Source: a virus (Duplodnaviria; Caudoviricetes). Taken from it: 42,366 nucleotides of DNA. Below the pieces are notes generated by a model that was not told where the DNA came from, did no database searches, and saw only the letters and a list, made by a program, of their open reading frames with translations. Below, piece after piece: positions 1 through 42,366 of the stretch. Positions within the stretch are counted from its first letter, which is position 1; each line of letters opens with the position of its first letter. The DNA is taken from IMG/VR virus record IMGVR_UViG_3300024981_000260, positions 1 to 42,366 of that record, one strand, 5' to 3'. The translations under genes and the position numbers were made by a program.

Positions 1-213
1 ATGCGGCATAGATGGAATAAAAATATAAAGTGGGAAGGTCAGATGCCTGAAAGCGTATATAAGATTGATCAGTGCGCTACCTGTGGCTTATACCGAATGC
101 ATAAGCAAACCCATAAGATGTTTACCAAGACGTACCTGAAGTCAGGATCTGAAACTGAGAATTTACCTGAATGTAAAGACAAAAACCTATTCTCCGAAGC
201 GTCGGGGAACTAA
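1..213 (+). CDS. Small phage hypothetical protein with CxxC (may be 5'-truncated)
   Basis: ORF track, CATC motif, co-oriented with early genes. Confidence 0.5.
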   Translation: MRHRWNKNIKWEGQMPESVYKIDQCATCGLYRMHKQTHKMFTKTYLKSGSETENLPECKDKNLFSEASGN

Positions 214-288
214 TTAGATACATATTGACACGCAGCCGTATGCTGCACTACCAAGCGATTATTGTAAACAAAAAAACAAAGAAAGATT

Positions 289-495
289 ATGGCATCAATT
301 AACCAATTTGAAACCCTGTTAGACGCTAAAAATGTAGAGATCGATGAGATCAGAATGCAAGGAAAGAATGTAGCGAAGGTATTCGGTAAAATATCCGGAC
401 AAAGTTACTACTGGCTTGGATCGGGTATCTGCTTTTCGAGGACAGGTACTCGTAAACCAATACTCGACTTAACGCTGAATAGCCATGAAACCTAA
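289..495 (+). CDS. Phage hypothetical protein
   Basis: 68-aa ORF with A-rich leader. Confidence 0.6.
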   Translation: MASINQFETLLDAKNVEIDEIRMQGKNVAKVFGKISGQSYYWLGSGICFSRTGTRKPILDLTLNSHET

Positions 496-610
496 AAGCA
501 AGATCCCCTATTTCTTAATATACATTGGTATACTGGCATTGCTTTTCAGCCTGCTATGCGATCTTGGAATAACCCTTTTAATTAAACTATTATTAAGCCT
601 ATTCCCATGA
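485..610 (+). CDS. 41-aa hydrophobic membrane peptide (not in ORF track)
   Basis: MKPKSKIPYFLIYIGILALLFSLLCDLGITLLIKLLLSLFP; fills the gap, ATGA overlap with the next gene. Confidence 0.55.
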   Translation: MKPKSKIPYFLIYIGILALLFSLLCDLGITLLIKLLLSLFP

Positions 611-885
611 CTCCCGATTACACTCACATGCGAATGAACGACTATAAGTGGATATACCATTATATAGATGTAATGGGCAGAACTAAGTTTTTTGAGCTTT
701 TATATAGTCGTTACAAATGGTTGATGTCGAAACCTAAAGGATGGACCTATTATCTTCCACTTAGTGAGAAGCTGGATACAGATGAAGAAAAAGATCTAAT
801 GATAAAAACAGTATGCCTATTCATTTCAGAAGGGCACGGCGATTATCAGTTTTCCGAGAATTATACAACGATAATGAGAACCTAA
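607..885 (+). CDS. Phage hypothetical protein
   Basis: 92-aa ORF tightly packed in operon. Confidence 0.7.
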   Translation: MTPDYTHMRMNDYKWIYHYIDVMGRTKFFELLYSRYKWLMSKPKGWTYYLPLSEKLDTDEEKDLMIKTVCLFISEGHGDYQFSENYTTIMRT

Positions 886-886
886 A

Positions 887-1306
887 ATGAGTAAAGAAAT
901 AAAAACAAGGAAAAGACCTTGGTCTCCGGCAGAAGAAGATTGGTTGTATCTGAATATGTATATAAAAACCATGCCTGAGCTGTGTGCTTATCTTCAGCGT
1001 AGCGAAAATGCGATAAAGCTAAAAATGCACCGCGAACGTCAGAATCCGAAATCGATAGTAAAAGATAATGTTTTACTGCGTATTCTCCGGGCTAAGTTTT
1101 CCGATCCGTCTCTCTTTACTCCAAACAAAGAGTTCTTCCGTGCCGTGAAAATAGGGCAGAAGCGTTTTTGGATGATTTACAAGGGTCTTGAGAAACTAAC
1201 CGGCGAAGAATGTCAGCGGGTGTGCGGTCACCTCGGTATGAAGTATGTTGATTATGTAGATTGCTTACAATTAACATTTGAGGGGGGGATTTTAGATGAA
1301 AAATAA
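887..1306 (+). CDS. Putative DNA-binding regulator (Myb-like N-terminus, HTH-like C-terminus)
   Basis: RKRPWSPAEEDWL...LQRSENAIKLK pattern; C-terminal IGQKRFWMIYKG helix pattern. Confidence 0.55.
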   Translation: MSKEIKTRKRPWSPAEEDWLYLNMYIKTMPELCAYLQRSENAIKLKMHRERQNPKSIVKDNVLLRILRAKFSDPSLFTPNKEFFRAVKIGQKRFWMIYKGLEKLTGEECQRVCGHLGMKYVDYVDCLQLTFEGGILDEK

Positions 1307-1496
1307 TACGCTGAAACTAATATTAATAGGACTATTCCTGTTAGTTATCATTCTCTCATGCTTATTGTATCTACAGCATAAAGAACTAGAGATATATAAA
1401 GACCTCCAAAGGATAAACAGTCGTGCTATTGAGGAATATCGTGAAGATCTATCGAGGGAAGATTCGATAATCGAGTATTTAAATGAAACAAAATAA
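1296..1496 (+). CDS. Small membrane-anchored protein
   Basis: N-terminal hydrophobic helix LILIGLFLLVIILSCLLYL followed by charged helix. Confidence 0.6.
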   Translation: MKNNTLKLILIGLFLLVIILSCLLYLQHKELEIYKDLQRINSRAIEEYREDLSREDSIIEYLNETK

Positions 1497-1517
1497 CCAT
1501 TCAAATAAAATAAAATT

Positions 1518-1991
1518 ATGAATCAAAAACAATTAGAACAGAAGATTATAAGATTACATAAGTCTTCTGCAGAAGTACAGTCAGTCCTTGAGGCTGAATT
1601 CGGAAAAGAATTTTTCAATCGGGATATAACCGAGCGTATTAACGGATGGGAAGATATGTTAGCCGAAACAGGTCTACCGGATATACCGGAGTTTACAGAG
1701 CTTCCTGAACGCTTGAGAAATCATTTTAAGAAATACTATCGGTGTGTGGTTATGACTGAGGCTTATAACGAAGGTGAAAAAATGGATATATACAACGAAG
1801 ACGAATATCGCCACTATCCATATTTCGCTACAAATGGTGGTCCTTCTGCGTTCGCTTTCAGGTACTCGGGTTACGTTTTCACGACTGCGGATGCGGGGTC
1901 GGGTTCCCGCCTTTCGTTCAAAAGCGAGAAGCTGGCAAATATTGCGGGAACAAAACATGCTGATATCTATCGCGAATATTTAGAGTCATAA
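1518..1991 (+). CDS. DGR target protein 1 (157 aa)
   Basis: Contains VR1 in frame (GPSAFAFRYSGYVFTTADAGSGSRL); paralog of the next two ORFs. Confidence 0.92.
   Translation: MNQKQLEQKIIRLHKSSAEVQSVLEAEFGKEFFNRDITERINGWEDMLAETGLPDIPEFTELPERLRNHFKKYYRCVVMTEAYNEGEKMDIYNEDEYRHYPYFATNGGPSAFAFRYSGYVFTTADAGSGSRLSFKSEKLANIAGTKHADIYREYLES
1837..1914 (+). repeat. DGR variable repeat VR1
   Basis: Ungapped match to TR 2833-2910; 12 mismatches, all at TR adenines. Confidence 0.95.
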
Positions 1992-2011
1992 ATTATAAAA
2001 AAAAAGAAACA

Positions 2012-2383
2012 ATGGAAAAAGACATCACAAAACTAGTAACATCTTACGAAGATGCATGTGCCTACTTGAAAAAAGAACCGGTAAATGAAGCTGCTTTATT
2101 GGCAGCCGGTGCAACTCCAAAACAAATTGCAGGAATGAAATTAGAGGATATTACACTTGCCTTGAATGAAGGTAAGCCTACAGATATCTATAATGGCCAA
2201 CGCCGATGGTTTCCTGTCTCTTGGTCGGGTTCTGGTCGTTCTGCGTTCGCTTTCCGGTACTCGTATTACGATTACGCGATTGCGCATGCGGGGTCGGGTT
2301 CCCGCCTTTCGTATCACGAAGAGCGTATAAGCGACTATTCGGGAACGCACTTCTGTTCTCTTTGGCAAGAATATTTATCCTAA
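2012..2383 (+). CDS. DGR target protein 2 (123 aa)
   Basis: Contains VR2 in frame (GRSAFAFRYSYYDYAIAHAGSGSRL). Confidence 0.92.
   Translation: MEKDITKLVTSYEDACAYLKKEPVNEAALLAAGATPKQIAGMKLEDITLALNEGKPTDIYNGQRRWFPVSWSGSGRSAFAFRYSYYDYAIAHAGSGSRLSYHEERISDYSGTHFCSLWQEYLS
2233..2309 (+). repeat. DGR variable repeat VR2
   Basis: Ungapped match to TR; 11 mismatches at TR adenines plus one C>G at the 5' edge (2238). Confidence 0.95.
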
Positions 2384-2405
2384 ACAAATCCTCAAATATA
2401 TCACA

Positions 2406-2801
2406 ATGAAAGAATTAAAGAAATTACTTGAAGAAAGATTATCCTCTATAGAGGATGCATACAGAGAAACCGAGCTTCCTAAAATTGATTTTACAGTCTA
2501 TCCCGAAAAAATGCGAGAACATCAGGAAGCTGACTATAACGCAAAGGTAATAGTCGAAGCAGCCCGAAAAATTGAGAAAGAATGCGGATTGGGTGAAATA
2601 GATTGGTCTGACTCCAACCAACCTAAATGGATACCTTGGTTTTGGATGCGTCCTTCTGCGTTCGCTTTCGTGTGCTCGCTTTACGTTCGCACGGATGCGT
2701 TTGCGGGGTCGGGTTCCCGCCTTCGCGTGCTAAGCGAAGTCGCTGCCGATCATATCGGCAAAACATTTCCTGAAGTTTGGGAAGCTGTTCAACTCAAATA
2801 A
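2406..2801 (+). CDS. DGR target protein 3 (131 aa)
   Basis: Contains VR3 in frame (RPSAFAFVCSLYVRTDAFAGSGSRL). Confidence 0.92.
   Translation: MKELKKLLEERLSSIEDAYRETELPKIDFTVYPEKMREHQEADYNAKVIVEAARKIEKECGLGEIDWSDSNQPKWIPWFWMRPSAFAFVCSLYVRTDAFAGSGSRLRVLSEVAADHIGKTFPEVWEAVQLK
2650..2723 (+). repeat. DGR variable repeat VR3
   Basis: Ungapped match to TR; 15 mismatches, all at TR adenines. Confidence 0.95.
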
Positions 2802-2811
2802 TCAATCAAAT

Positions 2812-3010
2812 AAGGCTGTTTGCTTTGAACCCGTGGTCCTTCTGCGTTCGCTTTCAAGAACTCGAATTACGATAACACGAATGCGAATGCGGGGTCGGGT
2901 TCCCACAATTGTAAAGTAATAAACCAAAGCAAAAGCCCCGCCGCTTGGCGAAAAATAACAATTCAAAAGGTTCTGGTAGGGAAACCGAACGATCCGATAA
3001 GAAACAAAGG
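2812..3010 (+). ncRNA. Putative DGR RNA (TR plus structured flanks/spacer); boundaries approximate
   Basis: Stem 2814-2827/2925-2937 encloses TR; hairpins at 2939-2950 and 2970-2990. Confidence 0.65.
2833..2910 (+). repeat. DGR template repeat (TR)
   Basis: Intergenic; GGT CCT TCT GCG TTC GCT TTC AAG AAC TCG AAT TAC GAT AAC ACG AAT GCG AAT GCG GGG TCG GGT TCC CAC AAT; AAY-rich; in-frame TGA at 2826 just upstream, so not an ORF. Confidence 0.95.
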
Positions 3011-3024
3011 CAGTATATAATTAT

Positions 3025-3786
3025 ATGAAAAAACTTATATCATTTTCAGGGGGGGTAGAAAGCCGTACTATGGCAATACTATACGGAAATAAAGCTAATG
3101 CCATTTTTGCTGATACAGGTAATGAACATTTAGCCTTGTATGCCGGACTCAATACCGTTGAAAACAAAATAAGGGAATTTCATAATAATGATTTTAAAAT
3201 AATTAGAGTGAAGAATGAGGAATGGGATAGTCTTGATGACTATATAAGGTACTCAAAATTCTTTCCATCATTCAATCAAAGATTTTGTACACGTATGTTC
3301 AAGATTGAACCGATAGACAACTATCTAAAGCAATTCAAAGATGAAGGTGTAGAAATTATGATTGGACTGAATGCGGATGAAAAAGATTTGAGAACAGGAA
3401 ATCATGGACTACTTCCTTTCGTTCAATATTCTTACCCTTTAGCTGATGATGGTATAGATAGAAGGATGTGTTACGAGATATTAAATGCTGCGGGTATAGC
3501 ACCTAATTTTCCTCCCTATATGAAGAGAGGGGGATGTTATAATTGCTATTATAAGACAAAGAAGGAATATAAAGCAATGGCTTTTATGTCTCCAAATGAA
3601 TTCGATAAGATTATTTCTTTAGAAGAAGATATTCAAGATAAAAGGGAAGAATATTATCACATTATACCATGTATTCCAAATCTGCGAGAATTTAAGAAAG
3701 AAGCACAATCAATGCTTTTTGAGGCGAATGATATGTATCCGGTAATAAATACAGCAACTAAATGTGGTGTATTTTGTAACAGATAA
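3025..3786 (+). CDS. Phosphoadenosine phosphosulfate (PAPS) reductase-family / PP-loop protein
   Basis: ISFSGGVES PP-loop variant, FADTGNE, RFCTRMFKIEP, RGGCYNC, C-terminal CGVFC. Confidence 0.8.
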   Translation: MKKLISFSGGVESRTMAILYGNKANAIFADTGNEHLALYAGLNTVENKIREFHNNDFKIIRVKNEEWDSLDDYIRYSKFFPSFNQRFCTRMFKIEPIDNYLKQFKDEGVEIMIGLNADEKDLRTGNHGLLPFVQYSYPLADDGIDRRMCYEILNAAGIAPNFPPYMKRGGCYNCYYKTKKEYKAMAFMSPNEFDKIISLEEDIQDKREEYYHIIPCIPNLREFKKEAQSMLFEANDMYPVINTATKCGVFCNR

Positions 3787-4790
3787 TGATAATGAAGAGA
3801 ATAGGAAACTTATATACAAGAATTTACGATTTAGATAATCTATATCTTGCTTATAGTAAAGCGAAAACAGGAAAGTCCAAATCGAAAGGTGTAATACAAT
3901 TTGAGTCCAATCTGGATAATAATATCCTGCGGATACAAAAAGAGCTGATCGAACAAACATATATTACTTCAGAGTATAATGTTTTTACAATCCGTGATCC
4001 CAAAGAACGGACTATTTACAGCTTACCATTCCGTGATCGTGTTGTTCAGCATGCAATAATGAATATTATTGAAAGCCTATGGACTTCCGTATTTATCTCT
4101 CATTCTTACTCGAGTATAAAAGGCAAAGGTATTCATGGAGCATGGAAGCATATCAGGCGCGATATGAAAAATCGGAAACAAACGCAATATTGCCTGAAGA
4201 TGGATATTACAAAATTCTATCCTTCGATCGATCATCATATTATGAAACAGATAATCCGGAAGAAAATAAAGGATATAAAGCTTCTTGCTTTATTAGATGG
4301 GATTATCGATTCTGCTCCGGGTATGCCTATTGGTAATTATCTTTCTCAGTTTTTGGCTAATCTATACCTTTCTTATTTCGATCACTGGCTGAAAGAAGTA
4401 AAAAGAGTGAAATATTACTATCGTTATGCAGATGATTTAATTATTCTCGGAGATAGTAAACAGGATCTTCATTTGCTTCGCATCGATATACAAACCTATT
4501 TATCCGAAAATCTTAAGTTGAAACTGAAATCTAATTATCAGGTATTTCCTATCGTATCTCGAGGAATAGACTTTATAGGCTATGTGTTCTTTCATACACA
4601 TACGATGCTGCGTAAGCGAATAAAAAAGAACTTCTGTAGATGTGTAGCCAAATTGAATAGAAAGATAATGACGGCAAAAGACTACCGTATTAAAATATGT
4701 TCCTGGCTGGGATGGTGTAAGTATTGTAATTCTAAAAACTTAATTAAAACAATAATTAAACATGAAGAAGTTCTCAGATCTTGGTATTAA
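3786..4790 (+). CDS. DGR reverse transcriptase (start 3786 or 3792)
   Basis: PKERTI, FRDRVVQHA, KMDITKFYPSIDH, GMPIGNYLSQ (DGR-type GxxxSQ), YRYADD, GIDFIGY; 334 aa without maturase/endonuclease domains. Confidence 0.95.
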   Translation: MIMKRIGNLYTRIYDLDNLYLAYSKAKTGKSKSKGVIQFESNLDNNILRIQKELIEQTYITSEYNVFTIRDPKERTIYSLPFRDRVVQHAIMNIIESLWTSVFISHSYSSIKGKGIHGAWKHIRRDMKNRKQTQYCLKMDITKFYPSIDHHIMKQIIRKKIKDIKLLALLDGIIDSAPGMPIGNYLSQFLANLYLSYFDHWLKEVKRVKYYYRYADDLIILGDSKQDLHLLRIDIQTYLSENLKLKLKSNYQVFPIVSRGIDFIGYVFFHTHTMLRKRIKKNFCRCVAKLNRKIMTAKDYRIKICSWLGWCKYCNSKNLIKTIIKHEEVLRSWY

Positions 4791-5079
4791 GCCAATTGAT
4801 GATAAAGCAATATTCAGAGTACCAAGAATATCTATTACCGATATTTTAAACTGTGAAATAGAGATCCTTGATTACGAATCAGGTATAAAAACAAGTCAAG
4901 GACCTAACCGGTACATAGTAAGAATTAGGCACGAAGGCCAAGAATGTAAATTTTTTACAGATTCAAAACGAATAAAAGATACTCTAGATCAGGTAAAAAA
5001 AGAAGATTTTCCTTTTAAAACAACCATTCGTCAACTGAGATTTGATTCTGGTAGTGCTAAATCATTTGAATTTACATGA
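4762..5079 (+). CDS. Hypothetical 105-aa protein overlapping RT 3' end; candidate DGR accessory factor
   Basis: 29-nt overlap with RT; alternating beta-strand-like pattern. Confidence 0.75.
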   Translation: MKKFSDLGIKPIDDKAIFRVPRISITDILNCEIEILDYESGIKTSQGPNRYIVRIRHEGQECKFFTDSKRIKDTLDQVKKEDFPFKTTIRQLRFDSGSAKSFEFT

Positions 5080-5115
5080 ATACTATTATTGATAAACTTT
5101 TAAAAGCAGCATAAA

Positions 5116-8100
5116 ATGTCTCAAAACACTGCCATACCCCAACATATAATCGATCAGGTAAACGATATCGATATTATAGATGTAGTTAGCGAATATGTTT
5201 CACTCAAGCGTAGCGGCGTCAACTGGATAGGCCTCTGTCCGTTCCATACAGATAAATCACCATCGTTCTACGTCTCGCCATCGAAACAGATTTGCAAATG
5301 CTTTGCCTGTGGCAATCCCGAGAAAGGCGGTGTTATAAACTTTGTCCAACAGATAGAAGGCATTTCTTTTCCTTCTGCCGTTCGCCTATTGGCTAAGAAG
5401 CACAATATCGATATACCCGAAATACAACTTTCACCCGAGGAAGAAGCAAAAGAAAAACGCAAAGATTCGCAATATATAGCTCTTGCAGCCACACAAAAGC
5501 AGTTCGAAGATAACTATCAGGCTTCTCCCGACACACAGAACTATATAAACAATGTCCGTCAGATATCTGAAGATTTCCGAAAGCTATACGGTATCGGTTT
5601 TGCACCCGGAGGCAATCAGTTGTCAAAGCTGTTGCCGTCGAAAGGATATAAAACAGATACCTTGCTCTCAGTCGGTGTTCTCAAGCAGCATGAAGAAAGC
5701 GGAAATGTGTCCGACCGGTTCTATAATAGGGCTATGTTCCCATACTACGATTTGCAAGGACGTGTTATCGGTTTTACAGGACGTGATCTTACCGGGCAGG
5801 CAGAGCATGGGTTTAAGTATATAAACTCGCCGACTACCGACATTTTCAACAAAAGTATTGCAATATGGGGGTTATGGCAGGCAAAAAAACGCATATCCGA
5901 AACGCATAAGGTACATGTCGTAGAAGGACAGACCGATGTCATCAGCTTTGCTCAAAATGGATTGCAAAATACCGTTGCAGGATCGGGCACGGCATTTACC
6001 GATGCACAGGTAAAAATATTGCATCGCTTTGCCGATACGGTTGTATTGGTATACGATGGCGACCGAGCAGGGGTTAAGGCGAGTATGAAACAAATACAAA
6101 CATTCCTGTCGTATGGAATGACTGTGCTTTGCTTCCGTCTTCCTGAAGGCTTAGACCCTGACGACCTCGCAAAGAAGCTCGGTAAAGATTCACTTCCTAA
6201 AAAGATACAGCAAGGCGAACAATCTTTCGAAAAATACATGTTTGATATTCTCGATGCCGGCAAGAAAGAAAAGGAAGAGCGTATTGAGGCGCTCGATGCA
6301 ATTTGCGAATGTATTGCTTGTATTCCCGATACTGATTTGCAGTCGGAATATATCAGGTCTCTAGCCAATATGTTCGAGATGTCGGCAATCGATATCAAAA
6401 AGCGTGTGCAGGGACTAAATAAAAACAAGGTTGTTATAGAAGATTGGAAGCCCGGATTCTATGGCATCGAAGAAGCTTCTGCATTCCTGGCTAAAGATAA
6501 ATCGGTGGTCTGTGAACTAACGTTCGACCATGATCTATTTATGACCGATTCGCATGAGCGTCCCATTGTATACGCCTATGGAAATCCTTCGACGTACGAT
6601 ATACAGTCGCTGCGTACCAAGATTAACCGCTTCCGTGTTTCTGCCGACGAAGATAATATTGTACCGTCCTATACAGAAACGTCCGAACTGGGTACCTTAA
6701 AAATGCTATTCAAAGAGGGTTTTGATATTCAGGTGGAAGCATCTATTTATAACTCGAACCGTGACTACAGCGATGATTCCGAAGATGAAGAAAGCTTTGT
6801 CTCTTCCGATTCGTATTACGACTTCTGTAACTTCTATATCGTAGGCTATGGCTATATGATATCCGGAGAAACAAACGGTTTGCTAAAATCGGATATGATA
6901 GAACGCTGTGCCGAAGTAATTTCGGAACTCAAAGCTGCCGCTCGTGAGGTTATGATGAAAAGTTATGCCAAGCGTCTGGGTGTAGATAAGACAGCCCTCG
7001 ATAAGATTCTAAAGCCTATCCTTGCCACAAAGAAAGATAATAGCAAATTCAATGCGCAGCGGCTTGCCGAAATGGGCGATATTGCGACCTTATACGACTC
7101 TTCTGCCGTTCCTCCCTATGTGTTGGAAGATAAAGTATTAAATAATATTCATACCCTATACAATTTCTATCCCTTGCGTAACAGTAAAGGCGAAAATGTA
7201 GCATGGATGTATAAGAATTCGACAGGAAACGGTTATTCCAGAATTACAGATTTTGTAATCGAACCACTCTTACATGTATACGATAAGTTGTCTCAAGCCA
7301 ACAAGCGTGTTGTTTATCTTCGTCACATGCGCCCTGAATTAAATCGGTATGTAGAGTTGCAGAGTAGTGTTTTGGTAAATCTTACAGACCTGAATAAAAA
7401 AATATACGATGAAGGGAATTTTATTTTCAGAGGTACAAATTCTCAATGGCAAGATATCCGTTCGGCTATTTCCTATGACTTTACATTTTGTCGCGAATTG
7501 CGTATCCTGGGACAGCATACATCCGAAGTTTTTGCTTTTGGAAATGCAATCTTTCATAAAGTAAAAGATACTGAGACAGGAAGATCTAAATATGAAATTT
7601 CGTACGCCGACAAAATTGGTATTGTAAGTCATGGTAATGACAATTTCTATCTTCCGGCATTCTCCGAAATACGCATATCCGACTTTGATAAAGACGATAG
7701 CTATAAACAAGCTGTGCATCTCAAATATAAAGAAATACCCGAAAAAGACCGCCTTACGTTCGATCAGTGGGCCTCACTGATGGATGAAGTATACAAGATA
7801 AATAACAATGGCAAATGGGCTATATTGTACGCTATTACATCGGCTTTTCGTGATTTCATTTTCAAAGAACGCCGTTTCTTTACCGCATTGTTTTTCATCG
7901 GTCCTACTTCTTCAGGTAAATCTCAGGTAGCTTCCAGTATCCGCAATTTATTTATGGATGTCGATATGCCTTTGTTTAACCTAAATACAGGTTCTTTTGC
8001 GTCGCTTACCATGCTGATGGAACAGTTGCGAAATATTGTCCTGGTACTCGAGGAATATAACGATAAGCAAATACAAGATCAGGTATTTCAATTACTGAAG

Positions 8101-9183
8101 GCTGCCGTGTTAGATGGGGTAGGGCGCACCAAGGTAGCCGATACCGCTACTAAAACAACGACCAGTTCAGAGATAAATACACCGCTTGTTTTATTAGGAC
8201 AGGAAGCTCCGCAAAAAGACGACGGTTCGCTTTCAAACCGTTGTATCCTTCGTGATGTTCCTTACGTGGAAAAAGGAGAGTTTACAGAAGAAGAAACAGA
8301 ACTCTTCAACACGCTTAAAAAACACGAGCGGATAGGGCTTTGCAATGTTCTTACAGACATACTTTCTCTTCGCGATCTGGTCGAAAAAGAATATCTGACA
8401 ATCTTCGACAAAGAAGTAAAGCTTCTGAAAGATAAAGTAAAACAAAGCGTTACAAATACCGACGGACTAACCCGTATTATCAACGCCATAGCATTACTTA
8501 CAGCAACATGCAAGCTGATAGAACAATATACTAACCTAAAACTGCCATTTACATACGATACGTTTTTCGAGCTTGGTGTTACACAGGTTGTGTCGCAGCT
8601 TGAACAAATAGCAACTACAAACAAATTGGCGGCCTTCTTTAATGCGATCAACACTTTACTTACTCGTGGTAAGACTGTTCCGGGACGTGATTTCCGTATC
8701 AAACCTGAAACATCTGTTCGCCGTGTGGTAAAAGGAAAGGATACCGAACTGCTCGATCTTGAAACAGGAATGAATGTACTATATATAGACCTCAATGCTG
8801 TGTACTCTGATTACGAAAACTTCGTAGGGAAAGATGCGGCTGCACCTATGCAAACGCTTGTTATGAACTTTAAGTCAAACCCTGCATATCTCGGGTATAA
8901 TCGTGCTGTTCGCTACAATTGGACTGAGACGGGATATATAGAACGGGGTACCATCGAAGCTACCGACAACGGCGGCCAGATAAACAATCGTGCTGATCTG
9001 AAAATATTGAAAAAAGACCGAACAGGATCTGCTCACATGTTCAACTACGACATGCTGAAGACGCTTTTCGAGATAGACCTGGAACGCATCGAACATCAAG
9101 AACCACCAAAGAACGATGATGAACCACCCATGTTCAAAATGACTCCTCCTAGTGAAAAGAACGAAGATGATTTACCTTTTTAA
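5116..9183 (+). CDS. DnaG-type DNA primase fused to C-terminal P-loop NTPase (primase-helicase)
   Basis: CHC2 zinc finger CPFH...CKCFAC, KYINSP, TOPRIM VVEGQTDV and YDGDRAG, Walker A GPTSSGKS, Walker B LVLEEY. Confidence 0.92.
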   Translation: MSQNTAIPQHIIDQVNDIDIIDVVSEYVSLKRSGVNWIGLCPFHTDKSPSFYVSPSKQICKCFACGNPEKGGVINFVQQIEGISFPSAVRLLAKKHNIDIPEIQLSPEEEAKEKRKDSQYIALAATQKQFEDNYQASPDTQNYINNVRQISEDFRKLYGIGFAPGGNQLSKLLPSKGYKTDTLLSVGVLKQHEESGNVSDRFYNRAMFPYYDLQGRVIGFTGRDLTGQAEHGFKYINSPTTDIFNKSIAIWGLWQAKKRISETHKVHVVEGQTDVISFAQNGLQNTVAGSGTAFTDAQVKILHRFADTVVLVYDGDRAGVKASMKQIQTFLSYGMTVLCFRLPEGLDPDDLAKKLGKDSLPKKIQQGEQSFEKYMFDILDAGKKEKEERIEALDAICECIACIPDTDLQSEYIRSLANMFEMSAIDIKKRVQGLNKNKVVIEDWKPGFYGIEEASAFLAKDKSVVCELTFDHDLFMTDSHERPIVYAYGNPSTYDIQSLRTKINRFRVSADEDNIVPSYTETSELGTLKMLFKEGFDIQVEASIYNSNRDYSDDSEDEESFVSSDSYYDFCNFYIVGYGYMISGETNGLLKSDMIERCAEVISELKAAAREVMMKSYAKRLGVDKTALDKILKPILATKKDNSKFNAQRLAEMGDIATLYDSSAVPPYVLEDKVLNNIHTLYNFYPLRNSKGENVAWMYKNSTGNGYSRITDFVIEPLLHVYDKLSQANKRVVYLRHMRPELNRYVELQSSVLVNLTDLNKKIYDEGNFIFRGTNSQWQDIRSAISYDFTFCRELRILGQHTSEVFAFGNAIFHKVKDTETGRSKYEISYADKIGIVSHGNDNFYLPAFSEIRISDFDKDDSYKQAVHLKYKEIPEKDRLTFDQWASLMDEVYKINNNGKWAILYAITSAFRDFIFKERRFFTALFFIGPTSSGKSQVASSIRNLFMDVDMPLFNLNTGSFASLTMLMEQLRNIVLVLEEYNDKQIQDQVFQLLKAAVLDGVGRTKVADTATKTTTSSEINTPLVLLGQEAPQKDDGSLSNRCILRDVPYVEKGEFTEEETELFNTLKKHERIGLCNVLTDILSLRDLVEKEYLTIFDKEVKLLKDKVKQSVTNTDGLTRIINAIALLTATCKLIEQYTNLKLPFTYDTFFELGVTQVVSQLEQIATTNKLAAFFNAINTLLTRGKTVPGRDFRIKPETSVRRVVKGKDTELLDLETGMNVLYIDLNAVYSDYENFVGKDAAAPMQTLVMNFKSNPAYLGYNRAVRYNWTETGYIERGTIEATDNGGQINNRADLKILKKDRTGSAHMFNYDMLKTLFEIDLERIEHQEPPKNDDEPPMFKMTPPSEKNEDDLPF

Positions 9184-9196
9184 AAACAAAACAATT

Positions 9197-9469
9197 ATGG
9201 CTTATAATGTATATTTTTTTAAGAAAACAACGTCAAAGAAAGTAGTTGCTATTCAACTTATTACACATATTAATAGAATCGATCTTTTAATAAAAGAAAA
9301 ATCCACTTTCTATAGAGAACCCGAAGCTAGAACTTATTCTATGCTTAATTGGCTGACACCACACGACTTTTCTAAATTAGGATACTCGGCTATTTCCGTA
9401 AATGAATACCGACAAATAGAGATGCAAGTATTTTCCATACGATATAGAAATGAAGATTTGCCATTTTAA
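9197..9469 (+). CDS. Hypothetical protein ending in EDLPF
   Basis: ATG 9197 after A-rich leader (in frame with track ORF 9152). Confidence 0.7.
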   Translation: MAYNVYFFKKTTSKKVVAIQLITHINRIDLLIKEKSTFYREPEARTYSMLNWLTPHDFSKLGYSAISVNEYRQIEMQVFSIRYRNEDLPF

Positions 9470-9479
9470 ATTAGATATT

Positions 9480-9809
9480 ATGAATAACATATTCCCGGAA
9501 ATAAGATATCCGCTGTATTATAAGAAGGTCACATATAACAAAACAGTTATCCTTGGCATATTTGAAGATGGAACAATATTACTAAGAATTACTAATCCTA
9601 AAAAAGGAGATCGATTATATAACGTGATAAAAAAAGGAGCCGGTAAACTACAACTGAATCCTTCGAGATTGCCGGAGATATCACGATATAAACCATGTTC
9701 TAAGGATGATTATATTCAAATGGTTAGACGTATAGATGTCTTAATTGCCTCGGACCTTACTGATGATGATATTCCATTTTTATTTAAATACAAAAACAAT
9801 AGATTATGA
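9480..9809 (+). CDS. Hypothetical protein with DDDIPF near the C-terminus
   Basis: ATG 9480 in frame with track ORF 9450. Confidence 0.7.
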   Translation: MNNIFPEIRYPLYYKKVTYNKTVILGIFEDGTILLRITNPKKGDRLYNVIKKGAGKLQLNPSRLPEISRYKPCSKDDYIQMVRRIDVLIASDLTDDDIPFLFKYKNNRL

Positions 9810-9979
9810 AAAAATTGAATTTAACTGTAAAATCCTGCGCTGATTGCCCTATGCAAAGAAAAGAATATGGACATGGTTATACTAGTTATTACTGTAGATT
9901 ACAGAAAAGCTTGCCGTCTGTTTTAGAATATATCGAAAAGAAAAAAATACATCCTAATTGCCCACTAGAAGATATTTAA
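9806..9979 (+). CDS. 57-aa Cys-rich (putative Zn-binding) protein, not in ORF track
   Basis: MKKLNLTVKSCADCPM...YYCRL...HPNCPLEDI; ATGA overlap with upstream gene. Confidence 0.7.
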   Translation: MKKLNLTVKSCADCPMQRKEYGHGYTSYYCRLQKSLPSVLEYIEKKKIHPNCPLEDI

Positions 9980-9997
9980 AATTTAAAATAAAGAATA

Positions 9998-10498
9998 ATG
10001 AAAATTCAATTTAAGCAAGGTAGCCAAGTAGCTAGTATTGTGCAAAAAATGTTCGAAAAGAAAGAACTTATGCATACGAAGGCAATACAAATTATAGAAG
10101 AAGAAACCGGGTGTAAAATAAAAGCAGGATCTGGACTTGGGTTTAGATATGCCTTTTCATTCTGTTACGACTATAGTTTTGCTCATTGTTATTTCGAGGA
10201 TGTTACTAAAGAAGTTCCCGGATATAAGCAAGAATTCGATAAAGATAAAAATATCGGTTATCGGATAAATCGAAGAACAAAAGCTGCAAAGAATATTGAA
10301 GGTAGGTTTTATAAAGAAATATTTGCTATCAGCTCTCGGCAATTGAATGAATTTGGAATTAAAACAGAGACTGACGGACATTGGTATGGATGGCGATTAA
10401 CAAAAGAAGATAACGGAGAAATTTCAATGGTAATCCATCCTAAGATATACGATTTGATAGATTTCGATAAAGCAAAAGATATAACAATAATCCAATAA
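9998..10498 (+). CDS. Phage hypothetical protein
   Basis: 166-aa ORF in operon. Confidence 0.75.
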   Translation: MKIQFKQGSQVASIVQKMFEKKELMHTKAIQIIEEETGCKIKAGSGLGFRYAFSFCYDYSFAHCYFEDVTKEVPGYKQEFDKDKNIGYRINRRTKAAKNIEGRFYKEIFAISSRQLNEFGIKTETDGHWYGWRLTKEDNGEISMVIHPKIYDLIDFDKAKDITIIQ

Positions 10499-10509
10499 AT
10501 ATTTATATT

Positions 10510-11115
10510 ATGAAAACAAAATTTAAAGTCAATGACAAAGTAAAGATTGCATCCTGTCCTATTAAAAAGTATATCGGTAAGATAGGAGTAATAACAAAAG
10601 TAATACCTGTATTTGATAATGCAGATCAGGCAAAAAAATCCGGATATATTGGAGAATACTCAATAAAAAAGAATGATGAAACTACTACTGGTTTATATAA
10701 AATAGATATTAACGGTAGAGCTTTATCAGGATATGCTTTAGATGAATCTTTTGAGTTGATTTCGCTATCTGATCCAATCTATACAAAAGAGTTTTATGCC
10801 AGTCCAGTACTTACCCTAATGGTTTTTAATACTTTTTTAAAGAAGAATCTAGTTTCTGAAAAAGACATGTATAGTTCTGGGACATTTCTTTCTATGGATG
10901 TTTTCGATAACAAGGAAACTAGGAAAATATTAGAGGTAATCATATCGGATATAGATGCCTATAAAAAAGAAAACAATGAGGCGTATTTACATGACGAGAC
11001 AGGTAAAAGTATAGGTCTTTGTTTGTTACATGAAGCTCATTTAAAAGCTCATGGTGCAGAATACGAAATAAAATGGAATGGTTATGAGTTTGTAATCGAG
11101 GAAGATGAAGAATAA
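10510..11115 (+). CDS. Phage hypothetical protein with N-terminal KOW/SH3-like domain
   Basis: KFKVNDKVKI...GKIGVITKV pattern. Confidence 0.7.
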   Translation: MKTKFKVNDKVKIASCPIKKYIGKIGVITKVIPVFDNADQAKKSGYIGEYSIKKNDETTTGLYKIDINGRALSGYALDESFELISLSDPIYTKEFYASPVLTLMVFNTFLKKNLVSEKDMYSSGTFLSMDVFDNKETRKILEVIISDIDAYKKENNEAYLHDETGKSIGLCLLHEAHLKAHGAEYEIKWNGYEFVIEEDEE

Positions 11116-11129
11116 AAATTGAACACAAT

Positions 11130-11588
11130 ATGAAAACAAATAAAATTTTAATATCCATGTCTGCTTCCGCTATTATACTAATAGTGGTGATGGTAGTATT
11201 TTATCTAGTCATTATAATCGGAGATCTTATGCCGAGACCGTTGTTTGCGGCTTTTGGAATATTAATCATATTCGCAGTAATAACCTATCTTGTCTACCCC
11301 AATGTAGATAGATCCGAAAAAGAAACAGACGAATATATTTCCGATAATAAAATACGTATGCGAGCCCGGAAGTTAAGCGAAATCTCGAGTTACGAAATAT
11401 ACGTTAATAGCTCTCTTTATTCCTGCTTTGAAACACTCAATCCCCGCGATTTAATATTTATCGATGCTGAAGGATATAAATGCGTTACCGATCAGGATTT
11501 TAAATACGCAGACGAGAACAATCGTTTTCCTATTACTGTATACCGATTTATCAAAACAACGGATGTAAAACCTGAAAATAAAGAATGA
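11130..11588 (+). CDS. Membrane protein (2 N-terminal TM helices)
   Basis: Two hydrophobic stretches then a soluble domain. Confidence 0.7.
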   Translation: MKTNKILISMSASAIILIVVMVVFYLVIIIGDLMPRPLFAAFGILIIFAVITYLVYPNVDRSEKETDEYISDNKIRMRARKLSEISSYEIYVNSSLYSCFETLNPRDLIFIDAEGYKCVTDQDFKYADENNRFPITVYRFIKTTDVKPENKE

Positions 11589-11866
11589 TTATGGAAATGC
11601 CTGTACCGTGCGATAAATGCAAAGAATGGGTTGAGTTAAACTCAACACGCCAATCAGAATTAAATAAGAATGAAATGCTTTGTCCTGATTGTTATCATAT
11701 TGATAGCGAAGTTAAGGATCTGTTTGATGAAATAAAAGACATTCAATACATGCTCGACAACAATGAACCCGAAGTGAAAGGAGACCGTCGTGGATGGAAG
11801 CGTAATATCAAAGAAGCAAAACAAAAAATTAAAGAACTTGGATACGACTATGACACACTTATCTAA
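11585..11866 (+). CDS. Zn-finger hypothetical protein
   Basis: CDKC...CPDC. Confidence 0.7.
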   Translation: MIMEMPVPCDKCKEWVELNSTRQSELNKNEMLCPDCYHIDSEVKDLFDEIKDIQYMLDNNEPEVKGDRRGWKRNIKEAKQKIKELGYDYDTLI

Positions 11867-12449
11867 TCAAACAAAAGATATCTATTGTAACGAATGCAAC
11901 CGTTTTCTTTTCTCCACGTCTACCGAGGCGTGGGGAGCTATCGGTTGTGAAGCGCAGAATAAAGGTTTTATTTTTAAAATACCAATACTGTTTACGGATA
12001 AATACGAAAGACTATTTTTCTGTTGTAAAGAATGTCAGAAATCATTCTACGATAAGAATATTCCGAAAAATGAAGAGATAAGCAAAACATTATCGGATAT
12101 GAAATCTCAAATACCTGAGATGGCTAAACAGGTAAGTTCTAAAATGGCCGAGTTAGTAGATCTAGTTGTAAGTAAACCTATAAATTATACTGTTTCACAT
12201 CGACTTACCTACAAACTCTTAAACTGGGGTGCATTCTGCCATCAGTGGGACAAATTACTTGTAGACTTAGATAAATTATATTCAGATTTCGAGAAAGATT
12301 TTAACCCCGAAAAGGGTGAAACTCAAAAAGGCGAATTCGATAAATGGATTGAAAAATTTAAATCTGGAAAATTCTTTGGTACAGAACGCTCGTTCGATAT
12401 TGATATAGACCAAGCCACTAGAAGTATTTATTTCACAAGAATAAAGTAA
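11850..12449 (+). CDS. Cys-containing hypothetical protein
   Basis: CNEC and FCCKEC; probable start ATG 11850 in track ORF 11790. Confidence 0.65.
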   Translation: MTHLSNQTKDIYCNECNRFLFSTSTEAWGAIGCEAQNKGFIFKIPILFTDKYERLFFCCKECQKSFYDKNIPKNEEISKTLSDMKSQIPEMAKQVSSKMAELVDLVVSKPINYTVSHRLTYKLLNWGAFCHQWDKLLVDLDKLYSDFEKDFNPEKGETQKGEFDKWIEKFKSGKFFGTERSFDIDIDQATRSIYFTRIK

Positions 12450-12455
12450 AAACAA

Positions 12456-12971
12456 ATGATACCACCCTATAAACAAAATGTAGCGCAACCAAACACGATA
12501 CGCACTCATTCAGGGCTCTACATGAATGTATTTGCACCAACTGTAGATATGATCTGTATCGAAGATATAGCGCATGCCTTGTCGATGCTCTGTCGTTTTG
12601 GAGGCCATTGCTCCGAGTTCTATTCCGTAGCACAACACAGCCTTTTGTGTGCCGACCTGGTACCTGAAGAATATAAGCTAGAAGCTTTGTTACATGACGC
12701 TGCCGAAGCTTATTTGGTCGATCTTCCTAGCCCTATAAAACATCGGATGCCCGATTATCAAACAATAGAAGATAAATTAATGAAGGTAATTGCTAAAAAG
12801 TTCGACCTTGTTTATCCTTTTCCCGAAGTCATACACAAAGCTGATAAAGACATGTTGAAGTATGAATGGGATGCACTGATCGAAGGATTTAACAAATTTA
12901 TTACACCTTTGACTGATCAAGCCTTTTTAAAGAGAGGATTTCTTCGCCAGTATTATATTTATAAAAGATAA
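12456..12971 (+). CDS. HD-superfamily phosphohydrolase (YfdR-like 5'-deoxynucleotidase)
   Basis: IEDIAHALS..CRFGGH...YSVAQHS...LLHDAAEAY..DLPSPIK. Confidence 0.88.
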   Translation: MIPPYKQNVAQPNTIRTHSGLYMNVFAPTVDMICIEDIAHALSMLCRFGGHCSEFYSVAQHSLLCADLVPEEYKLEALLHDAAEAYLVDLPSPIKHRMPDYQTIEDKLMKVIAKKFDLVYPFPEVIHKADKDMLKYEWDALIEGFNKFITPLTDQAFLKRGFLRQYYIYKR

Positions 12972-12976
12972 CAGCC

Positions 12977-13429
12977 ATGATACTATCATACAAACAAAAA
13001 TTTCCGTGGGGCAGGCCGACAAACTTTGAGCAGAAGATCAAAGAAGGCATAAAGAAACACACTATCCGTGACGATATACACGGACGTTGGAAGCCTGGAA
13101 TGATGATACAGCATGCTCATGGTGTACGTACATCTAATTATAGATGCTTTGCTGAAGGTCAATGTATATATACACAAATACTGGAAATAAAAGCTATTGA
13201 TTCGCATGAATACAAATTATACCATTCTGAAATAAAGGTTTTAAGGTCTATCTTAAATGGCGATGATAAGATAATTTTTGAACTATTTGTAGATGGTCGC
13301 CGACTAAACAATGCAGAAATTCACGACTTTTCACGTAACGACGGTTTCGACGCTACAGAAGACTTCTTCAGATGGTTTAACGAACCTTGCACAAAGAAAA
13401 TTATTCATTTCACCGACTTTAAGTATTGA
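12977..13429 (+). CDS. ASCH/PUA-like domain protein
   Basis: GIKKHTIR...WKPG...GVRT...NDGF...FFRWF pattern. Confidence 0.65.
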   Translation: MILSYKQKFPWGRPTNFEQKIKEGIKKHTIRDDIHGRWKPGMMIQHAHGVRTSNYRCFAEGQCIYTQILEIKAIDSHEYKLYHSEIKVLRSILNGDDKIIFELFVDGRRLNNAEIHDFSRNDGFDATEDFFRWFNEPCTKKIIHFTDFKY

Positions 13430-13433
13430 TATT

Positions 13434-13715
13434 ATGAAAACATGTGCAAAATGCAAAGTAGAGAAGCCAATAGACAATTTTGGTTTTAAATCAAGGAGTA
13501 AAGACGGATATAACGGAGTATGCAAATCTTGTAAACGTATTCAAGATAGAGAAAGCAAAATACGAACAGATCGAAATAAAAGAGTGCGAGAAGACAGGAA
13601 GAAAAATCCTGAGAAGTACAGAAAGTACGGAAGAGATTACTACTATAGAAACAGAGAGGCTTGTATTGAGCGTTCGATGAAGAAATATCACAAACAACCG
13701 AATGACCCTCTCTGA
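13434..13715 (+). CDS. Basic Zn-finger protein resembling the N-terminus of phage HNH/EndoVII nucleases, no nuclease domain
   Basis: MKTCAKCKVEKPIDNF...KDG...CKSC; ATG 13434 in track ORF 13311. Confidence 0.65.
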   Translation: MKTCAKCKVEKPIDNFGFKSRSKDGYNGVCKSCKRIQDRESKIRTDRNKRVREDRKKNPEKYRKYGRDYYYRNREACIERSMKKYHKQPNDPL

Positions 13716-13741
13716 AACATTTAATCACTCAGGGTATACAT

Positions 13742-13768
13742 GGCCGGCATATTGCCGGCCTTTCTTTT
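13742..13768 (+). terminator. Intrinsic terminator ending the early operon
   Basis: GGCCGGCA-TAT-TGCCGGCC followed by TTTCTTTT. Confidence 0.85.
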
Positions 13769-13884
13769 CGTGAACGAAAGCGAACCGTTCAGGGAGCGAC
13801 GGCAGTATGACGGAGCGATAAAACGGTTTGCTGAGAGTGAACACCTTTTGATGATTCTCTCTTGAGAGTATTCAGAAAGTTTAA

Positions 13885-13919
13885 AAAAGACATGTCTTCG
13901 GATATGTCTTTTCTTTTTT
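13885..13919. terminator. Hairpin with UUCG loop, possibly bidirectional terminator
   Basis: AAAAGACATGTC-TTCG-GATATGTCTTTT then T-rich tail. Confidence 0.6.
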
Positions 13920-14002
13920 ATCAAAATCTCCCCCGCACCCCCTCTCTATATAGAATAAATTATATACACACATATTTGAAAAATATTTTTCACTCGACCT
14001 TG

Positions 14003-14307
14003 CCAACATACCAACATACCAACAAAAAAATTATTTTTCAACACAAAAACGGCGTATTATATTATATATTAATTATTTAGAAAATAATATTAATATATAA
14101 TAGGCTTGTTGGTGTGTTGGCTTTCTGTTGGTATATGTTGGCATGCTTTTTTAGGCTTGTTGGTATGCTTTTGTTGAAAATTGTGTTTGTTGGCTCTGTT
14201 GGTATGCTGAAAGTGCACATTTTTGTGTATTTAATTTTTGTGATATTGTTTGATTTCAGTAACTTAGCAAAATATTAATAGTCTTTGTTGGTATGTTGGT
14301 ACGTTGG
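14003..14307. other. Putative replication origin with iterons
   Basis: 3x CCAACA left and 9x TGTTGG (+1 CGTTGG) right of an AT-rich core at about 14055-14102. Confidence 0.7.
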
Positions 14308-14350
14308 TACAAAAAAATACCTTCCTATAATTTGAAAACATGTATATATT

Positions 14351-14845
14351 ATGAATGCCAGATTTATAAAAATAAACCTTCCTGAGTATCTTCTTAATTT
14401 TGTCATTCGGCAGATGGGAGAAGAAAAACAACCTCTAAAAGTGCGTAAAAACACATTTTTAGGAAATCTTATATACTCAGAATTATGTAAAGTTCCTGAA
14501 GATTGTACTCATTATTTTCGTCAATTACCAAATAAGAATGTACTAACACTCGATATCTTATGGATGGGTGGCCGCGAAGATAAACGAATAAATTGCAATC
14601 AGACATATTATTATATCCCTACTTCCGTACAGCGTTCTATGGAAAGCAAAATAGAAGATTTTTTCAACGAGTTATTTTTTAATATTGTTGACATAACCAA
14701 AGAATATACCGACGCTGAATATAAAGATTTGATACAATCTTTCTGTAATCGTTATTCAATCGATTTTGCCAAAAATTATGATATGCTAAAAAAGAGGCAT
14801 TATCGAAAAAGAATAGAAAAATCTAATTGCACGGTTGTCCTCTGA
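14351..14845 (+). CDS. Hypothetical protein, candidate late-transcription regulator
   Basis: 164 aa, basic helical C-terminus, located between origin and head genes; function inferred from position only. Confidence 0.55.
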   Translation: MNARFIKINLPEYLLNFVIRQMGEEKQPLKVRKNTFLGNLIYSELCKVPEDCTHYFRQLPNKNVLTLDILWMGGREDKRINCNQTYYYIPTSVQRSMESKIEDFFNELFFNIVDITKEYTDAEYKDLIQSFCNRYSIDFAKNYDMLKKRHYRKRIEKSNCTVVL

Positions 14846-14940
14846 AAACATGATTTTTTGATATATTTTTTATTGCACCATTGTCCCCTAAAAACTCGCT
14901 TTTTTATTATATTTTTTATTGCACCGTTGTCCCCTGAAAA
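14826..14940 (+). repeat. Three 23-bp imperfect direct repeats with 46-bp period
   Basis: ATTGCACnnTTGTCCyCTrAAAA at 14826, 14872 and 14918. Confidence 0.9.
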
Positions 14941-14950
14941 TTGATAATTT

Positions 14951-15331
14951 ATGAAAGAATTTTGTTCTAAGTTCTATATAATTCCGATAACGGATATTGC
15001 TTCTATTGCAAACAATATTGTTGTGCCTGTTGATGGTGCTTCTGTAGATACACTTTTTTCGGAAGTGTTATCTATCGATCCTAAGCCCGATAATGCAGAT
15101 GCAGGCTTGTCGTTATCTTTATCTCAAGACATTATTATAGATAAGGTTAGTTCTCTTGTTGCATCAAAATACAATTATCCCCGCTATTGTGTTCTCATTA
15201 TATATTATACCGATGGCACATATACTATCTACGGATCTACAGACTATCCGGTAGTCGCATATATCACTCCCGGAATACAGTCCGATACCCTTTCCGTTTC
15301 CCTTCAAACGCCCGTTATACCACTTATATAA
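14951..15331 (+). CDS. Hypothetical protein (possibly structural)
   Basis: 126-aa ORF preceding the protease. Confidence 0.7.
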   Translation: MKEFCSKFYIIPITDIASIANNIVVPVDGASVDTLFSEVLSIDPKPDNADAGLSLSLSQDIIIDKVSSLVASKYNYPRYCVLIIYYTDGTYTIYGSTDYPVVAYITPGIQSDTLSVSLQTPVIPLI

Positions 15332-15366
15332 GTCCTTTACATACCGCTGTTGTTTGCACACTTTTG
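15332..15366 (+). promoter_or_regulatory. Putative late promoter 1
   Basis: GTCCTTT at 15332 and CActTTTG at 15359. Confidence 0.6.
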
Positions 15367-15383
15367 TGTGTAAATAACAGCGT

Positions 15384-16331
15384 ATGAATCCGTATACACA
15401 ACTTGTATCCATTCTTTCTTCTCCATCTGCGCGATTCTATTGCAACGAAGCCGAAATAGTTTCCGCATTAGTGTCGGTAATGAAATTTATCGATGTCGCA
15501 CATGTTACCGAAGAACAATTTCCTTCTTATAAGACTCAGGTAGCCTCTATTTTCGGTGTTGTCAATCCTATTACCCAGGAAAAAGAAATACACGTCACCA
15601 CAGACTACGCTTCGCAAGAAGTAACTCCGGGGTCACTTGCTTATTATCCCATTATGGGAATGATACTATCCGATTCGCGTTGGTGGTTTTCCTCTAAACA
15701 ATTTGTAAAGGATCTGCAAGCCGCCGAAGCTAATCCGATGGTTAATGCTCACTTTCTGCATATCAAGTCGGGAGGGGGCGAAGCCTGGTATATGGATCGG
15801 GTGGCCGAGACTTTACAGTCTCTAAAGAAACCAATTTATTCTTTTGTAGAAAAAGTTGCTGCCAGTGCAGCTTATTATATTGGTGTACATGGCGCTACTA
15901 TAAAGGCATCTACCCAAAACGATCTCATAGGCAGTATCGGTACGCTGATCGATAGTCTCAACTTTATGCCTTATTTCGAGAAACTCGGTATTGAACGTAT
16001 TCGCGAAGTAGCTACAAAATCAGACCTTAAAAACAAAAAATACGAAGATCTATACAACGGAAAGCCGGAACAATTTATCCGTGAGGAATTAGATCCGCTC
16101 CAACAGCAGTTCGAAGCTGCTGTGCGTGCTGCCCGTCCACAATTAAACGATCTTCCCGACGATGATCCCGTATTCCGGGGTGAATCCTATTATGCCTCTC
16201 CGCCTGCTATCGATAATAAACTGATAGACGGCCTAACTACTTTCGAAGAAGCCTTGTACGAAGCCGATACGATGGGCAAGGAATGGGCACAACTCCAAAG
16301 GAACCGAAAATCCCTTATGTCTTACATTTAA
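15384..16331 (+). CDS. S49/ClpP-family prohead protease
   Basis: LHIKSGGGE, AASAAYYIG, IGSIGT motifs; directly upstream of capsid. Confidence 0.88.
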   Translation: MNPYTQLVSILSSPSARFYCNEAEIVSALVSVMKFIDVAHVTEEQFPSYKTQVASIFGVVNPITQEKEIHVTTDYASQEVTPGSLAYYPIMGMILSDSRWWFSSKQFVKDLQAAEANPMVNAHFLHIKSGGGEAWYMDRVAETLQSLKKPIYSFVEKVAASAAYYIGVHGATIKASTQNDLIGSIGTLIDSLNFMPYFEKLGIERIREVATKSDLKNKKYEDLYNGKPEQFIREELDPLQQQFEAAVRAARPQLNDLPDDDPVFRGESYYASPPAIDNKLIDGLTTFEEALYEADTMGKEWAQLQRNRKSLMSYI

Positions 16332-16341
16332 ATATATTAAA

Positions 16342-18360
16342 ATGCCAAATTTTATTCAAGCTCTAAAAGGTATTTTCCAAAAACTTAACCTTACTGATAA
16401 GGCTGAATCTGATCAGTTGTCGGATGATGATTGGAAAAATATAGCCCAGGAATACAATACGCAAAATCCTGGATGTGATTTTAATACTGATCTCAAAGCA
16501 GTATTAAAAGAAAAGAATGATGCCAAGGCGAAAGAAGAAGAGCAAAAAAAGCAAATACTTGCTATTGCAAACAGGGTAATGCCTGAGTCTTCTTCTGATA
16601 GTGGCGATAACCCTCAATCTGAAAATGAAGGATCTCCAAAACCTTCAGACAATATCGACCCGGTTGCTATCGTTGAGAAAATGGCTATAGCTATCGAGGG
16701 TTTAGCCGCTAAGGCAAACAGAGATAAGCCCGAAGATGAAATTAAGCCTTCTCTGAATATCAATGGTCCCGGAACCGACAAAACGCATTTCCTGGGTATT
16801 GCACACCCGATGTTCTCCCTAGAGAAACGTTGGAACAAAATTGCAGCCAATCCTTCGTATGCTATACAGAATCCTGATCCTTCAAAACAGGAAATAGAAG
16901 CGTGTACACAAGAGTTCGAAACGTACGGCGATAGCTTGAAGAAACGTTATGCGTATCTCAAGAACAATAATATGTTGAACGCTGAACGCTTGATGACGTT
17001 CACCAACGATTATTCAGGTCTCGATCCAGCCAATCTTCCCGATTTTTATTTAGTGCGCCGTCAGGATGCTCTCATCGCTCGCCTGATTACCATGTATAAT
17101 ATTTACGACGTGTTCCCTCGCCGTTATGGCATCCAGGATCGCGAAGTAATGTTCTCGGCTTTCTTCGATGCTGTTTCTCAAGCTTGGCAAGAAGGTGAGA
17201 TCTATAAAGGTAAAATGGAACTTCAACCTGAACTAGCGTATGTAGATGACGCGATGATCAAGTTGAAATTCAAACCGATGAAAGAGATCGAACGGATGTA
17301 TATCGGTTACTTGAATACTGAGGGTTCAGATCCTATGAAGTGGTCTTTGATCGAGTGGCAGATACTTAACGTGATGACTCAGGCTATCAGCGAACAAAAC
17401 CATCGTCGTATCATGGGTATATACGTTGCTCCCGAAACAGGTAAAGCCGGTCACTACCTAAACTCTTCTACAGGTATTGTATATAGCCTTATCCGCTATG
17501 CACATGAGTTTAAATTGAAACTTCACGATGATGATTCTTATATGGCATATGACGAAAGCACATTCCTTGAAACCGTTCAGGATATGCTTGAAGATATCAA
17601 ACTTGCCATTACCGAAGACTATACGGTTCCTTTCAATAAGCTTGTTGTTATCCTGAACGACAATCACAAACTTTGGTGGAAAAAGAACTGTCGTGCCAAA
17701 TACGGAAAGGATCTTGACTTTACAGGACCTGACAGTATGATGGCGAAAGTTCCGGATATCGATACACCTATCGTTTGGTTACCGAACTTAGGTACTTTGC
17801 CGTTGATTTTGGTACAAGAGCCTGGTAACTTACAGTGTATAGAATATATGCCGGGTGAAATGTTGGCTCTTCAGTTTGAGCGCGCAATGGAAACATACAA
17901 GGCCTGGTCTGTATGGAAAGAAGGAACTGCCGCTTCTTTTGTAGGTATGAAGTTTAATTCTAAGACCGACTTGGATAATAACAAATTCCTGCGTCAACGC
18001 ATATTTATGAATAAGCCGGCTGCTTTTGTTGCTGCCGATGCTACGACTATAGATGGTGCAACAGGGTTCTGGTTTGTTACGCAGGCTAATACAGCAGCTA
18101 AAGCGCTCACTGATATTTCTAATGCACGTTTGGGTGTTGGTTATAAGTTTGAGTGTGGAAGTCTTACAAATGCTACTACAATAGCTAAGTCAGGCAAATT
18201 CTCTGAAATTACGGCTGCGTATACACCTACCGCTGTAGGCGATTATATAATGCTTGTTCTGAATGCAGATAAAACAAAATTCTTAGAACTCGAACGTATG
18301 GTCGGTGGTACTCGCACGATAAATGCGGTACTGCAACCGAATGTTCCGGGTGTACGATAA
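16342..18360 (+). CDS. Major capsid protein (with N-terminal scaffold-like region and C-terminal beta domain)
   Basis: 672 aa after the protease, charged helical N-terminus, followed by a strong terminator. Confidence 0.72.
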   Translation: MPNFIQALKGIFQKLNLTDKAESDQLSDDDWKNIAQEYNTQNPGCDFNTDLKAVLKEKNDAKAKEEEQKKQILAIANRVMPESSSDSGDNPQSENEGSPKPSDNIDPVAIVEKMAIAIEGLAAKANRDKPEDEIKPSLNINGPGTDKTHFLGIAHPMFSLEKRWNKIAANPSYAIQNPDPSKQEIEACTQEFETYGDSLKKRYAYLKNNNMLNAERLMTFTNDYSGLDPANLPDFYLVRRQDALIARLITMYNIYDVFPRRYGIQDREVMFSAFFDAVSQAWQEGEIYKGKMELQPELAYVDDAMIKLKFKPMKEIERMYIGYLNTEGSDPMKWSLIEWQILNVMTQAISEQNHRRIMGIYVAPETGKAGHYLNSSTGIVYSLIRYAHEFKLKLHDDDSYMAYDESTFLETVQDMLEDIKLAITEDYTVPFNKLVVILNDNHKLWWKKNCRAKYGKDLDFTGPDSMMAKVPDIDTPIVWLPNLGTLPLILVQEPGNLQCIEYMPGEMLALQFERAMETYKAWSVWKEGTAASFVGMKFNSKTDLDNNKFLRQRIFMNKPAAFVAADATTIDGATGFWFVTQANTAAKALTDISNARLGVGYKFECGSLTNATTIAKSGKFSEITAAYTPTAVGDYIMLVLNADKTKFLELERMVGGTRTINAVLQPNVPGVR

Positions 18361-18370
18361 TCGAAGATGA

Positions 18371-18399
18371 AAGCTTGGAGGCTTCGGCCTCCTGCTTTT
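18371..18399 (+). terminator. Terminator after capsid gene
   Basis: GGAGGC-TTCG-GCCTCC then TGCTTTT. Confidence 0.8.
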
Positions 18400-18437
18400 A
18401 TTCCATAACGAAACAATATTTCATAAAATATTTATCT

Positions 18438-19445
18438 ATGAGACAATTTAATTTAGATAGTCACATGTCTTATGTGACCAAAAAAGAAAAAGCAAGGAAA
18501 GCATCTTTATTTAAGTCTGCAATCTTGATGATAGGACTTCTTTTTGGATTACTTGCTGCTTATGGCGCATTTTCTGAACCCGAAAATGCCGTAAAAAATG
18601 TAATTGTTACAGCCGGAACAGGATCTTTGGCAATGTGTGCTATGGTATCTATTAACGATGTTAGCGACCGGCATACATCTCCTAATGCGATAGGACATAA
18701 AGTATGGCTTATACCCGTATCCGATATTGACGATACTGTTCCATTCCCTACTATGAATGTAAATAGAGAGGTCACGACTATACCGATGAAGTCCGGTAAG
18801 TTTATGCACTATTTCGAGGCACATACAATCCCTACATTTTTAGGTAATGGTACCAAAGAGGCTAACGCTATTACAATTACCGGAACGAATACGTTTACGC
18901 TTGTTATGGGTGGTAATCGTGCCGAGCTTCTTAATTTTATTGAAGAATATGCCGGAACCAAGTTTGTTATTATATATCAGGAATGTGAAAGCGGAATTAT
19001 GCAAGGTATAGGTAATCCTTGTAAGGCTGTAACGCTAAGTACATACGATAATAAAAATGATGCTGAAAGCAGATCTGTTACATTTACGTTTACCCAACAG
19101 ACAATACAGCAACCTTGGACTTATATCGGTGATATCATTCGTCAAAATCCAATTACGCTTACTGCGGGAGCTACCACTTTGGCTATCGTTGCAGGAAACA
19201 ATCGATATATTTTACCAAATGGCACTTCCGCTACATATGCGATATCTGCTATATCGGGTATTACGGTAGCCGATATAGGGCGTATTATTACCCTGATTGG
19301 TGACGGAACTACAAATGCGGCTACTGTAGCCGATGGTGATCCTTTCTTGCTTGTCGATGGCGCTACATGGACAGCCTCTAAAACGAAAGAGCTGTATCTG
19401 AAAGTGTTTGACGCTAATACCCTTATAGAGGTTGGTCGAATATAA
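18438..19445 (+). CDS. Structural protein (tail-tube-like candidate) with N-terminal hydrophobic leader
   Basis: ATG 18438 downstream of the terminator (track start 18375 lies inside the hairpin); Thr/Gly/Ala-rich beta protein. Confidence 0.6.
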   Translation: MRQFNLDSHMSYVTKKEKARKASLFKSAILMIGLLFGLLAAYGAFSEPENAVKNVIVTAGTGSLAMCAMVSINDVSDRHTSPNAIGHKVWLIPVSDIDDTVPFPTMNVNREVTTIPMKSGKFMHYFEAHTIPTFLGNGTKEANAITITGTNTFTLVMGGNRAELLNFIEEYAGTKFVIIYQECESGIMQGIGNPCKAVTLSTYDNKNDAESRSVTFTFTQQTIQQPWTYIGDIIRQNPITLTAGATTLAIVAGNNRYILPNGTSATYAISAISGITVADIGRIITLIGDGTTNAATVADGDPFLLVDGATWTASKTKELYLKVFDANTLIEVGRI

Positions 19446-19457
19446 AAACATTTAATT

Positions 19458-20231
19458 ATGCCTTTAAATAGAGAAAAAAGAGGTCATTACAACCAATTGC
19501 GAGCTGCTTCCCACCTGGAAGCAGACCTCGCATTGTTGGCAAGTATCGACCCTAAAAACGAATTACTTGTCAAGCCTTCAGGTAAAGAACAGAAATATGC
19601 TGACAATGTATTGTATGAGTTGCTGACGCTAACGTCAAATACTGATATTATAGCTTTCCGTAGAAAATTTGCAAAGGAAAAACTTCAAAAATCACAGGAA
19701 GAGATCTTGCAAAAACGCTTTGCTGATTATATTAAAAAAGCAGATCCGAAAAAGAGTATAGATATTCAAGAGTTTATCAAAATTATATCTGCCGGTCTGT
19801 TTTTGTTAGTTGCTACACTCGATTGGCCTGTAGATGAAGATGTTTTCCCTTCCGAAATTGAGTTAGTTGCAGTTGATAGCGAAAAATATCATGTAAAATT
19901 AACAACCGAGGCTGTTTCTGCTCGTGAAAATGCAAAAAAAGAGAAGGAAGAAGCTGAAGCTGCTGCTGAAGCTAATAAAAAAGCAAAAGAAGAAGCTGTT
20001 AAGACGAATCTATCAGAAGAGCTAGAAGAAAAGCAGTCGGAACTCGAAGAAAAAGAAGACGAGTTACTTAGCAAAGAATCAGACTTGGATGACAAGGAAA
20101 CTGAACTGTCCGAGAAAGAAGACCTGTTGAATGAAAAGGAGGCCGAATTGGCAGTTAAAGAAACTGATCTGAACAATAAGGCTACCGTTGAAAAAAAAAG
20201 CGTCTCAAAGAAGAAGAATACCCGAAAATAA
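19458..20231 (+). CDS. Acidic coiled-coil protein; upstream frame of probable -1 frameshift pair
   Basis: Heptad repeats ELEEKQS/ELEEKED/ELLSKES...; A9 run at 20191-20199. Confidence 0.75.
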   Translation: MPLNREKRGHYNQLRAASHLEADLALLASIDPKNELLVKPSGKEQKYADNVLYELLTLTSNTDIIAFRRKFAKEKLQKSQEEILQKRFADYIKKADPKKSIDIQEFIKIISAGLFLLVATLDWPVDEDVFPSEIELVAVDSEKYHVKLTTEAVSARENAKKEKEEAEAAAEANKKAKEEAVKTNLSEELEEKQSELEEKEDELLSKESDLDDKETELSEKEDLLNEKEAELAVKETDLNNKATVEKKSVSKKKNTRK

Positions 20232-20680
20232 AGTGGTATAACTATCTTGACGATGACATTAAAACGGCTACGCTTATTTATTCAGATCGAATAAATACGC
20301 ACAATCAGATGAAGGTTCTTGATGCACTGCTCGATAAAAAGCCGACTGAAAAGGCTGTAAAAGATTTGGCAGAATTACGCATCAGGAATCTTCTTTGTTT
20401 TCGGGAACTCCAATCTTTCAACGATACAGGAAAATGGCTTCAGAAACACCCGCTGATTATGCACCGCAGTGTTTATTCACGCCTCGAAGAAATTTTTATA
20501 CTCAATCATACCAAGTTTATGGACGAATACAAGCTTTGTTGCGCCAATATTGCACGATATGAATCTTATCTACGCAGCGATAAACGCATCGATAGACTTG
20601 ATACGGATAAAGCTCTTCTGCAAAAGCACACCGAAACGAAAGCCGTATTTGAATCTGTAATAGAAAACAATAAGCTATGA
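20192..20680 (+). CDS. Downstream (-1) frame of the frameshift pair (track ORF 20309-20680 extended)
   Basis: Frame is open from 20192, bounded upstream by TGA 20189-20191. Confidence 0.65.
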   Translation, partial: KKKRLKEEEYPKIKWYNYLDDDIKTATLIYSDRINTHNQMKVLDALLDKKPTEKAVKDLAELRIRNLLCFRELQSFNDTGKWLQKHPLIMHRSVYSRLEEIFILNHTKFMDEYKLCCANIARYESYLRSDKRIDRLDTDKALLQKHTETKAVFESVIENNKL

Positions 20681-21318
20681 CGCATTTCGAAATATTATCA
20701 AAACTCGATCCGGCTATAATTGCTCATTTTCTCGAAACGGGAAACTCAGAAGGTATTCCTCCTGAGACACAGCAATGGTTACAGGAAATATCTATGGCTT
20801 ATGAGGAATACGATAAAGATCGTAATATCTCAAGTGCTGCAAGAAGTTTAATGAAGCGCATAGCTGCTAAGTTTGGTAAGAAACCTTCTTTTCGAACATG
20901 TCAAGAGCGTATTTATGCTGCCTTAGAGTATTTCCATGTTGACAATATAGTTTCAGATAAAGTTTGGTATATCGATTTTGCGAATAAATATGAAGATGAT
21001 GCAAAAGCAGCTATTGAGGCCGAAGATTTCAAATCTGCATATCTCTTTCGTAAAGCTGCCGAAGAATGCCGTGAAAAATCAAGTATTGCAGCAAGTTTAA
21101 ATACTGGTTTTGTTCCTGTGTTACTTTTATCTCCGGATATTTCTCTTGTTGATTATGGATTTGAATCAAAATCTATGAAAGAAATTGCGCGAAAAAACAA
21201 TGAAGGTTTTTATATAAAACATATTGATTCATTGCCTATAGATGAAATAGAAAAGAAGAGACTTCGTAGAGATGCGGACTTGCCTGAAACACCTTACGAA
21301 GAAATTGAAAGCGATTAA
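20677..21318 (+). CDS. Putative terminase small subunit
   Basis: Helical 213-aa protein immediately upstream of terL; position-based. Confidence 0.55.
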   Translation: MTHFEILSKLDPAIIAHFLETGNSEGIPPETQQWLQEISMAYEEYDKDRNISSAARSLMKRIAAKFGKKPSFRTCQERIYAALEYFHVDNIVSDKVWYIDFANKYEDDAKAAIEAEDFKSAYLFRKAAEECREKSSIAASLNTGFVPVLLLSPDISLVDYGFESKSMKEIARKNNEGFYIKHIDSLPIDEIEKKRLRRDADLPETPYEEIESD

Positions 21319-21321
21319 ATT

Positions 21322-23085
21322 ATGATTGAGAATGAACAATACGAATGGGCTCAAGATTACTATATGAATATGGCACAAATGCGTGCCGCTCTTATTGATC
21401 CCAATGTTTTAATAGCAGAAATTGCTCGTGGTGGTGGTAAGACTGAAGGAATAACAGGGCCTCGTATATTGCGAGTTGCAGATGCTATGCCTCGAGAGTT
21501 AGCTTTTCTTGTGCACAATACGTACGCAGCTCTATTGACTAATATTGTGCCTAACCTTATTTCTTATTTTAATAAAACTATATGTGCAGGACAACGATGT
21601 ATTCTTGAAGATGGTGTTGATTATGTTATTGGAACATCTAAATTACCAAAACATTTTTCACGCCCACGTTACCCTGTTCTTAATGCCCGTCATTCTATTG
21701 TTTTTCGTAATGGTTTTAACTTACAATTGGTCTCTTCTGATCAGCCTGACTCTGTAGCCGGGCGCTCTGGTGTGCATGCTTTTATTGAAGAAATGAAGCA
21801 CAATAAGGGTGAAAAACTAAAAACAAGGCTTTTTCCTGCCCTTCGTGGTAGCGACAATCGTGATGTTCGCAACCATCATTTATACCAAGGTATAACGGGG
21901 GTATCCGATACGGCTCGTGTCGATCTGGGTGAAGATAACTGGTATGAGGAATATGAAACCAATATGGATATGAATCTTATAAATGAAATTGCTTCTGTGG
22001 CTAAACCTGTTAATGATGCAATGGTTATAAAAATGCATTTCGATTGGATGCAGAATGAAGTAAAATCTAAGCGTCGCGAAATGTCAGAACTTACACCTTT
22101 ATACCCTAGATATGAAAAAGCTATAAAAACATTGCATCTTTGGGAAGGTCGTCTTCGTGATATGCGTAAAAAGGCTTCATTTTACATTCGTGCATCCTCT
22201 TTGGTAAATAAAAATTTTTTAGGTCAGGGATTCTTCAAACAACAATTAGAATTGATGGATATGGAAGAGTTTCTAACGGCTATTTGTGCCATACGTATAC
22301 GTGCTGTTGTAGATCGTTTCTTTGCAAACTATGTTCCAAAAGTTCATCAGTTTAGTGATAGTTACAAAAACGATATGTTACTAAAGGTTGATCTCATGGG
22401 AGGGTTTCGTATCACTGCGGGATATCTAAAATATTATAATCCGGACGATGAATTGTTGCTAGGATACGACCCCGGTAAATTTCAAAGCCTAACAGTATCA
22501 CAAGAACGTAATTTCGGACATGAGGTACGTACGATAAAAGAATTCACTTGCTATTCTCCTGCCGATCAAACACACCTGGCGCTCGACTTTTATGATTTCT
22601 TTGGTGATGACGCCCGCAACAAACGAATTAAACTATATTATGACCGTGCCGGTAATAAAACAAAAGAAGAGCTCGAACAAATAACTACAGATGCCAGGCT
22701 GTTAAAAGCAGAACTGGAGCGATACGGTTTTTATGTAGAGCTTATGAACGAGGGTCAGCCAACTATATACTATTGGCAGCAAAAGAAACTACTCGATTAT
22801 ATATTCAGTAATAAATTTGCAGCTTTTCCACGTCCTTATATTTGCGAAAATCAGTGTCCTAATCTATGTTCGTCTATTCTGCTTAGCCCTATGAAGAAGA
22901 GCGCAGATGGAAAAATAGAACTCGATAAGTCTTCCGAGAAAAAAGTTCCTATGAAGTTGCAGGCTGGTAGATCTACTCAGTTACCATCAGCTCTTATTTA
23001 CTTCTATTATGGGCGCTATGGGCACTTATTACCGTCCGAATTTAGCTCAATACCTGATAATTTACCTGAAAACACGATAATGTAG
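21322..23085 (+). CDS. terL: Terminase large subunit
   Basis: Walker A IARGGGKT, Walker B AFIEE, nuclease-like LGYDPG. Confidence 0.85.
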   Translation: MIENEQYEWAQDYYMNMAQMRAALIDPNVLIAEIARGGGKTEGITGPRILRVADAMPRELAFLVHNTYAALLTNIVPNLISYFNKTICAGQRCILEDGVDYVIGTSKLPKHFSRPRYPVLNARHSIVFRNGFNLQLVSSDQPDSVAGRSGVHAFIEEMKHNKGEKLKTRLFPALRGSDNRDVRNHHLYQGITGVSDTARVDLGEDNWYEEYETNMDMNLINEIASVAKPVNDAMVIKMHFDWMQNEVKSKRREMSELTPLYPRYEKAIKTLHLWEGRLRDMRKKASFYIRASSLVNKNFLGQGFFKQQLELMDMEEFLTAICAIRIRAVVDRFFANYVPKVHQFSDSYKNDMLLKVDLMGGFRITAGYLKYYNPDDELLLGYDPGKFQSLTVSQERNFGHEVRTIKEFTCYSPADQTHLALDFYDFFGDDARNKRIKLYYDRAGNKTKEELEQITTDARLLKAELERYGFYVELMNEGQPTIYYWQQKKLLDYIFSNKFAAFPRPYICENQCPNLCSSILLSPMKKSADGKIELDKSSEKKVPMKLQAGRSTQLPSALIYFYYGRYGHLLPSEFSSIPDNLPENTIM

Positions 23086-23518
23086 CCTGTTTTTCATTAT
23101 AAAATATTGTTTTCGTACCATAAAGTAGGGGGCTGTTTACATCGGTTCAAATATTAAATGTTTGAAGATCAATCCTATTTTTGAAAAATAAAAAAAATAA
23201 AAATTTTTACACGAAAGAAAATAGCCGCGAACGCTGACTTGTCGTCGTGCAATTCAAGAGGGGTTTTGGTCGGGAAATGTGATATTAAGTTAAAATTAAC
23301 ATTATTGTTAAAAATTGATCGTTTTTAACATTTCTAGTTTTTTTCATTAAAAAACAAGGCCCTATATATAGGTGGCTTTACCATTTTTTTTTGAAGTCGG
23401 GTGCCTATCGTTGGTTATGTTAGGACGGTGAACGTGTAGATGTGTATAAACCAGGGTATATACTATAGGATGGATATTAATTATTTTATACATTTACAAA
23501 AACTTAAATAAAAAGACT

Positions 23519-24052
23519 ATGAGAAGATTGTTATTTGTATTGTTGGTTTTCTTTCCTATTCTTATGTGTGCACAAAAGATCGATAAAAACGAGATAGACG
23601 AATTTACCGGGGTTAAAACAATTTACACTAACTGGGAAAAGTTTAAGACTGGTAATGGTCTCACAGGTAAGGATAATTTAATGTTTCGATTTATAAGCCT
23701 GGACGGCGTGGAAACCTTCCATTTGAAGTGGGTAACATGTGAAATGTTATCTATTAAAGAAGGGTCGAAGCTAATGTTTAAAATGTCCGATAATTCTATT
23801 ATAACACTTACATCAATTAGTTATGCTATTGCTGCCAAAGGTGATGGCGTTACCGGTTTATCTATGAGTGGGATACTAGGTATTAGTTGTATATACGATG
23901 GTAGTGATATCGAAGCATTTGCTAAAGATAGCTATTTGACTAAGCTAAGGATATACACCACTGATGGATATGTAGATATAGATATAAAAGAGAAAGATGC
24001 ACAGAAGATCAATAGGGCATATAAACTAATGAAAGAAGCTCCTAATAAATAA
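23519..24052 (+). CDS. Secreted/periplasmic protein (moron)
   Basis: Sec signal MRRLLFVLLVFFPILMCA-Q; DEFTG motif. Confidence 0.75.
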   Translation: MRRLLFVLLVFFPILMCAQKIDKNEIDEFTGVKTIYTNWEKFKTGNGLTGKDNLMFRFISLDGVETFHLKWVTCEMLSIKEGSKLMFKMSDNSIITLTSISYAIAAKGDGVTGLSMSGILGISCIYDGSDIEAFAKDSYLTKLRIYTTDGYVDIDIKEKDAQKINRAYKLMKEAPNK

Positions 24053-24070
24053 TAAATTATAATAAATACC

Positions 24071-24271
24071 ATGAAAAAATTATTATCAATACTATTAGTA
24101 CTCTTATTTGTTTCTTGTGCCCCTGGTAGTTCTGATTATGATTATAACGGATCTTCTGGCTGCGGTACATATAATGGTCATAGTTTGTATAAAGGATCTA
24201 AAGGGGGATGTTATTATTATAACAGCAAAGGAAATAAAGTGTATGTAGATCGCTCTCTTTGTAAATGTTGA
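24071..24271 (+). CDS. Small lipoprotein with PBCV basic-adaptor-like motif
   Basis: Lipobox LFVSC; LYKGSKGGCYYYNSKGNKVYV. Confidence 0.75.
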   Translation: MKKLLSILLVLLFVSCAPGSSDYDYNGSSGCGTYNGHSLYKGSKGGCYYYNSKGNKVYVDRSLCKC

Positions 24272-24297
24272 AGTTTTATTGAAAAGTATAAAATACT

Positions 24298-24651
24298 ATG
24301 GGATTTTCTTATCGAAAACGGGTAAAACTTATGCCTGGTGTTAATATTAATCTAAGCAAAAAAGGTGCTAGTGTAACTGTCGGTATCCGAGGTGCTAGTG
24401 TGAATATTGGAAAGTCCGGAATATATCAAAATTTAGGTATTCCGGGTACTGGTATATATTCGAGAGAAAAAATATCAGGGAATGATTCCGTTAAATCGGA
24501 TCAAAGTACATTAAAAACCAAAGAAGCTAAAAGGCCTGTATCTGAAAAGAGATATAAAAAAGATTATTCTTCTGTTTATTTATCTGTGCTATACGTACTT
24601 GTTATTATTCTTGTTATAGGTATTATCATAAGCTATACAGTTAACAACTAA
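24298..24651 (+). CDS. DUF4236-like protein with C-terminal TM helix
   Basis: MGFSYRKRVKLMPGVNINLSKKG...GIPGTGIYSR. Confidence 0.8.
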   Translation: MGFSYRKRVKLMPGVNINLSKKGASVTVGIRGASVNIGKSGIYQNLGIPGTGIYSREKISGNDSVKSDQSTLKTKEAKRPVSEKRYKKDYSSVYLSVLYVLVIILVIGIIISYTVNN

Positions 24652-24670
24652 TGTTGTACAATGAAATATT

Positions 24671-25366
24671 TCATCTGTTTATATATACCAATAATATTAT
24701 GAACATGAAGAAAAAACTTAAAGTAATAACAATCTTAAATATTTTTTCTTTGTGGTTTTTTGCAACTTTCAATAATCTTTTATTTTGATCGTCTATTATT
24801 TGTAGATTTTTTGTTAATTTTTCGTTCTCTTTTTCGCAAATATCTAATTGGTCTGCTAGTTTTTTTAATTGGTCTGATATATTAGTTAATTCTTTTTCTA
24901 AGTTGTTGTTTGCTAAAAATAGATCAGAGACTTTACCTATTTCTATTTCTAGCTTAGCGCTAGCATCTATTTTACCGTTTATTAATTCTGATAATAAAGA
25001 TTCTTTTCTTTTTTCTAAATTGGATATTAATTTATCTTTTTTCTCTTTTTCTTCATTAAGAGAAATTAATTCTATTTTTAGTATATCTATAAATTCATTT
25101 ATTTGAGATTGATTTGAAAAGTTTGTGTCTACATATTCGAAGAAACCGTATCTTTTTATGTCGTATTTTAGTCTATTAATTCTATCTGTTAGAAAATTTT
25201 TAGCTTCTAAAATATCATTAATTCGAACTAGCTCACGCATGTTATCGTAATCTGTATACCCTATATTATAATTATAATGAGACTTTTTGATGTATTCAGC
25301 TAATATTTCATTTGTTGTAGTTTTCCGTGATATGTCTAATATAGAATAATAGTCTTTCATGTTCAC
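24671..25366 (-). CDS. Degenerate J-domain-like, coiled-coil, C-terminally anchored membrane protein
   Basis: KDYYSILDIS...EAKNFLTDRINRLKYD; lacks HPD; very AT-rich. Confidence 0.65.
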   Translation of the reverse strand: MNMKDYYSILDISRKTTTNEILAEYIKKSHYNYNIGYTDYDNMRELVRINDILEAKNFLTDRINRLKYDIKRYGFFEYVDTNFSNQSQINEFIDILKIELISLNEEKEKKDKLISNLEKRKESLLSELINGKIDASAKLEIEIGKVSDLFLANNNLEKELTNISDQLKKLADQLDICEKENEKLTKNLQIIDDQNKRLLKVAKNHKEKIFKIVITLSFFFMFIILLVYINR

Positions 25367-25390
25367 TTAAATTTTATGTGAAACTATGAA

Positions 25391-25684
25391 TTATTTCTTA
25401 TTATCCTCTATTTCAGCTAATATTTTTTTTATGTCTTCTATTGAATTTATTTCATAAGGTCTATTGTTGTATCGAACAATACCTATTATTTCCCCCTCTT
25501 TTGTTTTTGTGAATAATTCCGATATGTTGCAACCTATAGCATTCGCTATACGCTCTAATACTTCAACCGATGGATTGCCATTTATGTGCTGAGATAATCC
25601 AACCCGTGATATTCCCATCGTTTCAGCCACCTCATTAATTGATAGACCTTTTTCTTTTATTAGCTCCTTTATCCGTAAACCCAT
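25391..25684 (-). CDS. XRE/Cro-CI family HTH transcriptional regulator
   Basis: LRIKELIKEKGLSINEVAETMGISRVGLSQHINGNPSVEVLERIANAIG. Confidence 0.92.
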   Translation of the reverse strand: MGLRIKELIKEKGLSINEVAETMGISRVGLSQHINGNPSVEVLERIANAIGCNISELFTKTKEGEIIGIVRYNNRPYEINSIEDIKKILAEIEDNKK

Positions 25685-25707
25685 AGATATACATTGTTAA
25701 TACATTG

Positions 25708-25819
25708 CAAATTTACATAGTTATAGCTTTGTAAAGCTATAGGTTATCATAAATAATGTTAATGTAAAGCAAAAAGTATTCGTTTTATTTGTTTTTGAAA
25801 AGTGATAGCTTTACATTTG
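25708..25819. promoter_or_regulatory. Divergent Bacteroidota promoters with operator-like palindromes
   Basis: Leftward TAaaTTTG (25708-25715, minus strand); rightward TTTG 25788-25791 plus TAcaTTTG 25812-25819; palindrome TATAGCTTT-GT-AAAGCTATA 25722-25741. Confidence 0.8.
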
Positions 25820-25853
25820 TGTCATAATAATAAATCAATAAAAAATAAACATC

Positions 25854-26018
25854 ATGAAACGAATTCTTTTTTTAGTCGGTATCATCACTTTAGTCGCAGC
25901 TTTGTCTTCAATGATCTTTTCTATCGATTTCGGTATCGTAGAACAAAAGTCATTTATGGGATTACTAGCCGTATCGGCTATCTCTTTAGCTATCGCTAAC
26001 ATTATCAATAAAAAATAA
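25854..26018 (+). CDS. 54-aa two-TM membrane peptide (not in ORF track)
   Basis: MKRILFLVGIITLVAALSSMIFSIDFGIVEQKSFMGLLAVSAISLAIANIINKK; first ORF after the rightward promoter. Confidence 0.7.
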   Translation: MKRILFLVGIITLVAALSSMIFSIDFGIVEQKSFMGLLAVSAISLAIANIINKK

Positions 26019-26050
26019 ATAGTTCGAAAAATCAATAAAAATAAACAGAT

Positions 26051-26503
26051 ATGAAAGCAACGGAATTAAATAGCAGACAAGAAAGAAATGCAGAACACGC
26101 AAAGGAGTTCAAAAACTGGGTGAAAAGCAAGAATGTAGAAGTTTTAACTAGTCTTCCGGGCGTAGATTTGAAAGTAGGTCAGAAAGTAACATTCATAAAT
26201 GGTTACGGCGTAAAATTTGAGGGTCACACAATATTAGGATTTCATACTCCTGACAAATACGGAGATTGTGTATATCTCGATATAGATTGTTATTGGTTCT
26301 CGGTTAGTCCTGATCGTGTGATCGTTGAAAAGACACAAGAAGATGAAATAAAAATCCCTTCTGTCGGGCAATACGTATTTGATATCTATTACAACTGCAA
26401 AAAGCAAGTGAAGGGTATTGCTAATGGGTTGTTTTACGTTGGGTCTGATCACGAACCGGTACACCGTAACGAATTTATTTTTCCATTACCAACTAACAAA
26501 TAA
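26051..26503 (+). CDS. Hypothetical protein (SH3-like pattern)
   Basis: LKVGQKVTFINGYGVKF. Confidence 0.75.
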   Translation: MKATELNSRQERNAEHAKEFKNWVKSKNVEVLTSLPGVDLKVGQKVTFINGYGVKFEGHTILGFHTPDKYGDCVYLDIDCYWFSVSPDRVIVEKTQEDEIKIPSVGQYVFDIYYNCKKQVKGIANGLFYVGSDHEPVHRNEFIFPLPTNK

Positions 26504-26515
26504 TACTTTACAGTT

Positions 26516-26953
26516 ATGAAAACAACGGAATTAGAAATAGGGTCAAGGTATAACTACCAAATGAATAGCGAAACTGTATTAGAAGTTACTTATGTTGGTT
26601 CTTACGAAGGTTCTGGATATACAATGTACGATTTTACATATATGAATGATGGTGTAGAGAAAAGTACAACAATGTTTGAGCGTGCAGTTGAGAGTTGTGT
26701 TACGCCTATAAAGAAAACTACAACTATATACGGTCTTTTTGAAAAGTATATAGTTTCTGATTGTACTAATTTAGAAGATTTTGCATGTCGTTACAGAAAA
26801 CCAGATAGATATAAGCTTAGGGATAGTTATTTGCCTGGCTATTCCGATGCAGTTCTTGAAAGCCATAGGGAAGATTTGCGAAAATACGGTATTACTTGGA
26901 TTAGCCGGCATGAGTCTGTAACCGGTAAAGTCGTTGCTTTCGTTAACAAATAA
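26516..26953 (+). CDS. Hypothetical protein
   Basis: 145-aa ORF in operon. Confidence 0.75.
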   Translation: MKTTELEIGSRYNYQMNSETVLEVTYVGSYEGSGYTMYDFTYMNDGVEKSTTMFERAVESCVTPIKKTTTIYGLFEKYIVSDCTNLEDFACRYRKPDRYKLRDSYLPGYSDAVLESHREDLRKYGITWISRHESVTGKVVAFVNK

Positions 26954-26963
26954 AATTACAGCT

Positions 26964-27497
26964 ATGACAACTTCAACACTTTCCATCGGAATTAATTATC
27001 TATACGCTACCAATCACGGCGTAATAGAAGTAAAATATATAGGACCTTTTACGGCGATGCCCGGGGGCGACTGGCATGACTTTGCTATCAACGACAGGTA
27101 TAAGGATAAGATAATAACCATATCGGCCACATCGATAGAGCGGGGCGACCTGCGGTGTGCGGATCTGTCGATAACGACCGTATCGACTCCATCGAAAATA
27201 GAAGCAAATAAAGATATACCCGTATCGCCTGTATCGTCGGTGCAACCTGATAGCGTAGATTTAAGAGAAATAGATATAGCCTTCGCCAAGGGCGGGCGAT
27301 CTGTGACTAATAATATAAAAGGTACATGTCTACAAAACACAGTATTGCACGCCTACTCTTATCTATATCGGGCTTTCGTTCAGGGTATAACAGACGTTCG
27401 AATTTATTTGCACGGAAAGCGTATAGCTATTCAAGATATATGTTCTTATACCCCTGTATCGTTTATGGACTATCTGATTTTGAATGTAAAAAGTTGA
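26964..27497 (+). CDS. Hypothetical protein, N-terminus similar to previous ORF
   Basis: ATG 26964 in track ORF 26934. Confidence 0.7.
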   Translation: MTTSTLSIGINYLYATNHGVIEVKYIGPFTAMPGGDWHDFAINDRYKDKIITISATSIERGDLRCADLSITTVSTPSKIEANKDIPVSPVSSVQPDSVDLREIDIAFAKGGRSVTNNIKGTCLQNTVLHAYSYLYRAFVQGITDVRIYLHGKRIAIQDICSYTPVSFMDYLILNVKS

Positions 27498-27501
27498 TAT
27501 T

Positions 27502-27696
27502 ATGATAAAACTTACAGGTGTATTAGACTGGGAATTAACCCGATTGGGATTAGAGGCGGGCGATGTGATAAAAATCCATACGCCACCCGGAAAAGAAAAC
27601 GGAGCTATATTCTTCGATACTTACTACAACGGATTTACACAAAACTGTGTGGTTTATCCTGAAAATTATGAGATAATAGACAACAAAACAAAATAA
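27502..27696 (+). CDS. Small hypothetical protein
   Basis: 64-aa ORF in operon. Confidence 0.7.
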   Translation: MIKLTGVLDWELTRLGLEAGDVIKIHTPPGKENGAIFFDTYYNGFTQNCVVYPENYEIIDNKTK

Positions 27697-27703
27697 CATA
27701 CTT

Positions 27704-27973
27704 ATGAAAACAGCAACTAAAAATACCAAATCAAAAACCGCGCCTACATACCAGGGCATGGCATTTCGTTCTATGATCGCCTATATACTCTCGTACTTCA
27801 GATACATCAGGCGCATACATAGCGTCGAAAATGGGCTCGATCCGAACGAACATTTCAGGCTTTTTCGTACCAAATCGAGCCTTTGCGATACGCATATATT
27901 CGAAGGCAGCAAGTATACAATAGAAATCATTGTTCGGCAAAACAAGCCGGAGAAAGGGGGCGAAAATGGCTAA
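27704..27973 (+). CDS. Hypothetical protein
   Basis: 89-aa ORF in operon. Confidence 0.65.
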   Translation: MKTATKNTKSKTAPTYQGMAFRSMIAYILSYFRYIRRIHSVENGLDPNEHFRLFRTKSSLCDTHIFEGSKYTIEIIVRQNKPEKGGENG

Positions 27974-28217
27974 ATGTGCAATACTGAACACAAAAGTAAA
28001 CTTCTCAACGAAGGTATTAGAGGCACTTGAGGAGCTGCAAAATGACAATAACGATGCGATATCGATGTATGTAGATCACCTGGACAAAGTTTCTGATTTG
28101 CTATTCAAGATAGGCGGCGACATGTCTGAAGACGAATCTAAGAACGAAATATTTCAGATGCTGCACGAAAACCACATGCTACGAAAAGACCTGGATTCTT
28201 TGAGAGCTACAAAATAA
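27966..28217 (+). CDS. Small acidic helical protein
   Basis: ATG 27966 in track ORF 27930, overlaps previous stop. Confidence 0.65.
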   Translation: MAKCAILNTKVNFSTKVLEALEELQNDNNDAISMYVDHLDKVSDLLFKIGGDMSEDESKNEIFQMLHENHMLRKDLDSLRATK

Positions 28218-28354
28218 AAATATTCCGTGTGTGTTTAATATGTTTATATTATTGATTTTAGCCGGTGCGTTTGCCTGTGAAGGTAGGCGCACTTTTTTAA
28301 TTTATTTTAACAAATCGAAAAAAAATTTCCGCCGCCGAAAAAATCCTACGCGTA

Positions 28355-28536
28355 TATATACATATATGGCGATCATTCGCATTTTTATTCTGAATCGGCT
28401 CTCTTGTTGGCGTGTTGGTATGTTGGTCGTAAAAAACACCTTTTTATAAAACGAAAAAATTTTTTTTCGACGTACGTAAACTTTCGCGCACGTATATACA
28501 TATATGGCGATCATTCGCATTTTTATTCTAAATCGG
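28355..28536. repeat. Two 44-bp direct repeats flanking three TGTTGG iteron-like motifs
   Basis: TATATACATATATGGCGATCATTCGCATTTTTATTCTrAATCGG at 28355 and 28493 (1 mismatch); TGTTGG at 28405, 28413, 28421. Confidence 0.9.
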
Positions 28537-28557
28537 TATATTCTAAACTGATTTTTT

Positions 28558-28592
28558 GTCCTTTCGCTCCGCATACAGAACTTCTATTTTCG
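28558..28592 (+). promoter_or_regulatory. Putative late promoter 2
   Basis: GTCCTTT 28558 and TAttTTCG 28585. Confidence 0.6.
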
Positions 28593-28596
28593 CTGT

Positions 28597-28911
28597 ATGG
28601 AAACAATCAGCATATCCGAAGCCGTACGCCTGGCACGTGAAGTATCGCAGCTTCCCGAGCCTCAAAACAGGTTTACGATTGCTTTCTTCCCTTATTCACG
28701 GTCGAAGGGCGAAGCATCGGCAAAGCTTGTGACAAAAGAAAATTGTACGTTTCGTTCGCAACTGCCTAAAGATAAGTTTGCGATAGACAGCGATAATTTC
28801 TTTCTGTATGCCGACGAAAAGGGAGATCCGAAGGCCTGTTACAGGATGCTTGTACGCTATATCGGGTTTGCTGTAGACAACTTTAAACTAAGAAAAGTAA
28901 AATCTGTATGA
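28597..28911 (+). CDS. Phage hypothetical protein upstream of portal
   Basis: 104 aa, ATGA overlap with portal. Confidence 0.75.
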   Translation: METISISEAVRLAREVSQLPEPQNRFTIAFFPYSRSKGEASAKLVTKENCTFRSQLPKDKFAIDSDNFFLYADEKGDPKACYRMLVRYIGFAVDNFKLRKVKSV

Positions 28912-30383
28912 GCGAAATATCTTACCTTGGCAATTACGGACTTTCGGTAGCCGAAGATACCGTCCTATCGTTTCAGTTGGGCGATCGCCCGATGGGCAGC
29001 TCGGTGTTGAACGATCCGGGTTTCGAACGTGCGGTAATGCAACCCGTAATACCACGATGGCTCAATATTCAGGGATATAACGTATATGCCCGTGGCGATC
29101 ATAACTTGCAGTGTGAAGAGCAGGAGTATACCATCAAGCGCAACCGCTTGCACCCGAGATTGATAGACAAGCAAGTAAAGTTTCTCTATGGTCTTGGACC
29201 ACATGGTTACTTTATCACCACCGATACCGAAGGTAAGCTTCAGCGCAAATGGTTTCGTGATCCCGAAGTATTCAGTTGGCTCGAATCGTGGCAAAAGAAC
29301 GGTATAGAGTCTTCGTATACAGATTTTGGGCGCAATGTTATACGCCATTTCTACACCTTTTACGATTACTTTACAAAACATCGTTTCTCTATAGGCTCTC
29401 AGTTCGGGTTCGGTCTGCCGATCACAGGCCTCGAACTTGTAGAAAACAAACATTGTCGCCTGGCCACTTCCAAATCGTTCGACGCTGCCCAGGATATACC
29501 TACCTACAAAGATTTCCGTTATATCGCTTTCGGTAACTGGGGATTGGCTACAACCAAGTTTAAGGTGTATCCGCGTTTCGACATTGCTGAAGTAAAAAAC
29601 TATCAGTATGCAGCTATTTCGCATCACCGGCAAACGTCGGTAGGCGATTTCTACGGATGCAATGAGACCTACGAAGGTACGAAACCCTGGATACGCGGAG
29701 CCAATGATAGCCCCGAGTATATCAACTCTTTCCTCAAAAATTCGCTATCGGCAAAGATACATATCATTATTCCTGATGCCTGGATTGCATCGAAGCGTAA
29801 CCAGATTAAAGCTATATGTGAAGAGAATAAGCAGCGTAAAGCCAATAGCAAGGCGTTACTCACCTATAACGGTATCGATGTAGGTACGAATTATAGTGAA
29901 GCATTCCTTATAAACTATATGAACGCTGAAATAAAGAAAGCCACAGAGTTTCTTTCTGGAAAAAGCAATCAGGGCAAAAGCTTCGTTTCGTATTCGTTCC
30001 GCACATCGGCCAAGGAAGAAGAGCGTTGGCGTTTCGAGACTATCGATATGAAATATAAGGAATATATCGAGGCAATGATCGCTTACGATCAGCGTGTAGA
30101 TAATGTACTCGTTTCGTCTATGGGGCTCGATCCTTCTATTACGGGTATCTCTCAGAATGGTGTTATATCCAAGTCGGGAGCCGACGTGTATTATAACTAT
30201 ATCGTCTACCTGTCGTCGCTTACGTCCGATGACGAAATATGTAGCGAAGCGTTTAACTACGCATTGCAAGTAAACTTCCCGCAAAAATATAACGACGGAT
30301 ACCGCATAGGCTTTTATCGCGATATACCGAGCCGTCAAAGTGAAGTGTCACAAAATAACCGCCTGGATGCACCGCAGGCATAA
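28908..30383 (+). CDS. Portal protein (probable)
   Basis: 491 aa, size and position before neck genes; C-terminal MGLDPSITG...SGAD pattern. Confidence 0.7.
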   Translation: MSEISYLGNYGLSVAEDTVLSFQLGDRPMGSSVLNDPGFERAVMQPVIPRWLNIQGYNVYARGDHNLQCEEQEYTIKRNRLHPRLIDKQVKFLYGLGPHGYFITTDTEGKLQRKWFRDPEVFSWLESWQKNGIESSYTDFGRNVIRHFYTFYDYFTKHRFSIGSQFGFGLPITGLELVENKHCRLATSKSFDAAQDIPTYKDFRYIAFGNWGLATTKFKVYPRFDIAEVKNYQYAAISHHRQTSVGDFYGCNETYEGTKPWIRGANDSPEYINSFLKNSLSAKIHIIIPDAWIASKRNQIKAICEENKQRKANSKALLTYNGIDVGTNYSEAFLINYMNAEIKKATEFLSGKSNQGKSFVSYSFRTSAKEEERWRFETIDMKYKEYIEAMIAYDQRVDNVLVSSMGLDPSITGISQNGVISKSGADVYYNYIVYLSSLTSDDEICSEAFNYALQVNFPQKYNDGYRIGFYRDIPSRQSEVSQNNRLDAPQA

Positions 30384-30395
30384 AATAATAAACCT

Positions 30396-30599
30396 ATGGA
30401 AATACTAAAAAAAGGTAAAGACTTAAAAGAAGTATCTCGAAAAAGATGTACGTGTAGTCGCTGCTGCTGCGAGTTTATATATGATAAATCCGATATTCAA
30501 TCAGATCCGCGCGACGGTGATTATATTATTTGCCCTAATAAAACCTGTGGACTTTATATCAATGTAGACTCTATATTGTATAGACAACGTATTTCTTAA
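30396..30599 (+). CDS. Small Zn-ribbon protein
   Basis: CSRCCCEF...CPNKTCG. Confidence 0.65.
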   Translation: MEILKKGKDLKEVSRKRCTCSRCCCEFIYDKSDIQSDPRDGDYIICPNKTCGLYINVDSILYRQRIS

Positions 30600-30613
30600 A
30601 AAACAATTATCCC

Positions 30614-31474
30614 ATGCCGAATTATATACTAAACGAATTATTCTTGAATCTCGCCGAATTTAGAGATTCTGCGCCCAATGTAGAGAGTAGTGCTACCTTT
30701 CAGGCGCTTAATGCTTCGGCCGTTTCGGTTCGAAAGATGATCCGGGGCATTATATCCGAAAATATATGGAATATGATAGTCGCCGAATCGGATACCGATG
30801 CACGTTTATATCTACGTTCGGCATGGGCTAACCGTGTTATGTACGGTGAGAGTATCTTTATCGCTGTCACTAACCGTCAAAATAAGAAAAGCGATACCTA
30901 TAAGTATGAGCTCGAAGCCATCAAACGCCAGTATATAGACAACTATTACAATGCGATGGACTCTCTTCTTGCCATTATCAGCAGTACGCCATCTTATGAC
31001 TGGGAAAATACATGGATAGCACAACAGATGAAAGACTTGAAGATAAAAACGGTACTCGATTTCGAGTCGTATTATCATATCGACAGCTCTTTCCTGTATT
31101 TCATCCGTACCGTGCCTATCCAAAAGAAAGAACTGCTGCTAACGTTCAACTCATACTATGAGAAAATAGCTGACCGTACCGATCTGCTTCCCAACCTGAA
31201 TACGGCACTTGTGTATACCATACTGGCTCGCACACTCAAGCAATTTGATATTATAGAGCTGCCGCCAACATTGCGAAATTACTTTGACGATAATACCCTG
31301 TCTCGCAACGGGAATACCGAGCGTGAAGCCATCAGCAGCCTGGCCGCCGACTTTTTGGGCGACGCACAGTCGTTGTTAAGCAATATCGATATTGCACTCA
31401 CCGATACATCTATAGATGTGAATGTGGGTACTAACCTGAATGAAGAAGAAAACAAGTACTATGGAATGCTCTAA
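30614..31474 (+). CDS. Putative head-tail adaptor/neck protein
   Basis: Helical 286 aa after portal; position-based. Confidence 0.55.
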   Translation: MPNYILNELFLNLAEFRDSAPNVESSATFQALNASAVSVRKMIRGIISENIWNMIVAESDTDARLYLRSAWANRVMYGESIFIAVTNRQNKKSDTYKYELEAIKRQYIDNYYNAMDSLLAIISSTPSYDWENTWIAQQMKDLKIKTVLDFESYYHIDSSFLYFIRTVPIQKKELLLTFNSYYEKIADRTDLLPNLNTALVYTILARTLKQFDIIELPPTLRNYFDDNTLSRNGNTEREAISSLAADFLGDAQSLLSNIDIALTDTSIDVNVGTNLNEEENKYYGML

Positions 31475-32459
31475 AAAAATAGATATCGAGATTAAAGGCA
31501 AGCCTTATTCATTGCCGAATAGCTGGGATGCCCTGTCGCCTGATGAATTTGTGTATCTGTCTGGATTGTTGCAGGATTATGCTGCGGGTTTGCTTTCGGT
31601 TTCGGATGTGCGCCTGCGGTTTGTTGTCTATGTGCTCGATATCGATATGTCGTATGTCCCTGCGCGGCATAAAGATACCATTGCGCAAAACCTGTATATC
31701 CTAATGTCGAAAATCACATTTATTTTCAATATTAAATATCCTGACCAACTTTGGAATGGACTGTCTGCTGAGCTGCGTAAAGAAGCGCTGAAGACCGAAC
31801 CTAAATATCTGCCCGATACACCCGAGGTACGATTGCTTCGCCGTTGCGATTACAAATACGTGATCGATGGCTGTTTTGCTGCACAGCTCTTGCCTACTAT
31901 CACCATCGGCAAGGTTTCATGTGTCGGCTATACGATCAACACGCTATGCGATCAGTTGTCTACATCACTTACTGCCCGTCAGTATGTAGATGCTACCGAG
32001 TGCCTGAACGGTATAGAGAAAAACCGTAGCTTATTGCCATTGTTGGCCGCTACGCTCTATCAGCCGGCGGGCTATTCGTCGGAGTGGGCTCACGATAATG
32101 TTTCGCTGTTTGCTGAGCTCCCTGTGGCTGTGCTCGAAGCTGTGGCGCTTTGTTTTCAGGCTTTTGTGCTGTTTCTGTTTACCAAAACACATTTCAGCAT
32201 TTTGTGGAAGAAAACAAATACAAAGGATCTGCAAAGAAATAAACTATCAGTCGGTCTCAAAGACGGTATATATACCCTGTCGGAAGATGGGTACGGCGAT
32301 ATACACACCGTAGGGGAGATGTCGCTTATCGAATATCTGGAAATATTGCGTAAGAAAAAAATTGACGCCGTGCGCACCATGCATAGCGCAGAAATGAAGA
32401 TTACCGATATAGCCGAAAAAACAGGATTGGATTTCGATACTATTCAGAAAATCATATAA
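31461..32459 (+). CDS. Virion morphogenesis hypothetical protein with C-terminal HTH-like tail
   Basis: LPNSWDAL N-terminus; KITDIAEKTGLDFDTIQKII; start 31461 or 31440. Confidence 0.65.
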   Translation: MECSKKIDIEIKGKPYSLPNSWDALSPDEFVYLSGLLQDYAAGLLSVSDVRLRFVVYVLDIDMSYVPARHKDTIAQNLYILMSKITFIFNIKYPDQLWNGLSAELRKEALKTEPKYLPDTPEVRLLRRCDYKYVIDGCFAAQLLPTITIGKVSCVGYTINTLCDQLSTSLTARQYVDATECLNGIEKNRSLLPLLAATLYQPAGYSSEWAHDNVSLFAELPVAVLEAVALCFQAFVLFLFTKTHFSILWKKTNTKDLQRNKLSVGLKDGIYTLSEDGYGDIHTVGEMSLIEYLEILRKKKIDAVRTMHSAEMKITDIAEKTGLDFDTIQKII

Positions 32460-32473
32460 TAACTTATCGCTTT

Positions 32474-33028
32474 ATGGTAAACCTGGTTAAAGATATATTT
32501 ATGTTTTTTGCACGCTTTCCGCAGAAAGAAGGCGTATTGCAACTATTTACAAACGGACGTAGCGATATGCCGGAGTATAACGATTGGATGCAGGAGGTAA
32601 ATGCCCTTCCGAATCAATCGCTTTTTCCGGAGATCAAAAATTATGTGTTCGGTGTAGACAAGGAAGCTGTTATAACGAGTCTTAATTCATTTTCGGACTG
32701 CTTTTTGTTTGTCGATTACGGGCAGATAGAAAATGAAATGGACCATATAAACAACCGTCGCGAATCGTTCCTGATCGCTTTTACGGTAGCTTATCCGAGC
32801 AGCGACAGTAATAACGATCTTGCCGAACGAGCTATAAAAGCAAACAGGGCTTTGAGCCTCCTTTGCGATATCCGTCATTTTATGATAAATGAAGAGCGTT
32901 GCATCCCTTGGTTAAAAAACTTTCAGGCCGATCATATAATCACGCCGTGGGCGTCGGAGAATGTTCCTTCCTATGGATGGACAGCTATCATACGCCGACA
33001 AGGTTTTGATATGCTGGGAGGAAAATAA
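32474..33028 (+). CDS. Putative tail completion/terminator protein
   Basis: 184 aa in neck region; position-based. Confidence 0.5.
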   Translation: MVNLVKDIFMFFARFPQKEGVLQLFTNGRSDMPEYNDWMQEVNALPNQSLFPEIKNYVFGVDKEAVITSLNSFSDCFLFVDYGQIENEMDHINNRRESFLIAFTVAYPSSDSNNDLAERAIKANRALSLLCDIRHFMINEERCIPWLKNFQADHIITPWASENVPSYGWTAIIRRQGFDMLGGK

Positions 33029-33193
33029 GCCCTTTACTTTTTTCATTGTTTTTGTTTTACTTTTTTTCGTTGATTTGTGTTGTTAGATGCCGCTTTGGTT
33101 GCGATAATCGGGGCGGTTTTCTTTGCTTTAAACTACACATATTTGTGTAGTTTGTTTAATGTTCGTATATTGCAACAGCTAAATTTAACCTAT

Positions 33194-33559
33194 ATGCTAA
33201 AGAAAATAAACACTGTTGTTGACGGCTACGACGTAAAGGAAGTGAACCTATGGCCTTCACCATTTGGCCGTACCAAAAGAGTTTCTTTTTGTACCTGCAA
33301 CGAAGTCGTTTTTGTGCTCGATCGCAAAGGCGATTATTCCCGTGTGCGTAATGCTATGGGTAAGATAGGATGGTGTAATACCGGCTTCCTTATCGATGTG
33401 GAAGAAAATACAGGAAAAGAATATCCGATGGATAGCGATATATCGATCGATAAAGCATTTTACGCCAAAGAGCGATCGTACACCGAAGATTTTAGAAAAC
33501 TACTCTGTAGAACATGGTTATTTAGACTTATTAAAAAGCTGAGAAGCTTGTTTGGTTAA
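33194..33559 (+). CDS. Moron with SH3b-like domain
   Basis: VNLWPSP...VFVLDRKGDYSRVR...GKIGWC; ATG 33194; flanked by hairpins. Confidence 0.65.
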   Translation: MLKKINTVVDGYDVKEVNLWPSPFGRTKRVSFCTCNEVVFVLDRKGDYSRVRNAMGKIGWCNTGFLIDVEENTGKEYPMDSDISIDKAFYAKERSYTEDFRKLLCRTWLFRLIKKLRSLFG

Positions 33560-33582
33560 TTATTATTTTTTAGCAATCACTT

Positions 33583-33613
33583 AAAAGCCTTACAGAAATG
33601 TAAGGCTTTTTTT
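33583..33613. terminator. Intrinsic (likely bidirectional) terminator
   Basis: AAAAGCCTTACA-GAAA-TGTAAGGCTTTT plus T-run. Confidence 0.88.
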
Positions 33614-33648
33614 GTCCTTTATCACCCCCCTGCGTACGGCTAATTTAG
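33614..33648 (+). promoter_or_regulatory. Putative late promoter 3
   Basis: GTCCTTT 33614 and TAatTTAG 33641. Confidence 0.6.
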
Positions 33649-33652
33649 CCGT

Positions 33653-34036
33653 ATGGTAACTACCGATAATATATATGTAATAAACGTACCCGAGACCTTC
33701 GGTAAGGCAGCGAAAGAGCTAACTGACCGACAGAAGCGTGTCGCCAATCAGCCTTCTGTCAGAAAATCGGGACATCTGGCTGATTCTATCGGCGGAAATT
33801 ACATCGTCACCTCTCAGGACAATGCAACTACCCTTACCCTTACATATCCTATATATATCCGATATCTGGACATGCAATACCGCGGCAAAGAACCTAACAG
33901 AAAGACAAAGAAGAAAGCTCCTATTTACAATCGACTTGTTTATGGATTTCTGCAAGGATACATCTACAATAGTCTTCGTGGCGGACTCGCTCGCTATCTG
34001 GTAGGTAAAATACGGGACATAAAAATTGAAATCTGA
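33653..34036 (+). CDS. Putative neck/tail completion protein (HK97 gp10-like)
   Basis: RKSGHLADSI...YIRYLDM basic protein before tape measure. Confidence 0.55.
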   Translation: MVTTDNIYVINVPETFGKAAKELTDRQKRVANQPSVRKSGHLADSIGGNYIVTSQDNATTLTLTYPIYIRYLDMQYRGKEPNRKTKKKAPIYNRLVYGFLQGYIYNSLRGGLARYLVGKIRDIKIEI

Positions 34037-34041
34037 GTAAT

Positions 34042-37000
34042 ATGAAAGCAGAAGAAATAGTGACAATACTTGTCAAGAGCGAAGGTTTCGGTAATGTAAC
34101 CGTCGATATAAACAAGCTGGCAAAAGGAATGAAAGAGATAGAACTTGAGTCGAAAGGTGCTAAAGCAGGAATAAAAGGCCTTAGAGAAGAAAATAAGGAA
34201 CTGGAAGATCTACTCAAAAGAGACACTGAGCAGTTGAAAGCTTTGAATAAAGAGATGGATCAGTTAAGGAAAAGAGGTCTTGGTGATTCCAAAGAAATGA
34301 AAGAAAAACAAGCTGACTATGAACTTGTAACAAAAAAGGCTGCCGGGTATGAAGCGCAAATAAGAAAAAACGACAGTACTATAAAGCAACTCGGTTACGC
34401 AGAAGAATATAGTATCCGGAATATGAAAATATCGGATATGACGATGAATCAGCTTTCGCGTCGTGCCGAATATCTGAGGGGTAAGCTTAACAATATTGTA
34501 AAAGACAAAGATCTTGACAAGTGGAATAAATACAACGATCAACTTGTTGCAGTAGAGAACCGTCAAAAAGAAGTAGCTGCCGGAGGCGAGAAAGTAAAAG
34601 GACGCTTTGATGGTATAGCCAATACCATTAAGAAAGTAATTCCCCTAATGGTAGCGTATTCTGCGTTACGTATTTTTCAGAATCTTATATCCGGAGCTGT
34701 AGATTGGCTGAAAAAAGCCCCCGAAGTAGCCGCAAAGGCCGAAGGTATAACACGTGCATTTACAAAACTAAACAATACGTCTCTTCTTACATCGCTCCGT
34801 AAAGAAACAAAGGGATTGATAAGCGATATGGTGTTGATGCAATCGACGGTAAAGGCCGATCGGTTTGGTATTCCTATCAACAATCTGGGTAAATATCTGA
34901 AGTTTGCACAACAGCGAGCGCAGGAAACAGGACAGTCGGTAGACTATCTCACCGAATCTATAATTAATGGGTTAGGTCGTAAATCACCGCTTATTCTTGA
35001 TAACCTTGGTATCTCAGCCGCACGCCTGAAGGCCGAAATGAAAAAAGGTCTTGATTTTACACAAGCTACAACAAAGATTGTAGAAGAGGAACTCAAGAAG
35101 CAAGGCGACCTATCTCTTACTTCTGCCGACAAGGCTACACAAGCATCCGTAAAATGGGATAATGCGCAGCTAAAAATAGGAAATGGCTTAAAATGGTTAT
35201 CAGACAAATGGAACGAGTTTTCGGGTAATGTTGCCGATGCTGTTGGCAGTATGGCGGGAGATTCTCGTACAGCAAGCCAGGTTTTTGATGATCAGAATAA
35301 ACGTGTTGCTGATCTCAATGTAAATATCCTGCCTCTTATCGACAAATACGATAAGCTTAAAGACAAAGTAAAACTAACCTATGGACAATCTAAAGAGCTG
35401 GATGATGAACACAAGGAAATGCTCGACTTAGTGGGGCAGATAACCGCTGCCATGCCACATTTACGTACAGAATTTGATCAATATGGACGTGCTATCGGCT
35501 TTAGCAGCGAAGAAGCTCGAAAATTTATCGAAACACAAAAAGCTGTACTTCCTTATCTGTATGCGAAGCAATTGGCAGAAGCAAAGAAGGATGTTGATAA
35601 ATATAAAAATGCTATCCGGGACTTAAACGCCGAGATAAATAATAAAGGGAAACTTAATGTAACAGTATCTACATCGGGAACTACTGCCGGAAAATCGGAG
35701 TTTGTTCCATGGACTGAAGAAGAATTGATTAATAAAAACGCACAATTAGCAGAATTTACGGCTAAGCTGGGTGCGGCAGAAAGAGCTGTAGACTATTTTA
35801 CAGGAAATACATCCGAAACATTGCAGAAAGGTGAGCAAAAAATCATAGAAAAGCGCAATGAGTTCAATGCCATGACTGATACGCAATTGAAGTCTTGGCT
35901 TAATATGCATAAGAATGCAAAAGATAAGGTAAAGGTTAATAACGAAGGCCTTATCGAAAATATGAAAGATACAGGAATAAAAATTGATGCTATCTTCAAT
36001 AAAACTATTACATCGGCAGATAAGTTTAGTCAAATTTTATTTTCTCGAAACGGGAAGCAATTATTGCCATTCACTAACAATGTAAAAGATACAGAAGTTG
36101 AGCTTTCAATACAGAAACAGCGAGAACTTGCCCAGCAAATATACAACCAGCGTGTAGGCTTCGAAACCCCACCTAAAGAAGAAAAAGAATCGAAAATACT
36201 TGCCCGTCAGAAGGAGGAGCTAAAGACACGTCTCGAAAATCAGGAAACGGCTCATAAGTACGAATTGATGGAAATAAAAGCTAATGCCGAGAAAAAAGGA
36301 TTGGCGGAAGATGAATATCAAAAGTTGGTACTCGAAAGCGATGCGAAATATTATAATGCCCGTATTGGTATTTATGATCAGTTTGTGAAGGATTATAATA
36401 TTACAAACGAGAAGTTTAAAGAAGACATCAAAGGCGGTCGTGCCGATGCCAAAGACAAGCTGGTTGATATCTCTCCACAGGTAGACAAAAATAGGCTTGA
36501 TGAGATGAAGAGATATCGTGACGAATCGTTACGCTATCTTGAGGAGTGGATCAATAAAGAAAAGTTGGTGCTCGAAAAACGGAATCTAAGCGCCGATCAA
36601 AATGCTCATGAATTGGAACTTATCGAGATTTCAGCATCGGAAACAAGGTTGCTTATTAATAAAGAATATGCGCAATATATTGAGAACCTTGAAATACAAA
36701 ACGGAAGAACAAAAACAGAAGCCGTACGTGAAGCGGGAGACGCTGTAATTGCTAGCGAAACGGATATAATTGCTAAACGGAAAGCTCTTGCGCAATCGAT
36801 GAAGGAAACGAGCTATAATGTTCGTTCACAATTTGGCTTGACAACCCGTGAAGAAGATTTTGCACATGATAAGAAAATGTTTGATGATTTATTGGCAAAT
36901 AAAGCTATCGACTACGAAACATATCTAAAATTGCTTAGTGGACTTGATCGGCAATATGAAGACAAAAACTTACAACTAAAGCAACAGTATAATATAGCGG

Positions 37001-38031
37001 GCATGCGTGAATTATATGATTCTGAAATGCAAGCTCTTATTTCTGCCCGTGAGCGTGAAGGTTGGACGGAAGAAGAATTCGAGAAAGCTAAATGGAATAT
37101 GAAGCTGAATTATGCAATTGAATTTGCACAAAAAGTAGCTCAAGTTACAGGCGCTGCAACATCTGCCGTATCTGCCCTTATGGCCGCTGAGACAGCACAG
37201 CTCGAAGCTGAATACGATGTGCGTATTGCTGCCGCCGAAGGGAATGCAAAAGAAACGGAGCGCCTCGAAAAAGAAAAAGCACAGAAAAAACTTGATTTAG
37301 AAAAAAAATATGCCGATGTACAGTTTGCCGTAAAAGCTTCTGATATTATTGCAAATACGGCTGTATCTATAATGAGAGCTTATGCGGATTTGCCATTACC
37401 GGCAGCAATTGTAGCTTCCGCATTCCTGGGTATTACAGGTTTGGCACAACTTGCCGTAGCCAATGCCGAACGTGAGAAAGTGAAGAATATGACACTGGGC
37501 GGAGCTTCTTCTTCGAGCGGTAGTAGGGGTGTTATCGTAGCCGGTAAAGAAGAAGGCGGATATATTAATGTTACCCGTTCGCAGGATGGTAAAAAGTTTG
37601 ATGCCGTATATGATCCCGAACGCAGGGGATTTGTAGACCGTCCGACGGTGATTGTCGGCGAATCGGGTAGGGAATGGGTACTTTCTAATAGCGGCATAAA
37701 GAACCCCACAATTGCACCTGTCATCGGGTTGATAGACGAAGCACAGCGCAACGGTACCGTGGAGTCGCTCGATCTGAACAGGGCACTGCGTTCTCAGCGC
37801 CTTGCCGGATATGCGTCGGGTGGTTCGCTTAACAATCGTCCGGTAAGTACACCGCCTTCGGCTTCGCCTGCTGCCGGTGCATATCGTAATACCGACCTGG
37901 ATATCGAGCTTCTTCTTTTGCTGCGTAGCCTGAACGAGAACGGTGTGATAGCTAATATCGGTATTACCGAACTGGAAGCCGAAAAGAAGCGGAAACAGGA
38001 TATAGACAATAAATTCACTCTTAAAGATTAG
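34042..38031 (+). CDS. Tail tape measure protein
   Basis: 1329 aa, long coiled-coil, Ala/Lys/Glu-rich, GRKSPLILDNLGI, hydrophobic segments, C-terminal GKEEGG/GESGREWV/GYASGG. Confidence 0.88.
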   Translation: MKAEEIVTILVKSEGFGNVTVDINKLAKGMKEIELESKGAKAGIKGLREENKELEDLLKRDTEQLKALNKEMDQLRKRGLGDSKEMKEKQADYELVTKKAAGYEAQIRKNDSTIKQLGYAEEYSIRNMKISDMTMNQLSRRAEYLRGKLNNIVKDKDLDKWNKYNDQLVAVENRQKEVAAGGEKVKGRFDGIANTIKKVIPLMVAYSALRIFQNLISGAVDWLKKAPEVAAKAEGITRAFTKLNNTSLLTSLRKETKGLISDMVLMQSTVKADRFGIPINNLGKYLKFAQQRAQETGQSVDYLTESIINGLGRKSPLILDNLGISAARLKAEMKKGLDFTQATTKIVEEELKKQGDLSLTSADKATQASVKWDNAQLKIGNGLKWLSDKWNEFSGNVADAVGSMAGDSRTASQVFDDQNKRVADLNVNILPLIDKYDKLKDKVKLTYGQSKELDDEHKEMLDLVGQITAAMPHLRTEFDQYGRAIGFSSEEARKFIETQKAVLPYLYAKQLAEAKKDVDKYKNAIRDLNAEINNKGKLNVTVSTSGTTAGKSEFVPWTEEELINKNAQLAEFTAKLGAAERAVDYFTGNTSETLQKGEQKIIEKRNEFNAMTDTQLKSWLNMHKNAKDKVKVNNEGLIENMKDTGIKIDAIFNKTITSADKFSQILFSRNGKQLLPFTNNVKDTEVELSIQKQRELAQQIYNQRVGFETPPKEEKESKILARQKEELKTRLENQETAHKYELMEIKANAEKKGLAEDEYQKLVLESDAKYYNARIGIYDQFVKDYNITNEKFKEDIKGGRADAKDKLVDISPQVDKNRLDEMKRYRDESLRYLEEWINKEKLVLEKRNLSADQNAHELELIEISASETRLLINKEYAQYIENLEIQNGRTKTEAVREAGDAVIASETDIIAKRKALAQSMKETSYNVRSQFGLTTREEDFAHDKKMFDDLLANKAIDYETYLKLLSGLDRQYEDKNLQLKQQYNIAGMRELYDSEMQALISAREREGWTEEEFEKAKWNMKLNYAIEFAQKVAQVTGAATSAVSALMAAETAQLEAEYDVRIAAAEGNAKETERLEKEKAQKKLDLEKKYADVQFAVKASDIIANTAVSIMRAYADLPLPAAIVASAFLGITGLAQLAVANAEREKVKNMTLGGASSSSGSRGVIVAGKEEGGYINVTRSQDGKKFDAVYDPERRGFVDRPTVIVGESGREWVLSNSGIKNPTIAPVIGLIDEAQRNGTVESLDLNRALRSQRLAGYASGGSLNNRPVSTPPSASPAAGAYRNTDLDIELLLLLRSLNENGVIANIGITELEAEKKRKQDIDNKFTLKD

Positions 38032-38033
38032 GT

Positions 38034-40226
38034 ATGAGTATAGTAATCCGCAAAAAAGATACCGGAGAGATATTTGATATACCTTCCGATTTTTCACTCG
38101 AAATAAATATAACATCGCCTATATTCAATAACATAGGTAGCAAGTCGGTGACAACATCGATACCACGTACGCCAAACAATAGCCGTTTGCTAGGCTATGC
38201 TTCGCGCCTCGATATAGATGCAAAGCCCATATCTAAGATTCCAGTGATAGTGTACGACTCTACCTATATGCGCCGTGGCATGATGTACCTGTCGTCAGCT
38301 TACAATACAACCAAAGGCTATGGTGTAACCATTGCTTTTGCCGAAGGTGTGATGTATGAGGAGATGAAAAGCGTAAAGCTTACAGCCTTATCGGGATTAC
38401 CTGTTATCGAAAAGAACTATCAGCAAATGAAAGAATACATGGATAATCTTTTTATTGATGATGACTTGGATAGCGAACTTACGTTGTTTACAATCACCTT
38501 GAAAGATGAAACGTATCCTAATCCTGAAAGTTCTTCGTCTGCCGACCTCGTAAATATTACCAGGCTGAATGATGTAGATCCTGAAACTACAAATACCTTA
38601 TATTGGCCTTATACCATAAATATTGTACAAAACAATGCACTTGTTCCGGTCGATGTTCCGGGAGGATACGGTGTTACTCCTTTTGTAAGGGTATGGTATG
38701 TGATCGATCGTATTTTCAATCATTTCGGGTATAAAATAGGCACCAACCCATTCAAAGAACACTATCAGCTTCGCCGGTTATGTGTGCTTAATAATGTGGC
38801 CGATGCACTTGTGTTAAACAAAATAGATTATTCGCAATTGCTACCCGATGTAACGGTAATCGATTTTCTGACCAGTATGCAATGTCGGTTCGGAATGATT
38901 TTTCTTGTTGACGGCGATTCGGATACGGTTAATATATCCTTACTAAAGGATGTATTCGAGAATAAAACATCATCACAGATCGATGTGTCTTCGTTACCTG
39001 ACATAGACTATACCGAGCCGAAGCAATTGAAACTTAGCTGTGCCCGTTCGCTCGATCGTTCGTCGACTGAGAAAGATACGTATGCCGAATTTATAAAGAA
39101 ATACAGGTATCAGTTAGGGCGTTTTGTGTATGACACCGGAAGTTATCAGTTTGGTTTATGCTATTCCAAGCAGCAAGGTTTGTATGCTATTACATCCTTG
39201 GTATATGGTACGCCTAAAATTGTCTCGTCGGTTCATTTCGATTGGGATCAGAAAGCCGACATGGAATATGAGGAACTGAACAGTGTAGACGAAGGGCTCA
39301 CAATGGATAAGAATTACCGTATATATTATGGTATAAGTCCGCAATTACTCAATTCTAAGTTAAAAATAGACTCAGAAGATGTAGAAGTAGAGAATAACAG
39401 CAAACTCGCTTTTGCCTGGGATATGGGCGAAGGATATAATGTAGACAGAGCTACAGGCGAACGGTTCTATTGGGGTTATAAGTGGGGTTCTGTATTGCCT
39501 TATGTTCCTTATTCTCCCGAATATAGAGATCCTGTGTATTTCGAAGATAAGGACGGAAATATATTTCAATATGCATTAACTTTTATCGGAGAAGATGGAT
39601 GCTTTAATCGTTTTCATAAACAATACGATGCCTTCTTGCGTCACTCTAACAATGTCGTTAAAGTTGATATCGACAAATCGCTGTATGAGTTAGCCAATAT
39701 AGACTACAAAGCCAAGTACAGTGTCGATAATCATCCGTTATTGATCGATAAGGTAAATCATATACTGGGTGCTCGCAAAACGGTATCGATGGAGCTGCGA
39801 ACAACACGTCTTTATCGTCCTTACGACCTGAATAGCGATCATGCCCTGCCCGAAACGCAGCCCATAACTTCTATGTGGGAAGTGGTAACAGATCCTGCCG
39901 TAGACTTGGCTGACGCTACTCCAAAGCTTCAGGCAAAATTGATAGCAGAAGGCCAAGCGCAATATCCGGATTATATTTTTAGAGAATTGATATTATTAGA
40001 ATCTACAGTAATAGATCGGAACCCGAATATAGAAGGATTGTGGTATTTGCCTCCTACCGAACAACAGGTTATTGACGGTGAAAAGTTAGGTTACGGAAAA
40101 TATAGAATACGTCGAAAATTTCTTCATGTGTATTATGCTAATTCTCAAGATAGGGGTGATACAATTTATATAGAAACCTATTATTACTATTTCGTAGCAA
40201 AAGCAATTCCACCACGTCCAAGTTGA
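38034..40226 (+). CDS. Tail tip/hub structural protein
   Basis: 730 aa directly after tape measure. Confidence 0.65.
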   Translation: MSIVIRKKDTGEIFDIPSDFSLEINITSPIFNNIGSKSVTTSIPRTPNNSRLLGYASRLDIDAKPISKIPVIVYDSTYMRRGMMYLSSAYNTTKGYGVTIAFAEGVMYEEMKSVKLTALSGLPVIEKNYQQMKEYMDNLFIDDDLDSELTLFTITLKDETYPNPESSSSADLVNITRLNDVDPETTNTLYWPYTINIVQNNALVPVDVPGGYGVTPFVRVWYVIDRIFNHFGYKIGTNPFKEHYQLRRLCVLNNVADALVLNKIDYSQLLPDVTVIDFLTSMQCRFGMIFLVDGDSDTVNISLLKDVFENKTSSQIDVSSLPDIDYTEPKQLKLSCARSLDRSSTEKDTYAEFIKKYRYQLGRFVYDTGSYQFGLCYSKQQGLYAITSLVYGTPKIVSSVHFDWDQKADMEYEELNSVDEGLTMDKNYRIYYGISPQLLNSKLKIDSEDVEVENNSKLAFAWDMGEGYNVDRATGERFYWGYKWGSVLPYVPYSPEYRDPVYFEDKDGNIFQYALTFIGEDGCFNRFHKQYDAFLRHSNNVVKVDIDKSLYELANIDYKAKYSVDNHPLLIDKVNHILGARKTVSMELRTTRLYRPYDLNSDHALPETQPITSMWEVVTDPAVDLADATPKLQAKLIAEGQAQYPDYIFRELILLESTVIDRNPNIEGLWYLPPTEQQVIDGEKLGYGKYRIRRKFLHVYYANSQDRGDTIYIETYYYYFVAKAIPPRPS

Positions 40227-40235
40227 TGTTTTTTT

Positions 40236-40270
40236 GTCCTTTTATATGCCTGCATAAAATCTGATTTTTG
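40236..40270 (+). promoter_or_regulatory. Putative late promoter 4
   Basis: GTCCTTT 40236 and GAttTTTG 40263. Confidence 0.55.
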
Positions 40271-40285
40271 ATAAAAATTTTGTAT

Positions 40286-41428
40286 ATGAGTGTACAGATC
40301 GTAAAACAACCTAACAATTATTGCTTCGCCGGAAATCCGGTATCATTCGTTTTCAGTTCGAGTACGAACGACGAATTCAGGGTTGTTATAAATGTTGCCG
40401 GTGAAAGTTTAGAGCTGTCGCTTTATCCTTATGGTGCTAGTGCTCCGTACCGTGCCGATTTGGAATTATCTGATCTCTTACAAAAATTCTTTGATGTGCC
40501 TACCGTATCAGACTCGGATATAATAGTGCCAATCGATAATTTCGGACTGTCTTATTCTATTTCTGTGGATAGTGCTACGTTGTTTTCGGGCGTGGCTTTT
40601 CAGGGGGGGCTAAGTAAGTCTTTCTTGAAAATGCTGTATGATTCTGAATATAAGGATATTTTTAATTATCGATTAAATAATAAAAACAATCAATTCCTTT
40701 TCACGACACGTTCGCAAAGCAAGAATATAAAAATACGCCACTCAGAAATTTCTTCTTTCATATTTATTCATCCGGGTACATATATAAATTTTATTTCAAG
40801 TAATGGGATAGTTGTTAGTACTGAACCTCTTATTAAAGGGACTTTATGTTCAATGAATTTAAAAATCATACTTGATATCTATGAATTTTCGTATGAAGAT
40901 GTCAAGTATATTGATGTATTTACGGATAATGAAGAATATTCTTTCCGCATTAATATAATCCCATCCATTCTATCCGAAGAAAGATATCTGCTGAAATTCA
41001 AAAATTCACTAGGCGCTTACGAGTATATTGATATTACAGGAAAAGCTTATTGCGTTCCTGAATCTAACGAAGAATATTCGTGGAAATCACTTTCTGCTTA
41101 TGGTTTTTTTGAAGATAAAAGAGATAGAGTAGAATCACGGTCTGTGTTAGAAGTTGAAACCGGTTTTAAAACAAAAGATGAGTTAGATTTTATTTTGGAT
41201 ATGGTGCATAGCGATGATATATATATAATCTATCCTGATGCATCTGAAGTAAAAGTGCTTGTTTCTGTAGATAATATTCGGTATAGAAATAGGCAAACGG
41301 TTACAAACTCGATTCCATTAAAGATAAAAGAAGTTGTAGAAAACAAATATTTATCGCCAAATATAAATCCTTATGAATTATCAACAGGAGGCATATTTGA
41401 TGCTAGTTATGATTATACATTTGAATGA
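40286..41428 (+). CDS. Tail structural protein
   Basis: ATG 40286; LKFKNSLGAYEY motif; ends GIFDASYDYTFE. Confidence 0.65.
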   Translation: MSVQIVKQPNNYCFAGNPVSFVFSSSTNDEFRVVINVAGESLELSLYPYGASAPYRADLELSDLLQKFFDVPTVSDSDIIVPIDNFGLSYSISVDSATLFSGVAFQGGLSKSFLKMLYDSEYKDIFNYRLNNKNNQFLFTTRSQSKNIKIRHSEISSFIFIHPGTYINFISSNGIVVSTEPLIKGTLCSMNLKIILDIYEFSYEDVKYIDVFTDNEEYSFRINIIPSILSEERYLLKFKNSLGAYEYIDITGKAYCVPESNEEYSWKSLSAYGFFEDKRDRVESRSVLEVETGFKTKDELDFILDMVHSDDIYIIYPDASEVKVLVSVDNIRYRNRQTVTNSIPLKIKEVVENKYLSPNINPYELSTGGIFDASYDYTFE

Positions 41429-41835
41429 TTATGGTAACAGTAGACATTTTATTAAGGGTAGCTTTTCAGATATATATAGCTTCATTGAAAGGGGAAAATA
41501 CTTCTAAACGTGTCGGAGGTCTTCTTAGAGATATAATTAATTTTTTTGAACAAACAAAATTACAGTCAGGAGGATATTTAGGCACTGCTCAGGATCTATA
41601 TAATATAATATCATCTGTAGAAGGTGGCTATAATGGAATCGCTTCTGTCGATATAGTGAATCCAATAGTAAGAGGTTATTATATAAGTCTGACTGGAGGT
41701 GTATTTCCTAATTTCGGAAACATTGTAGTTCCTGAAGGATATAGTATTTTATATTTTGAAGATGGTCATTGGGCATATCAAAATATAACACTTAATCCAA
41801 ATGATCCAATTTTAGACACAGAATTTTTTGATTAA
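41425..41835 (+). CDS. Tail-associated hypothetical protein
   Basis: GENTSKRVGGLL; GVFPNFG; position among tail genes. Confidence 0.6.
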   Translation: MIMVTVDILLRVAFQIYIASLKGENTSKRVGGLLRDIINFFEQTKLQSGGYLGTAQDLYNIISSVEGGYNGIASVDIVNPIVRGYYISLTGGVFPNFGNIVVPEGYSILYFEDGHWAYQNITLNPNDPILDTEFFD

Positions 41836-41847
41836 TAAATTAAATAT

Positions 41848-42366
41848 ATGGGCACAGGTCAGGCAACAAATCCGGGGAATGGTATTTGGAGTAATATTGT
41901 TTCCTCTGAATCGGGAATAAATGTTAATTACATAGAGGTATCTAATTTTGTAGACGGTACGGTAATGACAGATGATAAATTAGATAATGTAATTTATCGA
42001 AAAAAGGGAAGTTTATACTTACGTCAAGCCTTAGATTTAACTAAAAGTCGCACATTGACAGTTAATACTGTAAATGATATCCGTTACATGTCGTTGCAGA
42101 ATATAATACTTTTAAAACTAGGGTATTATGATAAGGTTACCACAAAAGGATACTACTCTGAGAGTGATGGCGGATCGGCATCTTATACTATGATGGAGAG
42201 TCTCGGTACTGATGATGGTTTCTTGACTATTAATGTTGTCAATGCAACATTGTCTATATCTCTTTCATTGATACAGGAACGTTTTGTGTCATCAAAACAA
42301 GCAGGTGTAAAAGGAGATGGTATAACTGATGACACAGTGCAAATGCAGTTATTTGCTAATTCTATT
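41848..42366 (+). CDS. Tailspike/depolymerase-like receptor-binding protein, N-terminal part (runs off window; not in ORF track)
   Basis: Open frame from ATG 41848; TKGYYSESDGGSASY and AGVKGDGITDDT (start of pectate-lyase-3-like beta-helix). Confidence 0.75.
   Translation, partial: MGTGQATNPGNGIWSNIVSSESGINVNYIEVSNFVDGTVMTDDKLDNVIYRKKGSLYLRQALDLTKSRTLTVNTVNDIRYMSLQNIILLKLGYYDKVTTKGYYSESDGGSASYTMMESLGTDDGFLTINVVNATLSISLSLIQERFVSSKQAGVKGDGITDDTVQMQLFANSI

What the first reader, a model, noticed from the sequence alone, without database searches (positions are those of the whole stretch)
1518..2910. One-template, three-target DGR hypermutating small paralogous proteins in the phage early/replication region rather than a tail gene
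Seen: TR 2833-2910 aligns without gaps to VR1, VR2 and VR3 with 12, 11 and 15 mismatches at TR adenines and a single non-A mismatch overall (5' edge of VR2). The three genes are adjacent and clearly paralogous (DITER/DITKL..EDA..ALNEG..W.P.F..SAFAF..AGSGSRL..A...G......Y/W). They are divergent outside the VR yet essentially identical at non-A positions inside it, which implies recent retrohoming into all three. Known: classic phage DGRs (Bordetella BPP-1 mtd) diversify the C-terminus of a virion receptor-binding CLec protein. Here the targets are only 123-157 aa, lack signal/TM/trimerisation segments, keep 24-25 constant residues after the VR, and sit upstream of the primase about 39 kb from the tailspike. 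Inference: a panel of intracellular hypervariable binders (anti-defence, host takeover or phage-phage competition), possibly hetero-oligomeric. 15 core adenines allow 4^15 (about 1e9) DNA variants per gene.
Basis: partly seen in the sequence, partly recalled or inferred. Interest (0 to 1): 0.93.

Follow-up and report, generated by a model that had tools for sequence, protein, structure and literature searches.

The report
Phage mutator diversifying three early proteins
A phage, likely of Dysgonomonas gut bacteria, carries an intact mutator element that has rewritten one short stretch in three small neighbouring genes that lie among its replication genes, not its tail genes; this target family is already catalogued, and the proteins likely act inside the cell as variable binders, likely against host defences.

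Summary
One template repeat (2833-2910) matches three variable repeats with 12, 11 and 15 adenine mismatches and one other mismatch. A spacer RNA and an intact reverse transcriptase (3786-4790) follow. Close relatives differ almost only at template adenines in all three genes, so each has been diversified.

The novelty is lower than claimed. The target family is catalogued (Wu 2018 CLec3/f4; Roux 2021 PC_00007, 'non-structural/unknown'). It is homologous over its full length to the remote second target of LoVEphage, very likely the Quimbyvirus target that Benler 2021 linked to phage-host conflict. This scan also noted the cassette five times on other DNA.

Two targets is the norm; the middle gene and a PAPS-reductase-like gene come and go among close strains. 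The cassette moves between unrelated Bacteroidota phages, sits among early genes, and has no tail target in five near-complete relatives.

Added here: tandem fusions and a weak complex prediction hint that paralogues pair. The gene behind the RT is a predicted OB-fold protein, fused to the RT in Hankyphage, and a candidate Avd substitute. Function is untested; an intracellular counter-defence binder is my best guess.

The parts
1518..1991 (+). Target 1, 157 aa, 'long' type with N-terminal helical extension; phrog_11581
1837..1914 (+). VR1 (variable core 1841-1907)
2012..2383 (+). Target 2, 123 aa; separate divergent subtype, absent from some close strains
   Evidence: tree; joints 1991-2403 and 2004-2400
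2233..2309 (+). VR2 (one non-adenine difference from TR)
2406..2801 (+). Target 3, 131 aa, 'short' type next to the TR
2650..2723 (+). VR3
2833..2910 (+). Template repeat, intergenic; 15 core adenines in 9 codons
   Evidence: 1 of 78 positions differs in relative L083
2911..3013 (+). Spacer RNA 3' of TR; two conserved stems with compensatory changes; resembles Rfam RT-17 (37.7 bits, below the 40.4 cut-off, E 7.9e-5)
3025..3786 (+). PAPS-reductase/SspD-like gene, a polymorphic insertion (3012-3791) at the RT start; not a DGR component
3786..4790 (+). DGR reverse transcriptase, 334 aa, intact YADD; likely start at 3792
4762..5079 (+). 105-aa predicted OB-fold protein overlapping the RT stop; candidate accessory factor (PAG1-like)
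5116..9183 (+). DnaG-type primase gene (context: replication region)

Best explanation
This is an intact diversity-generating retroelement whose single template has rewritten an 11-codon stretch in three small paralogous genes of a phage's replication region, and the proteins likely work inside the infected cell as variable binders, likely as a long-plus-short pair that blocks fast-changing host defence proteins. Shown: TR, three VRs, RT, adenine-specific variation between strains, position among early genes in unrelated phages, no tail target in relatives. By established DGR biology (BPP-1): TR plus spacer RNA is reverse-transcribed with errors opposite adenines and the cDNA replaces each VR. 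Inferred: the OB-fold protein behind the RT is the accessory factor in place of Avd; the targets are made early and stay in the cytoplasm; targets 1 and 3 pair and target 2 is an optional third partner. The least supported step is the ligand (host defence protein versus rival phage protein). My odds: DGR 0.98, non-virion 0.85, conflict-type binder 0.6.
For: Adenine-specific change against relative L083: 13/15, 7/15 and 9/15 TR-adenine sites differ versus 0/52, 1/52 and 0/52 other VR sites and 16/407, 32/305, 46/329 elsewhere in the genes. Orthologues at 80% identity or more differ at 4-9 of 11 core codons (9, 8 and 14 proteins, self excluded, of 120 listed). All 13 listed differences inside VR1 and VR3 in four other runs fall on TR adenines (298 further rows not shown). 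Flanks of 15 related loci (82 of 123 ORFs scanned) give RecT, NinB, NinG, DnaC/DnaD, SSB, repressor, antirepressor, Mu transposition and methyltransferase families and no tail family. No remote VR in 5 of 5 near-complete records or in the genome holding L083. Acidic, hydrophilic proteins (pI 5.3-5.9); 4 of 270 homologues have a hydrophobic 19-mer above 1.6. Where a DGR does target a tail gene, the same family is a remote second target among early or small genes: LoVEphage BI-TP1 (14 A / 0 other), crAss-like cr52_1, Versailles. Pairing: 18 of 150 best 50%-cluster representatives are tandem two-domain fusions; T1+T3 complex score 0.49, best of 3 controls 0.00, runs agree in at least 87% of contacts, partner pLDDT at least 77 (weak: at 0.60 or under only 18 of 157 solved complexes and both of the 2 in 215 mismatches that passed).
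Against: No ligand, expression or localisation data. No Pfam, NCBIfam or PADLOC match for the three targets, none shared by more than 1 of 117 long-type homologues. The VR loop is poorly modelled (pLDDT under 50 at 110-117). A 2026 cohort preprint found no DGR targeting known anti-defence proteins (passage). Roux et al. leave open that PC_00007 are unknown structural proteins. LoVEphage, Versailles and cr52_1 showed one family member each in the best hit, and 6 of 62 loci have one, so pairing is not obligatory. Head-protease or weak minor-head matches lie within about 3 kb downstream in 4 of 15 loci. The window is cut inside its last gene, so a tail VR in this very genome is not excluded.
Confidence: 0.55

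Rival explanations
1. The targets are prophage-encoded sensors or blockers of rival phages (superinfection exclusion): the variable loop would recognise incoming phage proteins in the lysogen.
For: Found in proviruses and in 15 of 121 genomes of the host family; intracellular and hypervariable, like DGR 'antigen sensors' of multicellular bacteria (recalled, not read here).
Against: No effector domain in the targets or conserved beside them. They lie in the strand and region of recombination and replication genes, which are usually repressed in lysogens (established lambdoid logic, not measured). A homologue occurs in a crAss-like phage.
Confidence: 0.15
2. The targets are unrecognised virion proteins (decoration, accessory receptor-binding or ejected proteins), so the DGR would still tune particle-surface binding.
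For: Most phage DGR targets are tail proteins. The Roux preprint guessed PC_00007 were unknown structural proteins. One TR serves both the tail protein and this family in three phages. The Versailles homologue is annotated 'tail protein' by profile match.
Against: Early-region location in lambdoid, Mu-like and crAss-like backbones. The cassette moves between phages that share none of the other 33 window proteins. PhANNs called 1.6% of PC_00007 structural. No fibre or trimer domain.
Confidence: 0.12
3. The targets are host-takeover or lysis-lysogeny adaptors that bind a conserved host or phage protein (protease, polymerase, replisome), with the DGR retuning them after host switches.
For: Small acidic proteins next to repressors, antirepressors and replication genes; broad host spread within Bacteroidota.
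Against: A conserved partner needs little diversity, yet close strains differ at 4-9 of 11 codons and the template allows about 6e8 sequences per gene (hand calculation).
Confidence: 0.13
4. The cassette is largely selfish cargo and the targets have little current function.
For: It moves as a five-gene unit; gene gain and loss among strains; a likely RT-less remnant in G063; no variation in four same-study assemblies.
Against: Open frames and conserved scaffold residues across 3,366 representatives at E 0.001 or better; the family is kept as a remote target, tens of kb from the RT, in unrelated phages.
Confidence: 0.05

Closest known systems
Roux et al. 2021 target cluster PC_00007 ('Phage_other'), DGR clade 1, RT cluster REF_DGR_[t122] (PMC8144416 supplements)
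   Same: Small FCB-phage targets, VR at about 0.75 of the length, classed non-structural/unknown; 208 RT OTUs of that cluster carry PC_00007; the single DGR listed for the dataset behind locus L002 (RT 73% identical to ours) is PC_00007.
   Different: A catalogue entry only in what I saw: no function, context analysis or accessory gene. The link to L002 is by dataset id, not by sequence.
Wu et al. 2018 Lineage 3, CLec3, category f4, architecture A1 (t120 Galbibacter TG-TG-TR-RT; t121 Pedobacter TG-TR-RT) (PMC5758913)
   Same: One or two small adjacent targets before TR-RT, no avd, similar scaffold motifs by eye.
   Different: Here three targets and an inserted PAPS-reductase-like gene; the authors note these targets align poorly to other CLec3 targets.
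Second, non-structural DGR target of Quimbyvirus/LoVEphage (Benler 2021, PMC8008677; Dahlman 2025, PMC12629997)
   Same: Full-length homology of BI-TP1 gp84 to our family (hhalign 99.1%, E 4.7e-19); gp84 is 93-95% identical to LoVEphage proteins; same neighbourhood of methyltransferases and tRNA ligase; both papers propose a phage-host conflict role.
   Different: There one remote copy shares a TR with a tail protein; here the DGR is dedicated to two or three adjacent copies with a shorter TR. Equating LoVEphage with Quimbyvirus rests on both matching CP011531.1 at about 95%.
Bordetella phage BPP-1 DGR (mtd-avd-TR-brt)
   Same: Adenine-specific retrohoming; TR plus spacer upstream of RT.
   Different: No Avd found; targets are small early-region proteins, not the tail receptor-binding protein; VR followed by about 26 constant residues.
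Wu 2018 potential accessory gene PAG1; phi29 gp5 / PRD1 P12-type SSBs (for ORF 4762-5079)
   Same: PAG1 shares the motif pattern by eye; predicted OB fold with PRD1 P12 at Z 5.6, rmsd 3.2, 85 aligned; ESM Atlas 0.96 to a cluster with 44% Phi29_Phage_SSB.
   Different: Wu called PAG1 tenuous (3 DGRs). Here it is RT-adjacent in 80 of 80 best loci and fused to the RT in Hankyphage and L064. Structural scores are modest and nucleic-acid binding is untested.

Membership tests
Diversity-generating retroelement | TR-VR pair differing at TR adenines | tested here: met
Diversity-generating retroelement | Intact DGR-type RT next to the TR | tested here: met
   334 aa, YADD, PF00078 E 3.6e-21, phrog_1423 E 2.8e-122; closest annotated RTs are those of DGR-bearing phages
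Diversity-generating retroelement | VR variation between strains at adenine positions with stable TR | tested here: met
Diversity-generating retroelement | Structured spacer RNA between TR and RT | tested here: met
   9 of 10 predicted pairs with compensatory changes in 18 chosen sequences; RT-17-like, below cut-off
Diversity-generating retroelement | Ongoing retrohoming in this strain | tested here: inconclusive
   only assembled contigs available; no differences in 4 runs of one study
BPP-1-type tail DGR | avd gene in the cassette | tested here: not met
   no Avd-like ORF between target 3 and TR (31 nt gap); no such Pfam/PHROG hit among neighbours
BPP-1-type tail DGR | Target is a tail/receptor-binding gene in the structural module | tested here: not met
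   early-region context and no tail VR in relatives; virion presence itself not testable
Wu CLec3-f4 / Roux PC_00007 | Small target, VR near 0.75 of length, TG(-TG)-TR-RT, no avd, Bacteroidota phage | tested here: met
Wu CLec3-f4 / Roux PC_00007 | Sequence clustering with the published members | tested here: inconclusive
   t120/t121 compared by eye only; PC_00007 link through the dataset id of a 73%-identical RT
Quimbyvirus/LoVEphage second target family | Full-length homology to the remote target | tested here: met
   also Versailles 99.7% and cr52_1 98.1%
Quimbyvirus/LoVEphage second target family | Shares its TR with a tail target and lies remote from the RT | tested here: not met
   targets adjacent to TR; no tail VR
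C-type lectin fold | Structural match to solved CLec domains | tested here: inconclusive
   model mostly helical with unresolved VR; no Foldseek hit, best VIA Z 3.4
OB-fold SSB-like accessory (PAG1) | OB fold | tested here: inconclusive
   beta-barrel model pLDDT 85; top rows are OB folds but best Z 5.8 and no Foldseek E under 0.001
OB-fold SSB-like accessory (PAG1) | Tight linkage or fusion to DGR RT | tested here: met
OB-fold SSB-like accessory (PAG1) | Binds ssDNA/RNA and is needed for retrohoming | not testable with these tools
   needs biochemistry and a deletion assay

The most novel reading that the evidence does not exclude
Bacteroidota phages carry a mobile, antibody-like intracellular system: two or three separately hypermutated small domains pair combinatorially (about 1e17 pairs) to neutralise host defence proteins, driven by an Avd-less DGR whose helper is an OB-fold single-strand-binding protein.
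Probability: 0.2. Interest if true: 0.85.

Novelty: new member of a known kind. Interest (0 to 1): 0.42.

Why it matters
What phage DGRs do beyond tail fibres is an open question named by Benler 2021 and Dahlman 2025. This locus shows that whole DGRs are dedicated to this small-protein family, and that the same family is the unexplained second target in LoVEphage, Versailles and a crAss-like phage. Cultured phages (BI-TP1, Versailles) make it testable. The OB-fold gene offers a concrete candidate for how Avd-less Lineage 3 DGRs work. The locus itself is one more member of a catalogued group.

Tried and rejected
Chance repeats or gene conversion among paralogues: rejected, mismatches are confined to TR adenines. 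Target 2 as a recent duplicate of 1 or 3: rejected; it groups with 11 other T2-like proteins at 100/99 support on a long branch (53 rows; its join with LoVE gp84 may be a long-branch artefact). PAPS-reductase-like gene as a DGR part: rejected, absent in L083 and skipped in two runs. C-type lectin or any solved fold for target 1: no Foldseek match, best VIA Z 3.4, no PDB sequence match under E 0.01; this shows neither a new fold nor a different one. BFVD hits are uncharacterised phage proteins; ESM Atlas hits unnamed. Within-sample variation: none in four same-study assemblies, one possibly the source; contigs drop rare variants. Expression: no RNA holder listed. Promoter scan at background (18 vs 18.4). 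The codon-diversity printout was in the wrong frame and is discarded; the figure used (13 x 15^5 x 4^3, about 6.3e8) is a hand calculation from the codons. My OB profile did not detect, at E under 1, the similar-looking genes two ORFs behind tail-type RTs, so that resemblance is by eye only. Searches for a published OB-fold or SSB DGR accessory listed no paper on it; I saw listings only, and the library lacks most subscription papers. bioRxiv supplements were closed and figures (Wu Fig. 2, Roux Fig. 2, Benler Fig. 2, Dahlman ED Fig. 3c) are not held; they may describe this family further.

Full report
1. Observation. Three adjacent ORFs (1518-1991, 2012-2383, 2406-2801; 157, 123, 131 aa) each carry a repeat that matches the intergenic stretch 2833-2910 without gaps. 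With each VR's own edges the mismatches are 12, 11 and 15 at TR adenines and one elsewhere. Three adenine mismatches per VR at the 3' end are identical in all VRs and are likely a constant end difference; the variable core has 9, 8 and 12 of 15 adenines changed. No other site in the window has fewer than 23 non-A mismatches of 52. The 15 adenines lie in 9 codons of an 11-codon stretch, about 6e8 protein sequences per gene (hand calculation).

2. The rest of the element. An intact 334-aa RT lies at 3786-4790. The 100 nt after the TR form two stems with compensatory changes in 18 related sequences that I chose and resemble Rfam RT-17 just under its cut-off. A PAPS-reductase/SspD-like gene sits exactly between spacer and RT start. 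It is missing in L083, whose RT is 97% identical, and skipped by contigs of two runs; the spacer is left whole. No Avd was found. A 105-aa ORF overlaps the RT stop. The window is the whole held record, ends inside its last gene and encodes primase, head protease and other phage genes. Named homologues are mostly Dysgonomonas, so the host is inferred.

3. Diversification is real. Against L083 the TR differs at 1 of 78 sites, while the VRs differ at 13/15, 7/15 and 9/15 TR-adenine sites and 0/52, 1/52 and 0/52 other sites. Orthologues at 80% identity or more differ at 4-9 of the 11 core codons in all three paralogues. In four further runs the 13 listed differences inside VR1 and VR3 all map to TR adenines (298 rows not shown). 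Four assemblies from one study showed no difference from the window, so current activity in this strain is unproven.

4. Distribution. Of the 80 best RT relatives among 445 in viral contigs, 62 have at least 1.5 kb upstream: 46 carry two family members, 6 one, 2 three, 8 none (loci are partly redundant). Of 70 evaluable loci found with the 105-aa gene, 63 have two, 6 one and 1 three. Target 2 is its own subtype and is skipped in three of four runs. Three targets also occur in L083, G108 and G033. Four whole records share only the five cassette genes of 38 window proteins, and one shares 27, so the cassette moves between phages. Flanks of 15 loci give recombination, replication, repressor and Mu transposition genes, no tail family, and head-related matches in four (82 of 123 ORFs). 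Five records at 93-100% completeness have no remote VR (scanned in 20-kb pieces). The family has 3,366 representatives at 50% identity and occurs in 15 of 121 genomes of the host family.

5. Link to known targets. The only annotated phage hit for target 1 was BI-TP1 gp84. It is homologous over its length, 93-95% identical to LoVEphage proteins, and a remote second VR of a tail-targeting DGR. Its neighbours are methyltransferases and a tRNA ligase, as Benler et al. describe for the non-structural Quimbyvirus target they tie to phage-host conflict (PMC8008677: abstract, passages, section 17). LoVEphage and Quimbyvirus both match CP011531.1 at about 95% (PMC8525569 passages). Dahlman et al. report four prophage species with a second VR near counter-defence genes (PMC12629997 passages). 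The same tail-plus-remote pattern holds in cr52_1 and Versailles. Wu et al. list t120 (TG-TG-TR-RT) and t121 as Lineage 3, CLec3, f4 (PMC5758913: passages, part of section 14, supplement rows). Roux et al. class such targets as PC_00007, non-structural/unknown (PMC8144416: passages and supplement rows; the preprint guessed structural). An earlier scan note gave me the lead to those tables. Passages of seven other papers showed nothing on this family; one found no DGR targeting known anti-defence proteins.

6. The proteins. They are acidic and hydrophilic with no family match beyond unknown-function phrog_11581. The AlphaFold model of target 1 is mostly helical (pLDDT 84) with a poorly resolved VR loop and no solved match, so the CLec fold is neither confirmed nor excluded. 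Eighteen of 150 representatives are tandem two-domain fusions, many with the long type first as in the gene order. A T1+T3 prediction gave 0.49 against 0.00 for three controls, contacts agreeing at 87% or more, partner pLDDT 77 or more. The tool rates this weak (18 of 157 true and both of 2 in 215 false passes lie at 0.60 or under), and the chains are paralogues, so self-pairing could give the same signal.

7. The 105-aa gene. It models as a beta-barrel whose best matches are OB folds, including PRD1 SSB P12 (Z 5.6, rmsd 3.2, 85 aligned; modest), with a phi29-SSB-like neighbour in the ESM Atlas. It follows the RT in 62 of 78 RT-selected loci by my distance rule, and an RT is adjacent in 80 of the 80 best loci found with it (357 confirmed). 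In annotated phages 23 of 29 matches fall inside the RT gene and 6 in LoVEphage-type records; Hankyphage RT and L064 are in-frame fusions, and BI-TP1 gp9 joins it to the RT's C-terminal piece. Twelve of 14 genomes with it also have the target family, among 121. By eye it is Wu's PAG1, and Wu notes Lineage 3 lacks avd. The Hankyphage paper proposed a different small ORF as Avd-like and has no occurrence of 'fused' or 'OB-fold' (PMC6199706 passages). It was missing behind 8 of 8 tail-type RTs by my profile. An earlier scan note reached the same idea, seen after my own tests.

8. Mechanism and verdict. Shown: a complete DGR that has diversified three early-region genes. Inferred: intracellular variable binders, likely paired, likely for counter-defence (0.55); rivals are superinfection sensing, virion protein, takeover adaptor and selfish cargo. 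It is a DGR and works like BPP-1's but is not a tail-type member; it is best filed as a new three-target member of the CLec3-f4/PC_00007 group. Interest 0.42: real and testable, with an open function, but catalogued and already noted by this scan.

Noticed in passing
window 4762-5079; L182:4023-5327; L064: Predicted OB-fold gene tied to the RT, fused to it in Hankyphage and L064, placed upstream of the RT in L065 and L066 (between targets and TR in L066); candidate Avd substitute (PAG1-like).
   Followed up: partly
window 3012-3791: PAPS-reductase/SspD-like gene inserted exactly at the RT start codon, present or absent among close strains.
   Followed up: partly
L183:3977-4381 and L184 (crAss-like cr52_1); L185:4001-4582 and L186 (Versailles): Remote second DGR targets of this family tens of kb from the RT; the Versailles gene is annotated 'tail protein' though it lies among recombination genes.
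   Followed up: yes
L082:4713-6256 (BI-TP1): RT split over three ORFs as described for Quimbyvirus; the last ORF fuses the RT C-terminus to the OB domain.
   Followed up: partly
L033 / L084:4133-5264: Tandem duplication of the last target together with its TR: two TRs and two copies with different VRs.
   Followed up: no
G063:C10:27578-28992: Two targets followed within about 300 nt by a partial OB gene; the RT seems deleted.
   Followed up: no
window 1893-1910 and 2288-2305: GC-rich 6-bp stem followed by a T-rich run at the 3' end of VR1 and VR2, absent from the TR end; possibly a targeting signal.
   Followed up: no
window 23519-25684: Cargo-like island between terminase-like and portal-like genes: DUF4236 protein, a DnaJ-like-looking ORF and an HTH gene on the opposite strand.
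   Followed up: no
window 5116-9183: 1355-aa DnaG-type primase with a long C-terminal region that has a P-loop motif; shared with G016 and L083.
   Followed up: no
window 13311-13715: HNH/endonuclease VII-like ORF that appears truncated.
   Followed up: no
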